The notes below the pieces were generated by a model. It was not told where the DNA came from and did no database searches. It saw only the letters and a program-made list of their open reading frames with translations. A program made the translations under genes and the position numbers. A stretch of 64,000 nt of DNA from Pyrinomonadaceae bacterium (lineage in GTDB: Bacteria > Acidobacteriota > Blastocatellia > Pyrinomonadales > Pyrinomonadaceae), in NCBI GenBank assembly GCA_051002775.1, contig JBPCLZ010000001.1:13016-77015 (forward strand). Direction: 5' to 3'. The first letter of the stretch is position 1. Every line of letters starts with the position of its first letter. Positions 1 through 64,000 of this stretch are shown in pieces.

Positions 1-235
1 GCGCGAAAGATATCGCCGCAAGGGAATAGGGCTTACTTTGCTGGCCCGCATTCTGGAAGAGGGTATCCGAAAGGGTGTGGACGCAGCTTTTCTCGAGTTG
101 CGCGCTGGAAATGAAGCCGCACTTTCGCTTTATGAAAAGTGCGGGTTCCGCGTAACTGCGCGGCGCAAGGGATATTATTCGGAGCCCACCGAGGATGCCC
201 TGGTAATGACAATTCAATTGGTTCGAAACGCTTGA
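1..235 (+). CDS. rimI: GNAT-family N-acetyltransferase, C-terminal fragment (RimI-like); 5' end outside window
   Basis: Frame is open from the window edge. Translation ...RRKGIGLTLLARILEEG... matches the acetyl-CoA binding motif R-x-x-G-x-G. ...LSLYEKCGFRV..YYSEPTEDALVM is typical of RimI-type GNATs. Confidence 0.6.
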   Translation, partial: RERYRRKGIGLTLLARILEEGIRKGVDAAFLELRAGNEAALSLYEKCGFRVTARRKGYYSEPTEDALVMTIQLVRNA

Positions 236-346
236 TCCATTAGAGTAATTGGGCTACCATTTTTTCGTGTCCCAAACAATTTCCGAGAGGGTTCACGACT
301 ACCTCTCCTGAAATAATCTTGCCAGTCCCATCGTCTGAAAGGAGAC

Positions 347-598
347 ATGCGCGAAATGGATGTTACAACTGCGGATCTGCTCAAGGAAGAGCTGATGAAT
401 CGAGACCCCGAGTTCCGTGAATTGGCCCGGGAGCACACTCGATACGAACAACGTTTAAGTGAACTTTCATCCCTGGCTTATCCGAGCGACGAAGAGCAAC
501 TGGAAGAAGTTACGTTAAAGAAGAAGAAACTAGCCCTTAAAGACCAGATGTATTCCATTATGATGCAGCACCAGAAAACTGAAAGCTTGAGTCACTAA
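347..598 (+). CDS. DUF465 (YdcH-like) small coiled-coil protein
   Basis: 83-aa ORF. ...DPEFRELAREHTRYEQRLSEL......EEQLEEVTLKKKKLALKDQMYSIM resembles DUF465 family proteins. An intrinsic terminator follows. Confidence 0.6.
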   Translation: MREMDVTTADLLKEELMNRDPEFRELAREHTRYEQRLSELSSLAYPSDEEQLEEVTLKKKKLALKDQMYSIMMQHQKTESLSH

Positions 599-636
599 AG
601 CGGAACGAAGGCCGCTAATCAAGGTTTATGGTCGTG

Positions 637-669
637 GGGGGACGCGTTGGTATCGCGTCCCCTTTCTTG
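637..669 (+). terminator. Rho-independent terminator after the DUF465 gene
   Basis: Stem GGGGACGCG, loop TTGGTAT, stem CGCGTCCCC, then TTTCTT. Confidence 0.7.
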
Positions 670-720
670 CTAAAGCGCGTTGGGGTTTCAGAGCGAAAGA
701 AGATTGCGGTGGGATAAGAT

Positions 721-1341
721 TTGAGAATAGCTCGCGAGGGAATAATTTATATTCTGGCGCCGGGAGTGGTTACGGTTCTACTGCTCCTGATCGGCTTATG
801 GCCGGTCGCGATTCTTTTTGCGATCATCGCCGCATTCATGGCTTTCTTTTTTCGTGATCCGAAACGCGAGTCACCGGCAGACCCACGGCTGGTAGTCGCT
901 CCCGCCGATGGCCGAGTAACGCGAGTCAGACCAATCGAGGAAACGGGCCAACAGTCTGCAACGCTGGTTAGCATTTTCCTGTCACCCCTCGACGTTCACA
1001 TTAACCGCGCCCCAATTGCAGGCGAGATTACAAACATTGTGTACACGCGCGGTAAATTCCTGATGGCTACAGATGAGAACGCCAGTCTGGTAAACGAGCA
1101 AAACGCCTTAACTATCCAGGGAGAGTCAATCACTATCGTCTGCAAACAGATAGCCGGCATTCTGGCGCGTCGGATAATTTGCTGGAAGCATGCCGGCGAA
1201 CGAGTTTCGTTAGGGGAGCGTTTCGGCTTAATCAAGTTCAGTTCGAGGACCGACATCCTGTTGCCCCGGCAGGTAGAAGTATTGGTCCATGAGGGCGCTC
1301 GCGTGCGCGGTGGGGTTACGGTAATTGGGAGGATTCGATGA
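721..1341 (+). CDS. psd: Phosphatidylserine decarboxylase family protein (short, archaetidylserine-decarboxylase-like form)
   Basis: 206 aa with TTG start and an N-terminal TM segment. Contains ...VAPADGRV...LSPLDVHINRAPIAGEI...GERFGLIKFSSRTDILLP. Its stop overlaps the pssA start (ATGA). Confidence 0.75.
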   Translation: MRIAREGIIYILAPGVVTVLLLLIGLWPVAILFAIIAAFMAFFFRDPKRESPADPRLVVAPADGRVTRVRPIEETGQQSATLVSIFLSPLDVHINRAPIAGEITNIVYTRGKFLMATDENASLVNEQNALTIQGESITIVCKQIAGILARRIICWKHAGERVSLGERFGLIKFSSRTDILLPRQVEVLVHEGARVRGGVTVIGRIR

Positions 1342-2246
1342 GCACCGTTTCGCGCACATCCATTCCAGGCGAGCAGAAGAACCCGGAAAGGCGCGGGTTG
1401 CGGAAAGGCTTGTACCTTATTCCTTCGGTCTTTACCGCAGCAAACATAGGTATGGGTTTTTATGCAGTGATGGCCGCGGTGCGAGGGTTTCAATTCGTAG
1501 GCGCGGGCAGTGAAGCTGATCTTGTGAAGGCGGCATTCTATCTGGACAACGCAGCCAAGGCGATTGGCTGGGCCGTTCTCTTCGATATGCTCGATGGGCG
1601 TCTGGCCCGCATGACACGTACTACTACTGAAATCGGCGTGCAACTGGACTCGATTGCTGACGTCATTACGTTTGGCCTGGCGCCCGCAGTGCTCGCTTAT
1701 GTTTGGGGTTATGGTGGAACCCTGCAGGAAGGCAGTGACCTTCACAGCCTGGCGTGGTTTCTTTCGTTCATGTATCTGATGTGCGGCGGCTTTCGCCTGG
1801 CGCGCTTTAATGTTCAGTCTTCGCGACCACGAATTCTCGCCGAGGGCACAATCAAGGTTGATAAAAAGAGTTTTGTAGGTCTGCCAATTCCTGTCGCGGG
1901 CGGATTAATTGCCGCCATCATCCATTTTGCGCCTTCACCATTGGTCAGGTATGGACCAGAGCGCGCTGAGGTTTATTCGTTGCTTTTAATGGCGCTGGTG
2001 GGATTGTTGAGTGTTCTGATGGTGAGCACGCTGAGATTTTCAAGTTTCAAGACTGTTGGTACGCGTAGCCGCGGAATGCGCACGATAATTCTTGCCGTTG
2101 CCGTCGGTATGTTGATTTTCCTCTACTCCCGCTATGTACTTCTGATTATCGTTGTCGGCTACATCTTTCACGGGCTGCTTTCGCGGCTTTGGATGTTCCG
2201 CCGCCGCACTGAGCCAGGTGACGCTCCTCTCCAGGCGAAACCCTGA
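1338..2246 (+). CDS. pssA: CDP-diacylglycerol--serine O-phosphatidyltransferase (CDP-alcohol phosphatidyltransferase family)
   Basis: 302 aa, multi-TM. Carries the CDP-alcohol transferase motif D-G-x2-A-R-x8-G-x3-D-x3-D (LDGRLARMTRTTTEIGVQLDSIADV). Translationally coupled to psd. Confidence 0.8.
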   Translation: MSTVSRTSIPGEQKNPERRGLRKGLYLIPSVFTAANIGMGFYAVMAAVRGFQFVGAGSEADLVKAAFYLDNAAKAIGWAVLFDMLDGRLARMTRTTTEIGVQLDSIADVITFGLAPAVLAYVWGYGGTLQEGSDLHSLAWFLSFMYLMCGGFRLARFNVQSSRPRILAEGTIKVDKKSFVGLPIPVAGGLIAAIIHFAPSPLVRYGPERAEVYSLLLMALVGLLSVLMVSTLRFSSFKTVGTRSRGMRTIILAVAVGMLIFLYSRYVLLIIVVGYIFHGLLSRLWMFRRRTEPGDAPLQAKP

Positions 2247-2275
2247 CTGTCGCTCGTCTATACTCCCAGAAAATA

Positions 2276-3445
2276 TTAAGGTTTTATTGGTGGGGCTTCG
2301 CGTGGTTGTGAGAAAGCGAGCAACCCGTGTTCGGTAGTCAATAAAACTACCGCACCCACTGCTACCGGCGATGCCGAGGTAGTGATTTCTTCGCCTACGG
2401 GAAGGGAATTAACCTGGCGTCCGTCTCGTAGCTCCAAAACTACGCCTGCCGAACTCGACAAGGGCGTAAAGAGTGCTTCAAGCTCCGTGATCAAAGGCTG
2501 AGACGAAATTCTGCCGGGCATTTGTCGTTTCCAAAGTCGTTTGCCCGCAAGTGAAAACTTATAGACGTAATTATCAAGCGAGGCTACTAGCAAATCTTCA
2601 CCGGCTCGAACCACTGCGTGCACACTGGCGCCAGCGCGTTTGCGCCAAAGCAGTCGTCCGTTAAGATTGTTCACCGCGTAAACGTAACTGTCGCCGGAAC
2701 CAAAGTACACCACGCCATCGATCACTGCGACGGGACCTCGCACAGATCCTCGCGTCCGATAACGCCACAACAGCTTACCGGTTTGCTCGTCCAGGACAAT
2801 TAGATTGCCATCTTCACTGCCTGCATAGACGCGCGAGCCAGCGATGACTGGTTGAGAATTAAACGGCGCGCTGTATTCGAAAGACCAACCAAGCTCGCCG
2901 GTGCGACTATCGAAAGCGTAGAGCCTGCCGTTACTACCGCCACCAAATAGTTTGCCATTCGCAAGCGCAAGTGCTCCCTGAAGCGGCACGGCAAGAGTAC
3001 GCATCCACTGGGTTACGCCACCCTCTTTGCCCAGCGCGCGCAGGGCGCCAGTCGCTCGGCGCGTCCCAATCTCCGGTTTGCCGGTTTCTGAGGCGACATA
3101 AACACTGCGATCGTCAGCTACCGGCGACGCGGATAGTTCTCCTCCGAACTCTGAACGCCAATTCAAGGTTCCATCGCCCGCTTTAAGTGAGACAATAATT
3201 CCGCCAGCCAGCGGCAAATAAACACGATCGCGATCGAAAGCAGGGGTAAGATTCAGAGTAAGGTCCGACTTATAGCGCCAGCCGACGGTAAGTGGTTGCG
3301 AAAGAAACGCGCGCGGATCTGGCTTGGCCGCGCGCTCGCCCCCGTTCTGTGCCTGCGGATAGCAAATCGATATTGGTGCAATCAGCAGAAAAAGGGTAAC
3401 TGCAATGAATGTCAGCCTCAGTTGCTTGTCGATAATGGATATCAT
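2276..3445 (-). CDS. PQQ-like beta-propeller repeat protein (BamB-like), secreted
   Basis: Repeated ...G.LY/VYA....G.L.W... blades (GRLYAFDSRTGELGWSF, GNLIVLDEQTGKLLWRY, SYVYAVNNLNGRLLWRK). I place the start at the internal ATG (MISIIDKQLRLTFIAVTLFLLIAP..), which gives a signal peptide and removes the overlap with guaA. Confidence 0.7.
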   Translation of the reverse strand: MISIIDKQLRLTFIAVTLFLLIAPISICYPQAQNGGERAAKPDPRAFLSQPLTVGWRYKSDLTLNLTPAFDRDRVYLPLAGGIIVSLKAGDGTLNWRSEFGGELSASPVADDRSVYVASETGKPEIGTRRATGALRALGKEGGVTQWMRTLAVPLQGALALANGKLFGGGSNGRLYAFDSRTGELGWSFEYSAPFNSQPVIAGSRVYAGSEDGNLIVLDEQTGKLLWRYRTRGSVRGPVAVIDGVVYFGSGDSYVYAVNNLNGRLLWRKRAGASVHAVVRAGEDLLVASLDNYVYKFSLAGKRLWKRQMPGRISSQPLITELEALFTPLSSSAGVVLELRDGRQVNSLPVGEEITTSASPVAVGAVVLLTTEHGLLAFSQPREAPPIKP

Positions 3446-3550
3446 TCTGCTCGGTTCTTGAGTTATTCCACTCGGAAAGTATAATCCCCAATTCATTAAC
3501 CCTGACTCTAACGGTTTGACGCGCGAAGCGCCACTTGAGGTTTCTTTTTT

Positions 3551-5107
3551 TTGCCACCAACAACGCAACACGAAATTGTCGTAATACTTGACTTTGGGTC
3601 GCAATATACTCAGCTAATTGCCCGGCGCGTTCGTGAAGCGGGCGTTTATTGCGAGATCTTTCCTTTTAACACGCCGGTTGAAAAAATTATCGCGCGCGAA
3701 CCGAAAGGCCTCATTTTATCGGGAAGCCCATCATCCGTTTACCAGGAAGGCGCGCCTCGACCCGATGGGAAACTGTTATCGCTGCTTCAATCTCCGCTGT
3801 TGGGAATCTGCTACGGGTTGCAGATTGTCGCTTTCGATATGGGTGGGGCGGTTCAGTCTTCCCCGAACCGCGAGTTTGGTTACGCTCGCCTGAAGGTGGT
3901 CAATTCGACTAGTGCGTTGTTTCGCGGGCTGCCTGCCGAAATGGACGTTTGGATGAGTCACGGGGATCAGGTGACGTCTGTGCCGGCAGGTTTTCACGTG
4001 ACTGCACTTACCGACGACGCTCTCAACGCCTTTGAGGATGCGAGCCGCGGAATATTTGGGGTGCAGTTTCACCCAGAAGTCGCGCACACGCCGCTTGGCG
4101 CCACCTTGCTGCGCAACTTTTTGTTTGAGATCTGTCATTGTCGTGGCGACTGGTCACCGCGAGCGGTTATTGAAGAACAGACAAACAACATCAAACAGGC
4201 GGTGGGAGAAAAAGGCGCGGTTGTTTGCGGACTCTCGGGCGGGGTCGACTCTACGGTGGCAGCTGCCCTCGTGCGTCGAGCGATCGGAGACCGGCAGACC
4301 TGTATTTTCGTTGACAATGGATTGCTGCGTGAGAGCGAGTTTGAATCGACACTGGCCCTTTTGCAGCAACGCATGAAACTAAGAATTGAGGGAGTCCGCG
4401 CCGGCGAACTTTTTCTTGATGCACTCAAGGGCGTTACGGATCCCGAGGAAAAGCGTAAACGTATTGGCAAAGTTTTCATTGAGGTGTTCGAAAGCAACGC
4501 GCGTCGCATTGGCGACGTGGAGTTTCTGGTCCAGGGCACTCTCTACCCCGATGTGATTGAATCCGTTTCGGTGCGCGGTCCCTCCGCGGTTATTAAAAGC
4601 CATCACAACGTCGGTGGCTTGCCGGAAAAGATGCACTTAAAGTTAATTGAGCCTTTGCGCGAACTATTCAAAGATGAAGTGCGTCTGATTGGGCGCGAGT
4701 TGGGAGTCCCGGAAGAAATACTGACCCGACATCCCTTTCCGGGACCGGGGTTAGCCGTTCGTATAATCGGAGAAGTAACGGAAGAGCGCGTGCGGCTCCT
4801 GCAAGGTGCGGATCGAATTCTGAATGAGGAGCTGCGCGCGGCGAGCTTGTATGATTCGGTTTGGCAAGCCTTCCCGGTTTTGTTGCCCGTTTCAACCGTT
4901 GGCGTGATGGGCGATGAGCGCACTTATGAAAAGGTGGTAGCTATTCGCGCAGTAACCAGCGTCGATGGGATGACGGCGGATTGGGCCCGTCTGCCGCATG
5001 ACGCCCTGGCTCGGATTTCGTCTCGGATAATCTCCGAAATCCGCGGAATAAATCGGGTTGTTTACGACATTAGCTCCAAACCTCCCAGCACGATCGAGTG
5101 GGAATAA
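3551..5107 (+). CDS. guaA: GMP synthase (glutamine-hydrolysing)
   Basis: 518 aa. GATase-1 domain ([31 protein letters not shown]), ATP-PPase P-loop (GLSGGVDS) and the C-terminal ...[10 protein letters not shown]. Confidence 0.95.
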
Positions 5108-5221
5108 AACTCGACAACCAACACAAACGAACAGCCGTGATATAGTGTCAGCCGTTCGTTCATTTAAGTCATTCCTAACCGTATTCGCGCCACTCAGCCG
5201 ACCGGTTCTTTAATAGGTTTT

Positions 5222-8200
5222 ATGCCGGAACAAAAGTTCGCTCACCTTCATCTGCACACCGATTACAGCCTGCTCGACGGCGCAATTCAAATTAAACCAC
5301 TGGCTAAGCGTACTGACGAACTTGGCATGACTGCGTGTGCAATGACCGATCACGGCAACATGTTTGGCGCGATCTCTTTTTACAACTCCATGAAGAGTCG
5401 CGGCATTAAGCCAATCATTGGATGCGAGACCTATATAACCCGTGGCAACAGGCAGGAGCGCGCCGCCGCTGCGCCAGGCGAGAAAGCAAATTTTCATTTA
5501 ATTCTGCTGGCAAAAAACCTGGAGGGCTATCGCAATCTTGTCCGCTTAACTTCCAAGGCTTATACCGAAGGGTTCTACTACAAACCACGAATTGATAAGC
5601 AGTTGCTTGCCGAACACTCGAAAGGCCTGATCGCGCTTTCGGCGTGCATGTCGGGAGTGCCTTCGGCAATGTTGGCGCGTGACAACTGTGATGAAGCGGC
5701 GGCTGCGGCGATTGAATTCGAGGAGATCATGGGGAAGGGAAACTACTTCCTCGAGATTCAGGAGCATGGGCTTGACGCACAACAGCGAATACGAAAGCCT
5801 TTGGTGGAACTGTCCAAACGCACAGGAGTGCCTTTGGTTGTTACCAACGACGCTCATTACCTGATGCCCGAGGATGCACGCGCGCACGACGTCTTGTTGT
5901 GCATTGGATCCGGAAAGACTGTTAACGAAACCAACCGCCTTCGCTACGCCAGCCCTAACTTCTACGTTCGCTCGCCAGAAGAGATGTGGCGTGTTTTCGG
6001 CAGCGAATTGCCGGACGCGCTATTGCGGACGGTGGAGATTGCCGAACGCTGTGATCTCCAACTTCCGGAAAACATAAACCACTTGCCGAATTATCCGATC
6101 CCGGAAGGTACTGGTTCGGCTGATGAGTACTTCGAACAGGTTGTGAGAGACGGATTCGAGCGCCGGCGCCAGCGAGTTTGGGAACGGCAACAATCGAGAG
6201 GCGAGTTAAAGCACCCAATCTCCGATTATCAGACGCGCCTGGCGAACGAGATCGCGATGATCAAGCAGATGGGCTTCGCAGGCTATTTCCTAATCGTCTG
6301 GGATTTCGTCCGCTATGCCAAGGAGCATGCTATTCCGGTCGGACCCGGACGAGGTTCCTCTGCCGGATCGCTGGTAGCCTACTGCCTCGAGATAACTGAT
6401 GTAGACCCTTTACACTATGATCTCATCTTCGAGCGTTTCCTTAACCCGGGCCGGGTCTCGATGCCCGATATCGATATTGATTTTTGCGTGCGCGGACGAG
6501 GAGACGTAATCAACCACGTCGCGAATCTTTACGGACGCGACTCCGTCTGCCAGATCATCACCTTTGGAACCCTGGCCTCGAGGGCAGCGATAAAGGACGT
6601 GGGCCGGGCCCTGGAGATGCCTTATTCCGAAGTAGATCGCATTGCCAAGTTAATACCCCCACCGGTTCGGGGCAGAAACGTTACGCTGACGCAGGCGCTT
6701 GAGCAGGTGCCCGAGCTGCGAAAGGAAATTGAGACAAACCCGAACGTTAGGGACTTGATGGAAATTGCACAGCGCCTTGAAGGCTGCGCCCGCCATTCCT
6801 CCGTGCACGCCGCGGGCGTGGTTATCTCACCGGTTCCGTTGCAGGAATTAATCCCCATCGCGGTTTCAGGGAAGGAAGAAGTCACTACTCAATATGTCAT
6901 GTCGGACCTCGAGAAAACCGGCATGCTTAAGATGGACTTTTTAGCGCTTACTGCCCTAACTGTTATAAATGATTGCTTAAAGACCATTAAGCAACTGCTT
7001 GATGTTGAGATTAACTGGCCGGATATAGCGCTTAACGACTTAAAAACTATGGCGGTATTCGGGGAAGGGCGCACTGAGGCAGTCTTTCAGTTTGAGTCAT
7101 CGGGCATGCAGGAGATTTGCCGGAAGCTTAAGCCTAAGGACGTTGAGGACCTTTCGGCGTTGAATGCGCTTTATCGCCCCGGTCCTCTTGATGGCGGCAT
7201 GGTAGAGGAATTTATTCAGCGGCACCGTGGGCAGAAGACCGTCCGATACCTCGTGCCCGAGATGAAGGAGATATTAAGCAACACATTTGGAGTGCTCGTT
7301 TATCAGGAACAGATCATGCAGTTGGCGCAGAAGCTCGCCGGTTACACGCTCAGCGAAGCCGATCTGATGCGCCGGGCAATGGGTAAGAAGAAGCGTGAAG
7401 AGATGGCGTTGCATCAGGAGAAGTTCGTGAGCGGCGCTGTAGAGCGAGGTATCAAAAAAGAAAAGGCGGAAAAGATCTTTTCGTTGATGGATAAATTTTC
7501 TGACTATGGCTTTCCGCGCAGCCATGCGGTGGCCTACGCCTACCTGGCATTTCAGACTGCTTACCTCAAAGCGCATTTTCCAGAACATTTTTATGCGGCG
7601 GTGTTATCAAGCGAAGCTCAGGACGTGGCAAAGGTATTCAAATATTCAAAAGAACTTAAGACGCAGGGAATCATGTTGTTGCCGCCCGATGTCAACGAAA
7701 GCTTCGCTGGCTTCACTCCTCTGAGCGGAGCAATTCGGTATGGACTTGCGGCCATAAAAGGGTTGGGTCAGTCGACGGTAAACTCGATAATCGAAGCGCG
7801 CAATGCCGGTCCTTTCAAATCCTTTTTTGATTTTGCGGAACGAATCGGGCAGGGCGGCATGAACAAACGCGTGTTGGAAGGTTTGGTAGGGGGCGGCGCA
7901 TTCGATTCCTTCAAGCCCGAGACGCGCGAACTGCACGATTGGCGCGGTACGCTCGCAGGTTCAATCGATGTGGCTTTGGCGTGCGCACAACGGGCAAAGC
8001 GAGAGCGCATCCAGGGGCAGAGTGGTCTCTTCGCGGCGGTCGCAGATGACTGCGACGAGGGCGAGAAATTGGCACCCGCGGCGACGCCCTGGACTCGTTC
8101 GCAGCTTCTGTTGGCTGAGAAAGCAGCACTTGGTTTTTACGTCACAAGTCATCCGCTATCCAATTATGCACATGCTTTGCAAGCCTCGAAGGCGCTCAAG

Positions 8201-8752
8201 TCGGTGGACCTAGCGACGATGGCCAGTGGTTCGCGGGTTACGGTTGGAGGCATCATCACTGACGTGCAACCGCGGACGACCAAAAAGGGTGATCGGTTTG
8301 CTTTGTTAAGACTGGAAGACGAAGGTGGAGGAACGAAGTGTGTACTATGGCCGGAAACGTACCGGAAGTTTTCCGCCGTCGCGAGAAACGAGCTTGCAGT
8401 TCTGATAAGCGGCCGGTTGGAAATCACTGAAGACGGCCCACCGTCCATAATCGTCGATCAGGTACAAAGCCTGGACGAAATGCTGAAAGCTAAAGAATTG
8501 ATGGTTCTATGTCTGCCCCAACCGGAAGATCCGGGTCAGGTATTTGACGGCATTCTTCATCTGATTAATACGCACCCCGGAACCTGCGACATTGCGCTGG
8601 AAGCATCGCTTGCCGGAGGCATATTGGTCCGCATAAAAGTAAATTCGTCGTTGCGTCTTGAGCGAAGCGAGAAAATAGAAACGGCGTTAAAGCAAATGGG
8701 TTGCCGACTGAAAATAGAGAAAATGGCTTTCGCGGCGAACGGCGGGAATTGA
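5222..8752 (+). CDS. dnaE: DNA polymerase III alpha subunit
   Basis: 1176 aa. PHP domain start (FAHLHLHTDYSLLDGA), polymerase core (GPGRGSSAGSLVAYCLEITDVDP, PDIDIDF) and an OB-fold near the C-terminus. Confidence 0.95.
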   Translation: MPEQKFAHLHLHTDYSLLDGAIQIKPLAKRTDELGMTACAMTDHGNMFGAISFYNSMKSRGIKPIIGCETYITRGNRQERAAAAPGEKANFHLILLAKNLEGYRNLVRLTSKAYTEGFYYKPRIDKQLLAEHSKGLIALSACMSGVPSAMLARDNCDEAAAAAIEFEEIMGKGNYFLEIQEHGLDAQQRIRKPLVELSKRTGVPLVVTNDAHYLMPEDARAHDVLLCIGSGKTVNETNRLRYASPNFYVRSPEEMWRVFGSELPDALLRTVEIAERCDLQLPENINHLPNYPIPEGTGSADEYFEQVVRDGFERRRQRVWERQQSRGELKHPISDYQTRLANEIAMIKQMGFAGYFLIVWDFVRYAKEHAIPVGPGRGSSAGSLVAYCLEITDVDPLHYDLIFERFLNPGRVSMPDIDIDFCVRGRGDVINHVANLYGRDSVCQIITFGTLASRAAIKDVGRALEMPYSEVDRIAKLIPPPVRGRNVTLTQALEQVPELRKEIETNPNVRDLMEIAQRLEGCARHSSVHAAGVVISPVPLQELIPIAVSGKEEVTTQYVMSDLEKTGMLKMDFLALTALTVINDCLKTIKQLLDVEINWPDIALNDLKTMAVFGEGRTEAVFQFESSGMQEICRKLKPKDVEDLSALNALYRPGPLDGGMVEEFIQRHRGQKTVRYLVPEMKEILSNTFGVLVYQEQIMQLAQKLAGYTLSEADLMRRAMGKKKREEMALHQEKFVSGAVERGIKKEKAEKIFSLMDKFSDYGFPRSHAVAYAYLAFQTAYLKAHFPEHFYAAVLSSEAQDVAKVFKYSKELKTQGIMLLPPDVNESFAGFTPLSGAIRYGLAAIKGLGQSTVNSIIEARNAGPFKSFFDFAERIGQGGMNKRVLEGLVGGGAFDSFKPETRELHDWRGTLAGSIDVALACAQRAKRERIQGQSGLFAAVADDCDEGEKLAPAATPWTRSQLLLAEKAALGFYVTSHPLSNYAHALQASKALKSVDLATMASGSRVTVGGIITDVQPRTTKKGDRFALLRLEDEGGGTKCVLWPETYRKFSAVARNELAVLISGRLEITEDGPPSIIVDQVQSLDEMLKAKELMVLCLPQPEDPGQVFDGILHLINTHPGTCDIALEASLAGGILVRIKVNSSLRLERSEKIETALKQMGCRLKIEKMAFAANGGN

Positions 8753-8845
8753 TCCCCCTACCCTTTGGGAGGGGTAAGGGGAGGGTGCGAAGCTTGGCGC
8801 GCACAAGTCTTCTCCCCAACCCTGTCCAAAGGGAGAGGGAGGAAG
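8752..8845. repeat. Repeat family A copy 1 (~95 bp imperfect palindrome, 'PLPKGRG/GEG' element)
   Basis: CCCTTTGGGAGGGGTAAGGGGAGGGTG ... CTCCCCAACCCTGTCCAAAGGGAGAGG. Its reverse complement aligns along its whole length with 19858-19955 and partly with 55743-55815. It starts immediately after the dnaE stop. Confidence 0.85.
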
Positions 8846-8917
8846 ACTTCAAACTAAAGTTTTTCGTACATTTTCAGCGCCACTGACGCAAGACCGATTG
8901 TTGGCGAACAAAAGCAC

Positions 8918-9775
8918 GTGGCTAAATCCAAAAAGAAAGAAGCGACCGAAAAAGAACCTCTGGAGGTGACTGAGACGAAGACTGCTTTTGAAAGGGTGCA
9001 GTTGGCCCGTCACCCTGATCGACCGTACACACTCGATTTTATTGAGCGGCTGTTCGATGAGTTCGTCGAACTTCACGGCGATCGGAGATACGCTGATGAC
9101 CCGGCGATCGTTTGCGGCTCAGCTCGATTTCATGGTTTGCCAATCGTCGTCGTGGGCCATCAAAAAGGCCGGGACACCAAGCAACGAAGTTATCGCAACT
9201 TTGGAATGCCCAAGCCTGAGGGCTATCGGAAAGCGCTGCGAGTGATGAAGCTGGCCGAAAAATTTGGGCGTCCAATCTTCTCCTTGATTGATACACCCGG
9301 CGCCTATCCCGGGGTTGATGCTGAAGAACGCGGGCAAGCGGAAGCCATTGCACACAACCTGCGCGAAATGGCCAAGCTGCAAGTGCCAGTGATTGTGACT
9401 GTTATCGGCGAGGGAGGCTCAGGCGGTGCCCTGGCAATTGGCGTCGGTGATCAGGTGATGATGCTGGAGAATTCTATTTACTCGGTGATTTCGCCGGAAG
9501 GCTGCGCGGCAATCTTGTGGAAAGACGCAAAGCGTGCAGATCAAGCAGCAACTGGCCTACGGCTGACGGCCCAGGACCTGATGGCAGAAAATATTATCGA
9601 TAAGATTATTAAAGAACCGCCCGGGGGTGCGCACAATGATTATGATCAGGCAGCACGTTACCTCGATGCAGCTCTGAGCGAGCGTCTGGCGGAAGCGGTC
9701 AGTTGTAGCCAGGAGGAAAGGTTGACACGACGTTACACTAAACTCCGCGCGTTTGGCCGCTGGGGCACAGCCTAA
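8918..9775 (+). CDS. accA: Acetyl-CoA carboxylase carboxyltransferase alpha subunit
   Basis: 285 aa, GTG start. ...[27 protein letters not shown]...[29 protein letters not shown]...[10 protein letters not shown]. Confidence 0.9.
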
Positions 9776-9783
9776 TTCTTTCC

Positions 9784-11163
9784 TTACTTCGCATACGAAT
9801 CCCAAATCTCACCCATAAAGAAACGTCCAAAATCTGCCACCACCTTAAGGCTTTGCGCCGCCGAAGTTGTGTTGGTGGCGTGAATCGTCGGAATCAATCC
9901 GATTAACTGCTCGCGTTTAATGTAGATCACGCCGGCCCCCACCACCGGCCCCTTGGCGTCCTTTCCTTTATGCAGACGAGTGAACAAAGTGGTGATATCG
10001 GCCCACATATCAAAGCCGGGACCGTCGTGAACGAACTTTTTGCCTGCCAGGTAATACGAGTCGCCCTCATGCTCGAAAGCCATTTCATAAATGAAGTGCT
10101 TGGTTTTTGGATCGTCGCTGGGGCTAAATAGATTCCAAATTGCATTCGTGGTGGGAATGTTAATGCCCATCGGCGCGAAGTCGATGCGAGCAGTGATCGG
10201 CGCGAAGTGTTGCGCATCCTCGATGAACCCATAGATATCTTTAACGTCGATGTCGCAATGAATCGATAGCTTTGTACCGGCCGCATCTCCCTTCTTCTCG
10301 CCGGTACGCGGATCGGTTTCGCCAAGCGAGAAACCGCCAGTCATTGTTTCGCGAAAGCTGACACCTGGTTTTGTTTGTGCAGTCATCATGAGTGTCTCCG
10401 GTTGCAGCGGAAGCCCTGCGGCGGGCACCTCGCTTAGATATTGTTTGGCTTGCGCATAGCCCATGTCGATTAGACCTGCGGTGGTAATGCGATTGAGATA
10501 GAGTTCCGGATCGAGTGGCAACTCCGCGGCGGGCTTAATGAGATGTAACCTGATCGGACGCTTGTGGCCGAAAGGCTTTTCACCCTGACTGATGCGCGCG
10601 TTGATTTCATTGATACGCTCAAACTCATCAATCAACGAACCGTTAGCGCTCATCTCGATCATGTGAACATACTGGTTGAAAAATCCGGTCTTAAATTCAG
10701 GCGTGTTGTTGATAATCCAAAGCACCCACAATTCTTCAGCTCCGCGTTGAACTGCTTCAAGCAAATTTGCATCCTTGAGCCAAACTGAGTCGGTGTACCA
10801 CACATCGCTTTTGCGAACCGGCGGCATGAATATCGGCAAACGCGGCGCCGGACGTGGTCCATGAGTGCACGCGATGGCAATGCTGTACTCGATGTACTTC
10901 CCGATCACCGTGTCGCGGTAATCAATGACGGTGATTACAAGTAAACCTTTGTTCCAAAGTCGCAAGGGGTAGATCTCGTTGCCGGGCAAAAGCGCGCGTG
11001 CCTTGTCAGCGTTAATTGAAAACGCTGCCATCAGACACGGCGAAGTGCGGCAATAAACTGGCAGGTGGAAAGGAATACCATCCACCAAAGAGTACCGACC
11101 GGATTGTGCTCGCAAGCGTTTGGGGATTCCCATTGCGCCTCCTTCACTTTGCTGCGGAGACAT
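9784..11163 (-). CDS. Chimeric hypothetical protein: acetoacetate-decarboxylase-like N-terminal fragment, central segment of uncertain (possibly patatin-half-like) origin, and a C-terminal module shared with the GMC oxidase at 14903-17323
   Basis: 459 aa. aa ~25-105 (..IYPLRLWNKGLLVITVIDYRDTVIGKYIEYSIAIA) look ADC-like. aa ~266-459 align with the last ~200 aa of the 806-aa GMC protein (F-E-M-G-FS, YY..G.K..HD, W.D.TTL, F.RFF.G...D.Y). The start could instead be Met11. Confidence 0.6.
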   Translation of the reverse strand: MSPQQSEGGAMGIPKRLRAQSGRYSLVDGIPFHLPVYCRTSPCLMAAFSINADKARALLPGNEIYPLRLWNKGLLVITVIDYRDTVIGKYIEYSIAIACTHGPRPAPRLPIFMPPVRKSDVWYTDSVWLKDANLLEAVQRGAEELWVLWIINNTPEFKTGFFNQYVHMIEMSANGSLIDEFERINEINARISQGEKPFGHKRPIRLHLIKPAAELPLDPELYLNRITTAGLIDMGYAQAKQYLSEVPAAGLPLQPETLMMTAQTKPGVSFRETMTGGFSLGETDPRTGEKKGDAAGTKLSIHCDIDVKDIYGFIEDAQHFAPITARIDFAPMGINIPTTNAIWNLFSPSDDPKTKHFIYEMAFEHEGDSYYLAGKKFVHDGPGFDMWADITTLFTRLHKGKDAKGPVVGAGVIYIKREQLIGLIPTIHATNTTSAAQSLKVVADFGRFFMGEIWDSYAK

Positions 11164-11182
11164 GGAGTCTCAGTGAGTCATT

Positions 11183-11283
11183 CAAAACAAAAAATCTCAC
11201 AGGTTATGAAGGGCGGCTTGCCCCCGCTCCTGGCTGAATGGCATTTAACGAGCGGGCAAGCCGCCCTTCCCAACCTGTGAGAT
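11183..11283 (-). terminator. Long-stem rho-independent terminator between the alpha/beta hydrolase gene and the 459-aa gene
   Basis: ~34-bp arms at 11194-11229 and 11250-11283 (ATCTCACAGGTT..AAGGGCGGCTTGCCC..CGCTC and complement). On the minus strand they are followed by TTTTTTGTTTTG. Confidence 0.6.
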
Positions 11284-11331
11284 GCTGTAACTTGAATCAT
11301 CTTCCGAACCGGTAGTGCTTCTGCGCCGCTT

Positions 11332-12393
11332 CTAATGCTTTTCATTGAGTGCCGCGAGGATGACGGGAAATGTATCTTTGGCTGCATTCTTGCCCATGAA
11401 AACATCGAGATGTCCATAGGCCGGAAAGATATGCAAACCATGAAAGTTTTTGTGTTGCTGGTTGAGCCACTCGAAAGTTTTCACCTGACTGTCGGGCAGA
11501 AAGCAGAAGTTTTTCGCGCCGGCAGTTAATACAAAACGGGCATCGGTCTGTGGTGGTTGCGCACAAAAATCGGCAGGTAGTTCTTTAAAGCCGTCCACCG
11601 AAATGAGATTGCCTTTGCGAACGCAACGCGCCATCTGTTTGAAGAAGGTTAGCGGCACGCTGGCAAATTCCTGCTTTAGCCATTCGTGCGTGTCGTTGTT
11701 TATGTTTTCGTGTCGCCACAGTGCAGGAAAGCCGGTGCCGTAAGTGAAGCTGACTTGTTTGCAAACCGCATTTTTGCACTCGTGGTGTGTTGCATTCACC
11801 AGCAACGAAACTGCCTTGGCCGTAAACGTTGGTGCGTGCAGGCCCCATTGCGGATTCAAATAATCCGTCAACAAACTCATGATGGGAACTGCTACATTTA
11901 ACTTCGTCTCGGAAAACTTCGGCACCACCGGATGGAGCGTGACGGCGTTTGCGACGATCGTTTTGACCTGTGGTAAAAGGCCGGCAACCGCCGACATCAT
12001 GAAACTCGTCGAGCCCTGACAGTGGATGATTGCTTTAACTTCGTCAGCGCCGGTTTTCTCGACAATCGTCTTGATTGCGGCAGGATGGTCATAAACAGCA
12101 GCCTTGTCGAGCGTCCATTCATTCGGCGGCAGGTCGATGCTGGCTCGCCAGTTTTCCAGCCAAACGTCGTAACCGTAATTGATCAACTCATCAACGATCG
12201 TGGTCTTTACGGGAGCGCGAAAGAGATTGGCTCGTACTCCCGCGCCATGGACCAGAATCACCGGGCCGCGCGTTGCCGGCTTCTCGCCCTGCACGTGGAT
12301 GAGATTGCACTTGAAGCCGTCACCCGCGGTGAAGACAACAGTCGTTTCTTCAAACTTTGTCACGGCTGACTGATCCTGCCCGAGTTGTGACAT
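11332..12393 (-). CDS. Alpha/beta-fold hydrolase with Cys at the nucleophile-elbow position (PhaC-like lipase-box variant)
   Basis: 353 aa. Oxyanion region PVILVHGAG, elbow AIIHCQGSTS (Cys codon at 12019-12021) and C-terminal ..PAYGHLDVF (putative His). Confidence 0.7.
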   Translation of the reverse strand: MSQLGQDQSAVTKFEETTVVFTAGDGFKCNLIHVQGEKPATRGPVILVHGAGVRANLFRAPVKTTIVDELINYGYDVWLENWRASIDLPPNEWTLDKAAVYDHPAAIKTIVEKTGADEVKAIIHCQGSTSFMMSAVAGLLPQVKTIVANAVTLHPVVPKFSETKLNVAVPIMSLLTDYLNPQWGLHAPTFTAKAVSLLVNATHHECKNAVCKQVSFTYGTGFPALWRHENINNDTHEWLKQEFASVPLTFFKQMARCVRKGNLISVDGFKELPADFCAQPPQTDARFVLTAGAKNFCFLPDSQVKTFEWLNQQHKNFHGLHIFPAYGHLDVFMGKNAAKDTFPVILAALNEKH

Positions 12394-12461
12394 GGTTTAC
12401 TTTCTCTATTACTTCACTGACGATCGCTGACCGTCCAGTTGGCAAACAAATCGGGAGAACT

Positions 12462-12591
12462 CAGTGCAGAACCCCGACGCCTGGGGGTAGGTACCGGAGC
12501 TAGGTTCCACGCCAAATAAAGCATCCGAGTGGCCTTCAACCTTGGATGCCAACATCCGGTCGCTACCCCGAGGCGTCGGGGTTCTGCACTG
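12462..12591. repeat. Inverted-repeat element in the intergenic gap of the cluster
   Basis: 29-bp arms CAGTGCAGAACCCCGACGCCTGGGGGTAG (12462-12490) and CTACCCCGAGGCGTCGGGGTTCTGCACTG (12563-12591), with one mismatch. Each arm also holds a small internal palindrome. Confidence 0.8.
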
Positions 12592-12608
12592 ATTGCACTT
12601 CACAGTTT

Positions 12609-14852
12609 TTAGCACTCCTTCTCAACCGGGATCGGCGCCGCTTCGGATGGCGGTCGCTTAATGGTAATTGGAGTTTCAATGAGTTCCGGCGTTCGCAAAT
12701 CCACGTCGGCGGCATCGAAGTCGGAACCCGGTTCATCGTGAGCGCGCTTTCGCCAGTAGCGAGCAACCTTGGGAACACCAATGGGGTAAATCGTTAAATC
12801 GCCGTTAGCAGAAATTCTAATCCTCAGAAAGTTCTTCCAGTCTGGAATTGCTAATGACGAAAATGCTTCATTTGAGTGGCGATGAAAAATGTTTAGAGAG
12901 ATGAAAAGATAGGTTCCCATAATCAGCGAACCAATGAGCCAGCCAAAAAGAAGCATGAATATCGCAGAAAAAACCAATTGACCCGGAGACTTAAAACTAA
13001 AACGCATCCATTCACTAAGCCAGGGATGCAGCAAAGAGACGCTGATGTAGGCGGCCGTCCAACCGATGACGAAAGTCGCCAGCAGGTGGGACAGACCATG
13101 AAAGCAGCCCGCGATTAGGCGATACGGTTTCGAGTGAGTATCAGTGAATACTAAGAACCCAATGAAAAGAGCGAGAATCCAAAACACTGCGCCGGGACTG
13201 ATCATCGCCGTCGAAAGTGTGGTCTTTACTGCCTTCCCAAAATCCGTAAACCCAAAGGAGCCGACATCGGCCATGACGGTCCAGGCGGTAAGCACATATA
13301 GAATGGCCGTCAAAATACCGAATTTGGGATTAAGTAACGGAAACTTAAAATTGGACCAGCCTAGCTTTCGCGAAACCTCGGCTGGCGGATAACTTGCTCG
13401 CAGTTCGAAACCTCCGTCGAGTTTCTCAGCCGCTTCACCGTGAGTCGGATGCAAGAAAGCACCACCGCCTCCGGCAGTGATTTTTTGTACGTTGTCCGCT
13501 GATTCATAGCGGCGATAGTGATGCTCGTCACCCGCAATGAAAGCCACCACCCGCGCGCGGTCGCCAATAATTTTCTTTTCCAGGTAAGCCAGATTGTTCT
13601 CGTTGAAATTCGCGTCGTCTTTCCCGTAGAGCTTTGCATAGACCCAATGCGGTTCAGCGGTGCAGATAATCACGTGATCGCCGGGTTGCATGTGGGTGGC
13701 AACATCTCGGAAATAGTCGATCTGCGGGACGTCTATGTCCGAATCCAATTGCACATCCGTGCCCAGCAGCCACCAACGTCCCGGCAAATGGAGGGCGAAA
13801 TAGCTGCGTTGCTGTTTCGTCTGCCAGCCGGCAAACCATCGCTTTTGACAAAACAGCCGGGAAAATGAAACGAGACTGTCGTACCAATCGTGATTGCCGG
13901 GAACGGCGTAAACGTGCGGATGAGAATCTCCCGAGCGATAGAGCGCTGTTTCGTAAGGCTGCACGAGTCGCCGTTGATATTCGGCGCGACTTGCCGTCGG
14001 GTAAACCTGATCTCCGCCAAAGATCAATATGTCGGCACGTTTCGTCGAGCGGTTAAGATCGTCCGGGTCAAATGGGTTTGTCAGTTCCAATGTGGGCTGC
14101 GCGATAAGGTATGCGAGCGTGTAAGTTGAATCCCAACCGTCCCCGACATCGCCGATGTAATCCAACCAGATTTCGTCGCGCAGTGGCTTACTGTCATCAG
14201 GGTTCGCTTGAGCATCGCGGCCAAGCTGGAAATCCCTCGTGTAGTCGTAATACTGATCGCTGCCGGGCGACAGTGCCTCCATCAGCCGGTAGTCGGAGTG
14301 ACGACCGAACATCGTTGAGGTAACAACTCTCATTGCTGTCCGGGCGAGTTGACCCGGATTGTACCAGCCCACCATTGAGGCCGGATCGATGACTCGGAAA
14401 CGCCAGATAAAGATTCGTTCACCCTTGGCGCCAAGTTGTTGGCTATCAAAGACGAAACTCAAATCCTGGTCCGTTTGAAATTTCTTCTGGTGCTTTTTGA
14501 CGGTTTGAATGCGGATGCCCCATTGCTGGATAGAGCTGGGATTCCGTGTCATTGCGACGACGCCGTCGCCCGCGGTCTGCAGCCGAAAAACGTTCGGCCG
14601 GTTAGGAACCCGTTTTACCACCGGCGTTTCCGGAGAGTCTTCCACCGAAACTGAACGGTCGCTTTCGGTACCATTCAAGGAAAAGGTGAGCTCAGTTCCG
14701 ACTGTGAGGGCCCCAAGGTCAGCGAGATAGGTTTCCGTGTTTTTCGTGATCTGCCTCGCGAGCTTGTAGGAAAACTCGGCAGTGAAACCCATATATTCGC
14801 GGGCGAACGACAGTGCGTCTTCGTGGGGTAGCGACTTGAAGCGTACTTCCAT
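12609..14852 (-). CDS. Calcineurin-like metallophosphoesterase fused to a C-terminal polytopic membrane domain, with an unknown ~230-aa N-terminal domain
   Basis: 747 aa. Motifs DYIGDVGDG, IFGGDQVYP, VPGNHDW, IAGDEHHY and GGGGAFLHP. They are followed by ~5 hydrophobic helices (FGILTAILYVLTAWTV.., AVFWILALFIGFLVF.., LIAGCFHGLSHLLATFVIGW.., LVFSAIFMLLFGWLIGSLIMGTYLFI). Confidence 0.75.
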   Translation of the reverse strand: MEVRFKSLPHEDALSFAREYMGFTAEFSYKLARQITKNTETYLADLGALTVGTELTFSLNGTESDRSVSVEDSPETPVVKRVPNRPNVFRLQTAGDGVVAMTRNPSSIQQWGIRIQTVKKHQKKFQTDQDLSFVFDSQQLGAKGERIFIWRFRVIDPASMVGWYNPGQLARTAMRVVTSTMFGRHSDYRLMEALSPGSDQYYDYTRDFQLGRDAQANPDDSKPLRDEIWLDYIGDVGDGWDSTYTLAYLIAQPTLELTNPFDPDDLNRSTKRADILIFGGDQVYPTASRAEYQRRLVQPYETALYRSGDSHPHVYAVPGNHDWYDSLVSFSRLFCQKRWFAGWQTKQQRSYFALHLPGRWWLLGTDVQLDSDIDVPQIDYFRDVATHMQPGDHVIICTAEPHWVYAKLYGKDDANFNENNLAYLEKKIIGDRARVVAFIAGDEHHYRRYESADNVQKITAGGGGAFLHPTHGEAAEKLDGGFELRASYPPAEVSRKLGWSNFKFPLLNPKFGILTAILYVLTAWTVMADVGSFGFTDFGKAVKTTLSTAMISPGAVFWILALFIGFLVFTDTHSKPYRLIAGCFHGLSHLLATFVIGWTAAYISVSLLHPWLSEWMRFSFKSPGQLVFSAIFMLLFGWLIGSLIMGTYLFISLNIFHRHSNEAFSSLAIPDWKNFLRIRISANGDLTIYPIGVPKVARYWRKRAHDEPGSDFDAADVDLRTPELIETPITIKRPPSEAAPIPVEKEC

Positions 14853-14902
14853 TGGGTTTGTCCTTCCGGCTGCGGGAATTCGCGGGCTTTTCCCGTGGGC
14901 AT

Positions 14903-17323
14903 TTACATCAGATTCGCGCCGTAGGTATCAACGAGCTGACCGCCAAAGAAACGTGCAAACTTGAGCATCGCCTGCAAACGCTCAGTTAATCCTTTAGCGT
15001 TCGTCACCTGCATGGTGGTCATTTGTCGCATAAAAGATGCAACCGGGATGCGCAGGATTCCTTTGCCCAGTACCCGCCCTTGATCGTTCTCGCCTTCGTA
15101 CAGCGTGATGTATAGCGTGGTGGTGTCGGACCAGCTATCAACCTGCGCTGCGTCGTGAATGGCTTTGAAGCCGTAGAAGTAATAGGTCTTACCGTCGACG
15201 GAAGAAAGCCTCATCTTGTATTGCATGCGCTTTGTTTCTACGTTTTCCCGATCGAGGAGAAAATAATTGAATTGCCCTTCAGTGACTGTTAGTGGTTGAT
15301 TGGAGAGTGCGGGTGCCACCACGCTGCCGAGCATTGGCGATACGTAGTTTACGTCCTGGACTGTGCGCTCCAGGTCGTCGGAAATTATCGTAAGAATAAA
15401 CTGGAATGGTGAGCCGTCCGCGCGACCCTGGTCTACGCCCCGTTGATACGCATCGTCAGCGTCATCAGTGACACTGGTTGAAAAATAGCCGCTCATACTT
15501 TCCGAGAACCTGACCCCGATTTTTGGCGGAAGCGTCGGAGCCTGCGGCTTCGATGGCAGTGCACAATCAAATTTCCATCGTCGGTCCTCCGCCATTATTG
15601 CGCAGCATCGTTCCGCTATAGCGGAAATGGTCAACAGGGGATTGACGCCTACTGGCCGCGGGATCACTGAGCCGTCGCTTACATAAAGGCTATCGTAGAC
15701 GGTGGTGCCCTGTGTTCCGGAAAAGACCTGCCCCTTATGATTCACCACGCCCGTTTCGGCACTATCGGCCATCACGCAACCACCCAGGGGATGAACGGTT
15801 ACCAGATCCTCGCCAGTGATCTTATTAGTAATAGGATCCTTCAGATACGTGCCGCCGAGAGCAACAGTCGCTTGTTTAAGTTTATCGCCGACTTTATGAA
15901 AAATAGGTTGGTGGCCCACGTTGGGCCAGTGTATGCGAAGCCGATCGTCTTCGAGCCTTAGTTGGCCCTTATCGTCGTCATGGGACATAACCAGGAAAGT
16001 CTGCGTGTTACGGATCGCACCGTGGTAAGCGCCGCGCACAAAACTCTCCAATTCGCGCGCGCGTTCCTGAATTCTGTCTTTCACCCCGGTGTCGGTATCT
16101 TTGCCGAGCAGCGCTGCCGCAGAGGAAAACAGTCCCGGTAAAAAAGCGGAGAAGGGTCCGGCAATAGAACCCTCTTCAATCACAAAGCCATCCGCCAGTG
16201 GCTGGTCCTTATGGCGCAGATCAACGATGCCCGTAATGCATGGACCAACCTTCTGTCTCACTTTGCCGTTATCGACAGGCGGCCGGTGGCCGAAACCGAT
16301 GCCATTAATTTCGTCGTCGCAGTTGTATGCAAAGGCAAGCACATCGCCATTGCCGGTAAAGTTTTCGCCGACCCGATTAGAAAGCACGAGTTGCCCATTG
16401 TTCTTCGAGCGCAACAATACTTCCGTAGAACCCAGGGTGCCGGCTGCCAGCACGACGATCTCTGCACTAACAAACATCGTGGGTGCATCAAACTTCTCTC
16501 GTCCCGTGTTTACCAGTTGATAGTGGACCAGCCAACGATTGTCCTTACGCGATATATAGCGCACTGACACTTCGGTAAAGATTTCTGCGCCATGATTCTT
16601 CGCGTCAGGCAGGTAGTTCATCAGAACAGTGTTCTTGGCGCGATAATTACAACCGGTCATGCAATCGCCACAACCCACACAGGGATGCTGCTCGACTCCG
16701 ACGTCGTTGAGGTTACCGGCAAACTCGGCGAAAGTTACGTTGATTGGCGGACGATAGAATGGCTGGTTCAAATATTCCGCGGACTTTTTTAGCGCTTTCA
16801 GTTTTTCAAGCGGAGGATACTCGTCGGGTTTGGACTCGTCGGGATAAGGTGACGGCTTCAGCATATCGCGGGCCCGTTTGTATCCGTCGTCCAGAATATT
16901 TGGCGTATCGCGAAACTGCCTGGGCCATTCCGGCAATTGGAAGACGCGCGGATCCGCCTGGAGCGCAACGTTCGCGTTGACCAGCGATGTGCCTCCCAAA
17001 CCACAGCCGACAAAAACGTTGATCTCTTCGTTCATACGCAGGTCATAAAGGCCAGTGCGCGAGCCGGTGTGCAGTTTCGGTAAGTCAACCTGCACTTCGC
17101 GCACAGCCTCGGCTTCCGTATCGGGATACTCGCCATTCTTTATCAGTTGATGTTTAGCGTCGAAGTCGCCTGGCTGGAACTCTTTGCCGCGTTCAAGTAG
17201 GCAAACTTCCTGACCAGCACGAGCCATGCGCGACGCAGTAATACCGCCGCCGTAACCAGAACCGACGACTATGATTTGGTAGTGACTCTTGAGGCGCTCG
17301 ATGGGTGACGAAAGACGAGCCAT
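14903..17323 (-). CDS. GMC-family FAD oxidoreductase (cholesterol-oxidase-like) with an extra ~200-aa C-terminal module
   Basis: 806 aa. IIVVGSGYGGGITASRMARAG (FAD), GCGLGGTSLVNANV, HPCVGCGDCMTGCNYRAKNT, HPLGGCVM...GVVNHKGQV...LYVSDGSVIPRPVGVNPLLTISAIAERC. A strong SD (AAGGAG) lies 6 nt upstream. Confidence 0.85.
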   Translation of the reverse strand: MARLSSPIERLKSHYQIIVVGSGYGGGITASRMARAGQEVCLLERGKEFQPGDFDAKHQLIKNGEYPDTEAEAVREVQVDLPKLHTGSRTGLYDLRMNEEINVFVGCGLGGTSLVNANVALQADPRVFQLPEWPRQFRDTPNILDDGYKRARDMLKPSPYPDESKPDEYPPLEKLKALKKSAEYLNQPFYRPPINVTFAEFAGNLNDVGVEQHPCVGCGDCMTGCNYRAKNTVLMNYLPDAKNHGAEIFTEVSVRYISRKDNRWLVHYQLVNTGREKFDAPTMFVSAEIVVLAAGTLGSTEVLLRSKNNGQLVLSNRVGENFTGNGDVLAFAYNCDDEINGIGFGHRPPVDNGKVRQKVGPCITGIVDLRHKDQPLADGFVIEEGSIAGPFSAFLPGLFSSAAALLGKDTDTGVKDRIQERARELESFVRGAYHGAIRNTQTFLVMSHDDDKGQLRLEDDRLRIHWPNVGHQPIFHKVGDKLKQATVALGGTYLKDPITNKITGEDLVTVHPLGGCVMADSAETGVVNHKGQVFSGTQGTTVYDSLYVSDGSVIPRPVGVNPLLTISAIAERCCAIMAEDRRWKFDCALPSKPQAPTLPPKIGVRFSESMSGYFSTSVTDDADDAYQRGVDQGRADGSPFQFILTIISDDLERTVQDVNYVSPMLGSVVAPALSNQPLTVTEGQFNYFLLDRENVETKRMQYKMRLSSVDGKTYYFYGFKAIHDAAQVDSWSDTTTLYITLYEGENDQGRVLGKGILRIPVASFMRQMTTMQVTNAKGLTERLQAMLKFARFFGGQLVDTYGANLM

Positions 17324-17468
17324 GAAGTGGCTCCTTTCTGAGGAAATGAGTTTTACGCGTCGGGATGCTCAGGTGTGAGCTGAGCTACCGCTGGCTGTTA
17401 AAGAAATGCTGCGAGAAAACTTTGCCAGCTAAAAATCGAATCCTTGCGTTGACTGAGGCGTTATATGC

Positions 17469-17498
17469 CAGAACCCTTGCTATGGTCAATAGAAAACC
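17469..17498 (-). promoter_or_regulatory. Candidate sigma70-type promoter for the GMC-led cluster
   Basis: On the minus strand: TTGACC, 18 nt, TATAAC, about 145 nt upstream of the start codon. Pattern match only. Confidence 0.3.
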
Positions 17499-17510
17499 TA
17501 GCAGATTCGG

Positions 17511-17805
17511 ATGTCCGATAAGCTTTAGCTTGTCGTGACGCTGCGACAAACTAAAGGAAGCTCTGATCAAGTGGCTTCGACGCGTAGCCTCGGCGTGAAT
17601 TTAGCCCGGTCTTTCAAGGCCAGGAAGAGGAGTCAACAAACCAGGCCGCGTCGCGTTAGCGACGCCTGAAACGGGGCAGATTCAACCGTCGCTACGCGAC
17701 GAGGATCACCATGACCTGGTCCCGGCGTTAAAACGCCGGGCTAAATTCATACCGACGCTACGCGTCGAGGACACTTGATCAGACCTTTCCAAAGTTTATC
17801 GGACA
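17511..17805. repeat. Repeat family B copy (terminal inverted repeats ATGTCCGATAAGCTT.. / ..AAGTTTATCGGACAT) carrying a nested family C element
   Basis: The ends match the B copies at 25754-25901, 28897-28953 and 35643-35884. The interior is occupied by the 220-bp element at 17563-17782. Confidence 0.8.
17563..17782. mobile_element. Family C MITE-like element, copy 1 (~220 bp, ~55-bp terminal inverted repeats, no ORF)
   Basis: CTGATCAAGTGGCTTCGACGCGTAGC..GAATTTAGCCCGG ... CCGGGCTAAATTC..GCTACGCGTCGAGGACACTTGATCAG. Near-identical to 41137-41355 in the same orientation. Confidence 0.8.
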
Positions 17806-17830
17806 TTTGCAGCGAGCCTGACCACAGTAT

Positions 17831-17874
17831 TTAGAAAACCCGCGGTCCTTCCCTTAAAGGGAAAAGCCGCGGGT
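17831..17874 (-). terminator. Rho-independent terminator downstream of ssb
   Basis: Minus strand: ACCCGCGGCTTTTCCC-TTTAA-GGGAAGGACCGCGGGT followed by TTTCTAAAT. Confidence 0.6.
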
Positions 17875-17909
17875 GCCATTTCTCGAACTAACCTGGAAAT
17901 TATCTGAAT

Positions 17910-18332
17910 CTAAAAAGGAATGTCGTCGTCCGCCATGTCCGGCTGTTCGGTCACAGTAGCGCCGCCTGCGGCGGCCGCTCGCTCCAGCGGCGGTTCTTCA
18001 CCGCGGCCCCCACCAATAAACTGCATGTCGGTTCCGTGCACTTCCAACGTGTGGCGCGCCTTGCCGTCACGATCGGTCCACTCTTCGACGCGTAACCGTC
18101 CTTCTATGTAAACCGGCCGGCCCTTTGTCAGATACTGCGACGCAGTTTCTGCCTGGCGTCCCCAAAGGGTAATGCGAAACCAGGTCGTTTGATCCTGCAT
18201 CTCGCCGGACTTGTCTTTGCGCCGCTCGTTTGTCGCCATGCTGAAACTGCAAACCGGCGTACCTTGCGGCGTGTAACGCAGCTCGGGATCGCGGCCAAGG
18301 TTGCCGACAAGAATCACTTTGTTGAAGGACAT
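17910..18332 (-). CDS. ssb: Single-stranded DNA-binding protein
   Basis: 140 aa. MSFNKVILVGNLGRDPELRYTPQG...WFRITLWGRQAE, a Gly/Pro-rich linker and the acidic tail ..DDDIPF. Confidence 0.95.
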   Translation of the reverse strand: MSFNKVILVGNLGRDPELRYTPQGTPVCSFSMATNERRKDKSGEMQDQTTWFRITLWGRQAETASQYLTKGRPVYIEGRLRVEEWTDRDGKARHTLEVHGTDMQFIGGGRGEEPPLERAAAAGGATVTEQPDMADDDIPF

Positions 18333-18520
18333 GAGGGGCTTCTCCGTTTTTTTTAGATAGGGAACTCGCGCGTATCCTACTTGCGCATCAAGTGACGGTC
18401 AAGTAGCGGTTCCAAACGGGCGATCTCATTGCTGATGCAAGAAATGCAGCATCGCGTTTGCCGGACAACTTCTGATAGACTACTCGCTGAAAACTTGCTC
18501 TCTGGAAGCCGCAACATCGG

Positions 18521-19852
18521 ATGAATTCCAAGGTTTACATAGAAACATTTGGCTGCCAAATGAACGTGGCCGACACGGAACGCGCCTTAACCGGCTTGCG
18601 AAAAGCCGGTTACGAGCTTACCTCCGCGGCCGCCGAGGCTGACGTTGTGCTATTGAACACTTGCTCAGTTAGAGAGCGAGCGGAACGAAAAGTTTTCCGC
18701 CGCGTAGGTGAACTGCGAAAATCGCCCCGCCGTCCAGTGATTGGGGTGATGGGTTGCGTAGCGCAATTGGACGGCCCCACCCTTTTTCAAAAAGCATCCG
18801 CCATTGATTTGGTCATCGGCACTCAGGCGACGGATCGCATCCCAACGTTACTAGCGCGAGTTGCCGGCGGCGAAAAATCCGTCATCGATTTGGATGACCG
18901 ACGAGAGTCTGAGGTATGGGACGTTTCCCCGGCTGAGCGGCGCTCCCCTTATGTAGCGTTCGTTCCCATCATCGAGGGCTGCAATAAATTCTGCTCATTT
19001 TGTATCGTTCCGTACTCACGAGGTCGCGAGAAGAGTCGCAGCGGAACCGAAATTGTCGCCGAAGTGAAAGAGTTGCGCGCGCTGGGCTACAAAGAAGTAC
19101 AACTAATCGGCCAAAACGTTAACAGCTACCGGCCAAAATCCGACGATGGACTTGAAGGTTATGCGGGTGCAACTCCGTTCGCTCGCTTGCTGCGCGCCGT
19201 TGCGGCGACGGAAATAGAGCGAATCAAATTTACAACATCATTTCCCAGAGACTTTCATCCTGATATAGTGTCCGCGATTGAAGAGTGTCCCAACCTGTGC
19301 AACTGGGTTCATTTGCCGGTCCAATCGGGAAGTGACCGCATATTGAAAGCAATGCGCCGAGGCCACACAGTGGCCGACTATTTGCGCCGCGTTGAGACAA
19401 TCAAAGGCTCGACACGCAGTCTGGCACTGACGAGCGATATCATTGTCGGCTTTCCCGGCGAAAGCGAAGAGGATTTCGAAGATACAATGCGGCTGGTGCG
19501 CGAGTGCGAATTCGACGGACTTTATATCTTCAAATACTCCAAACGAACTGGGACGCCGGCCGAAAAACTCGATCACACGGTTTCTGATACTGAGAAAACT
19601 GAGCGCTTCCTTGCGCTTGAGGAGTTGCAGATTTCGCTTCAGGACAGAATCTATAGCAATCACGTCGGTCGCGCGCTCAGCGTGCTGGTTGAAAAAGAGA
19701 GTGCAAGATCGAACGATGATATGGCCGGGCATTCGACCTGTAACAAAGTAGTAAACTTTAAGGGTAAGGCAACTCAGCGCGGCTCGATAGTCGATGTTTT
19801 GATCTCAGAAGCCAAACCAAACAGTTTGTATGGGGTGGCGGTCAGCGGGTGA
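18521..19852 (+). CDS. miaB: tRNA-2-methylthio-N6-dimethylallyladenosine synthase (radical SAM methylthiotransferase)
   Basis: 443 aa. VYIETFGCQMN (UPF0004 domain), radical-SAM CNKFCSFCIVPYSRG and a C-terminal TRAM domain. Confidence 0.9.
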   Translation: MNSKVYIETFGCQMNVADTERALTGLRKAGYELTSAAAEADVVLLNTCSVRERAERKVFRRVGELRKSPRRPVIGVMGCVAQLDGPTLFQKASAIDLVIGTQATDRIPTLLARVAGGEKSVIDLDDRRESEVWDVSPAERRSPYVAFVPIIEGCNKFCSFCIVPYSRGREKSRSGTEIVAEVKELRALGYKEVQLIGQNVNSYRPKSDDGLEGYAGATPFARLLRAVAATEIERIKFTTSFPRDFHPDIVSAIEECPNLCNWVHLPVQSGSDRILKAMRRGHTVADYLRRVETIKGSTRSLALTSDIIVGFPGESEEDFEDTMRLVRECEFDGLYIFKYSKRTGTPAEKLDHTVSDTEKTERFLALEELQISLQDRIYSNHVGRALSVLVEKESARSNDDMAGHSTCNKVVNFKGKATQRGSIVDVLISEAKPNSLYGVAVSG

Positions 19853-19857
19853 TGTTT

Positions 19858-19955
19858 TTCTCCCTCTCCCTTTTGGGAGAGGGTCGGGGAGAGAGTTTTG
19901 TGTGCGGTAAGCTTCGCACCCTCCCCCTAACCCCTCCCAAAGGGAGGGGAAGAAA
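19858..19955. repeat. Repeat family A copy 2 (inverted relative to copy 1)
   Basis: CTCCCTCTCCCTTTTGGGAGAGGGTCGGGGAGAG...AAGCTTCGCACCCTCCCCCTAACCCCTCCCAAAGGGAGGGG is the reverse complement of 8752-8845 with a few substitutions. It starts 6 nt after the miaB stop. Confidence 0.85.
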
Positions 19956-19992
19956 CCACGCAAGTTCAAAGAGGGTGTTCTTGGGCAGGCTT

Positions 19993-20484
19993 ATGGAAAT
20001 TGAAGTAAAAATTCGGGCGCTAATGATGGACCCCAACAGCGGCACTCCCATCGTCATTCTGAAGGACGTTGACAGCGATACGATGTTGCCGATTTGGGTG
20101 GGCGCTTATGAGGCTAATGCCATCGCGCTGGAAATTGAAAAGATTGCGCCGCCGCGTCCGATGACTCATGACTTGTTGCGCAATCTCATCATTGAGTTAG
20201 GTATTCAAGTCGAGCGGGTGGTAGTTACCAGTTTACGCGACAACACTTTTTTTGCTGTTATTGAAATGCGCATGAGTGACGGAAATCGCATGGTGCTCGA
20301 CTCGCGGCCATCAGATGCGATTGCACTCGCGCTACGCGCTGACTGTCCGATCTATGTCGACGCTGAGGTGATTAAAGCTTCGCGTAATACCTTGCCGACG
20401 GAAGAAGAGGGTGGGGAAGAGACAAGTTTAAGCGAAGAAGAGTGGCCGGATGTAATCGGCGAAGCCGGCGATTTACCGATGTGA
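19993..20484 (+). CDS. Bifunctional nuclease family protein (DUF151/BFN)
   Basis: MEIEVKIRALMMDPNSGTPIVILKD....MLPIWVGAYEANAIALEIE...RPMTHDL is the typical DUF151 N-terminus. I moved the start to ATG 19993 because the upstream 48 codons are encoded by repeat A. Confidence 0.75.
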   Translation: MEIEVKIRALMMDPNSGTPIVILKDVDSDTMLPIWVGAYEANAIALEIEKIAPPRPMTHDLLRNLIIELGIQVERVVVTSLRDNTFFAVIEMRMSDGNRMVLDSRPSDAIALALRADCPIYVDAEVIKASRNTLPTEEEGGEETSLSEEEWPDVIGEAGDLPM

Positions 20485-20535
20485 ACCGTTGCTGTTAACC
20501 CCAGAGGTTTCCTGCTGAATGCCGATGTATAGCGA

Positions 20536-21291
20536 ATGATAATTGCGATCGCAAATCAAAAAGGTGGGGTGGGAAAAACTACCACCGCCATCAATTTGGC
20601 TGCCGCATTCGCCAGACTGGGTAAGCGTGTCCTCCTGCTCGATCTGGATCCACAGGCAAATAGTTCCATCTCTTTTCTTGATCCACTCTCCATCGAGCGA
20701 TCCGCGTATGAATTAATGACTGACGGGCTGGCGCCGGTAGAACAAACGGTTTACCGCACACCGGTCGAAGGACTGGACATAGTTCCCGCGCGCATCAATC
20801 TGGCGAAGTTGGAATCGAAGCTGGTTGGCGATTTCGACGCGCCTTTTCGGCTGAAAGATCGATTGGCGCCGTTCCGCGAGCAGTATCCGGTTATTGTCAT
20901 TGATACGCCGCCGACTCTGGGGCTCATTACCGTGAATGCGCTGGTTGCCGCGACGCATGTGCTGGTCCCGATTCAGTCGTCATACTTTGCGCTAGAGGGC
21001 ACTGATGACTTGCTCGAGACAATAGAAAAAGTTAAGGCGCGGCCTAATCCTAACCTGGAATTGCTGGGTGTGCTGGTGACCCTTCACGATAAGCGCACTA
21101 CGCTGGCACGCGAAGTTCATGAACAAATTAAGAAAGTTTTTGGACCTAAACTTTTTGAGACTGTTATAACAAAGAGTGTGCGGCTGGAAGAATCGCCCGC
21201 TTACAAAGAAGCAATTTTTAGTTTCGCTCCTAATTCGTCTGGCGCGATCGAGTATGGAAATCTATGTGAAGAGGTAATGAGCCGTGTCTAA
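20536..21291 (+). CDS. parA: Chromosome-partitioning ATPase ParA/Soj
   Basis: 251 aa with the deviant Walker A motif: IIAIANQKGGVGKTTTAINLAAA. Confidence 0.9.
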   Translation: MIIAIANQKGGVGKTTTAINLAAAFARLGKRVLLLDLDPQANSSISFLDPLSIERSAYELMTDGLAPVEQTVYRTPVEGLDIVPARINLAKLESKLVGDFDAPFRLKDRLAPFREQYPVIVIDTPPTLGLITVNALVAATHVLVPIQSSYFALEGTDDLLETIEKVKARPNPNLELLGVLVTLHDKRTTLAREVHEQIKKVFGPKLFETVITKSVRLEESPAYKEAIFSFAPNSSGAIEYGNLCEEVMSRV

Positions 21292-22132
21292 AAGGGGACT
21301 GCCGACAGGATTGCAGATGCGCCACGATGCCCACTATGTTGAGGAGCTGACGCAGCACCAGCCGGCCGCGGTGGGCCGGATGATTCCTATCGATAAGATT
21401 GATCCGAATCCGGAACAGCCGCGTTCCGAGTTTGGCGACTTAACAGAACTCACCGCGTCTATTGCCGATAAGGGCGTGCTTGAGCCGCTGCTGGTGAAAC
21501 CATCACGCTCCACCGGCAGGTGGATGATCATCGCCGGGGAGCGACGTTATCGCGCCGCGCGCGCAGCAGGGTTGACGGAATTGCCATGCGTCGAAATGGA
21601 AGTGGACGAAGGGACCGTTGCGGAGATCGCGCTGATCGAGAATATGCAACGCAAGGATCTCACCGTCTGGGAGGAAGCTGACGGCTTATTGGCGTTGTGC
21701 GAAAGATTCGGTTATACGCATGAAGAGGTGGCTCGCAAAGTAGGGAAGAGCAGAAGCACGGTCACCGAAGCCCTATCAATAGCGGGCATTCCCGCCGACG
21801 TTCGCGATATTTGCCGGCAAGCAGACGTTTCCGCCAAATCGGTGTTGCTGCAAATTGTGCGACAACCGGATGAAGCAGGAATGCGGCGACTGGCGAAGGA
21901 AATAACTTCGCGGGGATTAACGCGTGAAGATGCAAGGGAAGTAAGACGACAGGAAATGGGTCCGCGTGTCACCGCGGAAGCGAAACCCTATACGTTCAAG
22001 TATGCCTCGCCAAACAAGGACTTCAGTCTCGAGATTCGTTTTAAGCGATCAAAGGTTAATCGTGGCGACGTCGCGCAGGCGCTCAGGTCAGCAGCAAAGA
22101 ATATTGACAGTGACAATCACCAGCCGGACTGA
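21284..22132 (+). CDS. parB: Chromosome-partitioning protein ParB/Spo0J
   Basis: 282 aa, GTG start overlapping parA by 8 nt. IDPNPEQPR, LEPLLV, IIAGERRYRAA and an HTH (HEEVARKVGKSRSTVTEAL). Confidence 0.9.
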   Translation: MSKRGLPTGLQMRHDAHYVEELTQHQPAAVGRMIPIDKIDPNPEQPRSEFGDLTELTASIADKGVLEPLLVKPSRSTGRWMIIAGERRYRAARAAGLTELPCVEMEVDEGTVAEIALIENMQRKDLTVWEEADGLLALCERFGYTHEEVARKVGKSRSTVTEALSIAGIPADVRDICRQADVSAKSVLLQIVRQPDEAGMRRLAKEITSRGLTREDAREVRRQEMGPRVTAEAKPYTFKYASPNKDFSLEIRFKRSKVNRGDVAQALRSAAKNIDSDNHQPD

Positions 22133-22185
22133 AGTCCCGCCCTCACACTCAGACAACCTTTACAAAAAGTCCGACCGGGGTCGAC

Positions 22186-22373
22186 GCGGCGCGATCTCAT
22201 TAGCACCGTGGCTTCAGCCCGGTGACGACGGTCGGTGATCAAAGAACCGTCTAACCGTTTCAAAGGTTTCTGCGTGCGGGTAAACCGTTAAAACGGTACC
22301 GTTAAAACGGTTGAGGGAAGCGGGACCCTCTTTAGCACCGGCTGAAGCCACGGTGTTAATGAGATCGCGCCGC
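22186..22373. repeat. Palindromic element (family E), ~38-bp terminal inverted repeats
   Basis: GCGGCGCGATCTCATTAGCACCGTGGCTTCAGCCCGGTG (22186-22224) pairs with CACCGGCTGAAGCCACGGTGTTAATGAGATCGCGCCGC (22336-22373). The interior has AACCGTTTCAAAGG / AACCGTTAAAACGG sub-repeats. Confidence 0.8.
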
Positions 22374-22444
22374 GTGACGAGTGTTACGTGAACGCTGTAA
22401 CGGTATGGGCGCTGCCAACGCAAGGATTGTTAACCAACGCTTTC

Positions 22445-23011
22445 TCATCTTGAAGCAACACTCTTCTTCTTTTGAGCAGCTGCACGTTTCTGAAGACCCT
22501 TTGCCCAGCGCTCGAGCGTAGGCTGAATAGGCTTAAAGAGGCGTGCGCGGAATGTGTGCTTCTTTTCATTCCAGATCTTGAGCTGCTTCTCGGTATAAGT
22601 TCTCACGGCAGGTTCGAGCTGGCCCTTCTTAAGCGAATGCTTTAGCGTGAAATGATAGTGCTGGCCGACCAATGAGAACAGAGTGGCAACCAGGTTTCCT
22701 TTGAACGATATCCGCGGAATGATTCTTTTATGCGCAGGTTTATTAGCGGGTAGCAGAACCCCTATCGCGAGCTCCAGCCACGCACCCTTTGGACCTTGCC
22801 GTGGGTGATAAAGGCCCGGGAGTTCGGTCGCCTGAAAGGAGCCTCTTAAGCGAGGCTCGGAAATGAACTCAACCAAGCGTATGCGTTCTAAGCCGCGTGT
22901 ATGTTCGCGAGGGAGGCCATCAAACGCGCTCTCAATGTTCTTTAAGGTATCCGCCGGTAACTTGCGCTCGACCTGGTTCTCGATTTTTATGGCCACTAGA
23001 TATTCCTTCAA
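22445..23011 (-). CDS. Hypothetical protein, basic C-terminal tail, no recognisable domain
   Basis: 188-aa ORF with plausible coding composition. I recognise no motifs. Confidence 0.45.
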   Translation of the reverse strand: MKEYLVAIKIENQVERKLPADTLKNIESAFDGLPREHTRGLERIRLVEFISEPRLRGSFQATELPGLYHPRQGPKGAWLELAIGVLLPANKPAHKRIIPRISFKGNLVATLFSLVGQHYHFTLKHSLKKGQLEPAVRTYTEKQLKIWNEKKHTFRARLFKPIQPTLERWAKGLQKRAAAQKKKSVASR

Positions 23012-23466
23012 GCATGAAATGGATGACGTATTAGGAGGGGCAACTCTAAGCGGCGTCAGTAGAGACGGTCAAGCGCGCTCCTAGCAGGTCATCACTTCAC
23101 GACCGCACCGAGTCGCATCCGAAGCAACAACGCAGTCGGAAAGTGACAACTCACGGAGAAGCGTACGAACCCGGGTCTCCTCAGACCGGGCCGCCTAAAA
23201 GGGAACGCTCAATCCCTTGAGTACGGCTTTAAGCCCTTCATGCCTGGTAAAAACCGCTTATATTGGGTGCGTCTGATAATATATATTATGTAGGAACTCG
23301 GGGTAAGTTGCGGGCATGCTACCGGGCCGTCCGTTGCTTCAGCCGTCGAGGCAAGTAGCTTTCGGAGCACGCCCGATCTGCACTGATGGCCGTGCTGAAC
23401 TATCGTTATCAGACACCCTCGCTCGGACCTGCCGAGCCGAAAGGGCCTCAGAGGAAGCGGAGTTGG

Positions 23467-23496
23467 TTGACATGATGGCGCCTTTGCCAGTTACAT
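23467..23496 (+). promoter_or_regulatory. Candidate sigma70-type promoter for modABC
   Basis: TTGACA, 18 nt, TTACAT, about 55 nt upstream of the modA ATG. Pattern match only. Confidence 0.3.
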
Positions 23497-23549
23497 GTTC
23501 GCCGCATTCACGTCAACGCCAGTGCCATGCATAATTCGTCACGATTCAC

Positions 23550-24329
23550 ATGAGGCTTCGCGTTTATATCGCCCTCGCGTTAGCCACTGCTTTGGTCGGG
23601 TCGTGCGGGCGCAACGCCAGCCCAACGACCTCGGCGTTGACGGTCTCAGCGGCCGCCGACTTGACGCCGGCCTTTGAAGAGATCGGCAAAATGTTTGAGC
23701 AGGAGTCAGGCATCAAGGTAACCTTTAACTTCGGCTCCACCGGACAACTGGCCCAACAGATCGAACAAGGGGCTCCGGTTGACCTTTTCGCTGCCGCGAA
23801 CGTCTCCTTCGTTGACGAATTGGAAAAGAAGAAGCTTATTCTGTCGGAGACGAAGGCCTTATATGCGCGCGGGCGCATTACGCTCTGGACACGCAATGAC
23901 AGTCCCCTGCGACTTGAGCGCGTTGAAGATCTCGCTCGGCCCGAAGTGCGCCGTATTGCCATTGCCAACCCCGAACACGCACCCTATGGCATGGCGGCGC
24001 GTGAAGCTATGCAGGCTGCTGGAGTTTTTGATCAAATTAAAGCCCGGCTGGTATTCGGCGAGAACATTTCTCAGACGCTTCAGTTCGCCGAATCCGGAAA
24101 TGTCGATGCGGCAATCGTCGCCTTATCTCTCAGTTCGCAGAGCAATGGCCGTTGGGTGCTTATCCCTGAGGCGTTACATAAGCCGCTCAACCAGGCGTTG
24201 GCAGTCATCAGCGGCACACACCACCAACCTGAAGCGCGCCGCTTCGCCGCCTTCGTCAACAGTGAGAAAGGCCGACCCGTGATGCGTAAGTATGGCTTCA
24301 TTCTGCCGGGCGAGGAGCCGGTCAAATGA
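23550..24329 (+). CDS. modA: Molybdate ABC transporter substrate-binding lipoprotein
   Basis: 259 aa. Signal peptide plus lipobox (ALVGSC), then ..LTVSAAADLTPAFEEIGKMFE..GIKVTFNFGSTGQLAQQIEQGAPVDLFAAA. Confidence 0.9.
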   Translation: MRLRVYIALALATALVGSCGRNASPTTSALTVSAAADLTPAFEEIGKMFEQESGIKVTFNFGSTGQLAQQIEQGAPVDLFAAANVSFVDELEKKKLILSETKALYARGRITLWTRNDSPLRLERVEDLARPEVRRIAIANPEHAPYGMAAREAMQAAGVFDQIKARLVFGENISQTLQFAESGNVDAAIVALSLSSQSNGRWVLIPEALHKPLNQALAVISGTHHQPEARRFAAFVNSEKGRPVMRKYGFILPGEEPVK

Positions 24330-24991
24330 ATTGGTCGGCTCTAATTCTTTCGCTGCAAGTAACTATCCTGGCGACCAGCGTGCTTTTTGTGATCGGGTTG
24401 GCGCTGGCCGTGGTGCTGGCGCGCTTTAAGTTTCGCGGACAAATCCTGCTTGAAACGATCATCTTCTTGCCATTGGTGCTGCCGCCGAGCGTGATCGGCT
24501 ATTTCCTACTGCTCACCCTGGGGCGTGGCAGTCCAATCGTCGAGTGGTTTCATGTGCGACTTTTATTTACCTGGACCGCTGCAGCGATCGCATCGGCCGT
24601 AGTCGGCTTGCCTTTGATGGTCCAGGCAGCGCGAGCAGCGATTGCGAATGTTGATCCAGTTCTTGAGAACGCGGCACGTACCCTTGGCTCTTCGGAGCTG
24701 GAGATACTGTGGCGCGTGACGCTTCCGCTCGCACGACGCGGCGTCATCGCGGGATTAATCCTGGGCGCGGCGCGGGCGCTCGGTGAGTTTGGCGCGACGT
24801 TGATGATTGCCGGCAACATCCCGGGCCAAACGCAGACGTTGCCGCTGGCGATCTACGACGCGGTGCAAGCAAGGCGCTACGAGCAGGCAAACATAATGGT
24901 ATTAATGATGACCTCGCTGGCCTTCGTCGGTCTGTGGTGTGTGCGGCAACTTGAACAACCCCGCCACCGCCAGCGCACAGACTTGGGGTAA
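24326..24991 (+). CDS. modB: Molybdate ABC transporter permease
   Basis: 221 aa, ATGA overlap with modA. EAA-type loop (ENAARTLGSSELEILWRVTLPLARRG). Confidence 0.9.
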   Translation: MNWSALILSLQVTILATSVLFVIGLALAVVLARFKFRGQILLETIIFLPLVLPPSVIGYFLLLTLGRGSPIVEWFHVRLLFTWTAAAIASAVVGLPLMVQAARAAIANVDPVLENAARTLGSSELEILWRVTLPLARRGVIAGLILGAARALGEFGATLMIAGNIPGQTQTLPLAIYDAVQARRYEQANIMVLMMTSLAFVGLWCVRQLEQPRHRQRTDLG

Positions 24992-24997
24992 GCAATC

Positions 24998-25771
24998 GTG
25001 ATGAAAGTCAACCTTCCGCGCCTCAAAATAGATATCGAAAAGCGACTCGACACGTTCACGCTGCGTGTGCAGATGGAGATCGGCGAAGAGATACTCGTGC
25101 TGTTTGGTCCTTCAGGAGCGGGCAAGACACAAACGCTAAATGCGATTGCGGGATTGGTGACGCCAGACAGCGGTGAGATCACGCTCGGTGACGCTGTGTT
25201 CTTTCGCGGTTCAAAAAATTCTTCAAAAAATGGTCATGCTGTAAACCTGGCAGCGCGCCAGCGACGCGTCGGCTATGTTTTTCAACAATATGCGTTGTTC
25301 CCTCACCTGACAGCTTTAGAGAACGTTGCCTTCGCTTTGTGGCGCCAGCCCGACGCGCGCGAACGTGCGCAAGAGTTGCTCGGTCGTATGCACCTAAAGG
25401 AGTTGGGGAGCCGCTACCCGGATGAACTGTCGGGTGGACAACAACAGCGCGTGGCGATCGCGCGGGCAATGGCAATGGATCCGCGCGTATTGCTAATGGA
25501 CGAGCCTTTCTCCGCGCTCGATGTAGCGAGGCGGAAGCAACTCCATCAGGACCTGGTCACGCTGCAAAAGGAAGCCAACTTGATGGTGATTTACGTTACC
25601 CATAACCTCGTCGATGCCTTCGCGGTCGGACATCGACTGGCGATAGTTAACGAGGGGCGAATCGAGCAGATCGGTTCGCCGCAGGATGTTTACCGCCATC
25701 CGGCGAGCCCGGCGGTGGCAGAAGTGCTGGGGATTCCTGCCCTGGATACCACGATGTCCGATAAGCTTTAG
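24998..25771 (+). CDS. modC: Molybdate-type ABC transporter ATP-binding protein (short form, no C-terminal TOBE domain)
   Basis: 257 aa, GTG start. Walker A GPSGAGKT, signature LSGGQQQRVAIARA, Walker B LLMDEPFSALD. The last codons and the stop lie inside repeat B. Confidence 0.85.
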   Translation: MMKVNLPRLKIDIEKRLDTFTLRVQMEIGEEILVLFGPSGAGKTQTLNAIAGLVTPDSGEITLGDAVFFRGSKNSSKNGHAVNLAARQRRVGYVFQQYALFPHLTALENVAFALWRQPDARERAQELLGRMHLKELGSRYPDELSGGQQQRVAIARAMAMDPRVLLMDEPFSALDVARRKQLHQDLVTLQKEANLMVIYVTHNLVDAFAVGHRLAIVNEGRIEQIGSPQDVYRHPASPAVAEVLGIPALDTTMSDKL

Positions 25772-25901
25772 CTAGGGACTGGAGGTCAGTGCCACCACGC
25801 GGTGGCGGGTGGGGTCTGGTGCCGAACAAGATCTTTGGGCAAAACCCGGCTTCGCGCGTCGTTTGTCGCGGCGTTACGACAAGCTAAAGCTTATCGGAAA
25901 T
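25754..25901. repeat. Repeat family B copy (148 bp)
   Basis: Left end ATGTCCGATAAGCTTTAGCT, right end ..GTTTGTCGCGGCGTTACGACAAGCTAAAGCTTATCGGAAAT. It overlaps the 3' end of modC. Confidence 0.8.
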
Positions 25902-25925
25902 CAAACTGACCACTACACCAGAAGC

Positions 25926-26263
25926 GGTAGTGTCCCAATCTGAACCCGTAGTACACAAACTCTGGCACGATCTTTGTTCCGCCTAACTATTCCAAAACAT
26001 CCCGAGGTTGTGATATAAACCGCTTCACATGAGCACCACTACACTAATAATCATCATCGTCGTAGTTCTGCTACTCTTTGGCGGCGGCTACGGCTATTCC
26101 CGCCGTGGGCGATAAGAGTTACCCCACCGCTGGAATCAGGTGAAACTGTGCGCGTTCTCGGAGTGAGTGCCGGGACGCCCAGTAGTGTCTTAATCTGAAA
26201 CCCCTCTGCGTGGTCTGCCTCACAATTCCAACCAACGTTCTAATTTCAGATTAGGACACTACC
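25926..26263. repeat. 19-bp inverted repeats bracketing a ~340-bp cassette that contains a 28-codon ORF
   Basis: GGTAGTGTCCCAATCTGAA (25926-25944) pairs with TTCAGATTAGGACACTACC (26245-26263), one mismatch. A third related copy, AGTAGTGTCTTAATCTGAA, is at 26181-26199. Confidence 0.7.
26029..26115 (+). CDS. Small hydrophobic peptide (28 aa), DUF3309-like
   Basis: Below the ORF-track threshold. ATG..TAA translates to MSTTTLIIIIVVVLLLFGGGYGYSRRGR. There is no clear SD. Confidence 0.4.
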   Translation: MSTTTLIIIIVVVLLLFGGGYGYSRRGR

Positions 26264-26301
26264 TCCAGAAACCTTACCCCACTACCCAGAAGCCCCTTTC
26301 C

Positions 26302-26331
26302 TTGACACTGTTTAAGCCTGACTGTTACATT
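26302..26331 (+). promoter_or_regulatory. Candidate sigma70-type promoter for metK-ahcY
   Basis: TTGACA, 18 nt, TACATT, about 55 nt upstream of the proposed metK start. Confidence 0.35.
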
Positions 26332-26384
26332 ACGCGGTCTTTTTGCCATCTCGATTATTTCCTATTGTTTGCAAAGGAGTCTTC

Positions 26385-27530
26385 TTGAGTACTGAATCAG
26401 GTTTCTTGTTTACCTCGGAGTCGGTCACTGAGGGCCATCCGGACAAAATCTCCGACGCAATATCAGACGCAGTTTTAGACGCAGCCTTGACCGAGGATCC
26501 AAGGGCGCGGGTCGCTTGCGAAACACTCGTGACCACCGGCCTGGTGGTTATCGCTGGAGAAATCACGACTGAGGCGCGCATCGACTATGGTCGCGTGGCG
26601 CGTGATGCAATCAAAGAGATTGGTTACACCAGGGCCAAGTATGGCTTTGACTCGGAAACTTGCAGCGTCTTGTCGGCGATTGACCGGCAGTCCCCAGACA
26701 TCGCGATGGGCGTTGATACGGGCGGCGCCGGCGACCAGGGCTTGATGTTCGGGTTCGCATGCAATGAGACACCGGAGTTGATGCCGCTGCCCATTCAGCT
26801 GGCGCACATGCTCGCCAAACGGCTTTCCGAAGTTCGCAAGTCCGGCGAACTTCCCTATTTGCGGCCTGACGGAAAATCACAGGTAACGATTGAGTACCGC
26901 GATGGCCGGCCGTTTCGAGTGGAAGCGGTGGTGATTTCGTCTCAGCACAGTCCTGACGTTGAAAACGATCAGTTGCGCGCGGAGATTCAGGAAAAAGTGA
27001 TCAAGCACACTGTTTCCGACGAGCTGCTTGATAAAGATACCAAGTATCACATTAACCCAACGGGAAGGTTCGTGACTGGTGGACCACAGGGCGATGCGGG
27101 CCTGACTGGAAGAAAGATCATCGTTGACACCTACGGTGGCTACGCTCCGCACGGTGGCGGCGCCTTTTCCGGAAAGGATCCCACGAAGGTTGATCGCTCC
27201 GCTGCATACATGGCGCGCTACGTGGCGAAAAATATTGTGGCGGCCGGCCTTGCTGATCGATGCCAGGTGCAGCTCGCCTACGCGATCGGCGTCGCCGATC
27301 CGGTGTCGGTTAACGTTGAAACGGCGGGGACGGGTCGCATCTCAGAGCATGCACTTGCCAAGCTGGTGCGCGATCATTTTGAACTAACGCCGCGCGGGAT
27401 CATCGAGTCACTCGACCTGCGCCGGCCAATCTACAAAGCAACCGCTGCCTATGGTCACTTCGGCCGCGATGGTTTTAGTTGGGAAAAAACCGATAAAGCT
27501 GAAGCGCTTCGAACCGCTGCCGGCATTTAA
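26385..27530 (+). CDS. metK: S-adenosylmethionine synthetase
   Basis: [27 protein letters not shown].., [29 protein letters not shown] place the start at TTG 26385, 5 nt after AAAGGAG. The track ORF begins earlier at a non-SD position. Confidence 0.92.
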
Positions 27531-27555
27531 GTTATTTCGCCGGCGGATCTATTAA

Positions 27556-28863
<1,308 letters not shown>

Positions 28864-28896
28864 CAGAAGAACCAACGGAGTTCTGAAGCAGTTCAG

Positions 28897-28953
28897 ATGT
28901 CCGATAAGCTTAGTTGTCGTAACGCAGCGACAAACCAAAAGCTTATCGGACAT
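28897..28953. repeat. Minimal repeat family B hairpin; likely convergent terminator between ahcY and the lptFG gene
   Basis: ATGTCCGATAAGCTT (28897-28911) pairs with AAGCTTATCGGACAT (28939-28953), a perfect 15-bp match. There is an inner GTTGTCG/CGACAAAC pairing. TTTTT follows on the plus strand. Confidence 0.8.
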
Positions 28954-28956
28954 TTT

Positions 28957-31248
28957 TCAGGTGCGGATTCGAGAAAGAAAATAGGTCCCTGCCGCGGCAA
29001 ATATCACGGGTGGGGACCAGGCGGCAACCTCAGGCGGCAACAACGCATGGTTTCCCAGTTGCTGAAAACCGCCCCCCATTGCCCAATAAGCAATACTCAC
29101 TCCGACGGCTACGACCAACGCCACCATCGCTCCCCTTCTGCCGAATGCCAGCGCCAACGGCATTCCGATAAACGCCATTACGATAACGCTAAAAGGATTG
29201 ACGTACTTGCGTTGGAGCGCAAGGGCGAGTGCCGAAACGTCGCTCCCTCGTTGTTTAGCCGTGCGCAGATAGCCTGCGAGGGCGGTCACGCCAAGCTGCG
29301 AGGGCTTATCAACCGTCGGCCTGAAAACGGCGGGGGGTTCGACCTGCACCAGTTCAGCATCGGCTACTGGCTGACGTTCCACCACCATCCCTCGCAGGTT
29401 AACGGTTTCTGCTTGTTTAACGAGCAATTGGTTGTTACTGGTCCACACGCCTGTCTCTCCGATCATAACCCGACTTAGGTGCACGCCTTCATCATCCAGT
29501 TCGAAAATAATCGGTTGCTGCAAGACCTCACGAGGGTCGTCAAATTCATAGGAATACAGACGCTTGCTTTCGACGGAGGCCAGCCACTGGCGTCCGCTGC
29601 CGGTAATTGCGCGCGGCTGACCCCCGCGAATCCGAGCGCGCAACGCCTCCTGCTTTACGTTAGCTGACGGCATCAAGTGTTCCTGAACCAGCCACGCGCC
29701 GGCGGCCGCCGCGATCGCAAACAGCAATCCGGGAATCATCAGGCGATAAACGCTTTGACCCGAGGCCCACCAGGCAACCGCTTCGCTGCGGCGGGCCAGG
29801 AGTGCGTAAGTGATCAAGACCGTAATCAACATGGTTGCGGGAAACAATTCCACTGCGACCAACGGCAGGAGGTAGAGCAGGTATCTGACGACGATGCCCG
29901 CCGGCACATGATTCGTTCCGATAAAACGCCAGAGTTCAAATAGCGTAAAAATAAGAAAGATAGAAACCAAAGAGACAAAAGCGACGACAAAACTCGCTGT
30001 CAGGGTGCGAAACAAACTCGTATCCAACAAACTCGGAAAACCGGAACGGGCACCGACAGTCTGCTCAGTTACAGTGGAACTTGGTGCAACATCATCCCGT
30101 GGTGCGCTTCGCTTGAACCTGTTTCCCAGGCTGATTGCCGGAAGCCGGTTGAACATGAGCAAGAGCAAACTAAAAATGAGAATTACAGCTGAGGCCAGCC
30201 ATAATCCGACCACTGCCGGGACTGCATTGCTTCTAGCCATGGATTCACCGAGCAGAGAAATCAGGTAGTAGATAACAACCACACATATCGTCAGCAAAAC
30301 GCCCGCGCCTCTTCCGCCCCGTCTTACGCGCAAGCCGACCAGTCCTCCAAGAAATGCAAAAAGAAGCGGCGAAACAGAAAGCGCCAAACGGCGGTGTAAT
30401 GTCCTTTCGCCTTCCCCTCTTTCCTTTACATCGGCTGAATGGATTTGCTGTTGTAAATCCGTCCAATTCATTTCCTCGCTCTGAATTTCTTTTTCAGTTA
30501 GCGTCTGTAACAGTGCCGCGCGGCCGGTGTTAACGGCGAGTCTTAACTGATCGAGATGTTCAACGACGTAGGAGCTATCGTTGCTATCCGGGCGCGGCAA
30601 CTTCAAGGCAAGGGCGTCGCTTAGAACCAACTCCGATTTGTCAGCGGAAGAATCAATACGCCCTTCTCTCGCAGTTACAATCCGAGTAGACCCGTCGCCC
30701 TGTTGCGCGTAGATGAAAACGCGCCCCCACGTGCCCCGCACCTTGTCGCCGTCTCTAACGTAAATAACGTAACCGGGAAGTTCGGTGTTAAAGGTCCGAG
30801 GTTCGACTGGCGACTCGAGTTTCTTAAGTGCTCCCTGAATAACAACTCGGCGCAGGTCGCGAGCAGCTTGTGGCGCTTCCTTCAGATGTAAGTAGGTTGT
30901 CCCCGCCGTAGCGATCGCGCCGATAAATAGCGCCGGCCACAACAGAGTCCAGGTGCCAACCCCGGCTGCGCGCATCGCGATCACTTCGCTATCGCTGCCC
31001 ATTCGCGAAAAACCAATGATGATGCCCGCCAGTACTGCAACCGGCAGAGTCAGGATCAAAACGTTGGGAAGAAGGGCCGCGGCAATCTCGCCGGCGAGGT
31101 CCATCGGCAGGTCTGCATATACAGCAAGCTCCGAAAACCGCCCAGCCTGCTGGGTGAAAAGAATCGCTGACAGCAGGGCCGCAGAAAGCAACACATAAGG
31201 TATCGCCTCAAGGACGATGTATTTTGGTATTAACTTTGGAGCGGTCAT
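28957..31248 (-). CDS. Fused LptF/LptG-type LPS-export permease (two YjgP/YjgQ modules in one polypeptide)
   Basis: 763 aa. Module 1 starts KYIVLEAIPYVLLSAALLSAILF...LPNVLILTLPVAVLAGIIIGFSRMGSDSEVIAMRAAGV. Module 2 starts ~aa 400 with LFRTLTASFVVAFVSLVSIFLIF...LLPLVAVELFPATMLITVLITYALLARRSEAVAWWASGQS. Confidence 0.8.
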   Translation of the reverse strand: MTAPKLIPKYIVLEAIPYVLLSAALLSAILFTQQAGRFSELAVYADLPMDLAGEIAAALLPNVLILTLPVAVLAGIIIGFSRMGSDSEVIAMRAAGVGTWTLLWPALFIGAIATAGTTYLHLKEAPQAARDLRRVVIQGALKKLESPVEPRTFNTELPGYVIYVRDGDKVRGTWGRVFIYAQQGDGSTRIVTAREGRIDSSADKSELVLSDALALKLPRPDSNDSSYVVEHLDQLRLAVNTGRAALLQTLTEKEIQSEEMNWTDLQQQIHSADVKERGEGERTLHRRLALSVSPLLFAFLGGLVGLRVRRGGRGAGVLLTICVVVIYYLISLLGESMARSNAVPAVVGLWLASAVILIFSLLLLMFNRLPAISLGNRFKRSAPRDDVAPSSTVTEQTVGARSGFPSLLDTSLFRTLTASFVVAFVSLVSIFLIFTLFELWRFIGTNHVPAGIVVRYLLYLLPLVAVELFPATMLITVLITYALLARRSEAVAWWASGQSVYRLMIPGLLFAIAAAAGAWLVQEHLMPSANVKQEALRARIRGGQPRAITGSGRQWLASVESKRLYSYEFDDPREVLQQPIIFELDDEGVHLSRVMIGETGVWTSNNQLLVKQAETVNLRGMVVERQPVADAELVQVEPPAVFRPTVDKPSQLGVTALAGYLRTAKQRGSDVSALALALQRKYVNPFSVIVMAFIGMPLALAFGRRGAMVALVVAVGVSIAYWAMGGGFQQLGNHALLPPEVAAWSPPVIFAAAGTYFLSRIRT

Positions 31249-31282
31249 TTATTCAAAGTGCGTGGACTCGCCTAATTACGAC

Positions 31283-32026
31283 TCATTGAAAAGTTGGACG
31301 TAGGCGCGGTTGCCTCTCCAGCACGCGGCCGATCATCTGGTGGGTAAGCTCGGCAAATTCGCGGCGCACAATATCCGAAACCTCATGTGATGCTTTAACA
31401 AATGACTCCGGTGCCAGCTTTTGCGTGGCCCGCAATTGAGATTGTAGTTTTCCGGACAAGGCGCTGCCGGGACCCTGACTGCATCGCCGGCACCGTAGAA
31501 CAAGATCCAGATTCAGAAACGCGGCATTCGCTTCGTTAAACTCCTGATGGCAATCGCCGCAGCGGCGAATGTCCGGAAGGTATCCCTGCAGTTTCAATAG
31601 CCAGATCTCAAAATACCTAAGCACAACCTGCAAGTCATCGGGCGATTGAGAAATAGCTTCAAGGCAAGCCTTCACCATACGGAAGAGGTTGTCGTTGGCC
31701 TCGTGTGGTGGCGAAAACTCAATGACCAGGTCGCCCATGTATGCGAGGCCCGTAAGCGTTTCCGCCTGGCTTGAAAGATCAAAATGCGACTTAAGAATCT
31801 CTGCGCTGCGCACCGAAACGAGCTCATGGTTTTCCTTTTCGTAGTAGGTGAGTTTGTTGAGGGTGAAAGGCTCGAGCGCAGCGCCGAAGCGGCTCTTTAG
31901 TTTTCGGCAACCCTTGGCAACACCGCGAACGACACCGGCCGCATGGGTTAAAGCTACGACGATCTTGTCCGCTTCGCCGAAGTTATAAGTACGCAGGACC
32001 AGTGCCTCAGTCTCAATAATTGCCAT
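31283..32026 (-). CDS. recO: DNA repair protein RecO
   Basis: 247 aa. IIETEALVLRTYNFGEADKIVVALT...G..RGVAKG plus a C-x2-C...C-x2-C zinc motif (CGDC...CRRC). Confidence 0.85.
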   Translation of the reverse strand: MAIIETEALVLRTYNFGEADKIVVALTHAAGVVRGVAKGCRKLKSRFGAALEPFTLNKLTYYEKENHELVSVRSAEILKSHFDLSSQAETLTGLAYMGDLVIEFSPPHEANDNLFRMVKACLEAISQSPDDLQVVLRYFEIWLLKLQGYLPDIRRCGDCHQEFNEANAAFLNLDLVLRCRRCSQGPGSALSGKLQSQLRATQKLAPESFVKASHEVSDIVRREFAELTHQMIGRVLERQPRLRPTFQ

Positions 32027-32045
32027 TCTTACTTGCCGCCGGGCA

Positions 32046-32198
32046 CTAGAAAGGAAGGAAATAGAGAATCCAACTCAATACGAGTCCAATGGCCATGAAT
32101 TCAACGAATACTTTAAGTCCGTAAGTAACTCGGTCCCTCGTCGTGTCTTTGGCCACGGTGCCGAATACAACTGCCGCCAGCACGGCGAACACGGTCAT
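32046..32198 (-). CDS. Possible small membrane protein (50 aa)
   Basis: Below the ORF-track threshold. MTVFAVLAAVVFGTVAKDTTRDRVTYGLKVFVEFMAIGLVLSWILYFLPF has two hydrophobic segments. It fills the gap between the 145-aa membrane protein gene and recO. Confidence 0.35.
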   Translation of the reverse strand: MTVFAVLAAVVFGTVAKDTTRDRVTYGLKVFVEFMAIGLVLSWILYFLPF

Positions 32199-32212
32199 AA
32201 CTAAAAAGTGTC

Positions 32213-32650
32213 TCACACCTTCCTCCCCGCCGCGATATCGAAGGCGTCGAGCATGGCGAGATAATTCAACAAGCCAGCTACCAACAGAAAGGTGTTTCCA
32301 TACTCATAAGTGGCGCGCGCAGCGTGGGCGGGATCGTCAGCAAAGCCGACGCCGAAAACCCACGAGACGATATATAGAATCCCTGATCCGAGATTCGCAA
32401 TCATTGGAGGCAGTTGCAACAGAGACGACAAGCCCTGTTCAGTGCCGCTGACGATAAACAGGTGCCCACCCATCCAAAGTCCGCCAAGGAAACTAATCCA
32501 GACTGCGCCTCCCAAAAGCGACGCGCGAACCCATCGTCCCTGCAACAAGTGACCAAGGCCCGGTACTAACCAAGCCGCAATTCCCATAAGCCAGGCGTGC
32601 GCCGAAGCGCTTTCCCGGTTATCAAATTTTCCAGCATCTGCCCTACTCAA
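32213..32650 (-). CDS. Integral membrane protein of unknown function
   Basis: 145 aa with 4 hydrophobic segments. Motif ..LVPGLGHLLQGRWVRA... Confidence 0.55.
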   Translation of the reverse strand: MSRADAGKFDNRESASAHAWLMGIAAWLVPGLGHLLQGRWVRASLLGGAVWISFLGGLWMGGHLFIVSGTEQGLSSLLQLPPMIANLGSGILYIVSWVFGVGFADDPAHAARATYEYGNTFLLVAGLLNYLAMLDAFDIAAGRKV

Positions 32651-32811
32651 ATTACGTCCTCCAACCGTGATCCATTGTTTCGTAGCAAACCTCTATGCCT
32701 AAGGTTCTGGTTTAGCTGTAAGGCATCGCTTGGCCGTGTGGTGGTCCATCTGTTCACTCAGGACTTTAACCATCGGCGCGCCGACCCTTAACAACGCACC
32801 TTAACTGATGC

Positions 32812-33990
32812 TCAGTACAGCAGAAACTGCTCACGTAGTTTCTTAAACTCCGCCAGCCCCGGTTCCCAGTTTTCCCGCAGCTTACTGACCGTGGTTCCCT
32901 CTTCGAATGCTTCCCTGATCTTCGTGGTACCCGCAATCACGTCAAACGGGTTTCTATCGAAAACATATTCATACGGCGGCTCCTTCCAACGGAAGCCTTC
33001 CGGATATAAATCATGTGCGACCTTAACCATGGTAAGGCCCGTCGTCACTGGTTCAAACTCGTCCCGGTTATTAACGTGAATCTGCACGCCGCCGCAACTT
33101 GTGCCTGCGTGCTTCTGAAACGTGGGACGAAAAATACAGCTGCGAAAGTAAACGCCCGGCAGCTTAGCATCGTTAAGCTGTGCCGCATATTCTTCTGAAA
33201 TTATGTATGGCGCTCCTACCAGTTCAAATGGTCGCGTCGTTCCCCTGCCCTCCGATATCTGCGTGCCTTCGAAGTGAACAGTGCCAGGAAAGACTGTCGC
33301 AGCGTCTATCGTCGGCATGTTGGGCGAAGGCATCACCCAGGGCGCGTCTGTTTGATCGTGCCAGAACTGGCGGTCCCATCCATGCATGGTCAGCACTTCC
33401 AGCTCACAGTTGATTCCAAAGTGTTCATTAAACAATCTTGCCAACTCGCCCAGGGTCATGCCGTGACGCGTGGGAATGGGAAACAGTCCAACAAAAGACG
33501 CCTGTTCGGATTCAAGGACGTTACCCGCTACATCTCGGCCATTGATTGGATTTGGCCGGTCGCAAACGATTACTTTTTTTTCAAACTTGCGAGCTGCTGC
33601 CATGCAATTGGCCAGAGTGTAAGCGAATGTATAGATGCGGCAGCCGACGTCCTGCATGTCAAAAACCAGCACATCGAGATCTCGAAGCATGCTTTCGGTA
33701 GGTTCACGCGTTTCACTGTAGAGGGAATAAATCGGTAGTCCCGTTTCGCGATCGGTGGCGTGATCGGTTTCAATCATGTTGTCTTGAACATCGCCGCGGA
33801 TCCCGTGCTGGGGACCAAAGAGCGTCTGAAGTTGAACGCCGGGCTGCGCCTTCAAAAGATCTGCGACGTGATGAAACTGATGATCAACCGAAGCCTGATT
33901 GCATACGAGGCCCAGGCGCGCACCCTTAATGCGGTGAGTGTCGGCCTCAAGAAGTTTCTCAATTCCCAGCTTGACGTGTTTACGATTCAT
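32812..33990 (-). CDS. DUF1343 family protein (YbbC/NamZ-like exo-beta-N-acetylmuramidase)
   Basis: 392 aa. ..GARLGLVCNQASVD....LFGPQHGIRGDVQDNM...IYSLY...LDVLVFDMQDVGCRIYTF...RPNPI.G. Confidence 0.8.
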   Translation of the reverse strand: MNRKHVKLGIEKLLEADTHRIKGARLGLVCNQASVDHQFHHVADLLKAQPGVQLQTLFGPQHGIRGDVQDNMIETDHATDRETGLPIYSLYSETREPTESMLRDLDVLVFDMQDVGCRIYTFAYTLANCMAAARKFEKKVIVCDRPNPINGRDVAGNVLESEQASFVGLFPIPTRHGMTLGELARLFNEHFGINCELEVLTMHGWDRQFWHDQTDAPWVMPSPNMPTIDAATVFPGTVHFEGTQISEGRGTTRPFELVGAPYIISEEYAAQLNDAKLPGVYFRSCIFRPTFQKHAGTSCGGVQIHVNNRDEFEPVTTGLTMVKVAHDLYPEGFRWKEPPYEYVFDRNPFDVIAGTTKIREAFEEGTTVSKLRENWEPGLAEFKKLREQFLLY

Positions 33991-34039
33991 CGATTCCAGC
34001 TCAGGGGTTTCCGCTAAGACTTAAAGTAAAACATTAATG

Positions 34040-34807
34040 CTAACCACAAAGGACCGAGCCGCCGTTTACGTTCAGAATCTCTCCGCTGATGTGCCTGGCC
34101 CACTCAGTGCAAAGAAATGCGATGGGGCCGGCGACGTCTTCAGAAGTCGCGATGGCGCCAACCGGAATTGTCGCGGCTATCGCTTTTCGCTGCTCGTCGT
34201 CACCCAGAGCTGCTTCTGTCATCTCCGTATCGACCCAACCTGGCGCGACCGCGTTAACGTTGATCCCCCACTCGGCCAACTCACTTGCAAGCGATTTGGT
34301 AAAAGCAATCAGTCCGCCTTTTGATGCGGCGTAATTGGAATAGTTCGCTTCGCCTCGCTGGCCGGCGGTTGAAGTGACTATGACAATTTTGCCTGACCGC
34401 TGCTTCTTGAAGATGGGAACTGCGGCACGACATACGGTCCAGGCGCCCTTAAGGTTTATGTCCATGGTTCGATCCCACAACTCTTCGGACAGATTCTCTA
34501 CCGGCGCGCCTTCCCAGATTCCAGCGTTGCAAACCAGGATGTCCACCCGCTTGAAACGTTTGACGGATGCGTCAAGCAAACGTTCCGCGTCATCAAGCTT
34601 TGCGATGTTGGCCCTGAATGAGATTGCTTCCCTGCCCCGGGCGTCGGCGGCGACAACCTCAGCCGCCGCGGTTTCGTCGCTAATATAATTGACGACAACA
34701 TGCGCCCCGAGCTTCGCGAGTAGTTGAACTGTAGCGCGGCCAATTCCTCTCGAGCCGCCAGTAATAATCGCAACGCAACCGTCCAGTGATAACTCTTGCA
34801 GATCCAT
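34040..34807 (-). CDS. SDR-family oxidoreductase (FabG-like)
   Basis: 255 aa. TGGSRGIGRA cofactor motif, NAG, and the catalytic Y-x3-K (YAASKGG). Confidence 0.85.
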   Translation of the reverse strand: MDLQELSLDGCVAIITGGSRGIGRATVQLLAKLGAHVVVNYISDETAAAEVVAADARGREAISFRANIAKLDDAERLLDASVKRFKRVDILVCNAGIWEGAPVENLSEELWDRTMDINLKGAWTVCRAAVPIFKKQRSGKIVIVTSTAGQRGEANYSNYAASKGGLIAFTKSLASELAEWGINVNAVAPGWVDTEMTEAALGDDEQRKAIAATIPVGAIATSEDVAGPIAFLCTEWARHISGEILNVNGGSVLCG

Positions 34808-34813
34808 CTCAGT

Positions 34814-35601
34814 TCAAGTTTGCGTTGCGACCAGCGAATCGACTTGCAGCGAGCGATGGGCGGCGCAAACTTTCACAAACTCACTGAACAACCTCTGTGA
34901 CAGCTCATCTTTCTGCCAACCCAACTCAGGATGCCATTGCACGCCGAGAGCAAAACGATTCGGCCTGATGTCTTCAACTGCTTCAATCAGACCATCAGAG
35001 GCCCAGGCGGTGGCCCTCAAATCTTTGCCGACGCTTTCAATCGCCTGGTGATGATGGCTGTTGACCACGGCGTTCTCACCTTTCGCAAGTGCGACGAGTA
35101 GACTATTTTCCCCTAACCTGAGTGCGTGCGAAGGACGGTCGCGTGGCGCGCCTTGCTCATGTTTAATTGCGTTCGGAAACTGCGTGCTTATGTCCTGGAC
35201 CAGGGTGCCGCCGCGAAACACATTCAATATTTGCATGCCAAAGCATATCGCAAAGAGCGGCAGGTTACGTCGTTCGATTTCCTCAAGCACGAGGATGTCG
35301 GTTTCGTCTTTAACCGGCACAACGCTGCCCAGTTGCGGATGTGGTTGGGCACCATAACGAAGTGGATCGACGGCTTCCGGGTAGTAGTATGCCGTCGAGC
35401 GGAGTCGATAACTGCTGAAATATATCTCCGCTGGGGTATCAGACTGAGATGCACAGGCGCGCCACCGGCGGCTTCTACAGCTTCGCTATAATCCCGTCCC
35501 AGGTAGAAGCGATCGGTACGCAACTCAAGACGCATCGTGATGCCAATGCGCGGGCGTTGCTGATCTAACAATGATTCGTAACTCATAGCGGAAACTATCA
35601 T
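34814..35601 (-). pseudogene. Gamma-glutamyl-GABA-hydrolase-like class I glutamine amidotransferase (peptidase C26), interrupted by two frameshifts
   Basis: Homology continues across three frames. Frame 1: RPRIGITM..AGGAPVHLSLIP. Frame 2: GDIFQQLSTPLDGILLPGS. Frame 3: VDPLRYGAQPHP...PLFAICFGMQILNV...GVQWHPE. Shift points are near the GGGG run at 35433-35436 and near 35371-35378. Confidence 0.65.
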
Positions 35602-35642
35602 AGCCTAAAATCATGAAAGGTTCTTACCGCGAGCCTTATTAG

Positions 35643-35884
35643 TTTCGCTGCAAATGACCGATAAACTTCAGGAGGTCTGATCACGTGGAAGCGTCAACTC
35701 CTTGGAGTGCGCTGGCCCGGCAGCGCTTTGGTCCGACTGACCTTTATGGCCCGCCATAGTTGAATCCTTGGCCGGCGCAGGCCAAAGCGGCGCCGGGCCG
35801 CCGCACTCCAAGGAGTTGACGCTTCACTTACTCAGCGCTTTTTTTAGTTTGTCGCGTTACCACTAGCTAAAGCTTATCGGGCAT
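35643..35884. repeat. Repeat family B copy (inverted relative to 17511-17805) carrying a nested C-like element (35677-35835) with perfect 24-bp internal inverted repeats
   Basis: The ends TTTCGCTGCAAATGACCGATAAACTT and AGCTAAAGCTTATCGGGCAT match family B. The inner ends are CTGATCACGTGG...CACTTACTCAG. The perfect arms are GAAGCGTCAACTCCTTGGAGTGCG (35688-35711) and its complement (35802-35825). Confidence 0.8.
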
Positions 35885-35958
35885 CAACTAGTGAACTCAT
35901 GGATACCTGCTTGCTTGACTTGCGTTCAAACGACTTCCTATAGTGACCCTTGCCAAAA

Positions 35959-36504
35959 ATGCCATCCGAAAATCCCCGCATTCGCAGCACGACCGTGTTG
36001 CTGGTTCGTAAAGAAGGACGAGTTGCGCTCGCCGGTGACGGCCAGGTAACGCTGGGCGAAACCATCATGAAGAGCAGCGCGAAAAAGGTCCGCCGGCTGT
36101 ATAACGACAGCATCCTTGCGGGGTTTGCCGGTTCAACCGCCGACGCTTTTGCGCTGTTGACGCGTTTCGAAAGCAAGCTCGAGCAATATCATGGGAACCT
36201 TGAGCGAGCGTCGATTGAACTCAGCAAGGAATGGCGCACCGATAAAGCTCTTCGGCATCTGGAAGCCCTACTCGTCGTCGCGGATAGCAAGAGCTCGTTC
36301 CTGCTCTCCGGCAATGGTGACGTGATTGCCCCTGACGATGGCGTTCTGGCAATCGGTTCGGGAGGCTCCTATGCGTTGGCGGCCGCTCGTGCACTCGCTA
36401 AACATACCCAACTCTCGGCGCGCGATATCGCCGTCGAAGCGCTCGCGATCGCCGGTGAGATCTGTATCTACTCAAATCAAAATATCGTCGTTGAGGAATT
36501 GTAA
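35959..36504 (+). CDS. hslV: ATP-dependent protease subunit HslV
   Basis: ..[37 protein letters not shown]...[10 protein letters not shown]. The start is ATG 35959 or TTG 35950. Either leaves a 10-13-aa extension before the catalytic Thr-Thr. Confidence 0.9.
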
Positions 36505-36619
36505 AACGATTCGCGTACTGCGTGGCGCCAGTTAATAACAATAGTTAGCAATAATGGTAAGGCACTAAATGGTTATTTATCTCGAAGGCGACGTTGACGA
36601 AGAGCTGCAGCTTGATGAA

Positions 36620-38002
36620 ATGACTCCGCGTCAGATCGTCGCCGAGCTGGACAAACATGTTGTGGGCCAGCGCAACGCGAAACGCGCGGTGGCGATCGCA
36701 TTGCGAAATCGAATCCGGCGTCAGAAACTGCCCCCCGAGATGGCGGTGGATGTGATGCCCAAGAACATGATCATGATTGGCTCGACCGGGGTCGGCAAAA
36801 CGGAAATTGCGCGACGCCTCGCTCGCCTGTCCAATTCTCCATTTCTCAAAGTCGAGGCGTCGAAATTTACCGAAGTTGGTTATGTGGGCCGAGACGTAGA
36901 AAGTATGATTCGCGACTTGACCGAAATAGCTGTCGACATGATTCGGCAGGAGAAGATCGATGAAGTTGCGGAGAAGGCTGAGCTGAATGTCGAGGAGCAA
37001 CTTTTAGATCTCTTATTGCCGCCGCCGCGCGGCTCTTCGACTCTCTACGATTTCGATCCCAGTAATACGGACCAACCGTCCCCGTCCGACGCCGGCGCCG
37101 ATGCCAGCCGGGACGACCAGTTTCAGCGCACACGCGAAAAACTGCGGGCACAACTGCGCGACGGTAAACTCGACAACCGCCTGGTGGAGGTCGAGATACG
37201 CGAGAAGAATTTTCCGGTCATTGAACTCGCCGGCCCGCAAGGAGTCGAAGAGATGGGCATCAACATGAAGGACATGTTGGGCAGCATGTTTCAAGGCCGG
37301 ACCAAGAACCGGAAAATGACGGTCGACGAGGCGATCGAGCATTTGATGGCGGAAGAGGAAGAGCGCCTGATCGACATGGACCAGGTGGCGCGCGCCGCAA
37401 TTGAACGTGTGGAACAGTCGGGAATAATCTTCCTCGATGAAATCGACAAGATTGCCGGACGCGAATCTGGACACGGACCGGATGTTTCGCGTGAAGGGGT
37501 GCAGCGCGACATTTTACCAATCGTTGAAGGAACGACAGTCAACTCTCGCTACGGAATGGTCAGGACCGACCATATCCTGTTCATCGCGGCCGGCGCCTTT
37601 CACGTTTCCAAGCCAGCGGATCTTATCCCCGAATTGCAGGGCCGCTTTCCCATTCGGGTCGAATTGGAATCGTTAACGGTCGAGGATTTCAAACGAATTC
37701 TTACTGAGCCGAAAAACGCTTTGATAAAACAGTATCAGGCGATGATGGCGACTGAAGACGTCAACTTAGACTTTACTGAAGATGCGATCGATTCGATTGC
37801 GAACTTTGCCGCGCGTGTGAACGAGAACACAGAAAACATTGGTGCGCGCCGCCTGCAGACAATCATGGAAAAACTGCTTGAAGAGATAAGTTTTGAAGGG
37901 CCTGACCTCGAGCCCAAAGACCAGCGAATCGACGCTGCTTACGTTGATGCAATGCTCGCAGAAACTGTTAAGGACCAGGACCTCAGCCGCTACATTCTGT
38001 GA
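36620..38002 (+). CDS. hslU: ATP-dependent protease ATPase subunit HslU
   Basis: [29 protein letters not shown], Walker [16 protein letters not shown], Walker [11 protein letters not shown]. The start is chosen by similarity to canonical HslU N-termini. An alternative ATG at 36569 would add 17 aa. Confidence 0.9.
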
Positions 38003-39096
38003 AAAATATTTCCCGGATTCAGATCACAATTGTGGTTGCGCTCTTGGTGAGCTTCGGCGCCGCTTGCGGAAAACGCCGGCCTCCTTTGCCGCCGACCGAA
38101 CGCGTGCAACAGCGAACGGAATCGCTTTCCGGAATTCAGCGAGGTAACCAGGTGATCCTGAGTTGGCCGGCGCCGCTGCGAAATGCGCCCGATGCGAGTG
38201 TGCAAAGCATTCGCCGCATCGACGTCTACCGGTTAGCAGAGAAACCGCGGGCAACGCTTGCCCTGACCGAAGAAGAATTCGCCGCTAGATCCACACTGAT
38301 TGGTTCAGTTACTTACGACGAGATCAAAAGCGCGGGCGATACGCTCACCTACACCGACAACCTGGAACTTGCTGGCGAACCTGCTCGCCTGCGTTACGCG
38401 GTTCGTTACGTCAATGCAGCGGGCCAACGCGCGGCCTTTTCAAACTTCCTATTGCTCGAACCTGCGGCGCGAGTGGCCAAACCACCTACGTTGATCGCGA
38501 CTGGTAAAGAAATTAGTGAAGGGGCCATTACAATTTCCTGGCAGGCCCCTACCGAAAATATCGATGGTTCCACTCCGGTGAATCAGCTCGGCTACAACGT
38601 CTATCGGGTTGCGGAATCAGAAAGCGAAGTCAACCCGGCTCCCATAAACACCGCCCTCGTCGCCGGCACTCGGTACATCGATCAAAACTTCAAGTTCGGC
38701 GAAACCTATCGTTATATCGTGCGTTCAGTGTCGCTTGGTACCGAAGGTGGGCAGGTTGAGAGTCTTAACTCCAACTCAATAACGGTTTCGCCGAAGGACG
38801 TGTTTGCACCGTCAGCCCCGGCTTCAATAACCGTGGCCGCGGCACCCGGCCGGCTTTCAATATTCTTCCCGGCGAATCCTGAAGGTGACGTAGCTGGATA
38901 TAACATTTATCGCTCAACGGATCCTGACCTGCCGAAGAGTCAATGGACAAAACTTAATGCCGCGCTCTTGACACGAACCACGTTCCAGGATGAAAAGGTG
39001 GAACCGGGAAAACGCTATCACTACTATCTGACTGCGGTTGATACAGCGGGCAATGTCAGTGGCGAATCGGAAGTCGTATCCGAGGTGGTCCCGTAA
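37999..39096 (+). CDS. Lipoprotein with fibronectin-type-III-like repeats
   Basis: 365 aa, GTG start overlapping the hslU stop (GTGA). Signal peptide plus lipobox (LVSFGAAC). Repeated ..ISWQAP...GYNVYR.. / ..GYNIYRS.. beta-sandwich signatures. Confidence 0.65.
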
Positions 39097-39100
39097 CACG

Positions 39101-39868
39101 ATGAAACTTTGTCGCATCAAGCACGAGAGTTTTGCGGGTGTACGCAGTGGATTCTTAGAGGATACGAAGGTCCGGCTGCTGGCGGAAAACGCGAACTTTG
39201 AAAACTCCGGCTTTGAACGCTCACACTCAGTTTCGCTTTCGTCAGCGACTTTTTTAGCTCCAGTCATACCTTCAAAAATCGTTTGCGTTGGGCGCAACTA
39301 CCGGGAGCATGCGGCTGAGCTCGGAAATAAAATGCCCGACGAGCCACTGCTTTTTCTCAAAGCGCCAACGGCTGTCATCGGGAACGGCGGCTGCATTGAG
39401 TTGCCTGGCGCCTCGCAGCAAGTAGAGCACGAAGGCGAGCTGGGAGTGGTTATCGCAAAGCAAGCGCATAAACTTTCGCCCGACGACGATCCGCTCAATT
39501 ATGTCCTGGGTTACACCTGTGTGAATGATGTTACAGCCCGCGACCTGCAGCGCAAGGACGTGCAGTTTACGCGAGCGAAATCCTTCGACACGTTTTGTCC
39601 GGTGGGACCATGGATCGAGACTGAGTTGGATCCTTTAGAACTAACGGTTAAGACCCGCGTTAACGGCGTCGAAAAACAAAGCGGACGCACCGCCGACATG
39701 GCGTTTTCAGTTCCCTTTCTCATCCGCTACATCGCAAATATCATGACCCTGTTGCCTGGAGATTTGATTGTTACCGGCACGCCGGCCGGCGTTTCGCAGT
39801 TGAATAGTGGCGATACCGTTGAAGTGGAAATAGATGGTGTTGGAATTTTGCATAACAGTGTGCGCTGA
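39101..39868 (+). CDS. Fumarylacetoacetate hydrolase (FAH) family protein
   Basis: KIVCVGRNYREHAAELGN..P.EPLLFLKAP..V......I.LP......EHEGELGVVI...; GTPAGV. I moved the start to ATG 39101 (MKLCRIK..), which removes the overlap with the upstream gene. Confidence 0.85.
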   Translation: MKLCRIKHESFAGVRSGFLEDTKVRLLAENANFENSGFERSHSVSLSSATFLAPVIPSKIVCVGRNYREHAAELGNKMPDEPLLFLKAPTAVIGNGGCIELPGASQQVEHEGELGVVIAKQAHKLSPDDDPLNYVLGYTCVNDVTARDLQRKDVQFTRAKSFDTFCPVGPWIETELDPLELTVKTRVNGVEKQSGRTADMAFSVPFLIRYIANIMTLLPGDLIVTGTPAGVSQLNSGDTVEVEIDGVGILHNSVR

Positions 39869-39956
39869 GCAAGGCGGGTGACCGGCTTCATGTAGTGGTG
39901 GTTCGCGGGCGGACTAATTACTGTAGTCTTCTAGCATTAATGCATCGGAGGTTTTT

Positions 39957-40607
39957 ATGAAGTTTTTTCTTGATACTGCCAACCTTGATGAAATTCGCGA
40001 GGCCGCAGCGTTTGGCATTGCCGACGGTGTGACAACGAATCCATCGCTAATCGCCAAAGAAGGCGACGTGGATTTTAAGGAGCATATCGCCGCGATCTGC
40101 CAAATCGTTAGCGGCCCGGTTTCTGCCGAATGCACCAGCGAAGAAACCGAAGGCATGCTGCAACAAGGCCGCGAGTACGCGAAGATAGCGCCTAACGTTG
40201 TCATCAAATGTCCGCTGACGCGCGCCGGCCTGAAGGCGACCAAGCAGTTGTCGAGTGAAGGGATCAAGGTGAACGTCACGCTCTGCTTCTCGGCGGCCCA
40301 GGCAATAATGGCCGCGAAAGCCGGCGCCTCATTCATCAGTCCTTTTCTCGGGCGGCTCGATGATATTGGCGAGAATGGTCTGGTGTTGCTTCAGGACATC
40401 ATCGACATTTACCGCAACTACACTTGGAAGACGGAAGTGTTGGCCGCCAGCATGCGCCACCCGATTCATGTGATTGAGGCGGCGCGCATGGGCGCCGACA
40501 TCGCAACCATGCCCTTCAAAGTGATCGATCAATTATTCAACCACCCCTTGACTGATAAAGGGCAGGCGCAGTTTCTCGCTGACTGGCACAAAAGCGGAAG
40601 AAAGTAG
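39957..40607 (+). CDS. tal: Fructose-6-phosphate aldolase / short-type transaldolase
   Basis: 216 aa. [36 protein letters not shown]...VIKCP.T..GL.A...[13 protein letters not shown]. Confidence 0.9.
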
Positions 40608-40678
40608 TTTCAAAGCCTCTGATTGAAGTTCGGACATTCAAATTCAATGGCCAGTTACATCGAACCTGGCATGCTGAG

Positions 40679-41083
40679 TTGCTACGTCAGGAAGGCTCGT
40701 TGCTGCTCCTCGATGGACATTTTGATGCGAAGATAGAACACGATTTACTCGGAACAATCGCCAGCGGAACACATAGTCTTGAGTACTACTGGCTGGATCG
40801 TTGGTACAATGTGTTTCGTTTTTCGCAACCGGACGGCGAGCTGAGAAACTATTACTGCAACATCAATGTACCGCCAACTTTTGATGGCAAGCTTCTGAGT
40901 TATGTAGACCTGGACCTGGACATTCTGGTTGCGCCGGATTTTTCTTATCAGATACTTGACGCGGAAGAGTTCGAACACAACGCTGAACTTTACCGTTACG
41001 ATGACGAAGTTCGGGCCAATGCAAAGCTCGCTGTGGAAGAATTAGTCGGGATGATTGAAAAACGTGTTTTTCCGTTCAGTTAG
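40679..41083 (+). CDS. DUF402 domain protein (nucleoside di/triphosphatase-like); annotated from the first canonical start, but homology continues upstream
   Basis: ..YWLDRWYNVFRFSQPDGELRNYYCNINVP......LSYVDLDLDILV.PD..YQILDAEEF. The in-frame upstream codons (40622-40678) read IEVRTFKFNGQLHRTWHAEL, which is typical of the DUF402 N-terminus but has no ATG/GTG/TTG. Confidence 0.7.
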   Translation: MLRQEGSLLLLDGHFDAKIEHDLLGTIASGTHSLEYYWLDRWYNVFRFSQPDGELRNYYCNINVPPTFDGKLLSYVDLDLDILVAPDFSYQILDAEEFEHNAELYRYDDEVRANAKLAVEELVGMIEKRVFPFS

Positions 41084-41131
41084 TGGCATAGGCTTTAGCC
41101 TGTGTTTTGGCGCGGCCGCACAGACTAAGGG
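41083..41131. repeat. Repeat family D segment (GTGGCATAGGCTTTAGCCTGTG ... GCACAGACTAAGGG)
   Basis: Matches 41362-41442 and 61764-61900. Flanks family C copy 2. Confidence 0.7.
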
Positions 41132-41136
41132 AAGCT

Positions 41137-41355
41137 CTGATCAAGTGGCTTCGACGCGTAGCGTCGGCGTGAATTTAGCCCGGTCTTTCAAGGCCGGGAA
41201 GAAGAGTCAACAAACTAGGCAGCGTCGCGTTAGCGACGCATGAAAAGGGGCAGATTCAATCGTCGCTACCGACGAGGATCGCCATGACCTGGTCCCGGCG
41301 TTAAAACACCGGGCTAAATTCATACCGACGCTACGCGTCGAGGACACTTGATCAG
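41137..41355. mobile_element. Family C MITE-like element, copy 2
   Basis: Aligns end to end with 17563-17782, with scattered substitutions and the same terminal inverted repeats. Confidence 0.8.
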
Positions 41356-41361
41356 ACGTTC

Positions 41362-41442
41362 CTAAGGTCTAGCCACAATGATTAGCCACAGGCTTTAGCT
41401 TGTGTCCTTTGCAGGGGGAAGCACAGACTAAGTCTATGCTAC
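41362..41442. repeat. Repeat family D segment
   Basis: CTAAGGTCTAGCCAC..GCCACAGGCTTTAGCTTGTG..GCACAGACTAAGTCTATGCTAC. Confidence 0.7.
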
Positions 41443-41452
41443 TTTCATAAGA

Positions 41453-43024
41453 ATGACCTCTAAACAACAACCCAAACAATCTAAGTCCAAGCTCGACCTG
41501 CTCAAGGAGCGTTCACGTAAAGCTGAAGCCGGCGGTGGCGCAGGACGCGTGGAAAAGCAGCATGCGGCAAACAAGCTGACGGCGCGAGAACGGGTCGAGT
41601 TTTTGCTTGATGACGGAACTTTTGAAGAGTTTGACAAGTTTGTGGTCCATCGCTCGAAAGATTTCGGCATGGAGGAACAAGTTTATCCAGGCGATGGCGT
41701 TGTTACCGGGCACGGACTAATTGACGGTCGCAAGGTTTTTGTTTTCGCCCAGGACTTCACTATTTTTGGTGGTTCTCTCTCGGAAACGCACGCGGAAAAG
41801 ATTTGTAAGGTGATGGATTTGGCGATGAAGGTTGGCGCACCTATCGTCGGACTCAACGATTCCGGCGGCGCGCGTATTCAGGAAGGCGTGGTCAGCCTCG
41901 GTGGTTACGCCGACATCTTTCTGCGCAACACACTGGCCAGCGGCGTCGTGCCGCAGATTAGTTGCATCCTTGGCCCATGCGCGGGCGGCGCAGTTTATAG
42001 TCCGGCAATCACCGACTTCAACATCATGGTGAAGGACACGTCCTACATGTTCATCACCGGTCCCGACGTCATAAAGACCGTGACGCACCAGGAAGTAACG
42101 AAAGAAGAGCTGGGCGGCGCGATGACTCACAACCGCATCTCGGGTGTGGCTCATTTTGCGGCCGACTCAGACGAACACGCACTGCAAGTGGTGCGCGAGC
42201 TGCTTTCGTTCATGCCCTCAAACAACCTTGACGATGCGCCGCGCCTGGTGCCGACCGATGCACCGGACAGGACGGAGGAAAAACTAAACACCATTGTGCC
42301 GGCGGCTTCGAATCAGCCTTACGATATTCGCGAAGTGATTACAGCTGTCGTTGATGAAGGTTACTTCTTTGAAGTACAGCAACATCATGCGCCAAATATT
42401 TGCGTGGGTTTTGCACGGCTTGATGGGCGTCCGGTGGGAATCGTTGCCAACCAACCGGCGTTTTTGGCCGGGGTGTTGGACATCGATGCTTCTGTGAAAG
42501 GCGCGCGCTTTGTGCGTTTTTGCGACTGTTTCAATATTCCGCTAGTGGTATTCGAAGATGTGCCCGGTTTTTTGCCCGGCGTTTCTCAGGAGCACGGCGG
42601 CATCATTCGCCACGGAGCGAAGTTACTTTATGCGTTTGCCGAAGCGACGGTACCGAAGCTGACGGTGATAACTCGGAAAGCTTATGGCGGCGCCTATTGC
42701 GTGATGGCTTCGAAGCATATTCGTACTGATGTCAACTTCGCCTGGCCCTCAGCAGAAATAGCGGTTATGGGACCGGAGGGCGCGGTCGGTGTGTTGTATC
42801 GAAGAGAGATTAATGAGGCGAAAGATAAAGAGGCTGCGCGACGTTCACGAATTCTTGAGTTGGAAGATAAGTTTGCAAATCCCTATGTCGCGGCCGAGCG
42901 TGGCTTTGTCGATGAAGTAATCGAACCTGCATTTACCAGACCCAAACTCATTCGCGCGCTATCGCTGCTGGAGAACAAGCGCGAGACGAACCCGCCCAGG
43001 AAGCACGGCAACATTCCGCTCTAA
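41453..43024 (+). CDS. Acyl-CoA carboxylase carboxyltransferase beta subunit (propionyl-CoA carboxylase beta / methylmalonyl-CoA carboxyltransferase 12S type)
   Basis: 523 aa. ..[21 protein letters not shown]...[25 protein letters not shown]....A.KI.KVMDLA...[15 protein letters not shown]. Confidence 0.9.
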
Positions 43025-43112
43025 GTCTCGCTTCTCCCCGTAAATGCTCAGCAATTTTTCTTTCGGCTTCGGCAATAGTTGTTTCTACCGAAAGTTCCTG
43101 GTTGTCTGATCC

Positions 43113-43575
43113 TTATTGCTTGTCAATCTTCCTTTCGGGGTTTTTTAAGTAACCCTCAATTCCCTTTATCAAACGAGCCATGTCCTTGTGAAAGTCCGGA
43201 TCAGGGCGCACCGGAATCCCATTGCGGTACACGAGCGACTGAAGTACCTCAGGCAGATCATCCGGGGCCGGCAAAGTTGCCCCTTGCACCAGCACCACCG
43301 GAATGTCACGCTTAAGCGCGGCCTCAATTTCAATGCGGACGAAATCTCGGACATCATTGAGGCGACGTTGCTCTTTGTTTGCGTCTAACCATTGCCGGCC
43401 AATAATCGCAAGGACTACATCACACTGGCCCACTGACTCGCCCAGGTGTTTTCTAAAGTCAACACCCAACGGAATTGAGTCGACATCCTTGAATACTGAC
43501 CGTTCGCCGAACCGCTGACAAAGTCGATCGTAGATTCGACCGGTGACATCGATGCTGTCAACTAATCACCAACAT
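43113..43575 (-). pseudogene. Small TIR-domain protein gene with a 5'-proximal frameshift
   Basis: ATG at 43575 reads MLVIS then TGA. Shifted by one frame, the sequence continues DSIDVTGRIYDRLCQRFGERSVFKDVDSIPLGVDFRKHLGESVGQCDVVLAIIG..W...DFVRIEIEAAL.RDIPVVLVQGA.LP. That is a bacterial TIR_2-like layout. The track ORF (43113-43469) starts at an internal TTG. Confidence 0.55.
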
Positions 43576-43586
43576 CAGGTATTGGA

Positions 43587-44075
43587 TCATTCGCCGTCAT
43601 AGGCTCGTCTTAGTATTGCTATGTCGATTTTCTTCATTTGCAGCATGGCCTCCATTACACGTTGTGCTTTCTGCGGGTCTTTGTCTCCCAGCATCTCAAT
43701 TAGAACCCGGGGAGTGATCTGCCATGACAAACCGTACTTGTCTTTGAGCCAGGAGCATTGCGACTCTTGTCCACCATCCGCAGTCAGTTTCCCCCAAAAG
43801 TAGTCAACTTCTTCCTGTGTCTCGCAATCGACGACGAAGGATACGGCTTCGGTAAATTTGAAATGAGGCCCGCCGTTTATGGCTGAAAAGTTCTGTCCCT
43901 CGAGTTGAAACTCCATGGTCATCACCGAACCCTCCGGTCTACCGGCAGCTTTGGAGCTTGCCTCGTCATAGCGCGTAACTTTCCCGACCTTCGAATTCTT
44001 GAAAATAGAGACGTAAAAGTTCACAGCCTCTTCAGCATTGTTATCGAACCATAGGAATGGCGTGATTTTTTGCAT
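43587..44075 (-). CDS. VOC-superfamily protein (PhnB / 3-demethylubiquinone-9 methyltransferase-domain-like)
   Basis: 162 aa. MQKITPFLWFDNNAEEAVNFYVSIFKNSKV....Y........G.V....F.L.GQ.F.A.NGGP.F.F. Confidence 0.8.
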   Translation of the reverse strand: MQKITPFLWFDNNAEEAVNFYVSIFKNSKVGKVTRYDEASSKAAGRPEGSVMTMEFQLEGQNFSAINGGPHFKFTEAVSFVVDCETQEEVDYFWGKLTADGGQESQCSWLKDKYGLSWQITPRVLIEMLGDKDPQKAQRVMEAMLQMKKIDIAILRRAYDGE

Positions 44076-44128
44076 TAGGGTTTCTTTTTAGTTTGTTCAC
44101 TTTGTCGAGGTGACGATACCATGGCCGC

Positions 44129-44440
44129 ATGAAAGCCCCGGAGGATACTTTGCCAGATTCCGAATTAGCGGTTCGCGCCGCAAAATTGTGGCCCAACAGA
44201 CAACATGAAGCCAACAGTGTACTGGGTCTACTTTGCCGTGTTGGACTGCATCGCTGGCGTCGCTTGGACCTTAGTGCGCTTGCGCCCGACAAGGACATTC
44301 TTCATTGCTTCTGGTGCTCAAAAGTCAAAGTTGACGGGTGTACGACCCTTAGGGATTCAAACAAAGTTACCACTTGGTTTGCTTTAGCTTCAACCGTTCA
44401 AGTCTTACTTCTTTGCGTAATAGCCCTGGCGGTAGAGTAA
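44129..44440 (+). CDS. Hypothetical small protein (weak)
   Basis: 103-aa ORF in the gap between the divergent VOC gene and the convergent VWA gene. Contains ..GLHRWRR...HCFWCSKVKVDG.. Its 3' end overlaps the VWA gene by 36 nt. Confidence 0.3.
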   Translation: MKAPEDTLPDSELAVRAAKLWPNRQHEANSVLGLLCRVGLHRWRRLDLSALAPDKDILHCFWCSKVKVDGCTTLRDSNKVTTWFALASTVQVLLLCVIALAVE

Positions 44441-45484
44441 TTGTAACTTTTGCTTGCGTAGTTCGGGATTGATGATGTCGATGCGAATGCGGCGATACGA
44501 GGCGTCGCGGGTCTTGTTCGTCGGTGAATAGGCAATGAGGTATTGCGAGCGCAGCTCTTGGTCGATCTGTGAAAAGGCCAGCGCTAGATCGTCCCGCCCC
44601 GCTGGAATAAAGGCACGTCCTCCGGTTTTATCCGAGACTTTCCGTAGAGCTCCCGCATCGAGTTTACCTTCGGGAAAGTCCACGTCGCGAATTCCGATTG
44701 AATAAACTACGACGTCCGATTTTACTGCCAGATCAATGACATCCTGCTTGCCTTTTCGGCTGCTGGTGTCGTCCCCATCCGACAAAAGAATAATTGCGCG
44801 CCGTGTCTTGTCTGGGGCCTTAGCAAGCTGGTCGTGTAAAACGTTCCACATTGCATCCCAAATGCTGGTGTAACCGCTCGGGTCTTCTTCGATTGGTAAG
44901 GGATCCTCACCGGCTGCGAGGCGTCTCTCGTTTTCAGGTGATAACTCCACTCTCACTCGGTCGATTGCCTGTCGCACGCGAGCGGGATCGTTCGTCAGTG
45001 GTTGCTCCAACCGCGCGATCCCGGTAAATGAAACTACTGCAGCACTATCAATGCCCGGCCGAATCACCGCATCCACAAACGCTTTGGCCGCACGCTTCTC
45101 TTCGGCCATCACTCCCTTTTGCGATTCACTCTTGTCGATCAGAATTGCCATCGACAGTGGCCGATCAGTTTCGCGTTGAAACATGGTGACCGTTTGTGGA
45201 GTATCGTTCTCAAAGATGCGCACGTCTTCCGCGCGCAACGTGGTGACAAAGTGGCGGTCTCTATCGACTGCCGTAAACAAAGTATTTACCAGGTCTGTTT
45301 CCACGCGCACCACTTCCGCTTCCGGTTCGGAGTCGCTTACCGGTTTTTGCGATCTTGGAGTTTGGCTGGCGGCGGGAGTTCGCGGTTGTTGGGCATCGGC
45401 TTTGCTCAGCGCAAAAGTCAGCCCACTCGCCGTTATGACAACCGCCAGAAGAATAAGTAGCAGGAAATGAAGTGCGTAGATCAT
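44405..45484 (-). CDS. VWA-domain protein (VWFA-related acidobacterial domain type)
   Basis: 359 aa. N-terminal TM, ..VRVETDLVNTLFTAVDRDRHFVTTLRAEDVRIFENDTPQTV, MIDAS-like ILIDKSES, and a C-terminal ..YLIAYSPTN...D..YRRIRIDI... Confidence 0.8.
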   Translation of the reverse strand: MIYALHFLLLILLAVVITASGLTFALSKADAQQPRTPAASQTPRSQKPVSDSEPEAEVVRVETDLVNTLFTAVDRDRHFVTTLRAEDVRIFENDTPQTVTMFQRETDRPLSMAILIDKSESQKGVMAEEKRAAKAFVDAVIRPGIDSAAVVSFTGIARLEQPLTNDPARVRQAIDRVRVELSPENERRLAAGEDPLPIEEDPSGYTSIWDAMWNVLHDQLAKAPDKTRRAIILLSDGDDTSSRKGKQDVIDLAVKSDVVVYSIGIRDVDFPEGKLDAGALRKVSDKTGGRAFIPAGRDDLALAFSQIDQELRSQYLIAYSPTNKTRDASYRRIRIDIINPELRKQKLQLLYRQGYYAKK

Positions 45485-45509
45485 TTATCGACTTAAGAAT
45501 ATGGAGCGT

Positions 45510-46450
45510 TCACTGTTGTTGTCTGCTCGTTGCAAAGGCAATTAATCGCCGGTTCGGATCGAAATTAATCTTGAAAGGATATAAAGCGGCGCGCCCCAAT
45601 ATCACCGGGGCATCGTCGGCGACGCCGGAGAGAATATCAGTTGGAATGCCGCGCAGCACGAGTTCACCGATGCTGATAGTCGTGGGCGCCACTCGTCGTG
45701 CGTTTACGGTGCCGCCACCTAAATCGAGGCTTGGCACGGTATGCGGCGTCTTGTTGCGGCTGACTACCACTGCCTGGCGATCGCTTACGGCCAATCCAAA
45801 GCGCGATCCAGTATCAAGGAGAGCAACTCTACCGTCGCCCAATTTTACGAAAGGTCGATCGCTATCCCCGCGACGTAGCCATTCAACCGTAGCTACCTCA
45901 ACTGAGGGATAGTTGTTTAATTCGACCGCACCATCGAGAACCCCAATCAGCCCGTTGGGCATATCTATCGAATATCCATTTGGCGCAAACGCATCAGTAG
46001 GGTCGAGAATTCCATCCAGGCCCTGCGGGAGGTAACTAACTATCAAAGCACTTTTACCGGGTGGCAGCGGGTTGTTTTGATAACCAAGTGCCAACGTGTC
46101 GATGGCGGCTTCGCGGTTCGAAGAAGTCGTTGTCCCGCTGAGTCCCCCAATCAGCGTTGGGCGGGTGGGTCTTGTCGTCAGTCCGGCCGCACTGATTTAT
46201 CCGCTGACTAATCACATTCAAACCCGCTCCGGTATCTATCGCAAAAACGTACGGGCCACGCCCATTGATCCATGTGTTTATTAAAAGGCCGTGGTCTCTG
46301 CTCACTCGGAACCGGGCCGGTCGGAACGAAGTTGAACCACGCTGACCTTGAACGCGTTCCAGAGCAAAGAAAAGGGCAGCCCCTGAAACAGGGACTGCCC
46401 ACGCGACTGCTGCCAGAGAGACTCAACACGATCGAGAGTATCGCTCTCAT
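45510..46450 (-). pseudogene. Retropepsin-like (two-DTG) aspartic protease gene interrupted by two frameshifts
   Basis: Three consecutive frames. Frame A: MRAILSIVLS.. (signal). Frame B: ..SLAAVAWAVPVSGAALFFAL...GLLINTWINGRGPYVFAIDTGAGLNVISQRI. Frame C: ISAAGLTTRP...LALGYQNN...VALLDTGS...VILGRAAL. Shift points are at the (CT)3 run at 46415-46420 and the A/T run at 46195-46200. Confidence 0.6.
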
Positions 46451-46475
46451 CTTGCCACATTCTTGAAGCCGTTTG

Positions 46476-47063
46476 CTAGTAGCGTCGGTTCCGATTGCGG
46501 AGCTTATAAGTGTAAAGGGCAGATCCGCCGGCGCCTGCTAGCGCGCCGATTCCGGCACCCTTCTTACCACCGATAATGCCGCCCAGAATCGCACCGCCGC
46601 CCGTGCCCATCGCCACCGTCAGTTTATCGCGGTGCTTCTGCCAGAAACTGCGCTTGCGCGGTTGCTGATAGTCATAGTAAACGCGACGCGAACTGGTTGA
46701 ATTCCGCACGGTTCGACCGCTGTTTCTGTACACCGTGCGAGGCTGGTTATAAAGAACGCCATTCGAGGCTACTTGATTCCCGGAAACTCCTCCTTCGCAC
46801 GCTCGGAATCCGTCAGTGAACCCGGACTTGTAAGCGGTCTGCTCCTGCGTGGTAGCAAACTGCGCCGGAACCGATGACTCGTTCACAGAGGCAGTCGGCT
46901 GATAACGCGCAAACTGCGTGTCTGCGCCAGTCGGGTAGGCCGGAGTAGTGGCCGTCGCAGCTGTAGGCGATTGGTTTTTCGAATGCATTACAAAGGCGCC
47001 CACGGAACCACCAATTAAAGCGGCGACCAGAGCGACTGGTAGCAATTTGTTAGTCATAATCAT
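46476..47063 (-). CDS. Membrane-anchored protein with C-terminal glycine-zipper segment
   Basis: 195 aa. N-terminal TM (LLPVALVAALIGGSVGAFV) and C-terminal GTGGGAILGGIIGGKKGAGIGALAGAGG. Confidence 0.6.
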   Translation of the reverse strand: MIMTNKLLPVALVAALIGGSVGAFVMHSKNQSPTAATATTPAYPTGADTQFARYQPTASVNESSVPAQFATTQEQTAYKSGFTDGFRACEGGVSGNQVASNGVLYNQPRTVYRNSGRTVRNSTSSRRVYYDYQQPRKRSFWQKHRDKLTVAMGTGGGAILGGIIGGKKGAGIGALAGAGGSALYTYKLRNRNRRY

Positions 47064-47346
47064 TAGTTCTATCTCCTTCGCAAATGTGTAGGCGGCGTCT
47101 GACGCTTAGTGTTCAGCAAGATCTATACCTATTAGTTGCACGTTTGCTCTGAAGTCAATATTAGAGCAGGAACCGAAGCACTCAGCTCACGAATCGCGGT
47201 TTTATTACAGTTTCACAACGCAAACTGAATAGTTCACCGTGAGTGCCGAACGTTGCGGAATGAGAAGGGCCGGCTTCGTACCCGATATGGAATTAACCCG
47301 CATGCGAAATCCAACGCGAGACCGGATTACAGAAATCTCAATAGTC

Positions 47347-47375
47347 AAAACAAAAGGCCAGGGGATGCCCTGGCC
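47347..47375 (-). terminator. Rho-independent terminator downstream of the S41 protease gene
   Basis: Minus strand: GGCCAGGGCATCCCCTGGCC followed by TTTTGTTTTG. Confidence 0.7.
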
Positions 47376-47406
47376 TCGTGTATTCTCAAATTACCCGACC
47401 TGATAA

Positions 47407-48708
47407 TCAGGCAGCCTTCTGTAGCATTGGCTTATTCTCCCTAAGCAGCTCAAGCGCCTTCTTCATCTGCACATCTTCAACTGGGGGCTTTATGTTTGGC
47501 GGATCCGGGACGACTTCACGTTTGTCGTTGGGCTGATCCGGCTTCGCAACCGGATCGTCTTCGTTGCCTGTTAAATCATCAGGATCAACTGCATCAGCCA
47601 GTTCGGGACGTTTCACTTCTACCAAAGGGATAACACCCGAATGGCTTCGATCCTCGCCGAGGAATGGCTTCCCACTAGCTGAGGCCCACTTCACGGTCGT
47701 CAAGAGCAGTCCATCTCCACCACGCAAGGTGAACAGCTGCTGTTCGGCACCGGCGCCGAAACTCTTCTCGCCGACTACCTGGCCGCGGTTCCGATCGATA
47801 AAGGCGGATGCGACAACTTCAGCGGCGCCCGCAGTGCCGGCGTCAATCAAGGCGACGGCTGGTCCAGAGAAAATGGCAGCCTTTGAATCCGCCGAAAAGG
47901 TCTTAACTGATCGCCCTTCCCTTCCTGACGTTTGAGCCAGCATGCCGTCCTTGATGAAAAGATTGGCGACCGCAACCGCTTCGTCAAGCGAGCCGCCGGC
48001 GGTACCGCGCAAATCAACAACTACTTTCTGCGCACCTTGTTTCATTAGCTCCTGCAACCGGGCCCGCACGTCTGCGCCCTCGCCAGCGGCAAAGCTGTTC
48101 ACACGCAGGACACCAATGCGACCGGGTTCCATTCGCGCTTCGGCAGCAGGAGAGCGAAACGAACTTCGCTTCACAGTCACAGTCAGCGGCCGCGAATTGG
48201 CCCGCAGGATTCGCAATTTAACTTCCGAGCCGGCCGGACCGTTCAGAAGCTGTTTCGCGTCGTAAAGTGAGATATCTCGAGTAGCTTTACTATCAATGTA
48301 TTCAATGATGTCGCCAGCGCGCACACCTCCCTGGTCGGCCGGCGAACCCTTCATTGGTGCAATCACATAAAGATAAGAGGCGACTTGGGACAGCTCCGCG
48401 CCGATCCCCACGGCGTTGCTTTTCGCATTTTCGTTATACTGGCGGACTTGATCAGGAGTCAGGTAAGTGGAATACGGATCCAGGCCGTACGCCAGGCCTC
48501 GGAGGGCCCCGGCGCGAACCTTTTCCATGTTCGGCTGATCAACGTAATCGTTCTGAATATGCTGCAGCACGCTCTCAAAAATGCGCAGTTGTGCATTTGG
48601 ATCGTTTGCCGGCTGTTGCGCTCGGGTGGAAATCCAACCGCCGACAACGGTATAAATAGCCAGCATGGCTGACAATATGATCAGCGAAAATTTAGTGCGA
48701 AATGACAT
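47407..48708 (-). CDS. S41-family carboxy-terminal processing peptidase with PDZ domain
   Basis: 433 aa. Signal anchor, PDZ (..GIGAEL....YLYVIAPMKGSPADQGGVRAGDIIEYID) and S41 core (VVVDLRGTAGGSLDEAVAVANLFI.., ..SASGKP). Confidence 0.85.
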   Translation of the reverse strand: MSFRTKFSLIILSAMLAIYTVVGGWISTRAQQPANDPNAQLRIFESVLQHIQNDYVDQPNMEKVRAGALRGLAYGLDPYSTYLTPDQVRQYNENAKSNAVGIGAELSQVASYLYVIAPMKGSPADQGGVRAGDIIEYIDSKATRDISLYDAKQLLNGPAGSEVKLRILRANSRPLTVTVKRSSFRSPAAEARMEPGRIGVLRVNSFAAGEGADVRARLQELMKQGAQKVVVDLRGTAGGSLDEAVAVANLFIKDGMLAQTSGREGRSVKTFSADSKAAIFSGPAVALIDAGTAGAAEVVASAFIDRNRGQVVGEKSFGAGAEQQLFTLRGGDGLLLTTVKWASASGKPFLGEDRSHSGVIPLVEVKRPELADAVDPDDLTGNEDDPVAKPDQPNDKREVVPDPPNIKPPVEDVQMKKALELLRENKPMLQKAA

Positions 48709-48886
48709 CAGGTACCTCGTGTGTAAACTGTTCAGCGCTCTGAATGCGCTAGTAGATACGACTCGTATGATACAGGCCGATTGCTGAAGCGCGCAACCTG
48801 GGTTTAGTCGAATTTGACGTTAATAAGTCGAGCAATCTAAGGACTGCACAAATCCATTAATTTGAATTTGTGGCTTCCAAACCATC

Positions 48887-49363
48887 ATGAAAAACCAGGG
48901 CGTTACAACCCCGATTCGCGCTCCGATTCTCGCTCTCGACCTCGGCAGGAAGCGCGTCGGCGCGGCCGTCTCGGATGCATTGTCGATCTCGATCAAACGG
49001 CTCGAGGTAATTCCGCGGACGAATTGGAAGCAACTCCTTCGGCACGTCGAGAATCTGGCACGGCGCTTTGACGCTCAAACCCTGGTAATTGGTTTACCGC
49101 TTAAACTAAATGGTTCTACGGGAGACGCCGCAATTGCGACCCGGGAAACCGCTTTAAAGTTTGCGCGATCGTTGAAGCTGCCGGTTTATTTGCAAGATGA
49201 GCGCTTGACGTCGAGCGAAGCCCAGGAAAACCTGCGCACGGCCGGGGTCCCGGCTGATCAAATCCCACGGCGCGTGGATAGCGAGGCCGCAGCGTTGATA
49301 CTGCGCGACTTCCTCGCCTCGGATCAGGCGCGAATTCCGCTCTCTCCGCATTTATCAGAGTAG
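48887..49363 (+). CDS. ruvX: Holliday-junction resolvase-like nuclease RuvX (YqgF)
   Basis: 158 aa. ILALDLGRKRVGAAVSD......P..............LVIGLP....G......A..F......LPVYLQDERLTS. Confidence 0.85.
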   Translation: MKNQGVTTPIRAPILALDLGRKRVGAAVSDALSISIKRLEVIPRTNWKQLLRHVENLARRFDAQTLVIGLPLKLNGSTGDAAIATRETALKFARSLKLPVYLQDERLTSSEAQENLRTAGVPADQIPRRVDSEAAALILRDFLASDQARIPLSPHLSE

Positions 49364-49389
49364 CCCGGTTTCATTTAAACTAAATACAC

Positions 49390-50445
49390 ATGAAACGCAT
49401 TCTGCTACTTGTCTTACTGGCACTATTAATAATAGCCGGCAGCGCGACTGCCTGGGCCTATCGCGAATTGCACACTGCCATACGCCATACAAAGCAAGGG
49501 CAGTACGTGGAAATCGCCGGGGGTTCATCGCCAACAGCCGTGGTAAACAAGTTGGCAAGCGAAGGAATCATCAAACACAAGTGGCCACTAACACTCTACT
49601 TGAAATTAACTGCGCGCGGGACTGAGTTGAAGGCCGGTGAATACGACTTTCCTTCTCCAATTTCACCGCTCGCGGTTTTTGCCCGGTTGCGTGAAGGCGA
49701 ACAGAAAATGCTTCGCTTGACTGTGATCGAAGGCTGGACGCGCTGGGACATCGCTAATGCGATGCTCAAGATTCCGGAGCTAAGGCTCGCTGAGACTGAC
49801 GAAGCCTTGCGTCTAATGGACAATGTGGATCTGATCAAGGATTTGGATCCCAGCGCGAAAAATCTCGAGGGCTATATCTTTCCCGACAGTTATGATTTTC
49901 CGCCCGACACGCGAGCAGCTGATGTGATCAAAATGATGGTGAAACGCTTCCACCGGGAGTGGAAGCCGGGATGGTCGCAACGAGCGCGAGAACTGGGAAT
50001 GACGCCGCGCGAAGTTGTAACGACGGCTTCTCTGATTGAAACAGAAGCAAAGCTGAGCGACGAACGTCCACTGGTCGCCTCGGTCATTTATAACCGCTTG
50101 AAAAGAGGTATGGCCTTGGCGGTTGATTCGAGCATCGTCTATGCATCGAAGTTGGAAGGAAAGTGGCGCAACGACGGCAAGGTTTACAAGAGCGACGTGG
50201 AACGGCGCTCACCTTACAACACGCGCCTTCACGCTGGCTTACCGCCTGGTCCAATTGCCGCGCCCGGAAAAAGCTCGCTAGAAGCAGCGCTTTATCCGGC
50301 CAACACCGATTACCTGTTCTACGTCCGGGATCCAGCGCGAGATGATGGCGCCCATAATTTCTATGACAACGAACGCGATTTCGGGGTCGGAGTGCAGGCG
50401 CTCAGGAACTGGGAAGCGCAGCGAGACGCGGCGCATGGCAAATAG
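49390..50445 (+). CDS. mltG: Endolytic murein transglycosylase MltG (YceG-like)
   Basis: 351 aa. N-terminal TM, ..LKAGEYDF......., LEGYIFPDSYDF, TASLIETEA, VIYNRL...M.L..D....Y, YNTR...GLPPGPI..PG. Confidence 0.9.
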   Translation: MKRILLLVLLALLIIAGSATAWAYRELHTAIRHTKQGQYVEIAGGSSPTAVVNKLASEGIIKHKWPLTLYLKLTARGTELKAGEYDFPSPISPLAVFARLREGEQKMLRLTVIEGWTRWDIANAMLKIPELRLAETDEALRLMDNVDLIKDLDPSAKNLEGYIFPDSYDFPPDTRAADVIKMMVKRFHREWKPGWSQRARELGMTPREVVTTASLIETEAKLSDERPLVASVIYNRLKRGMALAVDSSIVYASKLEGKWRNDGKVYKSDVERRSPYNTRLHAGLPPGPIAAPGKSSLEAALYPANTDYLFYVRDPARDDGAHNFYDNERDFGVGVQALRNWEAQRDAAHGK

Positions 50446-50563
50446 CTGGTCCTGTCTTGAACGATGGTGTGAACCATCTCCCTTGAAATTGCTTAGCCCT
50501 TAATCTATTCTGAAGGCCGGTTCTCCCATCAGCAAATCGTTTCATTAGCAAAGGTCGTGTACG

Positions 50564-51193
50564 ATGAAATTCGCAGTAGCTTTGTTCATTCTGGTCCTGA
50601 CAAGCGCGCCGTCCTGGGGACAGGGCAAGGGCGTAGATAAACAGAGTGAGCGCGTGCGCGATACCGGTACCAGGTCACCGGGAGATAACGGAAGCAAGAC
50701 GGACGTCGGGGCTGGCCGAGGAATCGATTTCGGCAGAGGCCGCACAGCAACAGTGCCGCCGCTTCCCAATCCCTACCGGATAGTGGCTCGTCGTGATGTT
50801 ATCCTTAAAGCTATTGCTGATGTCATGCGCGACCGCAACTTGATCGTAGATGAGGCGGCGTCAAAGCCGGCCGACGGCATTATCGTCAGCCAGCCTTACA
50901 CCTTCATCAAGGGAGCAGTCGTTACGCAGTCTGAGCTCGGCCGCTATACGGACGTCTCGACTTCAGTCGCCCGCGGGTGGACACGCGGACGCTATACAAT
51001 AACCGTCGAAGTGCAACCCATCGACGGTAACAGCGCGAACGTGGCAGTTAATGCGAAGATTGAAGGTAGAACAGACGGCGCAACAGGCGCCGAGTGGATT
51101 ACGCTAAGCTCGGTCGGCCTGGTCGAAGAAGAGTTCCTGTCAGCGCTTATCGAGAACGTTACGGGCGCTCTTCCTGCTGGCCGGACCGAGTAG
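50564..51193 (+). CDS. Secreted hypothetical protein
   Basis: 209 aa. Signal peptide MKFAVALFILVLTSAPSWGQ, a Gly/Arg-rich low-complexity linker, then a ~140-aa globular part. Confidence 0.55.
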   Translation: MKFAVALFILVLTSAPSWGQGKGVDKQSERVRDTGTRSPGDNGSKTDVGAGRGIDFGRGRTATVPPLPNPYRIVARRDVILKAIADVMRDRNLIVDEAASKPADGIIVSQPYTFIKGAVVTQSELGRYTDVSTSVARGWTRGRYTITVEVQPIDGNSANVAVNAKIEGRTDGATGAEWITLSSVGLVEEEFLSALIENVTGALPAGRTE

Positions 51194-51230
51194 CTGCACA
51201 CTTAAAGTATTACTTCAATAACACCTCATC

Positions 51231-51833
51231 ATGATTACCGAATCAGAACACGAGGAAATCTTTATCCAGGCGAGTGAGTCTTCAGGTCTGAAGATGGTCG
51301 CCGCTATCTCCGCCTTGGTCATCACAGCCCTCATTTTTGTCGGTTACGCTTACCTGCGAAAACGGCAAGCGCAAAGCATCGTGCCCGCACAGCCAGCCGC
51401 CATCGCGCAGCCGAAAGCTCCGCCGCAGGCTTTGATTCTGGTGGATGAAGCATTACTCCAGGGCACTAATACACTGCTTGGCGGCACGGTGAGGAATATT
51501 AGTAACGGAAGATTTAGTGGTCTCTCGGTCGAGCTTGAACTCAGGCGGCGCAAGGATGGTATTCCCGAAAAGAAGCTGGTCCCTGTAAGTCCTGCCGATA
51601 TTGATTCACAACAGGAGGGCAGGTATTCACTTCAGTTGAAGGCGCAGGAATATTCGGCCGCCAGGGTAGTAGCTCTGCATGCAGAAGCGGGAGCCACGCT
51701 TCCCTACACGCTCGCCCAAGGAGAAAAAAGACCGCTTGAGCGTCTCGAATCGAAAACGATCAAAGTTGATAAGCCGTCTGGAAAACGATCCGAGTTTTTG
51801 AACTCCCCTGATAAACCGGCGCGCGTTCCGTGA
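51231..51833 (+). CDS. Membrane-anchored hypothetical protein
   Basis: 200 aa with a single TM (MVAAISALVITALIFVGYAYL). No recognised domain. Confidence 0.5.
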   Translation: MITESEHEEIFIQASESSGLKMVAAISALVITALIFVGYAYLRKRQAQSIVPAQPAAIAQPKAPPQALILVDEALLQGTNTLLGGTVRNISNGRFSGLSVELELRRRKDGIPEKKLVPVSPADIDSQQEGRYSLQLKAQEYSAARVVALHAEAGATLPYTLAQGEKRPLERLESKTIKVDKPSGKRSEFLNSPDKPARVP

Positions 51834-52074
51834 AACGAAACTGGCGATAAGCAGACGGCGACAGTATTGCCGTTCTTCAAGTTCTCGTTGAGCAGTCGGG
51901 GCGGCGACAAGTGATGTGATTCCTAAACTATCGCAGTTAGCATCGAGGTCGGTTAAAGAAACAGTTCAAGGTAATTTCGTTGCTGATGAGCCCGCTGTCT
52001 ATCGCATTCAATTTTTTACCATTCCCCGACGAAGCAACCGATAACCGCAAGCGCCCGTCATACTTCGCAGCCCG

Positions 52075-52647
52075 ATGATCACAAACTTGAGCATAAAGAA
52101 TTTCACCACCAGCACTCTCCGATACGGCCCGGCAGCTCTCATTCTACTGAGTGTGGTTACGGTAGCGGCTGCCCAGGCGGCACGGCCGAGCCCTTCACTC
52201 CCGAGAATCTCGCGGGCCGATGAGCCGGATCCCCTTACCTCAATTGAAGAGGAGATGCGAGGAAAACGCGCGATTAAGTTTGCCGAAAAGGAATACCGCG
52301 AGAATATCGAGCGTGCGCATGAGCTAGCCTCCCTCGGGTCACAGTTGGCTAATTCTTTTAAGAAGAGCCAGCAATTCGCTCGTCAGGACTTTAAGAAACT
52401 TGATCGTCTCGAGAAGCTTACGAAAGCCATTCGTAATGCTGCCGGCGGCTCAGACAGCGAAAAGGAAGCGGTGATGCCGTCAGTCAATCTTAACCACAAT
52501 GTAAACAAGATGTTCAGCGTTGTTGAGTCCCTGGCGAAGCGAGTGGAAAAAACGCCGCGCCACGTCATCTCCGCTGAGGTCATTGACGAGGCTAATGTAT
52601 TACTTGAACTAATACGTTTGGTCCGAGGATTTTCGCCGAAGGCTTAA
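52075..52647 (+). CDS. Secreted helical hypothetical protein
   Basis: 190 aa. Signal peptide (..AALILLSVVTVAAAQA), then charged helical sequence. Its stop is 2 nt before the downstream VWA gene start. Confidence 0.5.
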   Translation: MITNLSIKNFTTSTLRYGPAALILLSVVTVAAAQAARPSPSLPRISRADEPDPLTSIEEEMRGKRAIKFAEKEYRENIERAHELASLGSQLANSFKKSQQFARQDFKKLDRLEKLTKAIRNAAGGSDSEKEAVMPSVNLNHNVNKMFSVVESLAKRVEKTPRHVISAEVIDEANVLLELIRLVRGFSPKA

Positions 52648-52649
52648 CA

Positions 52650-53582
52650 TTGAACGTCGATCCTAAATCTGTAGCGCGCTCATCCTTTGCTTTCAGGTTT
52701 TTTCTTGTTCTCGCTTTGCTACTGCTCCCCTCAGCCGGGGCTTCCCAGCAAGACGAGGACGTGGTAAGCGTCAACACTGACCTGGTCGTGCTCAACGTTA
52801 CTGTTACCGACGGCACCGGACAGTATGTGCCGGGACTCAAGCTTGCGGATTTCAAAGTCTTCGAAGACGGTAAAGAAGTACCTGCACAATTAATATCCGG
52901 CTTCAGCCTTCACGAGTCTCCTTTTGCTTCCGTGGTTTTACTCGACACTTCCGGTAGCATGGAGGTCCGCCTTTCCCTTGCCCGTTCTGCTGCCATTCGT
53001 TTTCTTGACAGGCTACGTGAGGAAGACGTCGCTGCGGTCTACAACTTTGATTCGAAGGTTGAGCGAGTGCAGGACTTTTCTCCGGGCCGCGATCTTGCGC
53101 CGATGGCGTATGGGCTACGAGCCAAAGGAATGACACGATTGAATGACGCGATAGTCGATGCAGCAAACGCTCTGGCCGAGCGCTCGGAGATGCGAAAGGC
53201 GATAGTCATTCTGTCTGATGGTATGGACACTTCAAGCAGGGCGACTGCAGATAAAGCAATAGAAAGCGCGCTGGGTATTGGCGCCACGATTTATGCTGTC
53301 GATATGTCTGCGGCCGGAGGCGGATCAAATAATCAGCAAAACGCAGCAGTGTTAAGGAAGTTTGCAGAGAAAAGTGGGGGCAGGTTTGTTGGTACGCCAG
53401 GCGGCCCCGCCTTACGCGACGCCTTCGCCAATATTGCAGATGAGTTGGGCCACCAGTACACCATCGCTTACCGGCCATTGAATAAAACACGCGATGGCAA
53501 ATGGCGTAAGCTCGAAGTAAAAGTGTCGCGTTCCGAATTGATGGTTAGAACGCGCAAGGCGTACCGCGCTCCAAAAGCTTGA
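52650..53582 (+). CDS. VWA-domain protein (VWFA-related acidobacterial domain type), paralogue of 44405-45484
   Basis: 310 aa, TTG start. Signal peptide, ..VVSVNTDLVVLNVTVTDGTGQYVPGLKLADFKVFEDGKEVP.., MIDAS LLDTSGSM, and C-terminal ..YTIAYRPLN..RDGKWRKLEVKV... Confidence 0.8.
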   Translation: MNVDPKSVARSSFAFRFFLVLALLLLPSAGASQQDEDVVSVNTDLVVLNVTVTDGTGQYVPGLKLADFKVFEDGKEVPAQLISGFSLHESPFASVVLLDTSGSMEVRLSLARSAAIRFLDRLREEDVAAVYNFDSKVERVQDFSPGRDLAPMAYGLRAKGMTRLNDAIVDAANALAERSEMRKAIVILSDGMDTSSRATADKAIESALGIGATIYAVDMSAAGGGSNNQQNAAVLRKFAEKSGGRFVGTPGGPALRDAFANIADELGHQYTIAYRPLNKTRDGKWRKLEVKVSRSELMVRTRKAYRAPKA

Positions 53583-53593
53583 AACAGACAAAA

Positions 53594-54742
53594 TCAATTG
53601 AGCGTTGTTTTTGTTAGCGACTTCTCTCGGTGCTTTTCCAGCGCCAGCTCGATTAAGCGATCGAGCATAGCCGCGTAATTCAAACCCGAAGCGGCCCACA
53701 TCTTTGGATAGCCGGAAACTTCTGTCAGGCCCGGCATCGTGTTTATCTCATTAACCAACAACTTCCGTCCGTCGCGCGCTAAAAAGAAATCAACCCGCGC
53801 CAGCCCCGCACCATCTATCGCCTGGAACGCGCGAATGGCCATCCGCTGAATACGCGCCATCACTGCCTTTGAAACCGGCGCCGGCACCACAAACTCGACG
53901 TGGCCTGTTTGCGAGTATTTCTCAGTGTAGTCGAGAAAAGCCGCCGACTTGTCGTGGACCACGTATTCACCTGGCAGACTGGCGTTTGGTTCATCGTTTC
54001 CCAACACCGCGCATTCAATTTCCCTTGCACCAACTGCTTCTTCAACAATTATTTTGCGATCGTATTGCGCGGCCAGATCCACTGCGTGCGCGAAGGATGC
54101 TTTGTCCGTCGCTTTTGAGATACCGACTGATGAGCCGAGATTAGCGGGCTTAACAAAGCAGGGCCAGCCTAGTTCGCGCGCGATCTTGCGCGTTACACCC
54201 TGCTGATCCCGTTCCCAATGTTTCCGCAAAAACCAGGTGTAGCGGCAAAGGGGCAAACCGGCCTGAAGAAACAACGACTTCATCGCAACCTTGTCCATGC
54301 CGCAGGCCGACGCCAGGACGCCGCCGCCGACATAAGGAACGTTGGCCATCTCAAGCAGGCCCTGAATCGTTCCATCTTCGCCGAATGGTCCATGCAGGAC
54401 CGGGAACACGACATCCAGGGATTCTGCCGCTCCACTTCTCTTAGCATCAAAAGAAATCAAGCCGCGGTGTGTGGGATCAGGAAGAATAGCCACGTCCTGG
54501 CGCGAGGAAGATGTTGCGCGTGAGGAAAGCAACGAACGTGCGCTTTGTGACAAGAGTTGGGTGGCCGCTGCCGGCCCGAGCCACTTCCCTTCCCGTGATA
54601 TTGCGATCGGTACGACGTCGTATTTCTTCTTATCGATTGCTTCAATCAGTGAGCCGGCCGAACGCGCTGAAACTTCGTGTTCACCTGATTTGCCGCCGAA
54701 AACCACCCCAACCCGGAGCTTCTTAGCCAATTGATTATCCAA
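53594..54742 (-). CDS. ddl: D-alanine--D-alanine ligase
   Basis: 382 aa. KLRVGVVFGGKSGEHEVS..SA, FPVLHGPFGEDGTIQGLLE, ATP-grasp ..FVKPANLGSSVGISK.., ..EINTMPG.T. Confidence 0.92.
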   Translation of the reverse strand: MDNQLAKKLRVGVVFGGKSGEHEVSARSAGSLIEAIDKKKYDVVPIAISREGKWLGPAAATQLLSQSARSLLSSRATSSSRQDVAILPDPTHRGLISFDAKRSGAAESLDVVFPVLHGPFGEDGTIQGLLEMANVPYVGGGVLASACGMDKVAMKSLFLQAGLPLCRYTWFLRKHWERDQQGVTRKIARELGWPCFVKPANLGSSVGISKATDKASFAHAVDLAAQYDRKIIVEEAVGAREIECAVLGNDEPNASLPGEYVVHDKSAAFLDYTEKYSQTGHVEFVVPAPVSKAVMARIQRMAIRAFQAIDGAGLARVDFFLARDGRKLLVNEINTMPGLTEVSGYPKMWAASGLNYAAMLDRLIELALEKHREKSLTKTTLN

Positions 54743-54748
54743 CCCTAT

Positions 54749-55720
54749 CTAAAGAATAGTTTTACCGAGCGCTGAGAGAATTAGTTCAACGCCGAGTTCG
54801 GCCGTTTTATTATTCACATCCAGCGCAGTGTTGATTTCCACAACTTCAAGCGAACGCATCCCGCCCGCGTCCGCTATCTTTTCCATCGCCAAATGTGCTT
54901 CGCGATACGTTAGACCGCCGCGCACGAGCGTTCCTGAGCCGGGGGCGTCACCTGGATCAAGCGCATCAACGTCGAAGGTTACGGCATACCCACCGCTTGC
55001 CTGCAACGCAATTCCAATCGCCTCGTCCATACATGCATTCATGCCACGCTCATCAACCTCACGCATAGTGATAAAGCGAATTCCCAACTCATTTATCAAT
55101 TCGCGCTCGCCGCGATCAATATCACGCGCGCCCACGTGCACACAAAGTTTCGGATCGAGTTTTGGCGAAAAACCTGCGATGTTCGTGAGCTCCGCCGCGC
55201 CACGTCCAAATGTCACAGCGAGAGGCATGCCATGAATATTTCCCGAAGGTGTAGTCTCAGGAGTATTCATATCGGCGTGCGCATCAAACCAGATGAGTCC
55301 CGGGGCCGTGTTCTTTGAACGGCAGTAGGCAGAAAAACCGGCAAGCGAGCCAATCGCGATCGAGTGATCACCACCGAGTACGAGCGGTAATTCATTCGCG
55401 TTTAGAATGCCCTCGACCTTTTGTGCCAACTCTGCGCACGCCTCGCTAATTTCAGTGACGTGCTTTAGCTTGTCTGCCGCGTCAGGTGTGGATTGAGACT
55501 GTTCGACTTCCAGATCACCGAGGTCACGGACGACGTAGCCAAGCTGTGCGATTCTGCGCTTGAGACGGGCGACCCGCAGCGCGGCTGGCCCGAGTTCCAC
55601 GCCTGCCATACTCGCGCCATATGCCAGCGGCACACCAACAATTCCAACCGCTCGCGCACCGGCCGAATCCCTCACGCTTTCCTTTCGGACCTTTTCTGCA
55701 ACGCTAGCATCAACCATCAA
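54749..55720 (-). CDS. Arginase (ureohydrolase family)
   Basis: 323 aa. LVLGGDHSIAIGS, WFDAHADMNTPETTPSGNIHGMPLA, TFDVDALDP, and ..SLEVVEINT..D. Agmatinase cannot be excluded without a search. Confidence 0.8.
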   Translation of the reverse strand: MMVDASVAEKVRKESVRDSAGARAVGIVGVPLAYGASMAGVELGPAALRVARLKRRIAQLGYVVRDLGDLEVEQSQSTPDAADKLKHVTEISEACAELAQKVEGILNANELPLVLGGDHSIAIGSLAGFSAYCRSKNTAPGLIWFDAHADMNTPETTPSGNIHGMPLAVTFGRGAAELTNIAGFSPKLDPKLCVHVGARDIDRGERELINELGIRFITMREVDERGMNACMDEAIGIALQASGGYAVTFDVDALDPGDAPGSGTLVRGGLTYREAHLAMEKIADAGGMRSLEVVEINTALDVNNKTAELGVELILSALGKTIL

Positions 55721-55742
55721 TACTCATCACCTTTTCCGCCAG

Positions 55743-55815
55743 TTTGGGGGAGGGGTCAGGGTGGGGTTTTAGCCGCCCGTAAGCTCTCTCCTGTAACCCC
55801 TCTCCCAACGGAAGA
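55743..55815. repeat. Repeat family A copy 3 (shorter, diverged)
   Basis: TTTGGGGGAGGGGTCAGGGTGGGG...GTAAGCTCTCTCCTGTAACCCCTCTCCCAACGGAAGAG, same orientation as copy 1. Confidence 0.65.
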
Positions 55816-55869
55816 GTGGACAGATTTAGTCCTTAGGCAAATTTAATTGAACGACTTCTGCAAACCTTC

Positions 55870-56754
55870 TCACCCGCCCAAATTGAGATTAAAACCTCCG
55901 CCCCCGCCGGACTGCGAAGGGAAGAATGGTCTCAGCAATCCCGCCATGGCCGCCAGATTTCTCGTTTGAATTAGAAGTTCGCCTGGTCCGCTAAACTCAG
56001 CGACGATTCCCTCGCCGCTCATCATGCTGCGAAAAAACCCGGCGGCAGCCTTACGTAAAGTGTATTGCGTTGTTCCTTCCCAGGCTACCAGGTGCCCGGT
56101 GTCTACCACGTAGCGCTCGCCGGCTCGCAAAACTTTTCGATGGATTGCCCCGAAAGATGAAACCAAAAGCAAGCCACGGCCCTGGACAAGCATCACGAAC
56201 AATCCTTCACCACCAAAGAAGGACTTCGCGCCGCCCCACTTCGTGTCAACTGTCAGACTCGCGTCGCCGGCAAGATATGAACTTGACTGGACGAAGAACG
56301 ATTGGTTGTTGAGTTCGATCGCAGCAATGTCACCGGGCGCGCCGGGTGCGAAGCTCACCTCGCCCGGCCCACCACGCGCCGTAAAAGTGGAAACAAACGC
56401 CGATTCACCGCCGGCCGCGCGTTTGATAGCGCCGAACAAACCGCCTTTCATTTGCGATTGCAATTCGATGTTCGCAGACATTGAGACCATCGCGCCAGCC
56501 TCGGCCTGGATCGATTGCTCGGCTTGAAGTTGAATCATAGCCAGCGAAAACGCGGGTTGATGTAATACTTCATATCTATAACCACCGCCCTGGCCTTTCG
56601 AATCTTCGTCGATATGAATTCCATGCGATTGGGTGCCGGATCGAGAGGGCGAGGACCCAGGGGCAGCCGCATCCGCCTGCGACAAGCGATAACCGCAGCC
56701 GCCGCAGAAGACAGCGCCAGGAAGCATCTGCGCACCACACTTCGGGCAGTTCAT
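55870..56754 (-). CDS. Zinc-ribbon + AIM24/TIGR00266-family protein
   Basis: 294 aa. N-terminal MNCPKCGAQM....FCGGCGY, then ..YEVLHQPAFSLAMIQL...QSIQAEAGAMVSMS.NIEL......GG.....R...GES.F...F. as in DUF124/AIM24. Confidence 0.7.
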   Translation of the reverse strand: MNCPKCGAQMLPGAVFCGGCGYRLSQADAAAPGSSPSRSGTQSHGIHIDEDSKGQGGGYRYEVLHQPAFSLAMIQLQAEQSIQAEAGAMVSMSANIELQSQMKGGLFGAIKRAAGGESAFVSTFTARGGPGEVSFAPGAPGDIAAIELNNQSFFVQSSSYLAGDASLTVDTKWGGAKSFFGGEGLFVMLVQGRGLLLVSSFGAIHRKVLRAGERYVVDTGHLVAWEGTTQYTLRKAAAGFFRSMMSGEGIVAEFSGPGELLIQTRNLAAMAGLLRPFFPSQSGGGGGFNLNLGG

Positions 56755-57302
56755 AAAATTACTCCTTGAGATTTCTCATTAATGATCGACACGGCCTCTT
56801 CCGGCGTTCGGGCGAAATCGAGCGCAGAGACATCTTCATCGGTCACTGCCAGATGCTTTTGCCATTCGCGCACGATTGGTGGCCAGCAATCACCGAGCAG
56901 GACCAACGGCCGCGGCCCAATAACGCGAGTTTGAATTTTGTTCCACACCAGTGACAGCTCAGTTACCGTTCCCATACCACCGCGAATCGCGATGAAGCCA
57001 ACCGAACGCGTAATAAGTAATTGTAGTCTTTCGTAAAAATGAGCGGTTGCCACTTTGTCGGTGAGGAAACGATTAGGCTCGGCTTTGAATTGATTCATCG
57101 TGATGCCCAGCACGCGTCCGCCGCGTTCGTGGGCCCCGCGGCTGGCGCCTTCCATCACTCCGAGATAGCCACCGGTGCAAATGGTATAGCCGGCGTCAGC
57201 CAATAGTTCGCCGACGCGTCGCGCTTGCGCATACTCGGTATCAGATTCGCCACACTTGGCGCCGCCGAAAATCGTAACGATGCGCTCCACGCCATCGCTC
57301 AT
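56751..57302 (-). CDS. LOG-family / TIGR00725-like Rossmann protein (predicted nucleotide-binding or phosphoribohydrolase)
   Basis: 183 aa. IVTIFGGA.......Y..A...G..LA..GY...TGGY.GVMEGASRGA...GG...GI; ..IAIRGGMGTVTEL. It overlaps both neighbouring genes by 4 nt. Confidence 0.7.
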   Translation of the reverse strand: MSDGVERIVTIFGGAKCGESDTEYAQARRVGELLADAGYTICTGGYLGVMEGASRGAHERGGRVLGITMNQFKAEPNRFLTDKVATAHFYERLQLLITRSVGFIAIRGGMGTVTELSLVWNKIQTRVIGPRPLVLLGDCWPPIVREWQKHLAVTDEDVSALDFARTPEEAVSIINEKSQGVIL

Positions 57303-58012
57303 TCCGCAACCTCGCCCATGATCAGCAGCGAGCCCGTTGCTCGGTACTCAAGAAAGTCTTCACGAGTTTTGAAACTGCCGCCTGCATAGTCTTCAGGGAC
57401 CGGTGTGGGATCATAAACGCGCTGGTCCGAAACGTTAACGAAACCGGCCGCTTCGAACTGCGAACGATACTCGTCAATGCTGAGGAGATGCACCGGAACT
57501 TTTAAGTCGGGAATCCACTGATGTGACGGCCGGTTCTCCTTGTAGAGATCAACCACGCAAGCGAACCGGCCACCGGGTTTGAGTACTCTCCAAATTTCCT
57601 GCAAAGCGCGCAAAATGTCACCGTAGTAATAAAGCGACTCCATTGAGAACGCATGGGTGAATTCATTTTCGGCAAAGGGGAGTCTTTCAGCACTGGCCTC
57701 GCGGAATTCCACATTGGGGAGCACTTCCGTCTCGCGGGACAGATCGACCATTTCATCCGAGATATCGATGCCGACGACGCGACCGTGCGCGGCATCCTGG
57801 GCCATTAACCTGGTCGCCCATCCGTTGCCACAGCCGACGTCAAGCACTCGGCCGTCGTCAGGGATTTCCAATAGCCGGATCGCCTGTTCGCCGACCGGTC
57901 GATGCCCTCTCTCCATACTTGGACCGCGCCCGGCGCGGACCCAATCGTTGAATTCGGCACGTAGGCGCTCGTCAGCTCCTTGAGCGTCGTCGGTTGAAGG
58001 TGCGGGAGACAT
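57299..58012 (-). CDS. Class I SAM-dependent methyltransferase
   Basis: 237 aa. Motif I VLDVGCGNGW, then ..VVGIDISDEMV.., ..LKPGGRF... Confidence 0.8.
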   Translation of the reverse strand: MSPAPSTDDAQGADERLRAEFNDWVRAGRGPSMERGHRPVGEQAIRLLEIPDDGRVLDVGCGNGWATRLMAQDAAHGRVVGIDISDEMVDLSRETEVLPNVEFREASAERLPFAENEFTHAFSMESLYYYGDILRALQEIWRVLKPGGRFACVVDLYKENRPSHQWIPDLKVPVHLLSIDEYRSQFEAAGFVNVSDQRVYDPTPVPEDYAGGSFKTREDFLEYRATGSLLIMGEVAE

Positions 58013-58114
58013 TTGTTTCTCCTTGAGATGTTTAAGGCGTGCTCCGGCCGGGACGACGCGAGATCAGCGATTCTATCGAGGTGTTGCTCCTACTGCTCAA
58101 AAGCAAACAAACAT

Positions 58115-59464
58115 TCAAGGTCGCAGGCGATAGAGCATACGGGGAAACGGAATCGTCTCACGCACGTGCTCGATGCCGCACATCCACGCGGTGCAGCGTT
58201 CGATGCCCATGCCAAAGCCGGCGTGAGGAACACTGCCATAGCGGCGCAAGTCGAGATACCACTCGAAAGCTTCCTGCGGCAACTCATGCAAGGCAATCTG
58301 TCCCTTGAGAAACTCCAGCGAAGTCGCGCGCTCGCCACCGCCAATCACTTCGCCGTAACCCTCCGGCGCCAGCACATCGACGCCCAATGCCAATTCATTT
58401 CGTTCCGGATCGCGCGCCATGTAGAACGCCTTAACTTCAGCCGGATAATGATGGACCATGACCGGCTTGTCAAAATGCGAAGAAATGTAAGTCTCGTCAG
58501 GAGCACCGAAATCACCGCCCCATTCAAAACGGGTTTCCATCAGCCCTTTGTCATGTCCTTCATGCAGCAGCTTCACCGCATCATCGTAATGCAGGCGTGG
58601 GAATGGCGGCACAATCGCTTCGAGCTTCGCGACGTCCCGCTCCAACACTTTCAATTCTTCAACGCGATCTTCCAACACCCGTGCTGCAATGAATGCAAGC
58701 ATTCTTTCCGCCAGCGTCATCACATCATCGAGCGTGGCGTAAGCCATTTCGGGCTCAACCATCCAGAACTCGGTCAGGTGACGACGTGTTTTTGACTTTT
58801 CCGCGCGGAAGGTAGGGCCGAAGCAATAGACTTTGCCAAACGCCGCCGCCGTTGCTTCGTTGTAAAGCTGGCCCGACTGCGTTAGGTAAGCTTTTTCGCC
58901 GTCGAAGTAATCCACTTCAAAAAGCGTGGTGGTACCTTCGCAGGCGGCGGGCGTAAAAATTGGCGCATCGGCAAGCGTGAAGCTGTCCTTATCAAAAAAG
59001 TCGCGCACCGCTTTCACTACCGTGTGGCGCACTTTCAGAATCGCATGTTGCCGGCGTGACCGGAGCCACAGATGGCGATGATCCATCAGAAACTCAGTGC
59101 CGTGTTCCTTGGGGGTAATTGGATAGTCGTGAACTTCGTGAAACACTTCGGCATCGATCAAATCGATCTCATAGCCGCCGGGTGCACGCGAATCTGCGCG
59201 TACGGTGCCGCGAATCGCGAGTGCCGACTCCTGACCAAGGCCCTTCAACGCCTCCCATACTTCTGGCGGTACGGAATTCTTCAGCGCTACACACTGCACT
59301 ACCCCCGTGCCGTCGCGCAGTTGCGGAAAAAGAATCTTGCCACTCGAGCGCAGGTTATAAAGCCAGCCCTTAATGGTCACTTCCCGGCCGACATGAGCTG
59401 AAAGCTCACTAATAAAAGTTCGATCCGATGTGACTCTCCCCAATGTGGTTGATTCGGTAGCCAT
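58115..59464 (-). CDS. asnS: Asparagine--tRNA ligase
   Basis: 449 aa class IIb synthetase. OB-fold N-terminus, [24 protein letters not shown] (AsnRS-type motif 2 region) and [27 protein letters not shown]. Type-2 AspRS is less likely. Confidence 0.8.
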
Positions 59465-59507
59465 TTATGTTTTTAGTCTAGCGCGCCTGCTTTTAGTATT
59501 TCGATTT

Positions 59508-59599
59508 TCTCTGTGCGTCCTTTGTGTACTTTGTGTCTGTGGTGAGTCTTTATAAATCCTCACCACAGAGGCACGGACAACACAAAGGACGCACAGAGA
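59508..59599. repeat. 92-bp compound palindrome between asnS and the kinase gene
   Basis: Outer arms TCTCTGTGCGTCCTTTGTGT and ACACAAAGGACGCACAGAGA are a perfect 20-bp match. Inner arms are CTGTGGTGAG and CTCACCACAG. Confidence 0.85.
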
Positions 59600-59631
59600 T
59601 TAATTTCAAACCGCTTGTGTTATAGGGCGAA

Positions 59632-60741
59632 TCAGGTTCCGTTTAGTCTTTCTCTTATCGTACGTCGCAGCACGGAAAATCTGTCGAGCCAGTCCGCTGC
59701 TTGAAGCACTATGCACAACGTCGGGTGAATGAACCGCTCATAGTTGGCAGCGCGGCCACACACAGCCGTTTGATACGAGAAGGTGCCGATGGCTTTCAGC
59801 CCGCGCTGAATCGTCATCAAACGAAACTCCTGGGCGAATTCATCAGGATCGAGCGCGTCGAGTCCCAACAATCGCCGCTCCTCCAAAAGAAACAAACGAT
59901 AGGCGCGCAACTCGGCAAGCGACGGTGGTTCAGCGCGGCGATCCAACAAAAAGGACACAAGGTCGTAAGTGACCGGGCCCATGCGAGCATCCTGGTGGTC
60001 CACGACTCGCAGGCGGTTAGCCGGATCAACCATCAGGTTTGCCGCATGAAAATCCCGATGGCAAAGCACGCGCGGCCGCGCGGCGAGTTCAGCCGAGATG
60101 TCATTTAGTTCGGCCTTGAGTTCCGCGGCCTGAGCGTGACGCCAGGTTTCATGCCGCAGACTGCCAAAATAGTGTTCGAGAAAAAAGTCGAATTCCCACG
60201 AAAGCTTGGCCTCGTCAAACGCCAAACGACTGGCTATGGACTGTTGTTCAAAGGCGCTGGCTGTCGCCCTCTGTATTTGGGCGATGAGATTGACGGCTCG
60301 TTCCTTGTATTCGTCACACTCCTCCGCAGGCGACTCTTCATAAATCCGGAAGAGTGGCCGATCACCCAGGTCTTCCTGCACGATAATGCCGTGCTCGCCG
60401 TCAATCCAATAGATTTCCGGAACCGGTATGCCGTTGTGGATAAACAGCCGGCTTACATCCAAATAGGGATGCACATCCGGATCGAACGGCTCAGGATAAA
60501 CGGCGGCTACAGCCTTCCCCTTTTTCCAGGGAATGCGAAAGTAGCTGCGGGTCGAAGCATCAGGAGTAAGCGGCACAATTAACTTGCCGGGAGACCCCTG
60601 ACTCGCCAAAAAGCGCGTCAGTCGATCTTGTGGGGAAACCTCAGAACCATTCACAGGAACCTGTTTTGCTGAGCTCATTTGGGGAAACGACGGAACGTTC
60701 GATCCATTAAACGTTGGCGGGACCGGCCTCAGTCCCGCCAT
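59632..60741 (-). CDS. Aminoglycoside-phosphotransferase-fold kinase (AmgK-like anomeric MurNAc/GlcNAc kinase candidate)
   Basis: 369 aa. ..LTPDASTRSYFRI.., catalytic loop LCHRDFHAANLMV, and ..VVDHQDAR.GP..YDL.S.L.D. The alternative start Met22 (60678) is possible. Confidence 0.6.
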   Translation of the reverse strand: MAGLRPVPPTFNGSNVPSFPQMSSAKQVPVNGSEVSPQDRLTRFLASQGSPGKLIVPLTPDASTRSYFRIPWKKGKAVAAVYPEPFDPDVHPYLDVSRLFIHNGIPVPEIYWIDGEHGIIVQEDLGDRPLFRIYEESPAEECDEYKERAVNLIAQIQRATASAFEQQSIASRLAFDEAKLSWEFDFFLEHYFGSLRHETWRHAQAAELKAELNDISAELAARPRVLCHRDFHAANLMVDPANRLRVVDHQDARMGPVTYDLVSFLLDRRAEPPSLAELRAYRLFLLEERRLLGLDALDPDEFAQEFRLMTIQRGLKAIGTFSYQTAVCGRAANYERFIHPTLCIVLQAADWLDRFSVLRRTIRERLNGT

Positions 60742-60769
60742 TTTGCTTCACAATTTGCCCGCGATTGTA

Positions 60770-61750
60770 TCACCCAGTTAGAGGCACGACAAAATTGTCG
60801 CCGCGAAGATCCCCCCACAAAGCTTTTGCCGGTGGCTCTTTTCCTTTGACCAGCGACGCGCTAACAACGGCCGCATTTTCGATAATTGAACCCGCGGGAA
60901 TGCGAACGTTATCGGCAAGAATGGCCCGGCGGACGCGTGCACCGTCTTCAACTACTACGCTGTCCCACAATACTGCTTCGTTAACTTTCGCGGAAGTCGA
61001 GATGCGACAGTCGGAGCCTACACTGATGTCGGCGCCTGTCTGCTCTAATAGCTGCAAACTGATATCCAGATAGCGCTGTATCGTTGACAACTCATACCAG
61101 TTTCCTTGGGTAACGTGGAGCGCAACGCGCTCACCTTCGGCGACAGCCCGTGGGTAGACGTCTGTAGTCGAATGCGAGAACACACCGCGAGGAATGTAAT
61201 CGAAGATGGCGGGATCAAGTATCTGAATGCCGGTGAACATCAGCGGCGGATCCTGACCAACAAAATCCCCTGCGCTGGGCATGCCGCCAAAGCCGTCCAG
61301 CATTTCGTCCTTCGATTTCACGATCGAAAAACGTTGGCACGACGGGTTAGGCAAAACAACCAGCGTGGCCAGCGCATGCGTGCGACGATGCGTTTCTAAC
61401 GCTGAGTTAAGATTAATATCGGTAATTATCTTTCCATTGACAGCAATGAAAGTCTCGCCATCAAGCAAAGCGCGCGCGTTGTCGATGCCGCCACTCGTTC
61501 CCAGAATCTCTGGTTCCTCAACATAGTGGAGCTTGACTCCAAATTTACTGCCATCACCAAGCGCTCGGCGCACAGACTCCGGCCGATGATGAAGATTGAC
61601 CACTATCTCATCGCAACCGTACCGCGCGAGATACTCTGCCACATAACCAACCAGGGGCTTTCCAAGGATTGGAATGGCAGGTTTGGTGCGATCTTCCGTC
61701 AACGGCCACAGCCGCGTACCGTAGCCGGCGGAAAGAATCATTGCGCGCAT
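60770..61750 (-). CDS. Sugar-1-phosphate nucleotidyltransferase with C-terminal left-handed beta-helix (MurU / mannose-1-P guanylyltransferase-like)
   Basis: 326 aa. MRAMILSAGYGTRLWPLTEDRTKPAIPILGKPLV, then hexapeptide-like repeats near the C-terminus. Confidence 0.75.
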   Translation of the reverse strand: MRAMILSAGYGTRLWPLTEDRTKPAIPILGKPLVGYVAEYLARYGCDEIVVNLHHRPESVRRALGDGSKFGVKLHYVEEPEILGTSGGIDNARALLDGETFIAVNGKIITDINLNSALETHRRTHALATLVVLPNPSCQRFSIVKSKDEMLDGFGGMPSAGDFVGQDPPLMFTGIQILDPAIFDYIPRGVFSHSTTDVYPRAVAEGERVALHVTQGNWYELSTIQRYLDISLQLLEQTGADISVGSDCRISTSAKVNEAVLWDSVVVEDGARVRRAILADNVRIPAGSIIENAAVVSASLVKGKEPPAKALWGDLRGDNFVVPLTG

Positions 61751-61763
61751 GAAGGCTATTGTA

Positions 61764-61900
61764 GTGGCACGGACTTCACTCTGTGAAACTTAGTGGCATA
61801 GAATTTAGTCTGTGTCACGTACGGTGACACAAGCCTACAGTATGTCGTTTCTACAATGGACTGGGTTTTGGATCACTGCACAGACTGAAGTCTATGCCAC
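61764..61900. repeat. Repeat family D copy with inverted termini
   Basis: GTGGCATAGAATTTAGTCTGTG (61793-) pairs with CACAGACTGAAGTCTATGCCAC (-61900). An extra half-site, GTGGCACGGACTTCACTCTGTG, is at 61764. There is an inner hairpin GTGTCAC-GTACG-GTGACAC. Confidence 0.75.
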
Positions 61901-61907
61901 ACGGTTG

Positions 61908-62495
61908 CTAGGAAGCTTTCGACGCGTCGCGGATCATGAGATCGAATGTTCCCGGCGCAACTTTTCGAAACCTGGTGTTTCGATTGAGTGAGACTGCGAT
62001 GCTGATGGTGGGATTCTGACCAGTAAAGCGGAAACCGCCCTCAAGCAGGCGATTATAGATTTCATTTACGTGAAGAGCGCCCCCTTCTTCGCGTAGCAGC
62101 AAGGTTACCGCCTGGGGAATTGTGCGGTCTGTAAAACGATCGCTAATGGCTTCAGTGTTTGGGCGCAGCGAGGGAATTGGTTGGCGAGTTACCTCATGAG
62201 CCAGTGGCATGCGCGGACGCGCCGGAGATTGGCGCATCGCAGCTTCCAGTTCGGCGTCCGAGGGCAGGCCGCCAACCAACAGGTTGCTTGACGCCAATAC
62301 CGACGACAATAGGCGATAGATAGCCGCTTCCGTCTGACTGGCTAGCGTGTCCATCTCGGCCAATTCAGCACGCACGCTGTCCCCCTCAGCTTCAAGCTCG
62401 CGCAGCCGCGCCGCCAGATGCATACGCGCTGCTCGCGATTGGCGCAGGCTCTGTTCCAGCCGGGAAAGCAGATTCTCGTTGGGCCGATCAATCAT
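61908..62495 (-). CDS. Coiled-coil protein with C-terminal HARE-HTH-like winged-helix domain
   Basis: I use the start at ATG 62495 (MIDRPNENLL..). The 92 upstream codons of the track ORF overlap the polyprenyl synthase gene and a repeat. C-terminus: ..AVTLLLREEGGALHVNEIYNRLLEGGFRFTGQNPTISIAVSLNRNTRFRKVAPGTFDL. Confidence 0.55.
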   Translation of the reverse strand: MIDRPNENLLSRLEQSLRQSRAARMHLAARLRELEAEGDSVRAELAEMDTLASQTEAAIYRLLSSVLASSNLLVGGLPSDAELEAAMRQSPARPRMPLAHEVTRQPIPSLRPNTEAISDRFTDRTIPQAVTLLLREEGGALHVNEIYNRLLEGGFRFTGQNPTISIAVSLNRNTRFRKVAPGTFDLMIRDASKAS

Positions 62496-62536
62496 CGCGC
62501 AAATCTTAAAGGGATTTACCGGTTTGCACAATACTA

Positions 62537-62615
62537 TTTGGACTGCGACGGCTTGATCTTTTGACCCTGAATGCCAATCACACTGGAAAGCGGCGTCAAG
62601 CCGCCGCAGTCCAAA
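62537..62615. repeat. 20-bp inverted repeat pair downstream of the polyprenyl synthase gene
   Basis: TTTGGACTGCGACGGCTTGA pairs with TCAAGCCGCCGCAGTCCAAA (one mismatch), with a 39-nt spacer. Confidence 0.7.
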
Positions 62616-62622
62616 GACGCGC

Positions 62623-63642
62623 TTACCGGTCGCGGTCGAGAACATAGGTGGGAATTGCTTCCAGAGCCTGGGAATACTCCGAAGTTGGCAGATTTCCGAT
62701 AGCGAGACATGCGGCTTCCGCATATTCGTCCGCGCGAGCCCTGGCGCAATCGAGAGCGCCCAACCGCTCAAGTGCCTCGAGCAACTGTTGTCGCGGTACC
62801 CGCGCGTAGTCTCCGTCAGTCATGACGAGGTTGATAAGGTCGCGCGCCGAAGAATCGTTGGCCATCAAATAAATCAGCGGCAGAGTTACCTTTCCCCCTA
62901 GTAGATCAACGCCGACGCCCTTCCCCAGTGCGTCATCGCTCGAGGTAAAGTCCAGCAAGTCATCGGTGAGCTGAAAAGCCATGCCAAGATTGAAACCATA
63001 ATCGGCCAGCGCTTTCTGTTCGAGATCGCTTGCGCCGCCGAGTATGCCGCCGACTTCGCAACACGCGCTGAATAGATAGGCAGTCTTCCTTTGAATAATG
63101 TCGACGTACTGCTGCTCGGAAACGTCAGTGCGCTTCAATGTGGTTAACTGAAGTAACTCGCCTTCCGTCATTTTGCGTGTGACGCGCGTGAGTATGTCCA
63201 GGATCGGCAATGATCGCTCGGCGAGACTGGTTTCAAAAGCCGACATGTATAGCCAGTCGCCCATCAGCACCGCAGTTTCATTTCCGTAAAGCGCGTTGAC
63301 AGTTGGACGGTTCCTGCGCGTATCGGCGCTATCGATGATGTCGTCATGGACCAGCGTGGCTGTGTGCAAAAACTCCATGACCGTGGCCATGCGAATGGAG
63401 TTGTAACGTGAACCATCACCACCAACCGCATAGTTTGAAAGTATGGTCAGTGCCGGCCTGACTCGTTTGCCACCCGACTCGCGCAGGTACTCGCCCAGGT
63501 ACGCAATCACCTGAACGTTGGACTGCGCCTGGCGCTCAAACTCCGCTTCAACCTGAGCGAGGTCCGCTCCGATCAGACTAAAGATGCGCTTCGCGGAGAG
63601 CTTTGCTTCTTCAAGTACTGCGCTTTGTTCCGTCGCGTGCAT
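62623..63642 (-). CDS. Polyprenyl diphosphate synthase (trans-IPPS, long-chain type; chain length not determinable here)
   Basis: 339 aa. First DDxxD region LHTATLVHDDIIDSADTRRNRPT and second FQLTDDLLDF. Confidence 0.85.
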   Translation of the reverse strand: MHATEQSAVLEEAKLSAKRIFSLIGADLAQVEAEFERQAQSNVQVIAYLGEYLRESGGKRVRPALTILSNYAVGGDGSRYNSIRMATVMEFLHTATLVHDDIIDSADTRRNRPTVNALYGNETAVLMGDWLYMSAFETSLAERSLPILDILTRVTRKMTEGELLQLTTLKRTDVSEQQYVDIIQRKTAYLFSACCEVGGILGGASDLEQKALADYGFNLGMAFQLTDDLLDFTSSDDALGKGVGVDLLGGKVTLPLIYLMANDSSARDLINLVMTDGDYARVPRQQLLEALERLGALDCARARADEYAEAACLAIGNLPTSEYSQALEAIPTYVLDRDR

Positions 63643-63673
63643 TCGTATTTACGGTCGACTCGCCTTGCTTTGA

Positions 63674-64000
63674 TCAGTTCGTTCGGTAATTCGAAAACTG
63701 CATGTCTATGCCGAAATCTTTTGCTTTGAGTTTGGCAATGATGTCCTGAAGCGTGTCACGGTCCTTCCCGGAAACGCGCACCACGTCGCCCTGAATTGAA
63801 GCCTGTAACTTGGCCTTCGAATCTTTGATGAACTTTACAACTTCCTTGGCCTTCTCTTGCGGGATGCCCTGTTGAATCTGCACATGTTGCCTGACCGTCC
63901 CACCGGCGGCTGGATCAACGTTGCCATAACTTAAGGCCTTGAGCGGTACACCACGCCGTACGAGCTTTTGCTGAAAAATGTCATTCATGTTTCGCAGCTT
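63674..64000 (-). CDS. yajQ: YajQ-family (UPF0234) nucleotide-binding protein, C-terminal part; 5' end outside window
   Basis: ..QQGIPQEKAKEVVKFIKDSKAKLQASIQGDVVRVSGKDRDTLQDIIAKLKAKDFGIDMQFSNYR matches the YajQ C-terminal half. The frame stays open to the window edge. Confidence 0.75.
   Translation of the reverse strand, partial: KLRNMNDIFQQKLVRRGVPLKALSYGNVDPAAGGTVRQHVQIQQGIPQEKAKEVVKFIKDSKAKLQASIQGDVVRVSGKDRDTLQDIIAKLKAKDFGIDMQFSNYRTN

Follow-up and report, generated by a model that had tools for sequence, protein, structure and literature searches.

On balance, we favor the view that the gene block lying between accA and ssb in the window, i.e., the 64,000-nt stretch of Pyrinomonadaceae DNA analyzed here, derives from a widespread, uncharacterized operon for cytoplasmic, membrane-associated lipid-ester processing, of which it would be a recently broken copy. 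As claimed in the original prediction, accA and ssb flank the block and four ORFs were found as described, all on the minus strand, to which every window coordinate below refers: gene 1 (14903-17323, 806 aa), gene 2 (12609-14852, 747 aa), gene 3 (11332-12393, 353 aa) and gene 4 (9784-11163, 459 aa). However, comparison with two relatives, L007 and L005, revealed that this set is not a four-gene unit but the remnant of a seven-gene operon. The ssb-accA interval in L007 (97% identity) and L005 (80%) encodes a GMC flavoenzyme with a beta-barrel (GMC-barrel), a membrane metallophosphoesterase (MPE-TM), an alpha/beta hydrolase (ABH), an acetoacetate decarboxylase (ADC)-like protein, two small membrane proteins and a patatin-barrel protein.

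Gene 4 is the scar of a deletion

Blastn and base-by-base comparison with L007 located a deletion junction at 10837..10838. The missing stretch corresponds to positions 11932-13908 of L007 and amounts to 1,977 bp (659 codons), in frame, with a 2-bp TG microhomology at the junction. The same junction was seen again in an independent Logan assembly (run SRR33880241). The deletion therefore generated gene 4, in which residues 1-99 of the ADC-like protein (10837-11133, 99% identity to L007 ADC 1-99) are fused to patatin residues 166-516 (98% identity to L007), comprising a remnant of residues 166-300 (10432-10836) and the C-terminal beta-barrel module (9787-10431). The protein described earlier as chimeric is thus an odd fusion of two operon genes. 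Its most likely start is M11 (11133), the position at which both the intact ADC-like gene of L007 and the independent 449-aa Logan call begin. Its homologues are ~516-aa patatin proteins that cover only 76% of its length.

The intact counterparts of the two halves were recognized as Patatin (E 1e-21) and ADC (E 5e-16), and their conserved catalytic residues are GGG, S58 and D182 for patatin, and K136 and E82 for ADC. Lost with the deleted stretch were the ADC active site, including its Lys, the two small membrane proteins and, from patatin, the oxyanion loop and the nucleophile Ser. In this genome, activity can remain only in GMC, MPE-TM and ABH. Gene 1 and its L007 orthologue are 97% identical, with a dN/dS of 0.12.

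A Shine-Dalgarno sequence (AAAGGAG, 17324..17340) precedes the ATG of gene 1 by 7 nt, as previously noted. In contrast, the plausible promoter proposed for gene 1 found no support, as a sigma-70 scan of the upstream region returned 4 sites vs 5.8 expected, which is not beyond chance. Intergenic gaps of 215 and 168 bp occur inside the cluster. The gap between genes 3 and 4 contains a very stable hairpin followed by a U-tract (11190..11290, MFE -76.7 kcal/mol, z = -6.2), which also shows as a self-inverted match to L007. This structure is possibly an internal terminator or attenuator, and cotranscription is therefore not assured.

The intact operon is conserved across phyla

In metagenome loci anchored on the patatin gene, ABH-ADC-p160-p128-patatin-barrel was strictly syntenic, with a fixed gene order. 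ABH and ADC were each present in 33/33 loci with upstream DNA, p128 in 30/33 and p160 in 25/33. GMC, which occurs in the operon with or without the barrel, was found in all 12 loci with room on both sides, and MPE in 14 of 17 well-bounded loci, as one of four BLAST-unrelated types. The complete set is present in Holophagales, Hyalangium (Myxococcota) and Agarilytica (Gammaproteobacteria), and adjacency of the families holds in several phyla. Furthermore, genes 1 and 3 are fused in ~1,135-aa proteins (GMC-barrel-ABH). These fusions and the adjacency across phyla support that the genes belong together. A match of p160 to anthrone oxygenase fell below threshold (18 vs 27 bits). We found no match to a characterized operon in curated libraries or in the literature, in agreement with the original prediction.

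The two gaps and the internal hairpin would suit a coincidental adjacency of unrelated genes, but this explanation is refuted by the strict cross-phylum synteny and the gene fusions, and we give it almost no credence. An anti-phage defense or toxin module with a patatin phospholipase effector is disfavored and seems highly improbable. Patatin effectors do occur in known defense systems, and near-identical strains carry two very divergent types of gene 2 alleles. However, PADLOC matched 0/8 proteins tested, no sensor, nuclease or cyclase gene was seen among the recurrent neighbors, and the synteny holds at a single chromosomal site flanked by housekeeping genes.

Gene 1 codes for a GMC flavoenzyme with a conserved four-cysteine motif

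Gene 1 matches GMC_oxred_N (E 6e-13) and GMC_oxred_C (E 3e-11) in Pfam, and solved cholesterol oxidases in a PDB sequence search (E 9e-24). Its FAD and GMC motifs are as reported earlier, with VVGSGYGGG at residue 19, HPLGG at 511 and GVNP at 559. The cholesterol-oxidase-like core spans residues 1-585 (15569-17323) and is followed by the extra C-terminal module (residues 590-806, 14906-15556), a ~210-aa beta-barrel. Conversely, HPCVGCGDCMTGCNYRAKNT, formerly taken for a cholesterol-oxidase signature, is skipped by alignments to solved cholesterol oxidases and resembles only 4Fe-4S ferredoxin motifs in the PDB, none significantly (best E 0.23). It carries a ferredoxin-type C-x2-C-x2-C-x3-C motif (residues 215-225, 16649..16681) that yields weak Fer4 Pfam matches and is kept in 120/120 gene 1 homologues, as well as in operon GMCs of ~30% identity. 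Conservation of this motif points away from an oxidase and suggests that gene 1 codes for a dehydrogenase with a putative Fe-S site, which is assigned from the motif only.

The modules of genes 1 and 4 are related, as first proposed (E 3e-25, with 30% identity across 219 aa). No Pfam family covers the barrel, its PDB neighbors are not significant, and neither is its likeness to lipocalins (best E 0.027, TM 0.19-0.26). Across the ~2,600 clusters that barrel sequences form, the module is either free-standing or attached to GMC, ABH or patatin, without exception.

Genes 2 and 3 resemble lipid- and phosphoester-cleaving enzymes

Gene 2 matches Metallophos in Pfam (E 4e-6) and the phosphoesterase motifs ascribed to it (DxG, GDxxY, GNHD, H and HH) are invariant. 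It consists of a variable N-domain (14388-14852), the MPE domain (13383-14387), a membrane domain (12873-13382) for which ~5 helices had been claimed and 4-5 hydrophobic segments were observed (residues 511-656), and a C-terminal beta domain (12612-12872). The closest folds to its AF2 model (pLDDT 83.7) in Foldseek were mammalian purple acid phosphatases (E ~3e-6) and the acid-sphingomyelinase-like SMPDL3A (9e-4); its sequence had no detectable match among PDB chains. No partner gene lay within 10 kb in ~55/80 genomic loci anchored on gene 2, which is therefore not exclusive to the operon.

The predicted H-C-Q-G-S nucleophile elbow of gene 3 (12010-12024) was borne out by 29 homologues, in which H124, C125, G127, S128 and H328 are invariant. 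An alignment with gastric lipase (1K8Q, E 5e-7) pairs C125 with the catalytic Ser and places H328 at the catalytic His motif. Position 295, the presumed counterpart of the catalytic Asp of acid lipases, is an invariant Asn.

The invariant Cys, together with weak matches of gene 3 to PhaC (E 7e-4), evokes mobilization or synthesis of storage lipids or polyesters, the Cys hydrolase working through an acyl-enzyme in the manner of a PHA synthase or depolymerase. TAG, wax-ester or 3-hydroxyalkanoate inclusions would be attacked by patatin as an ATGL-type lipase, and the 3-hydroxy acids set free would be turned into methyl ketones, with GMC and the ADC-like enzyme performing oxidation and decarboxylation. 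All enzymes appear cytoplasmic, and a secondary-alcohol dehydrogenase and a member of a beta-keto-acid decarboxylase family make a chemically coherent pair. Yet the PhaC score is 18.7 bits vs a cut-off of 365, the nearest solved relatives of gene 3 are acid lipases, phasin, PhaA/B and wax-synthase genes were not seen among the recurrent neighbors, and the near-constant phosphoesterase is unexplained. We thus regard this scenario as unlikely.

Cys-nucleophile alpha/beta hydrolases often transfer rather than hydrolyze, as for PhaC. The Cys hydrolase and patatin could accordingly be acyltransferases that build a specialized lipid-derived metabolite or signal, instead of serving catabolism or remodeling. 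The biosynthetic ADC-superfamily protein MppR is among the weak fold matches, and accessory content differs between loci (DUF4345, FAD_binding_4, a second GMC). Nevertheless, PKS, NRPS, acyl-CoA ligase and carrier-protein genes do not recur nearby, and the operon sits among housekeeping genes and was lost here without further decay, making biosynthesis quite unlikely.

Proposed lipid-ester processing at the membrane

The nearest relatives of the operon enzymes (cholesterol oxidase, gastric/lysosomal acid lipase, patatin) act on lipids, which supports the lipid-remodeling part of the original prediction but not its sterol or hopanoid specificity, for which no specific pointer emerged. In that version, a hydrolase resembling acid lipase/cholesteryl esterase would free a polycyclic or isoprenoid alcohol from its ester, and the cholesterol-oxidase-like enzyme would oxidize it. 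Cholesterol oxidase, gastric lipase and lysosomal acid lipase/cholesteryl ester hydrolase are indeed the best solved relatives, and in Halotia, GMC-barrel and barrel-ABH genes adjoin genes for a RoxA-like cytochrome c and a P450. However, gene 1 scored only 148 bits against the 850-bit cut-off of the cholesterol-oxidase equivalog, no sterol or hopanoid gene was seen among the gene calls around the cluster and the recurrent neighbors (examined without a specific search), patatin, phosphoesterase and ADC-like enzyme would have no obvious role, and the operon is found in many lineages. We consider processing of such esters very unlikely.

Returning to the favored lipid-ester operon, a hydropathy scan found hydrophobic segments in no protein other than gene 2 and the two small membrane proteins. 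The system would operate at the cytoplasmic face of the membrane, because the soluble proteins have no N-terminal hydrophobic segment and gene 2 is membrane-anchored. While gene content, synteny, the deletion, motif conservation and folds are documented by the data, the substrate, step order, Fe-S cofactor, topology and role of the barrel in this scheme are inferred. At the membrane, acyl or hydroxy-lipid groups of a membrane or stored lipid ester would be set free or passed on by the patatin-barrel protein and by the Cys hydrolase, which would form an acyl-thioester. The phosphatase-like enzyme would then strip a phosphate or phosphodiester head group, and the cholesterol-oxidase-like enzyme would dehydrogenate a freed secondary alcohol to a ketone, passing electrons via the Cys-bound Fe-S cluster to a membrane acceptor, not O2. 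With its conserved Lys, the ADC-like enzyme would act on the (beta-)keto product, for instance by decarboxylating a 3-keto acid. Finally, the ~210-aa barrel common to several enzymes may bind the hydrophobic substrate or hold the enzymes together.

Comparison with known systems

Gene 1 shares the FAD GxGxxG and HPLGG/GVNP motifs of class I (GMC) cholesterol oxidase (Streptomyces ChoA, PDB 1B4V), a secreted enzyme in which the latter motifs carry the catalytic His and Asn. It departs from ChoA by its score far below the equivalog cut-off, the lack of a hydrophobic N-terminus, the conserved CxxCxxCxxxC insert, unaligned to ChoA, and the additional barrel. The GMC fold is also that of the alpha subunit of B. 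cepacia FAD-GDH (PDB 6A2U), a direct-electron-transfer FAD dehydrogenase whose 3Fe-4S cluster is held by Cys212/218/222 (PMC6719666). By residue numbering alone, the four-Cys motif of gene 1 lies near the loop that holds this cluster, a likeness suggesting that electrons leave FAD via Fe-S for an external acceptor. However, the similarity is only E 1e-4, the ferredoxin-type spacing differs from the CC-x4-C-x3-C of FAD-GDH, and the cluster has neither a hitchhiker gamma subunit nor a cytochrome c subunit.

Gene 2 has the DxG / GDxxY / GNHD / H / HxH blocks that form the metal-ligand signature of purple acid phosphatases (ACP5, PDB 1QHW/1WAR), its top Foldseek match (TMt 0.56). Unlike these enzymes and SMPDL3A, it lacks a hydrophobic N-terminus, is fused to the membrane domain, and carries a variable N-domain and a C-terminal beta domain without structural neighbor. 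Gene 3 aligns with gastric and lysosomal acid lipases (PDB 1K8Q, 1HLG, 6V7N) at the HxQG elbow and the YxHLD His motif, whereas its homologues have Cys in place of the catalytic Ser (29/29) and an invariant Asn295 at the presumed site of the acidic residue of acid lipases, and gene 3 itself has no hydrophobic N-terminus. The intact patatin keeps the GGG / GxSxG / D motifs of patatin-like phospholipases (RssA, VpdC) but carries an additional barrel, and the intact ADC-like protein keeps the GxxxWGxPK Lys of the acetoacetate decarboxylase family, while gene 4 itself has neither active site.

YbbAP-TesA is an ABC system described as a lipid hydrolase and extraction complex, in a paper that mentions no phosphoesterase (PMC12646458). 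The cluster in the window differs from it by having no ABC transporter. In Steroidobacteraceae and relatives, short gene 2 homologues lie directly 3' of a tesA-like GDSL lipase gene, ybbA and ybbP, a context that provides a second, independent tie of the MPE-TM family to lipid esterases.

Conservation of the operon

The original prediction placed four genes on the minus strand at 9784-17323, between accA and ssb, and all four ORFs are present, encoding proteins of 806, 747, 353 and 459 aa (genes 1 to 4). The base composition of this block did not differ from that of the rest of the window. In two relatives, the Pyrinomonadaceae MAG L007 (gene 1 97% identical) and L005 (80%), seven genes lie between ssb and accA. 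They encode a GMC protein ending in a beta-barrel (GMC-barrel, 806 aa), a metallophosphoesterase with transmembrane helices (MPE-TM, 747 aa), an alpha/beta hydrolase (ABH, 349 aa), an acetoacetate decarboxylase family protein (ADC-like, 310 aa), two small membrane proteins of 160 and 128 aa (p160 and p128), and a patatin domain ending in the same type of barrel (patatin-barrel, 516 aa).

We examined conservation of this arrangement in two anchored scans. ORF clustering was noisy in high-GC loci, and Pfam-confirmed families alone were counted. The scan anchored on patatin-barrel covered 80 loci of JGI metagenomes (53-94% identity) and revealed the fixed order ABH, ADC, p160, p128, patatin-barrel. 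Where at least 4.6 kb of upstream sequence was available, ABH and ADC were found in 33/33 loci, p128 in 30/33 and p160 in 25/33, and GMC was present in 12/12 loci with room on both sides. The scan anchored on gene 2 in GTDB genomes recovered the full set in Holophagales, Hyalangium (Myxococcota) and Agarilytica (Gammaproteobacteria), and partial sets in Betaproteobacteria, Nitrospirales and other lineages; about 55 of its 80 loci had no partners. Furthermore, homologues of gene 1 include GMC-barrel-ABH fusion proteins of ~1,135 aa, and in Halotia a barrel-ABH protein is encoded two genes away from GMC-barrel. The fusions and the two scans show that the cluster is a conserved unit. Chance adjacency, under which the four genes would merely be neighbours, is contradicted by this synteny and is refuted. 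The neighbourhood on which the original prediction depended is thus conserved, its families being adjacent across phyla.

The gene-2-type MPE-TM was found in just 25 of the 80 patatin-barrel loci. Neighbouring positions were occupied by three further metallophosphoesterase families that BLAST related neither to gene 2 nor to one another, and 14 of 17 well-bounded loci had one of the four types. Displacement by non-orthologous enzymes in this way speaks for phosphoester cleavage as an integral step. The replacements are 473, 461 and 496 aa long (type B in L110, L114, L118 and L163; type C in L134, L145 and L151; type D in L136 and L139). A small DUF4345 membrane protein was also observed in 24 of the 80 loci.

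The Nostocaceae locus of Halotia branconii (CP124543, 10001-21922 of locus L001) presents a different, oxidative context for the GMC-barrel and ABH pair: GMC-barrel, a DUF6765 protein, the barrel-ABH fusion, a 482-aa protein of no assigned family, a RoxA-like dihaem cytochrome c, a P450 and another hydrolase, in this order.

Gene 4 is a deletion scar

Gene 4 had been described as a chimeric protein ending in the same module as gene 1. The shared ending stood, but the chimera proved to be the scar of an in-frame deletion and not a new architecture. Homologues of gene 4 are patatin-like proteins of ~516 aa that match just its last 76%, while its first ~100 residues match ADC at 29.0 bits, below the gathering score of 29.8 (59.2 bits for the intact ADC-like gene of L007). 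Residues 11-109 are 99% identical to residues 1-99 of the L007 ADC-like protein, and residues 109-459 are 98% identical to residues 166-516 of its patatin-barrel. Missing from the window are L007 positions 11932-13908, which amount to 1,977 bp or 659 codons; the microhomology is 2 bp (TG). The junction, at 10837/10838 of the window, is also seen in a Logan assembly produced independently from run SRR33880241.

The deleted stretch held both small membrane proteins, the patatin oxyanion loop (G29-G31) and nucleophile (S58), and K136 of the ADC-like protein (GxxxWGxPK). Gene 4 lacks residues 1-165 of its 516-aa patatin orthologue, and with them the GGGxR loop and the GxSxG motif; the Schiff-base Lys of ADC, K136, lies outside the retained residues 1-99. 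A Pfam scan of gene 4 returned no Patatin match, and PDB sequence searches with gene 4 and with the ADC-like protein returned nothing meaningful.

The seven-gene form is carried also by distant lineages, which marks the deleted form as derived. The deletion was a recent event, and the remnants exhibit no further decay. Their dN/dS values (0.05 and 0.17) were indistinguishable from those of the intact genes (0.06-0.12), so few substitutions having accumulated that relaxed selection on gene 4 could not be demonstrated. In this genome, only the GMC, MPE-TM and ABH proteins can still be active. For annotation, "chimeric protein" denotes a deletion scar here, and the labels "cholesterol oxidase" and "RssA" are likely misleading for these genes.

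Gene 1 is a GMC flavoprotein with a four-Cys motif

Gene 1 belongs to the GMC superfamily, as predicted, with GMC_oxred_N at 49.5 bits and GMC_oxred_C at 44.4 bits (gathering scores 23 and 24.6), the FAD motif GxGxxG at residue 19, and the His and Asn motifs at 511 and 559. Its described likeness to cholesterol oxidase held in part: solved class I enzymes matched gene 1 at E 9e-24 in a PDB sequence search, but the whole protein scored 148.3 bits against the NCBIfam cholesterol oxidase equivalog NF058674, far below its cut-off of 850 bits.

A C-x2-C-x2-C-x3-C motif at residues 215-225 is kept in 120/120 of the homologues listed and occurs also in ~30%-identical GMC proteins without barrel from other operons. 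It finds no aligned counterpart in solved cholesterol oxidases, and its resemblances were solely of ferredoxin type, none of them significant. In the FAD-dependent glucose dehydrogenase (FAD-GDH) of B. cepacia, a 3Fe-4S cluster (Cys212/218/222) is carried on the Glu197-Asn229 loop (PMC6719666). The motif of gene 1 lies near this FAD-adjoining loop (Cys212-222) by residue numbering, as opposed to residue-level alignment. From the motif, we infer that gene 1 may be an Fe-S dehydrogenase and not an oxidase. Genes for the partners of FAD-GDH-type enzymes, the hitchhiker (gamma) and multihaem cytochrome c (beta) subunits, are absent from the four window genes and from the seven genes of L005 and L007. 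A look-up of gene 1 by exact sequence gave no recorded entry.

Gene 2 is a purple-acid-phosphatase-type metallophosphoesterase

The prediction of a calcineurin-type phosphoesterase with about five TM helices was borne out by a Metallophos match of 27.7 bits (threshold 21.5), by invariant motif blocks and by four to five hydrophobic segments within residues 511-656. The invariant metal-ligand blocks are D235/G237, G280-D281-Y284, G319-N-H-D322, H402, D442/H444 and H471, that is, DxG, GDxxY, GNHD, H and HH, a set that forms the ligand signature of purple acid phosphatases. Foldseek searches with an AF2 model (pLDDT 83.7) placed mammalian purple acid phosphatases at the top (E ~3e-6, TMt 0.56, probability 1.0), followed by SMPDL3A. 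Gene 2 is therefore a calcineurin-like metallophosphoesterase of the purple-acid-phosphatase type. Its membrane and C-terminal domains had no structural neighbour, and a PDB sequence search with the family profile gave no match.

We also observed that gene 2 of the window (12609-14852) and of L007 (8136-10379) belong to two allele types that have diverged deeply, although the strains are nearly identical elsewhere: identity is 53% overall and 24% in the N-domain, against 95-98% in the flanking genes. The window allele is 79% identical to that of L005, the level expected for that lineage. These observations suggest that the gene 2 cassette was replaced by recombination in the L007 lineage.

Gene 3 is an acid-lipase relative with a Cys nucleophile elbow

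Gene 3 matched Pfam Abhydrolase_1 weakly. Among solved structures, it is closest to the gastric lipases of dog and human and to lysosomal acid lipase. Cys125 falls on the catalytic Ser of the acid lipases, replacing the GHSQG nucleophile (HSQG to HCQG), and His328 falls on their YNHLDF motif, at the catalytic His of xHLD. H124, C125, G127 and H328 are invariant among 29 homologues. The alpha/beta hydrolase with an H-C-Q-G-S elbow that the original prediction described is thus confirmed.

The Cys nucleophile is the sole feature that gene 3 has in common with PhaC. A role in storage-lipid or polyester metabolism would be in line with that residue; however, gene 3 scored only 18.7 bits (threshold 365) and 13.8 bits (threshold 623) against NCBIfam PHA synthase models (PhaC class I/III), far below the level required. 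Processing of sterol or hopanoid esters, one of the remodelling functions originally proposed, agrees with the closest relatives of the enzymes, but nothing else fits it and the proposal was not upheld.

The shared barrel appears to define a new family

Genes 1 and 4 share a homologous C-terminal stretch of ~215 residues, as predicted (30% identity, E 3e-25). A confident model of the ~210-aa module (pLDDT 89.5) shows a barrel made of long antiparallel strands, together with a long C-terminal helix. Foldseek found no significant match in the PDB (best E 0.027, TM 0.19-0.26); the weak top matches were calycins (L-PGDS, nitrophorins and nitrobindin), none of them significant. A Pfam scan of 26 barrels assigned no family. 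A profile search of 1.84 billion representatives gave 2,583 clusters (E <= 1e-3; counted at 50% identity), in which the barrel occurs alone or as GMC-barrel, barrel-GMC, GMC-barrel-ABH, barrel-ABH and patatin-barrel. Stand-alone barrels were common in this search; one of 201 aa (12596-13201 of L004, another Pyrinomonadaceae MAG) directly follows a GMC-barrel gene and is 61% identical to the gene 4 module.

Expression signals and repeats

Gene 1 is preceded by the predicted Shine-Dalgarno sequence (AAAGGAG, 7 nt before the start). The promoter thought plausible was not recovered, as a sigma-70 scan gave no more sites than chance. Between genes 3 and 4, a hairpin of -76.7 kcal/mol (11190-11290, minus strand; z = -6.2) followed by a U-tract is present in L007 too. 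The ABH-ADC gap spans just ~15-30 bp in most other lineages, so this hairpin has the appearance of a terminator or REP-like element inserted specifically in this lineage. Just past the ssb stop codon (17850-17905, minus strand), another hairpin, rich in GC and followed by TTTTCT, was missing from the consensus scan; it looks like an ssb terminator and would keep the transcription unit of gene 1 apart from ssb.

The ssb-gene 1 intergenic region also contains a MITE-like element of ~290 bp with 87-nt imperfect inverted arms (17511-17806), which is the stretch unalignable to L007. A second copy (90% identical) lies at 41088-41371, and fragments lie near 25861-25902, 28887-28939, 35645-35687 and 35825-35885. 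The only Rfam matches were Acido-Lenti-1 within this element (17721-17767, 35 bits, near the gathering score of 37) and a miRNA match on a hairpin, which was spurious.

Proposed function

The intact operon combines two esterases (patatin and the Cys-type acid-lipase relative), a phosphoesterase, a putative secondary-alcohol-type flavin dehydrogenase and a Schiff-base enzyme of a beta-keto-acid decarboxylase family. This set would fit a pathway that takes apart or remodels, step by step, a hydroxy-lipid bound through ester and phosphate: deacylation, removal of the head group or phosphate, conversion of the freed hydroxyl into a ketone by oxidation, and then decarboxylation or cleavage of this keto product. 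That the enzymes act consecutively on one molecule is supported by the GMC-ABH fusions, and the barrel may hold a hydrophobic substrate or tie the enzymes together. A hydropathy scan detected no hydrophobic N-terminal segment in any soluble component, which suggests that the system may be cytoplasmic and membrane-peripheral.

On balance, we lean towards an operon for lipid-ester processing that is broken in this genome. Specialised-metabolite synthesis was considered as an alternative. Anti-phage defence was rejected, since no PADLOC component model matched any of eight proteins (four from the window and four from L007). It is a tentative and rather doubtful extension that the intact operon constitutes a previously undescribed pathway, present in several phyla and built on the barrel and Fe-S GMC proteins, which would turn ester- and phosphate-bound hydroxy-lipids into ketones through hydrolysis, removal of phosphate, dehydrogenation by Fe-S/FAD and Schiff-base decarboxylation. 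Compared with lipid-ester processing in general, a specific route from 3-hydroxy acids to methyl ketones is much less likely. If the pathway exists, a natural knock-out/wild-type pair would be available in the window strain and its 97% relative.

The cluster is an interesting lead and not a startling one. Part of the system is destroyed in the window. Should the operon prove to be what it seems, it would represent an unstudied route of membrane- or stored-lipid turnover in hundreds of soil and sediment bacteria, in lineages that here include Acidobacteriota, Myxococcota, Gammaproteobacteria and Nitrospirota. Three components deserve biochemical attention: the new barrel domain, which occurs with three different families of lipid enzymes; the acid-lipase relative, whose predicted nucleophile is Cys in place of Ser; and the relative of cholesterol oxidase with a probable Fe-S cluster, which would make it a dehydrogenase.

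Comparison with known systems

Many of the partner-less gene 2 loci carry a short MPE-TM directly 3' of genes for a tesA-like GDSL lipase, ybbA (ABC ATPase) and ybbP (MacB/FtsX permease). Recent work showed that YbbAP-TesA forms a complex for lipid hydrolysis and extraction; the paper makes no mention of an MPE partner (PMC12646458). These short homologues lack the N-domain and were observed in L049, L051, L055, L058, L061, L083 and other Steroidobacteraceae and proteobacterial loci; in L049, the permease and the MPE follow one another within a single open frame. Full-text literature searches found no description of the gene combination reported here, in agreement with the initial remark that the set could not be mapped to a characterised pathway. 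Each of the enzyme superfamilies is already known. What appears uncharacterised is the operon as such, together with the barrel family, the acid-lipase clade with the Ser-to-Cys change and the GMC clade with four Cys.
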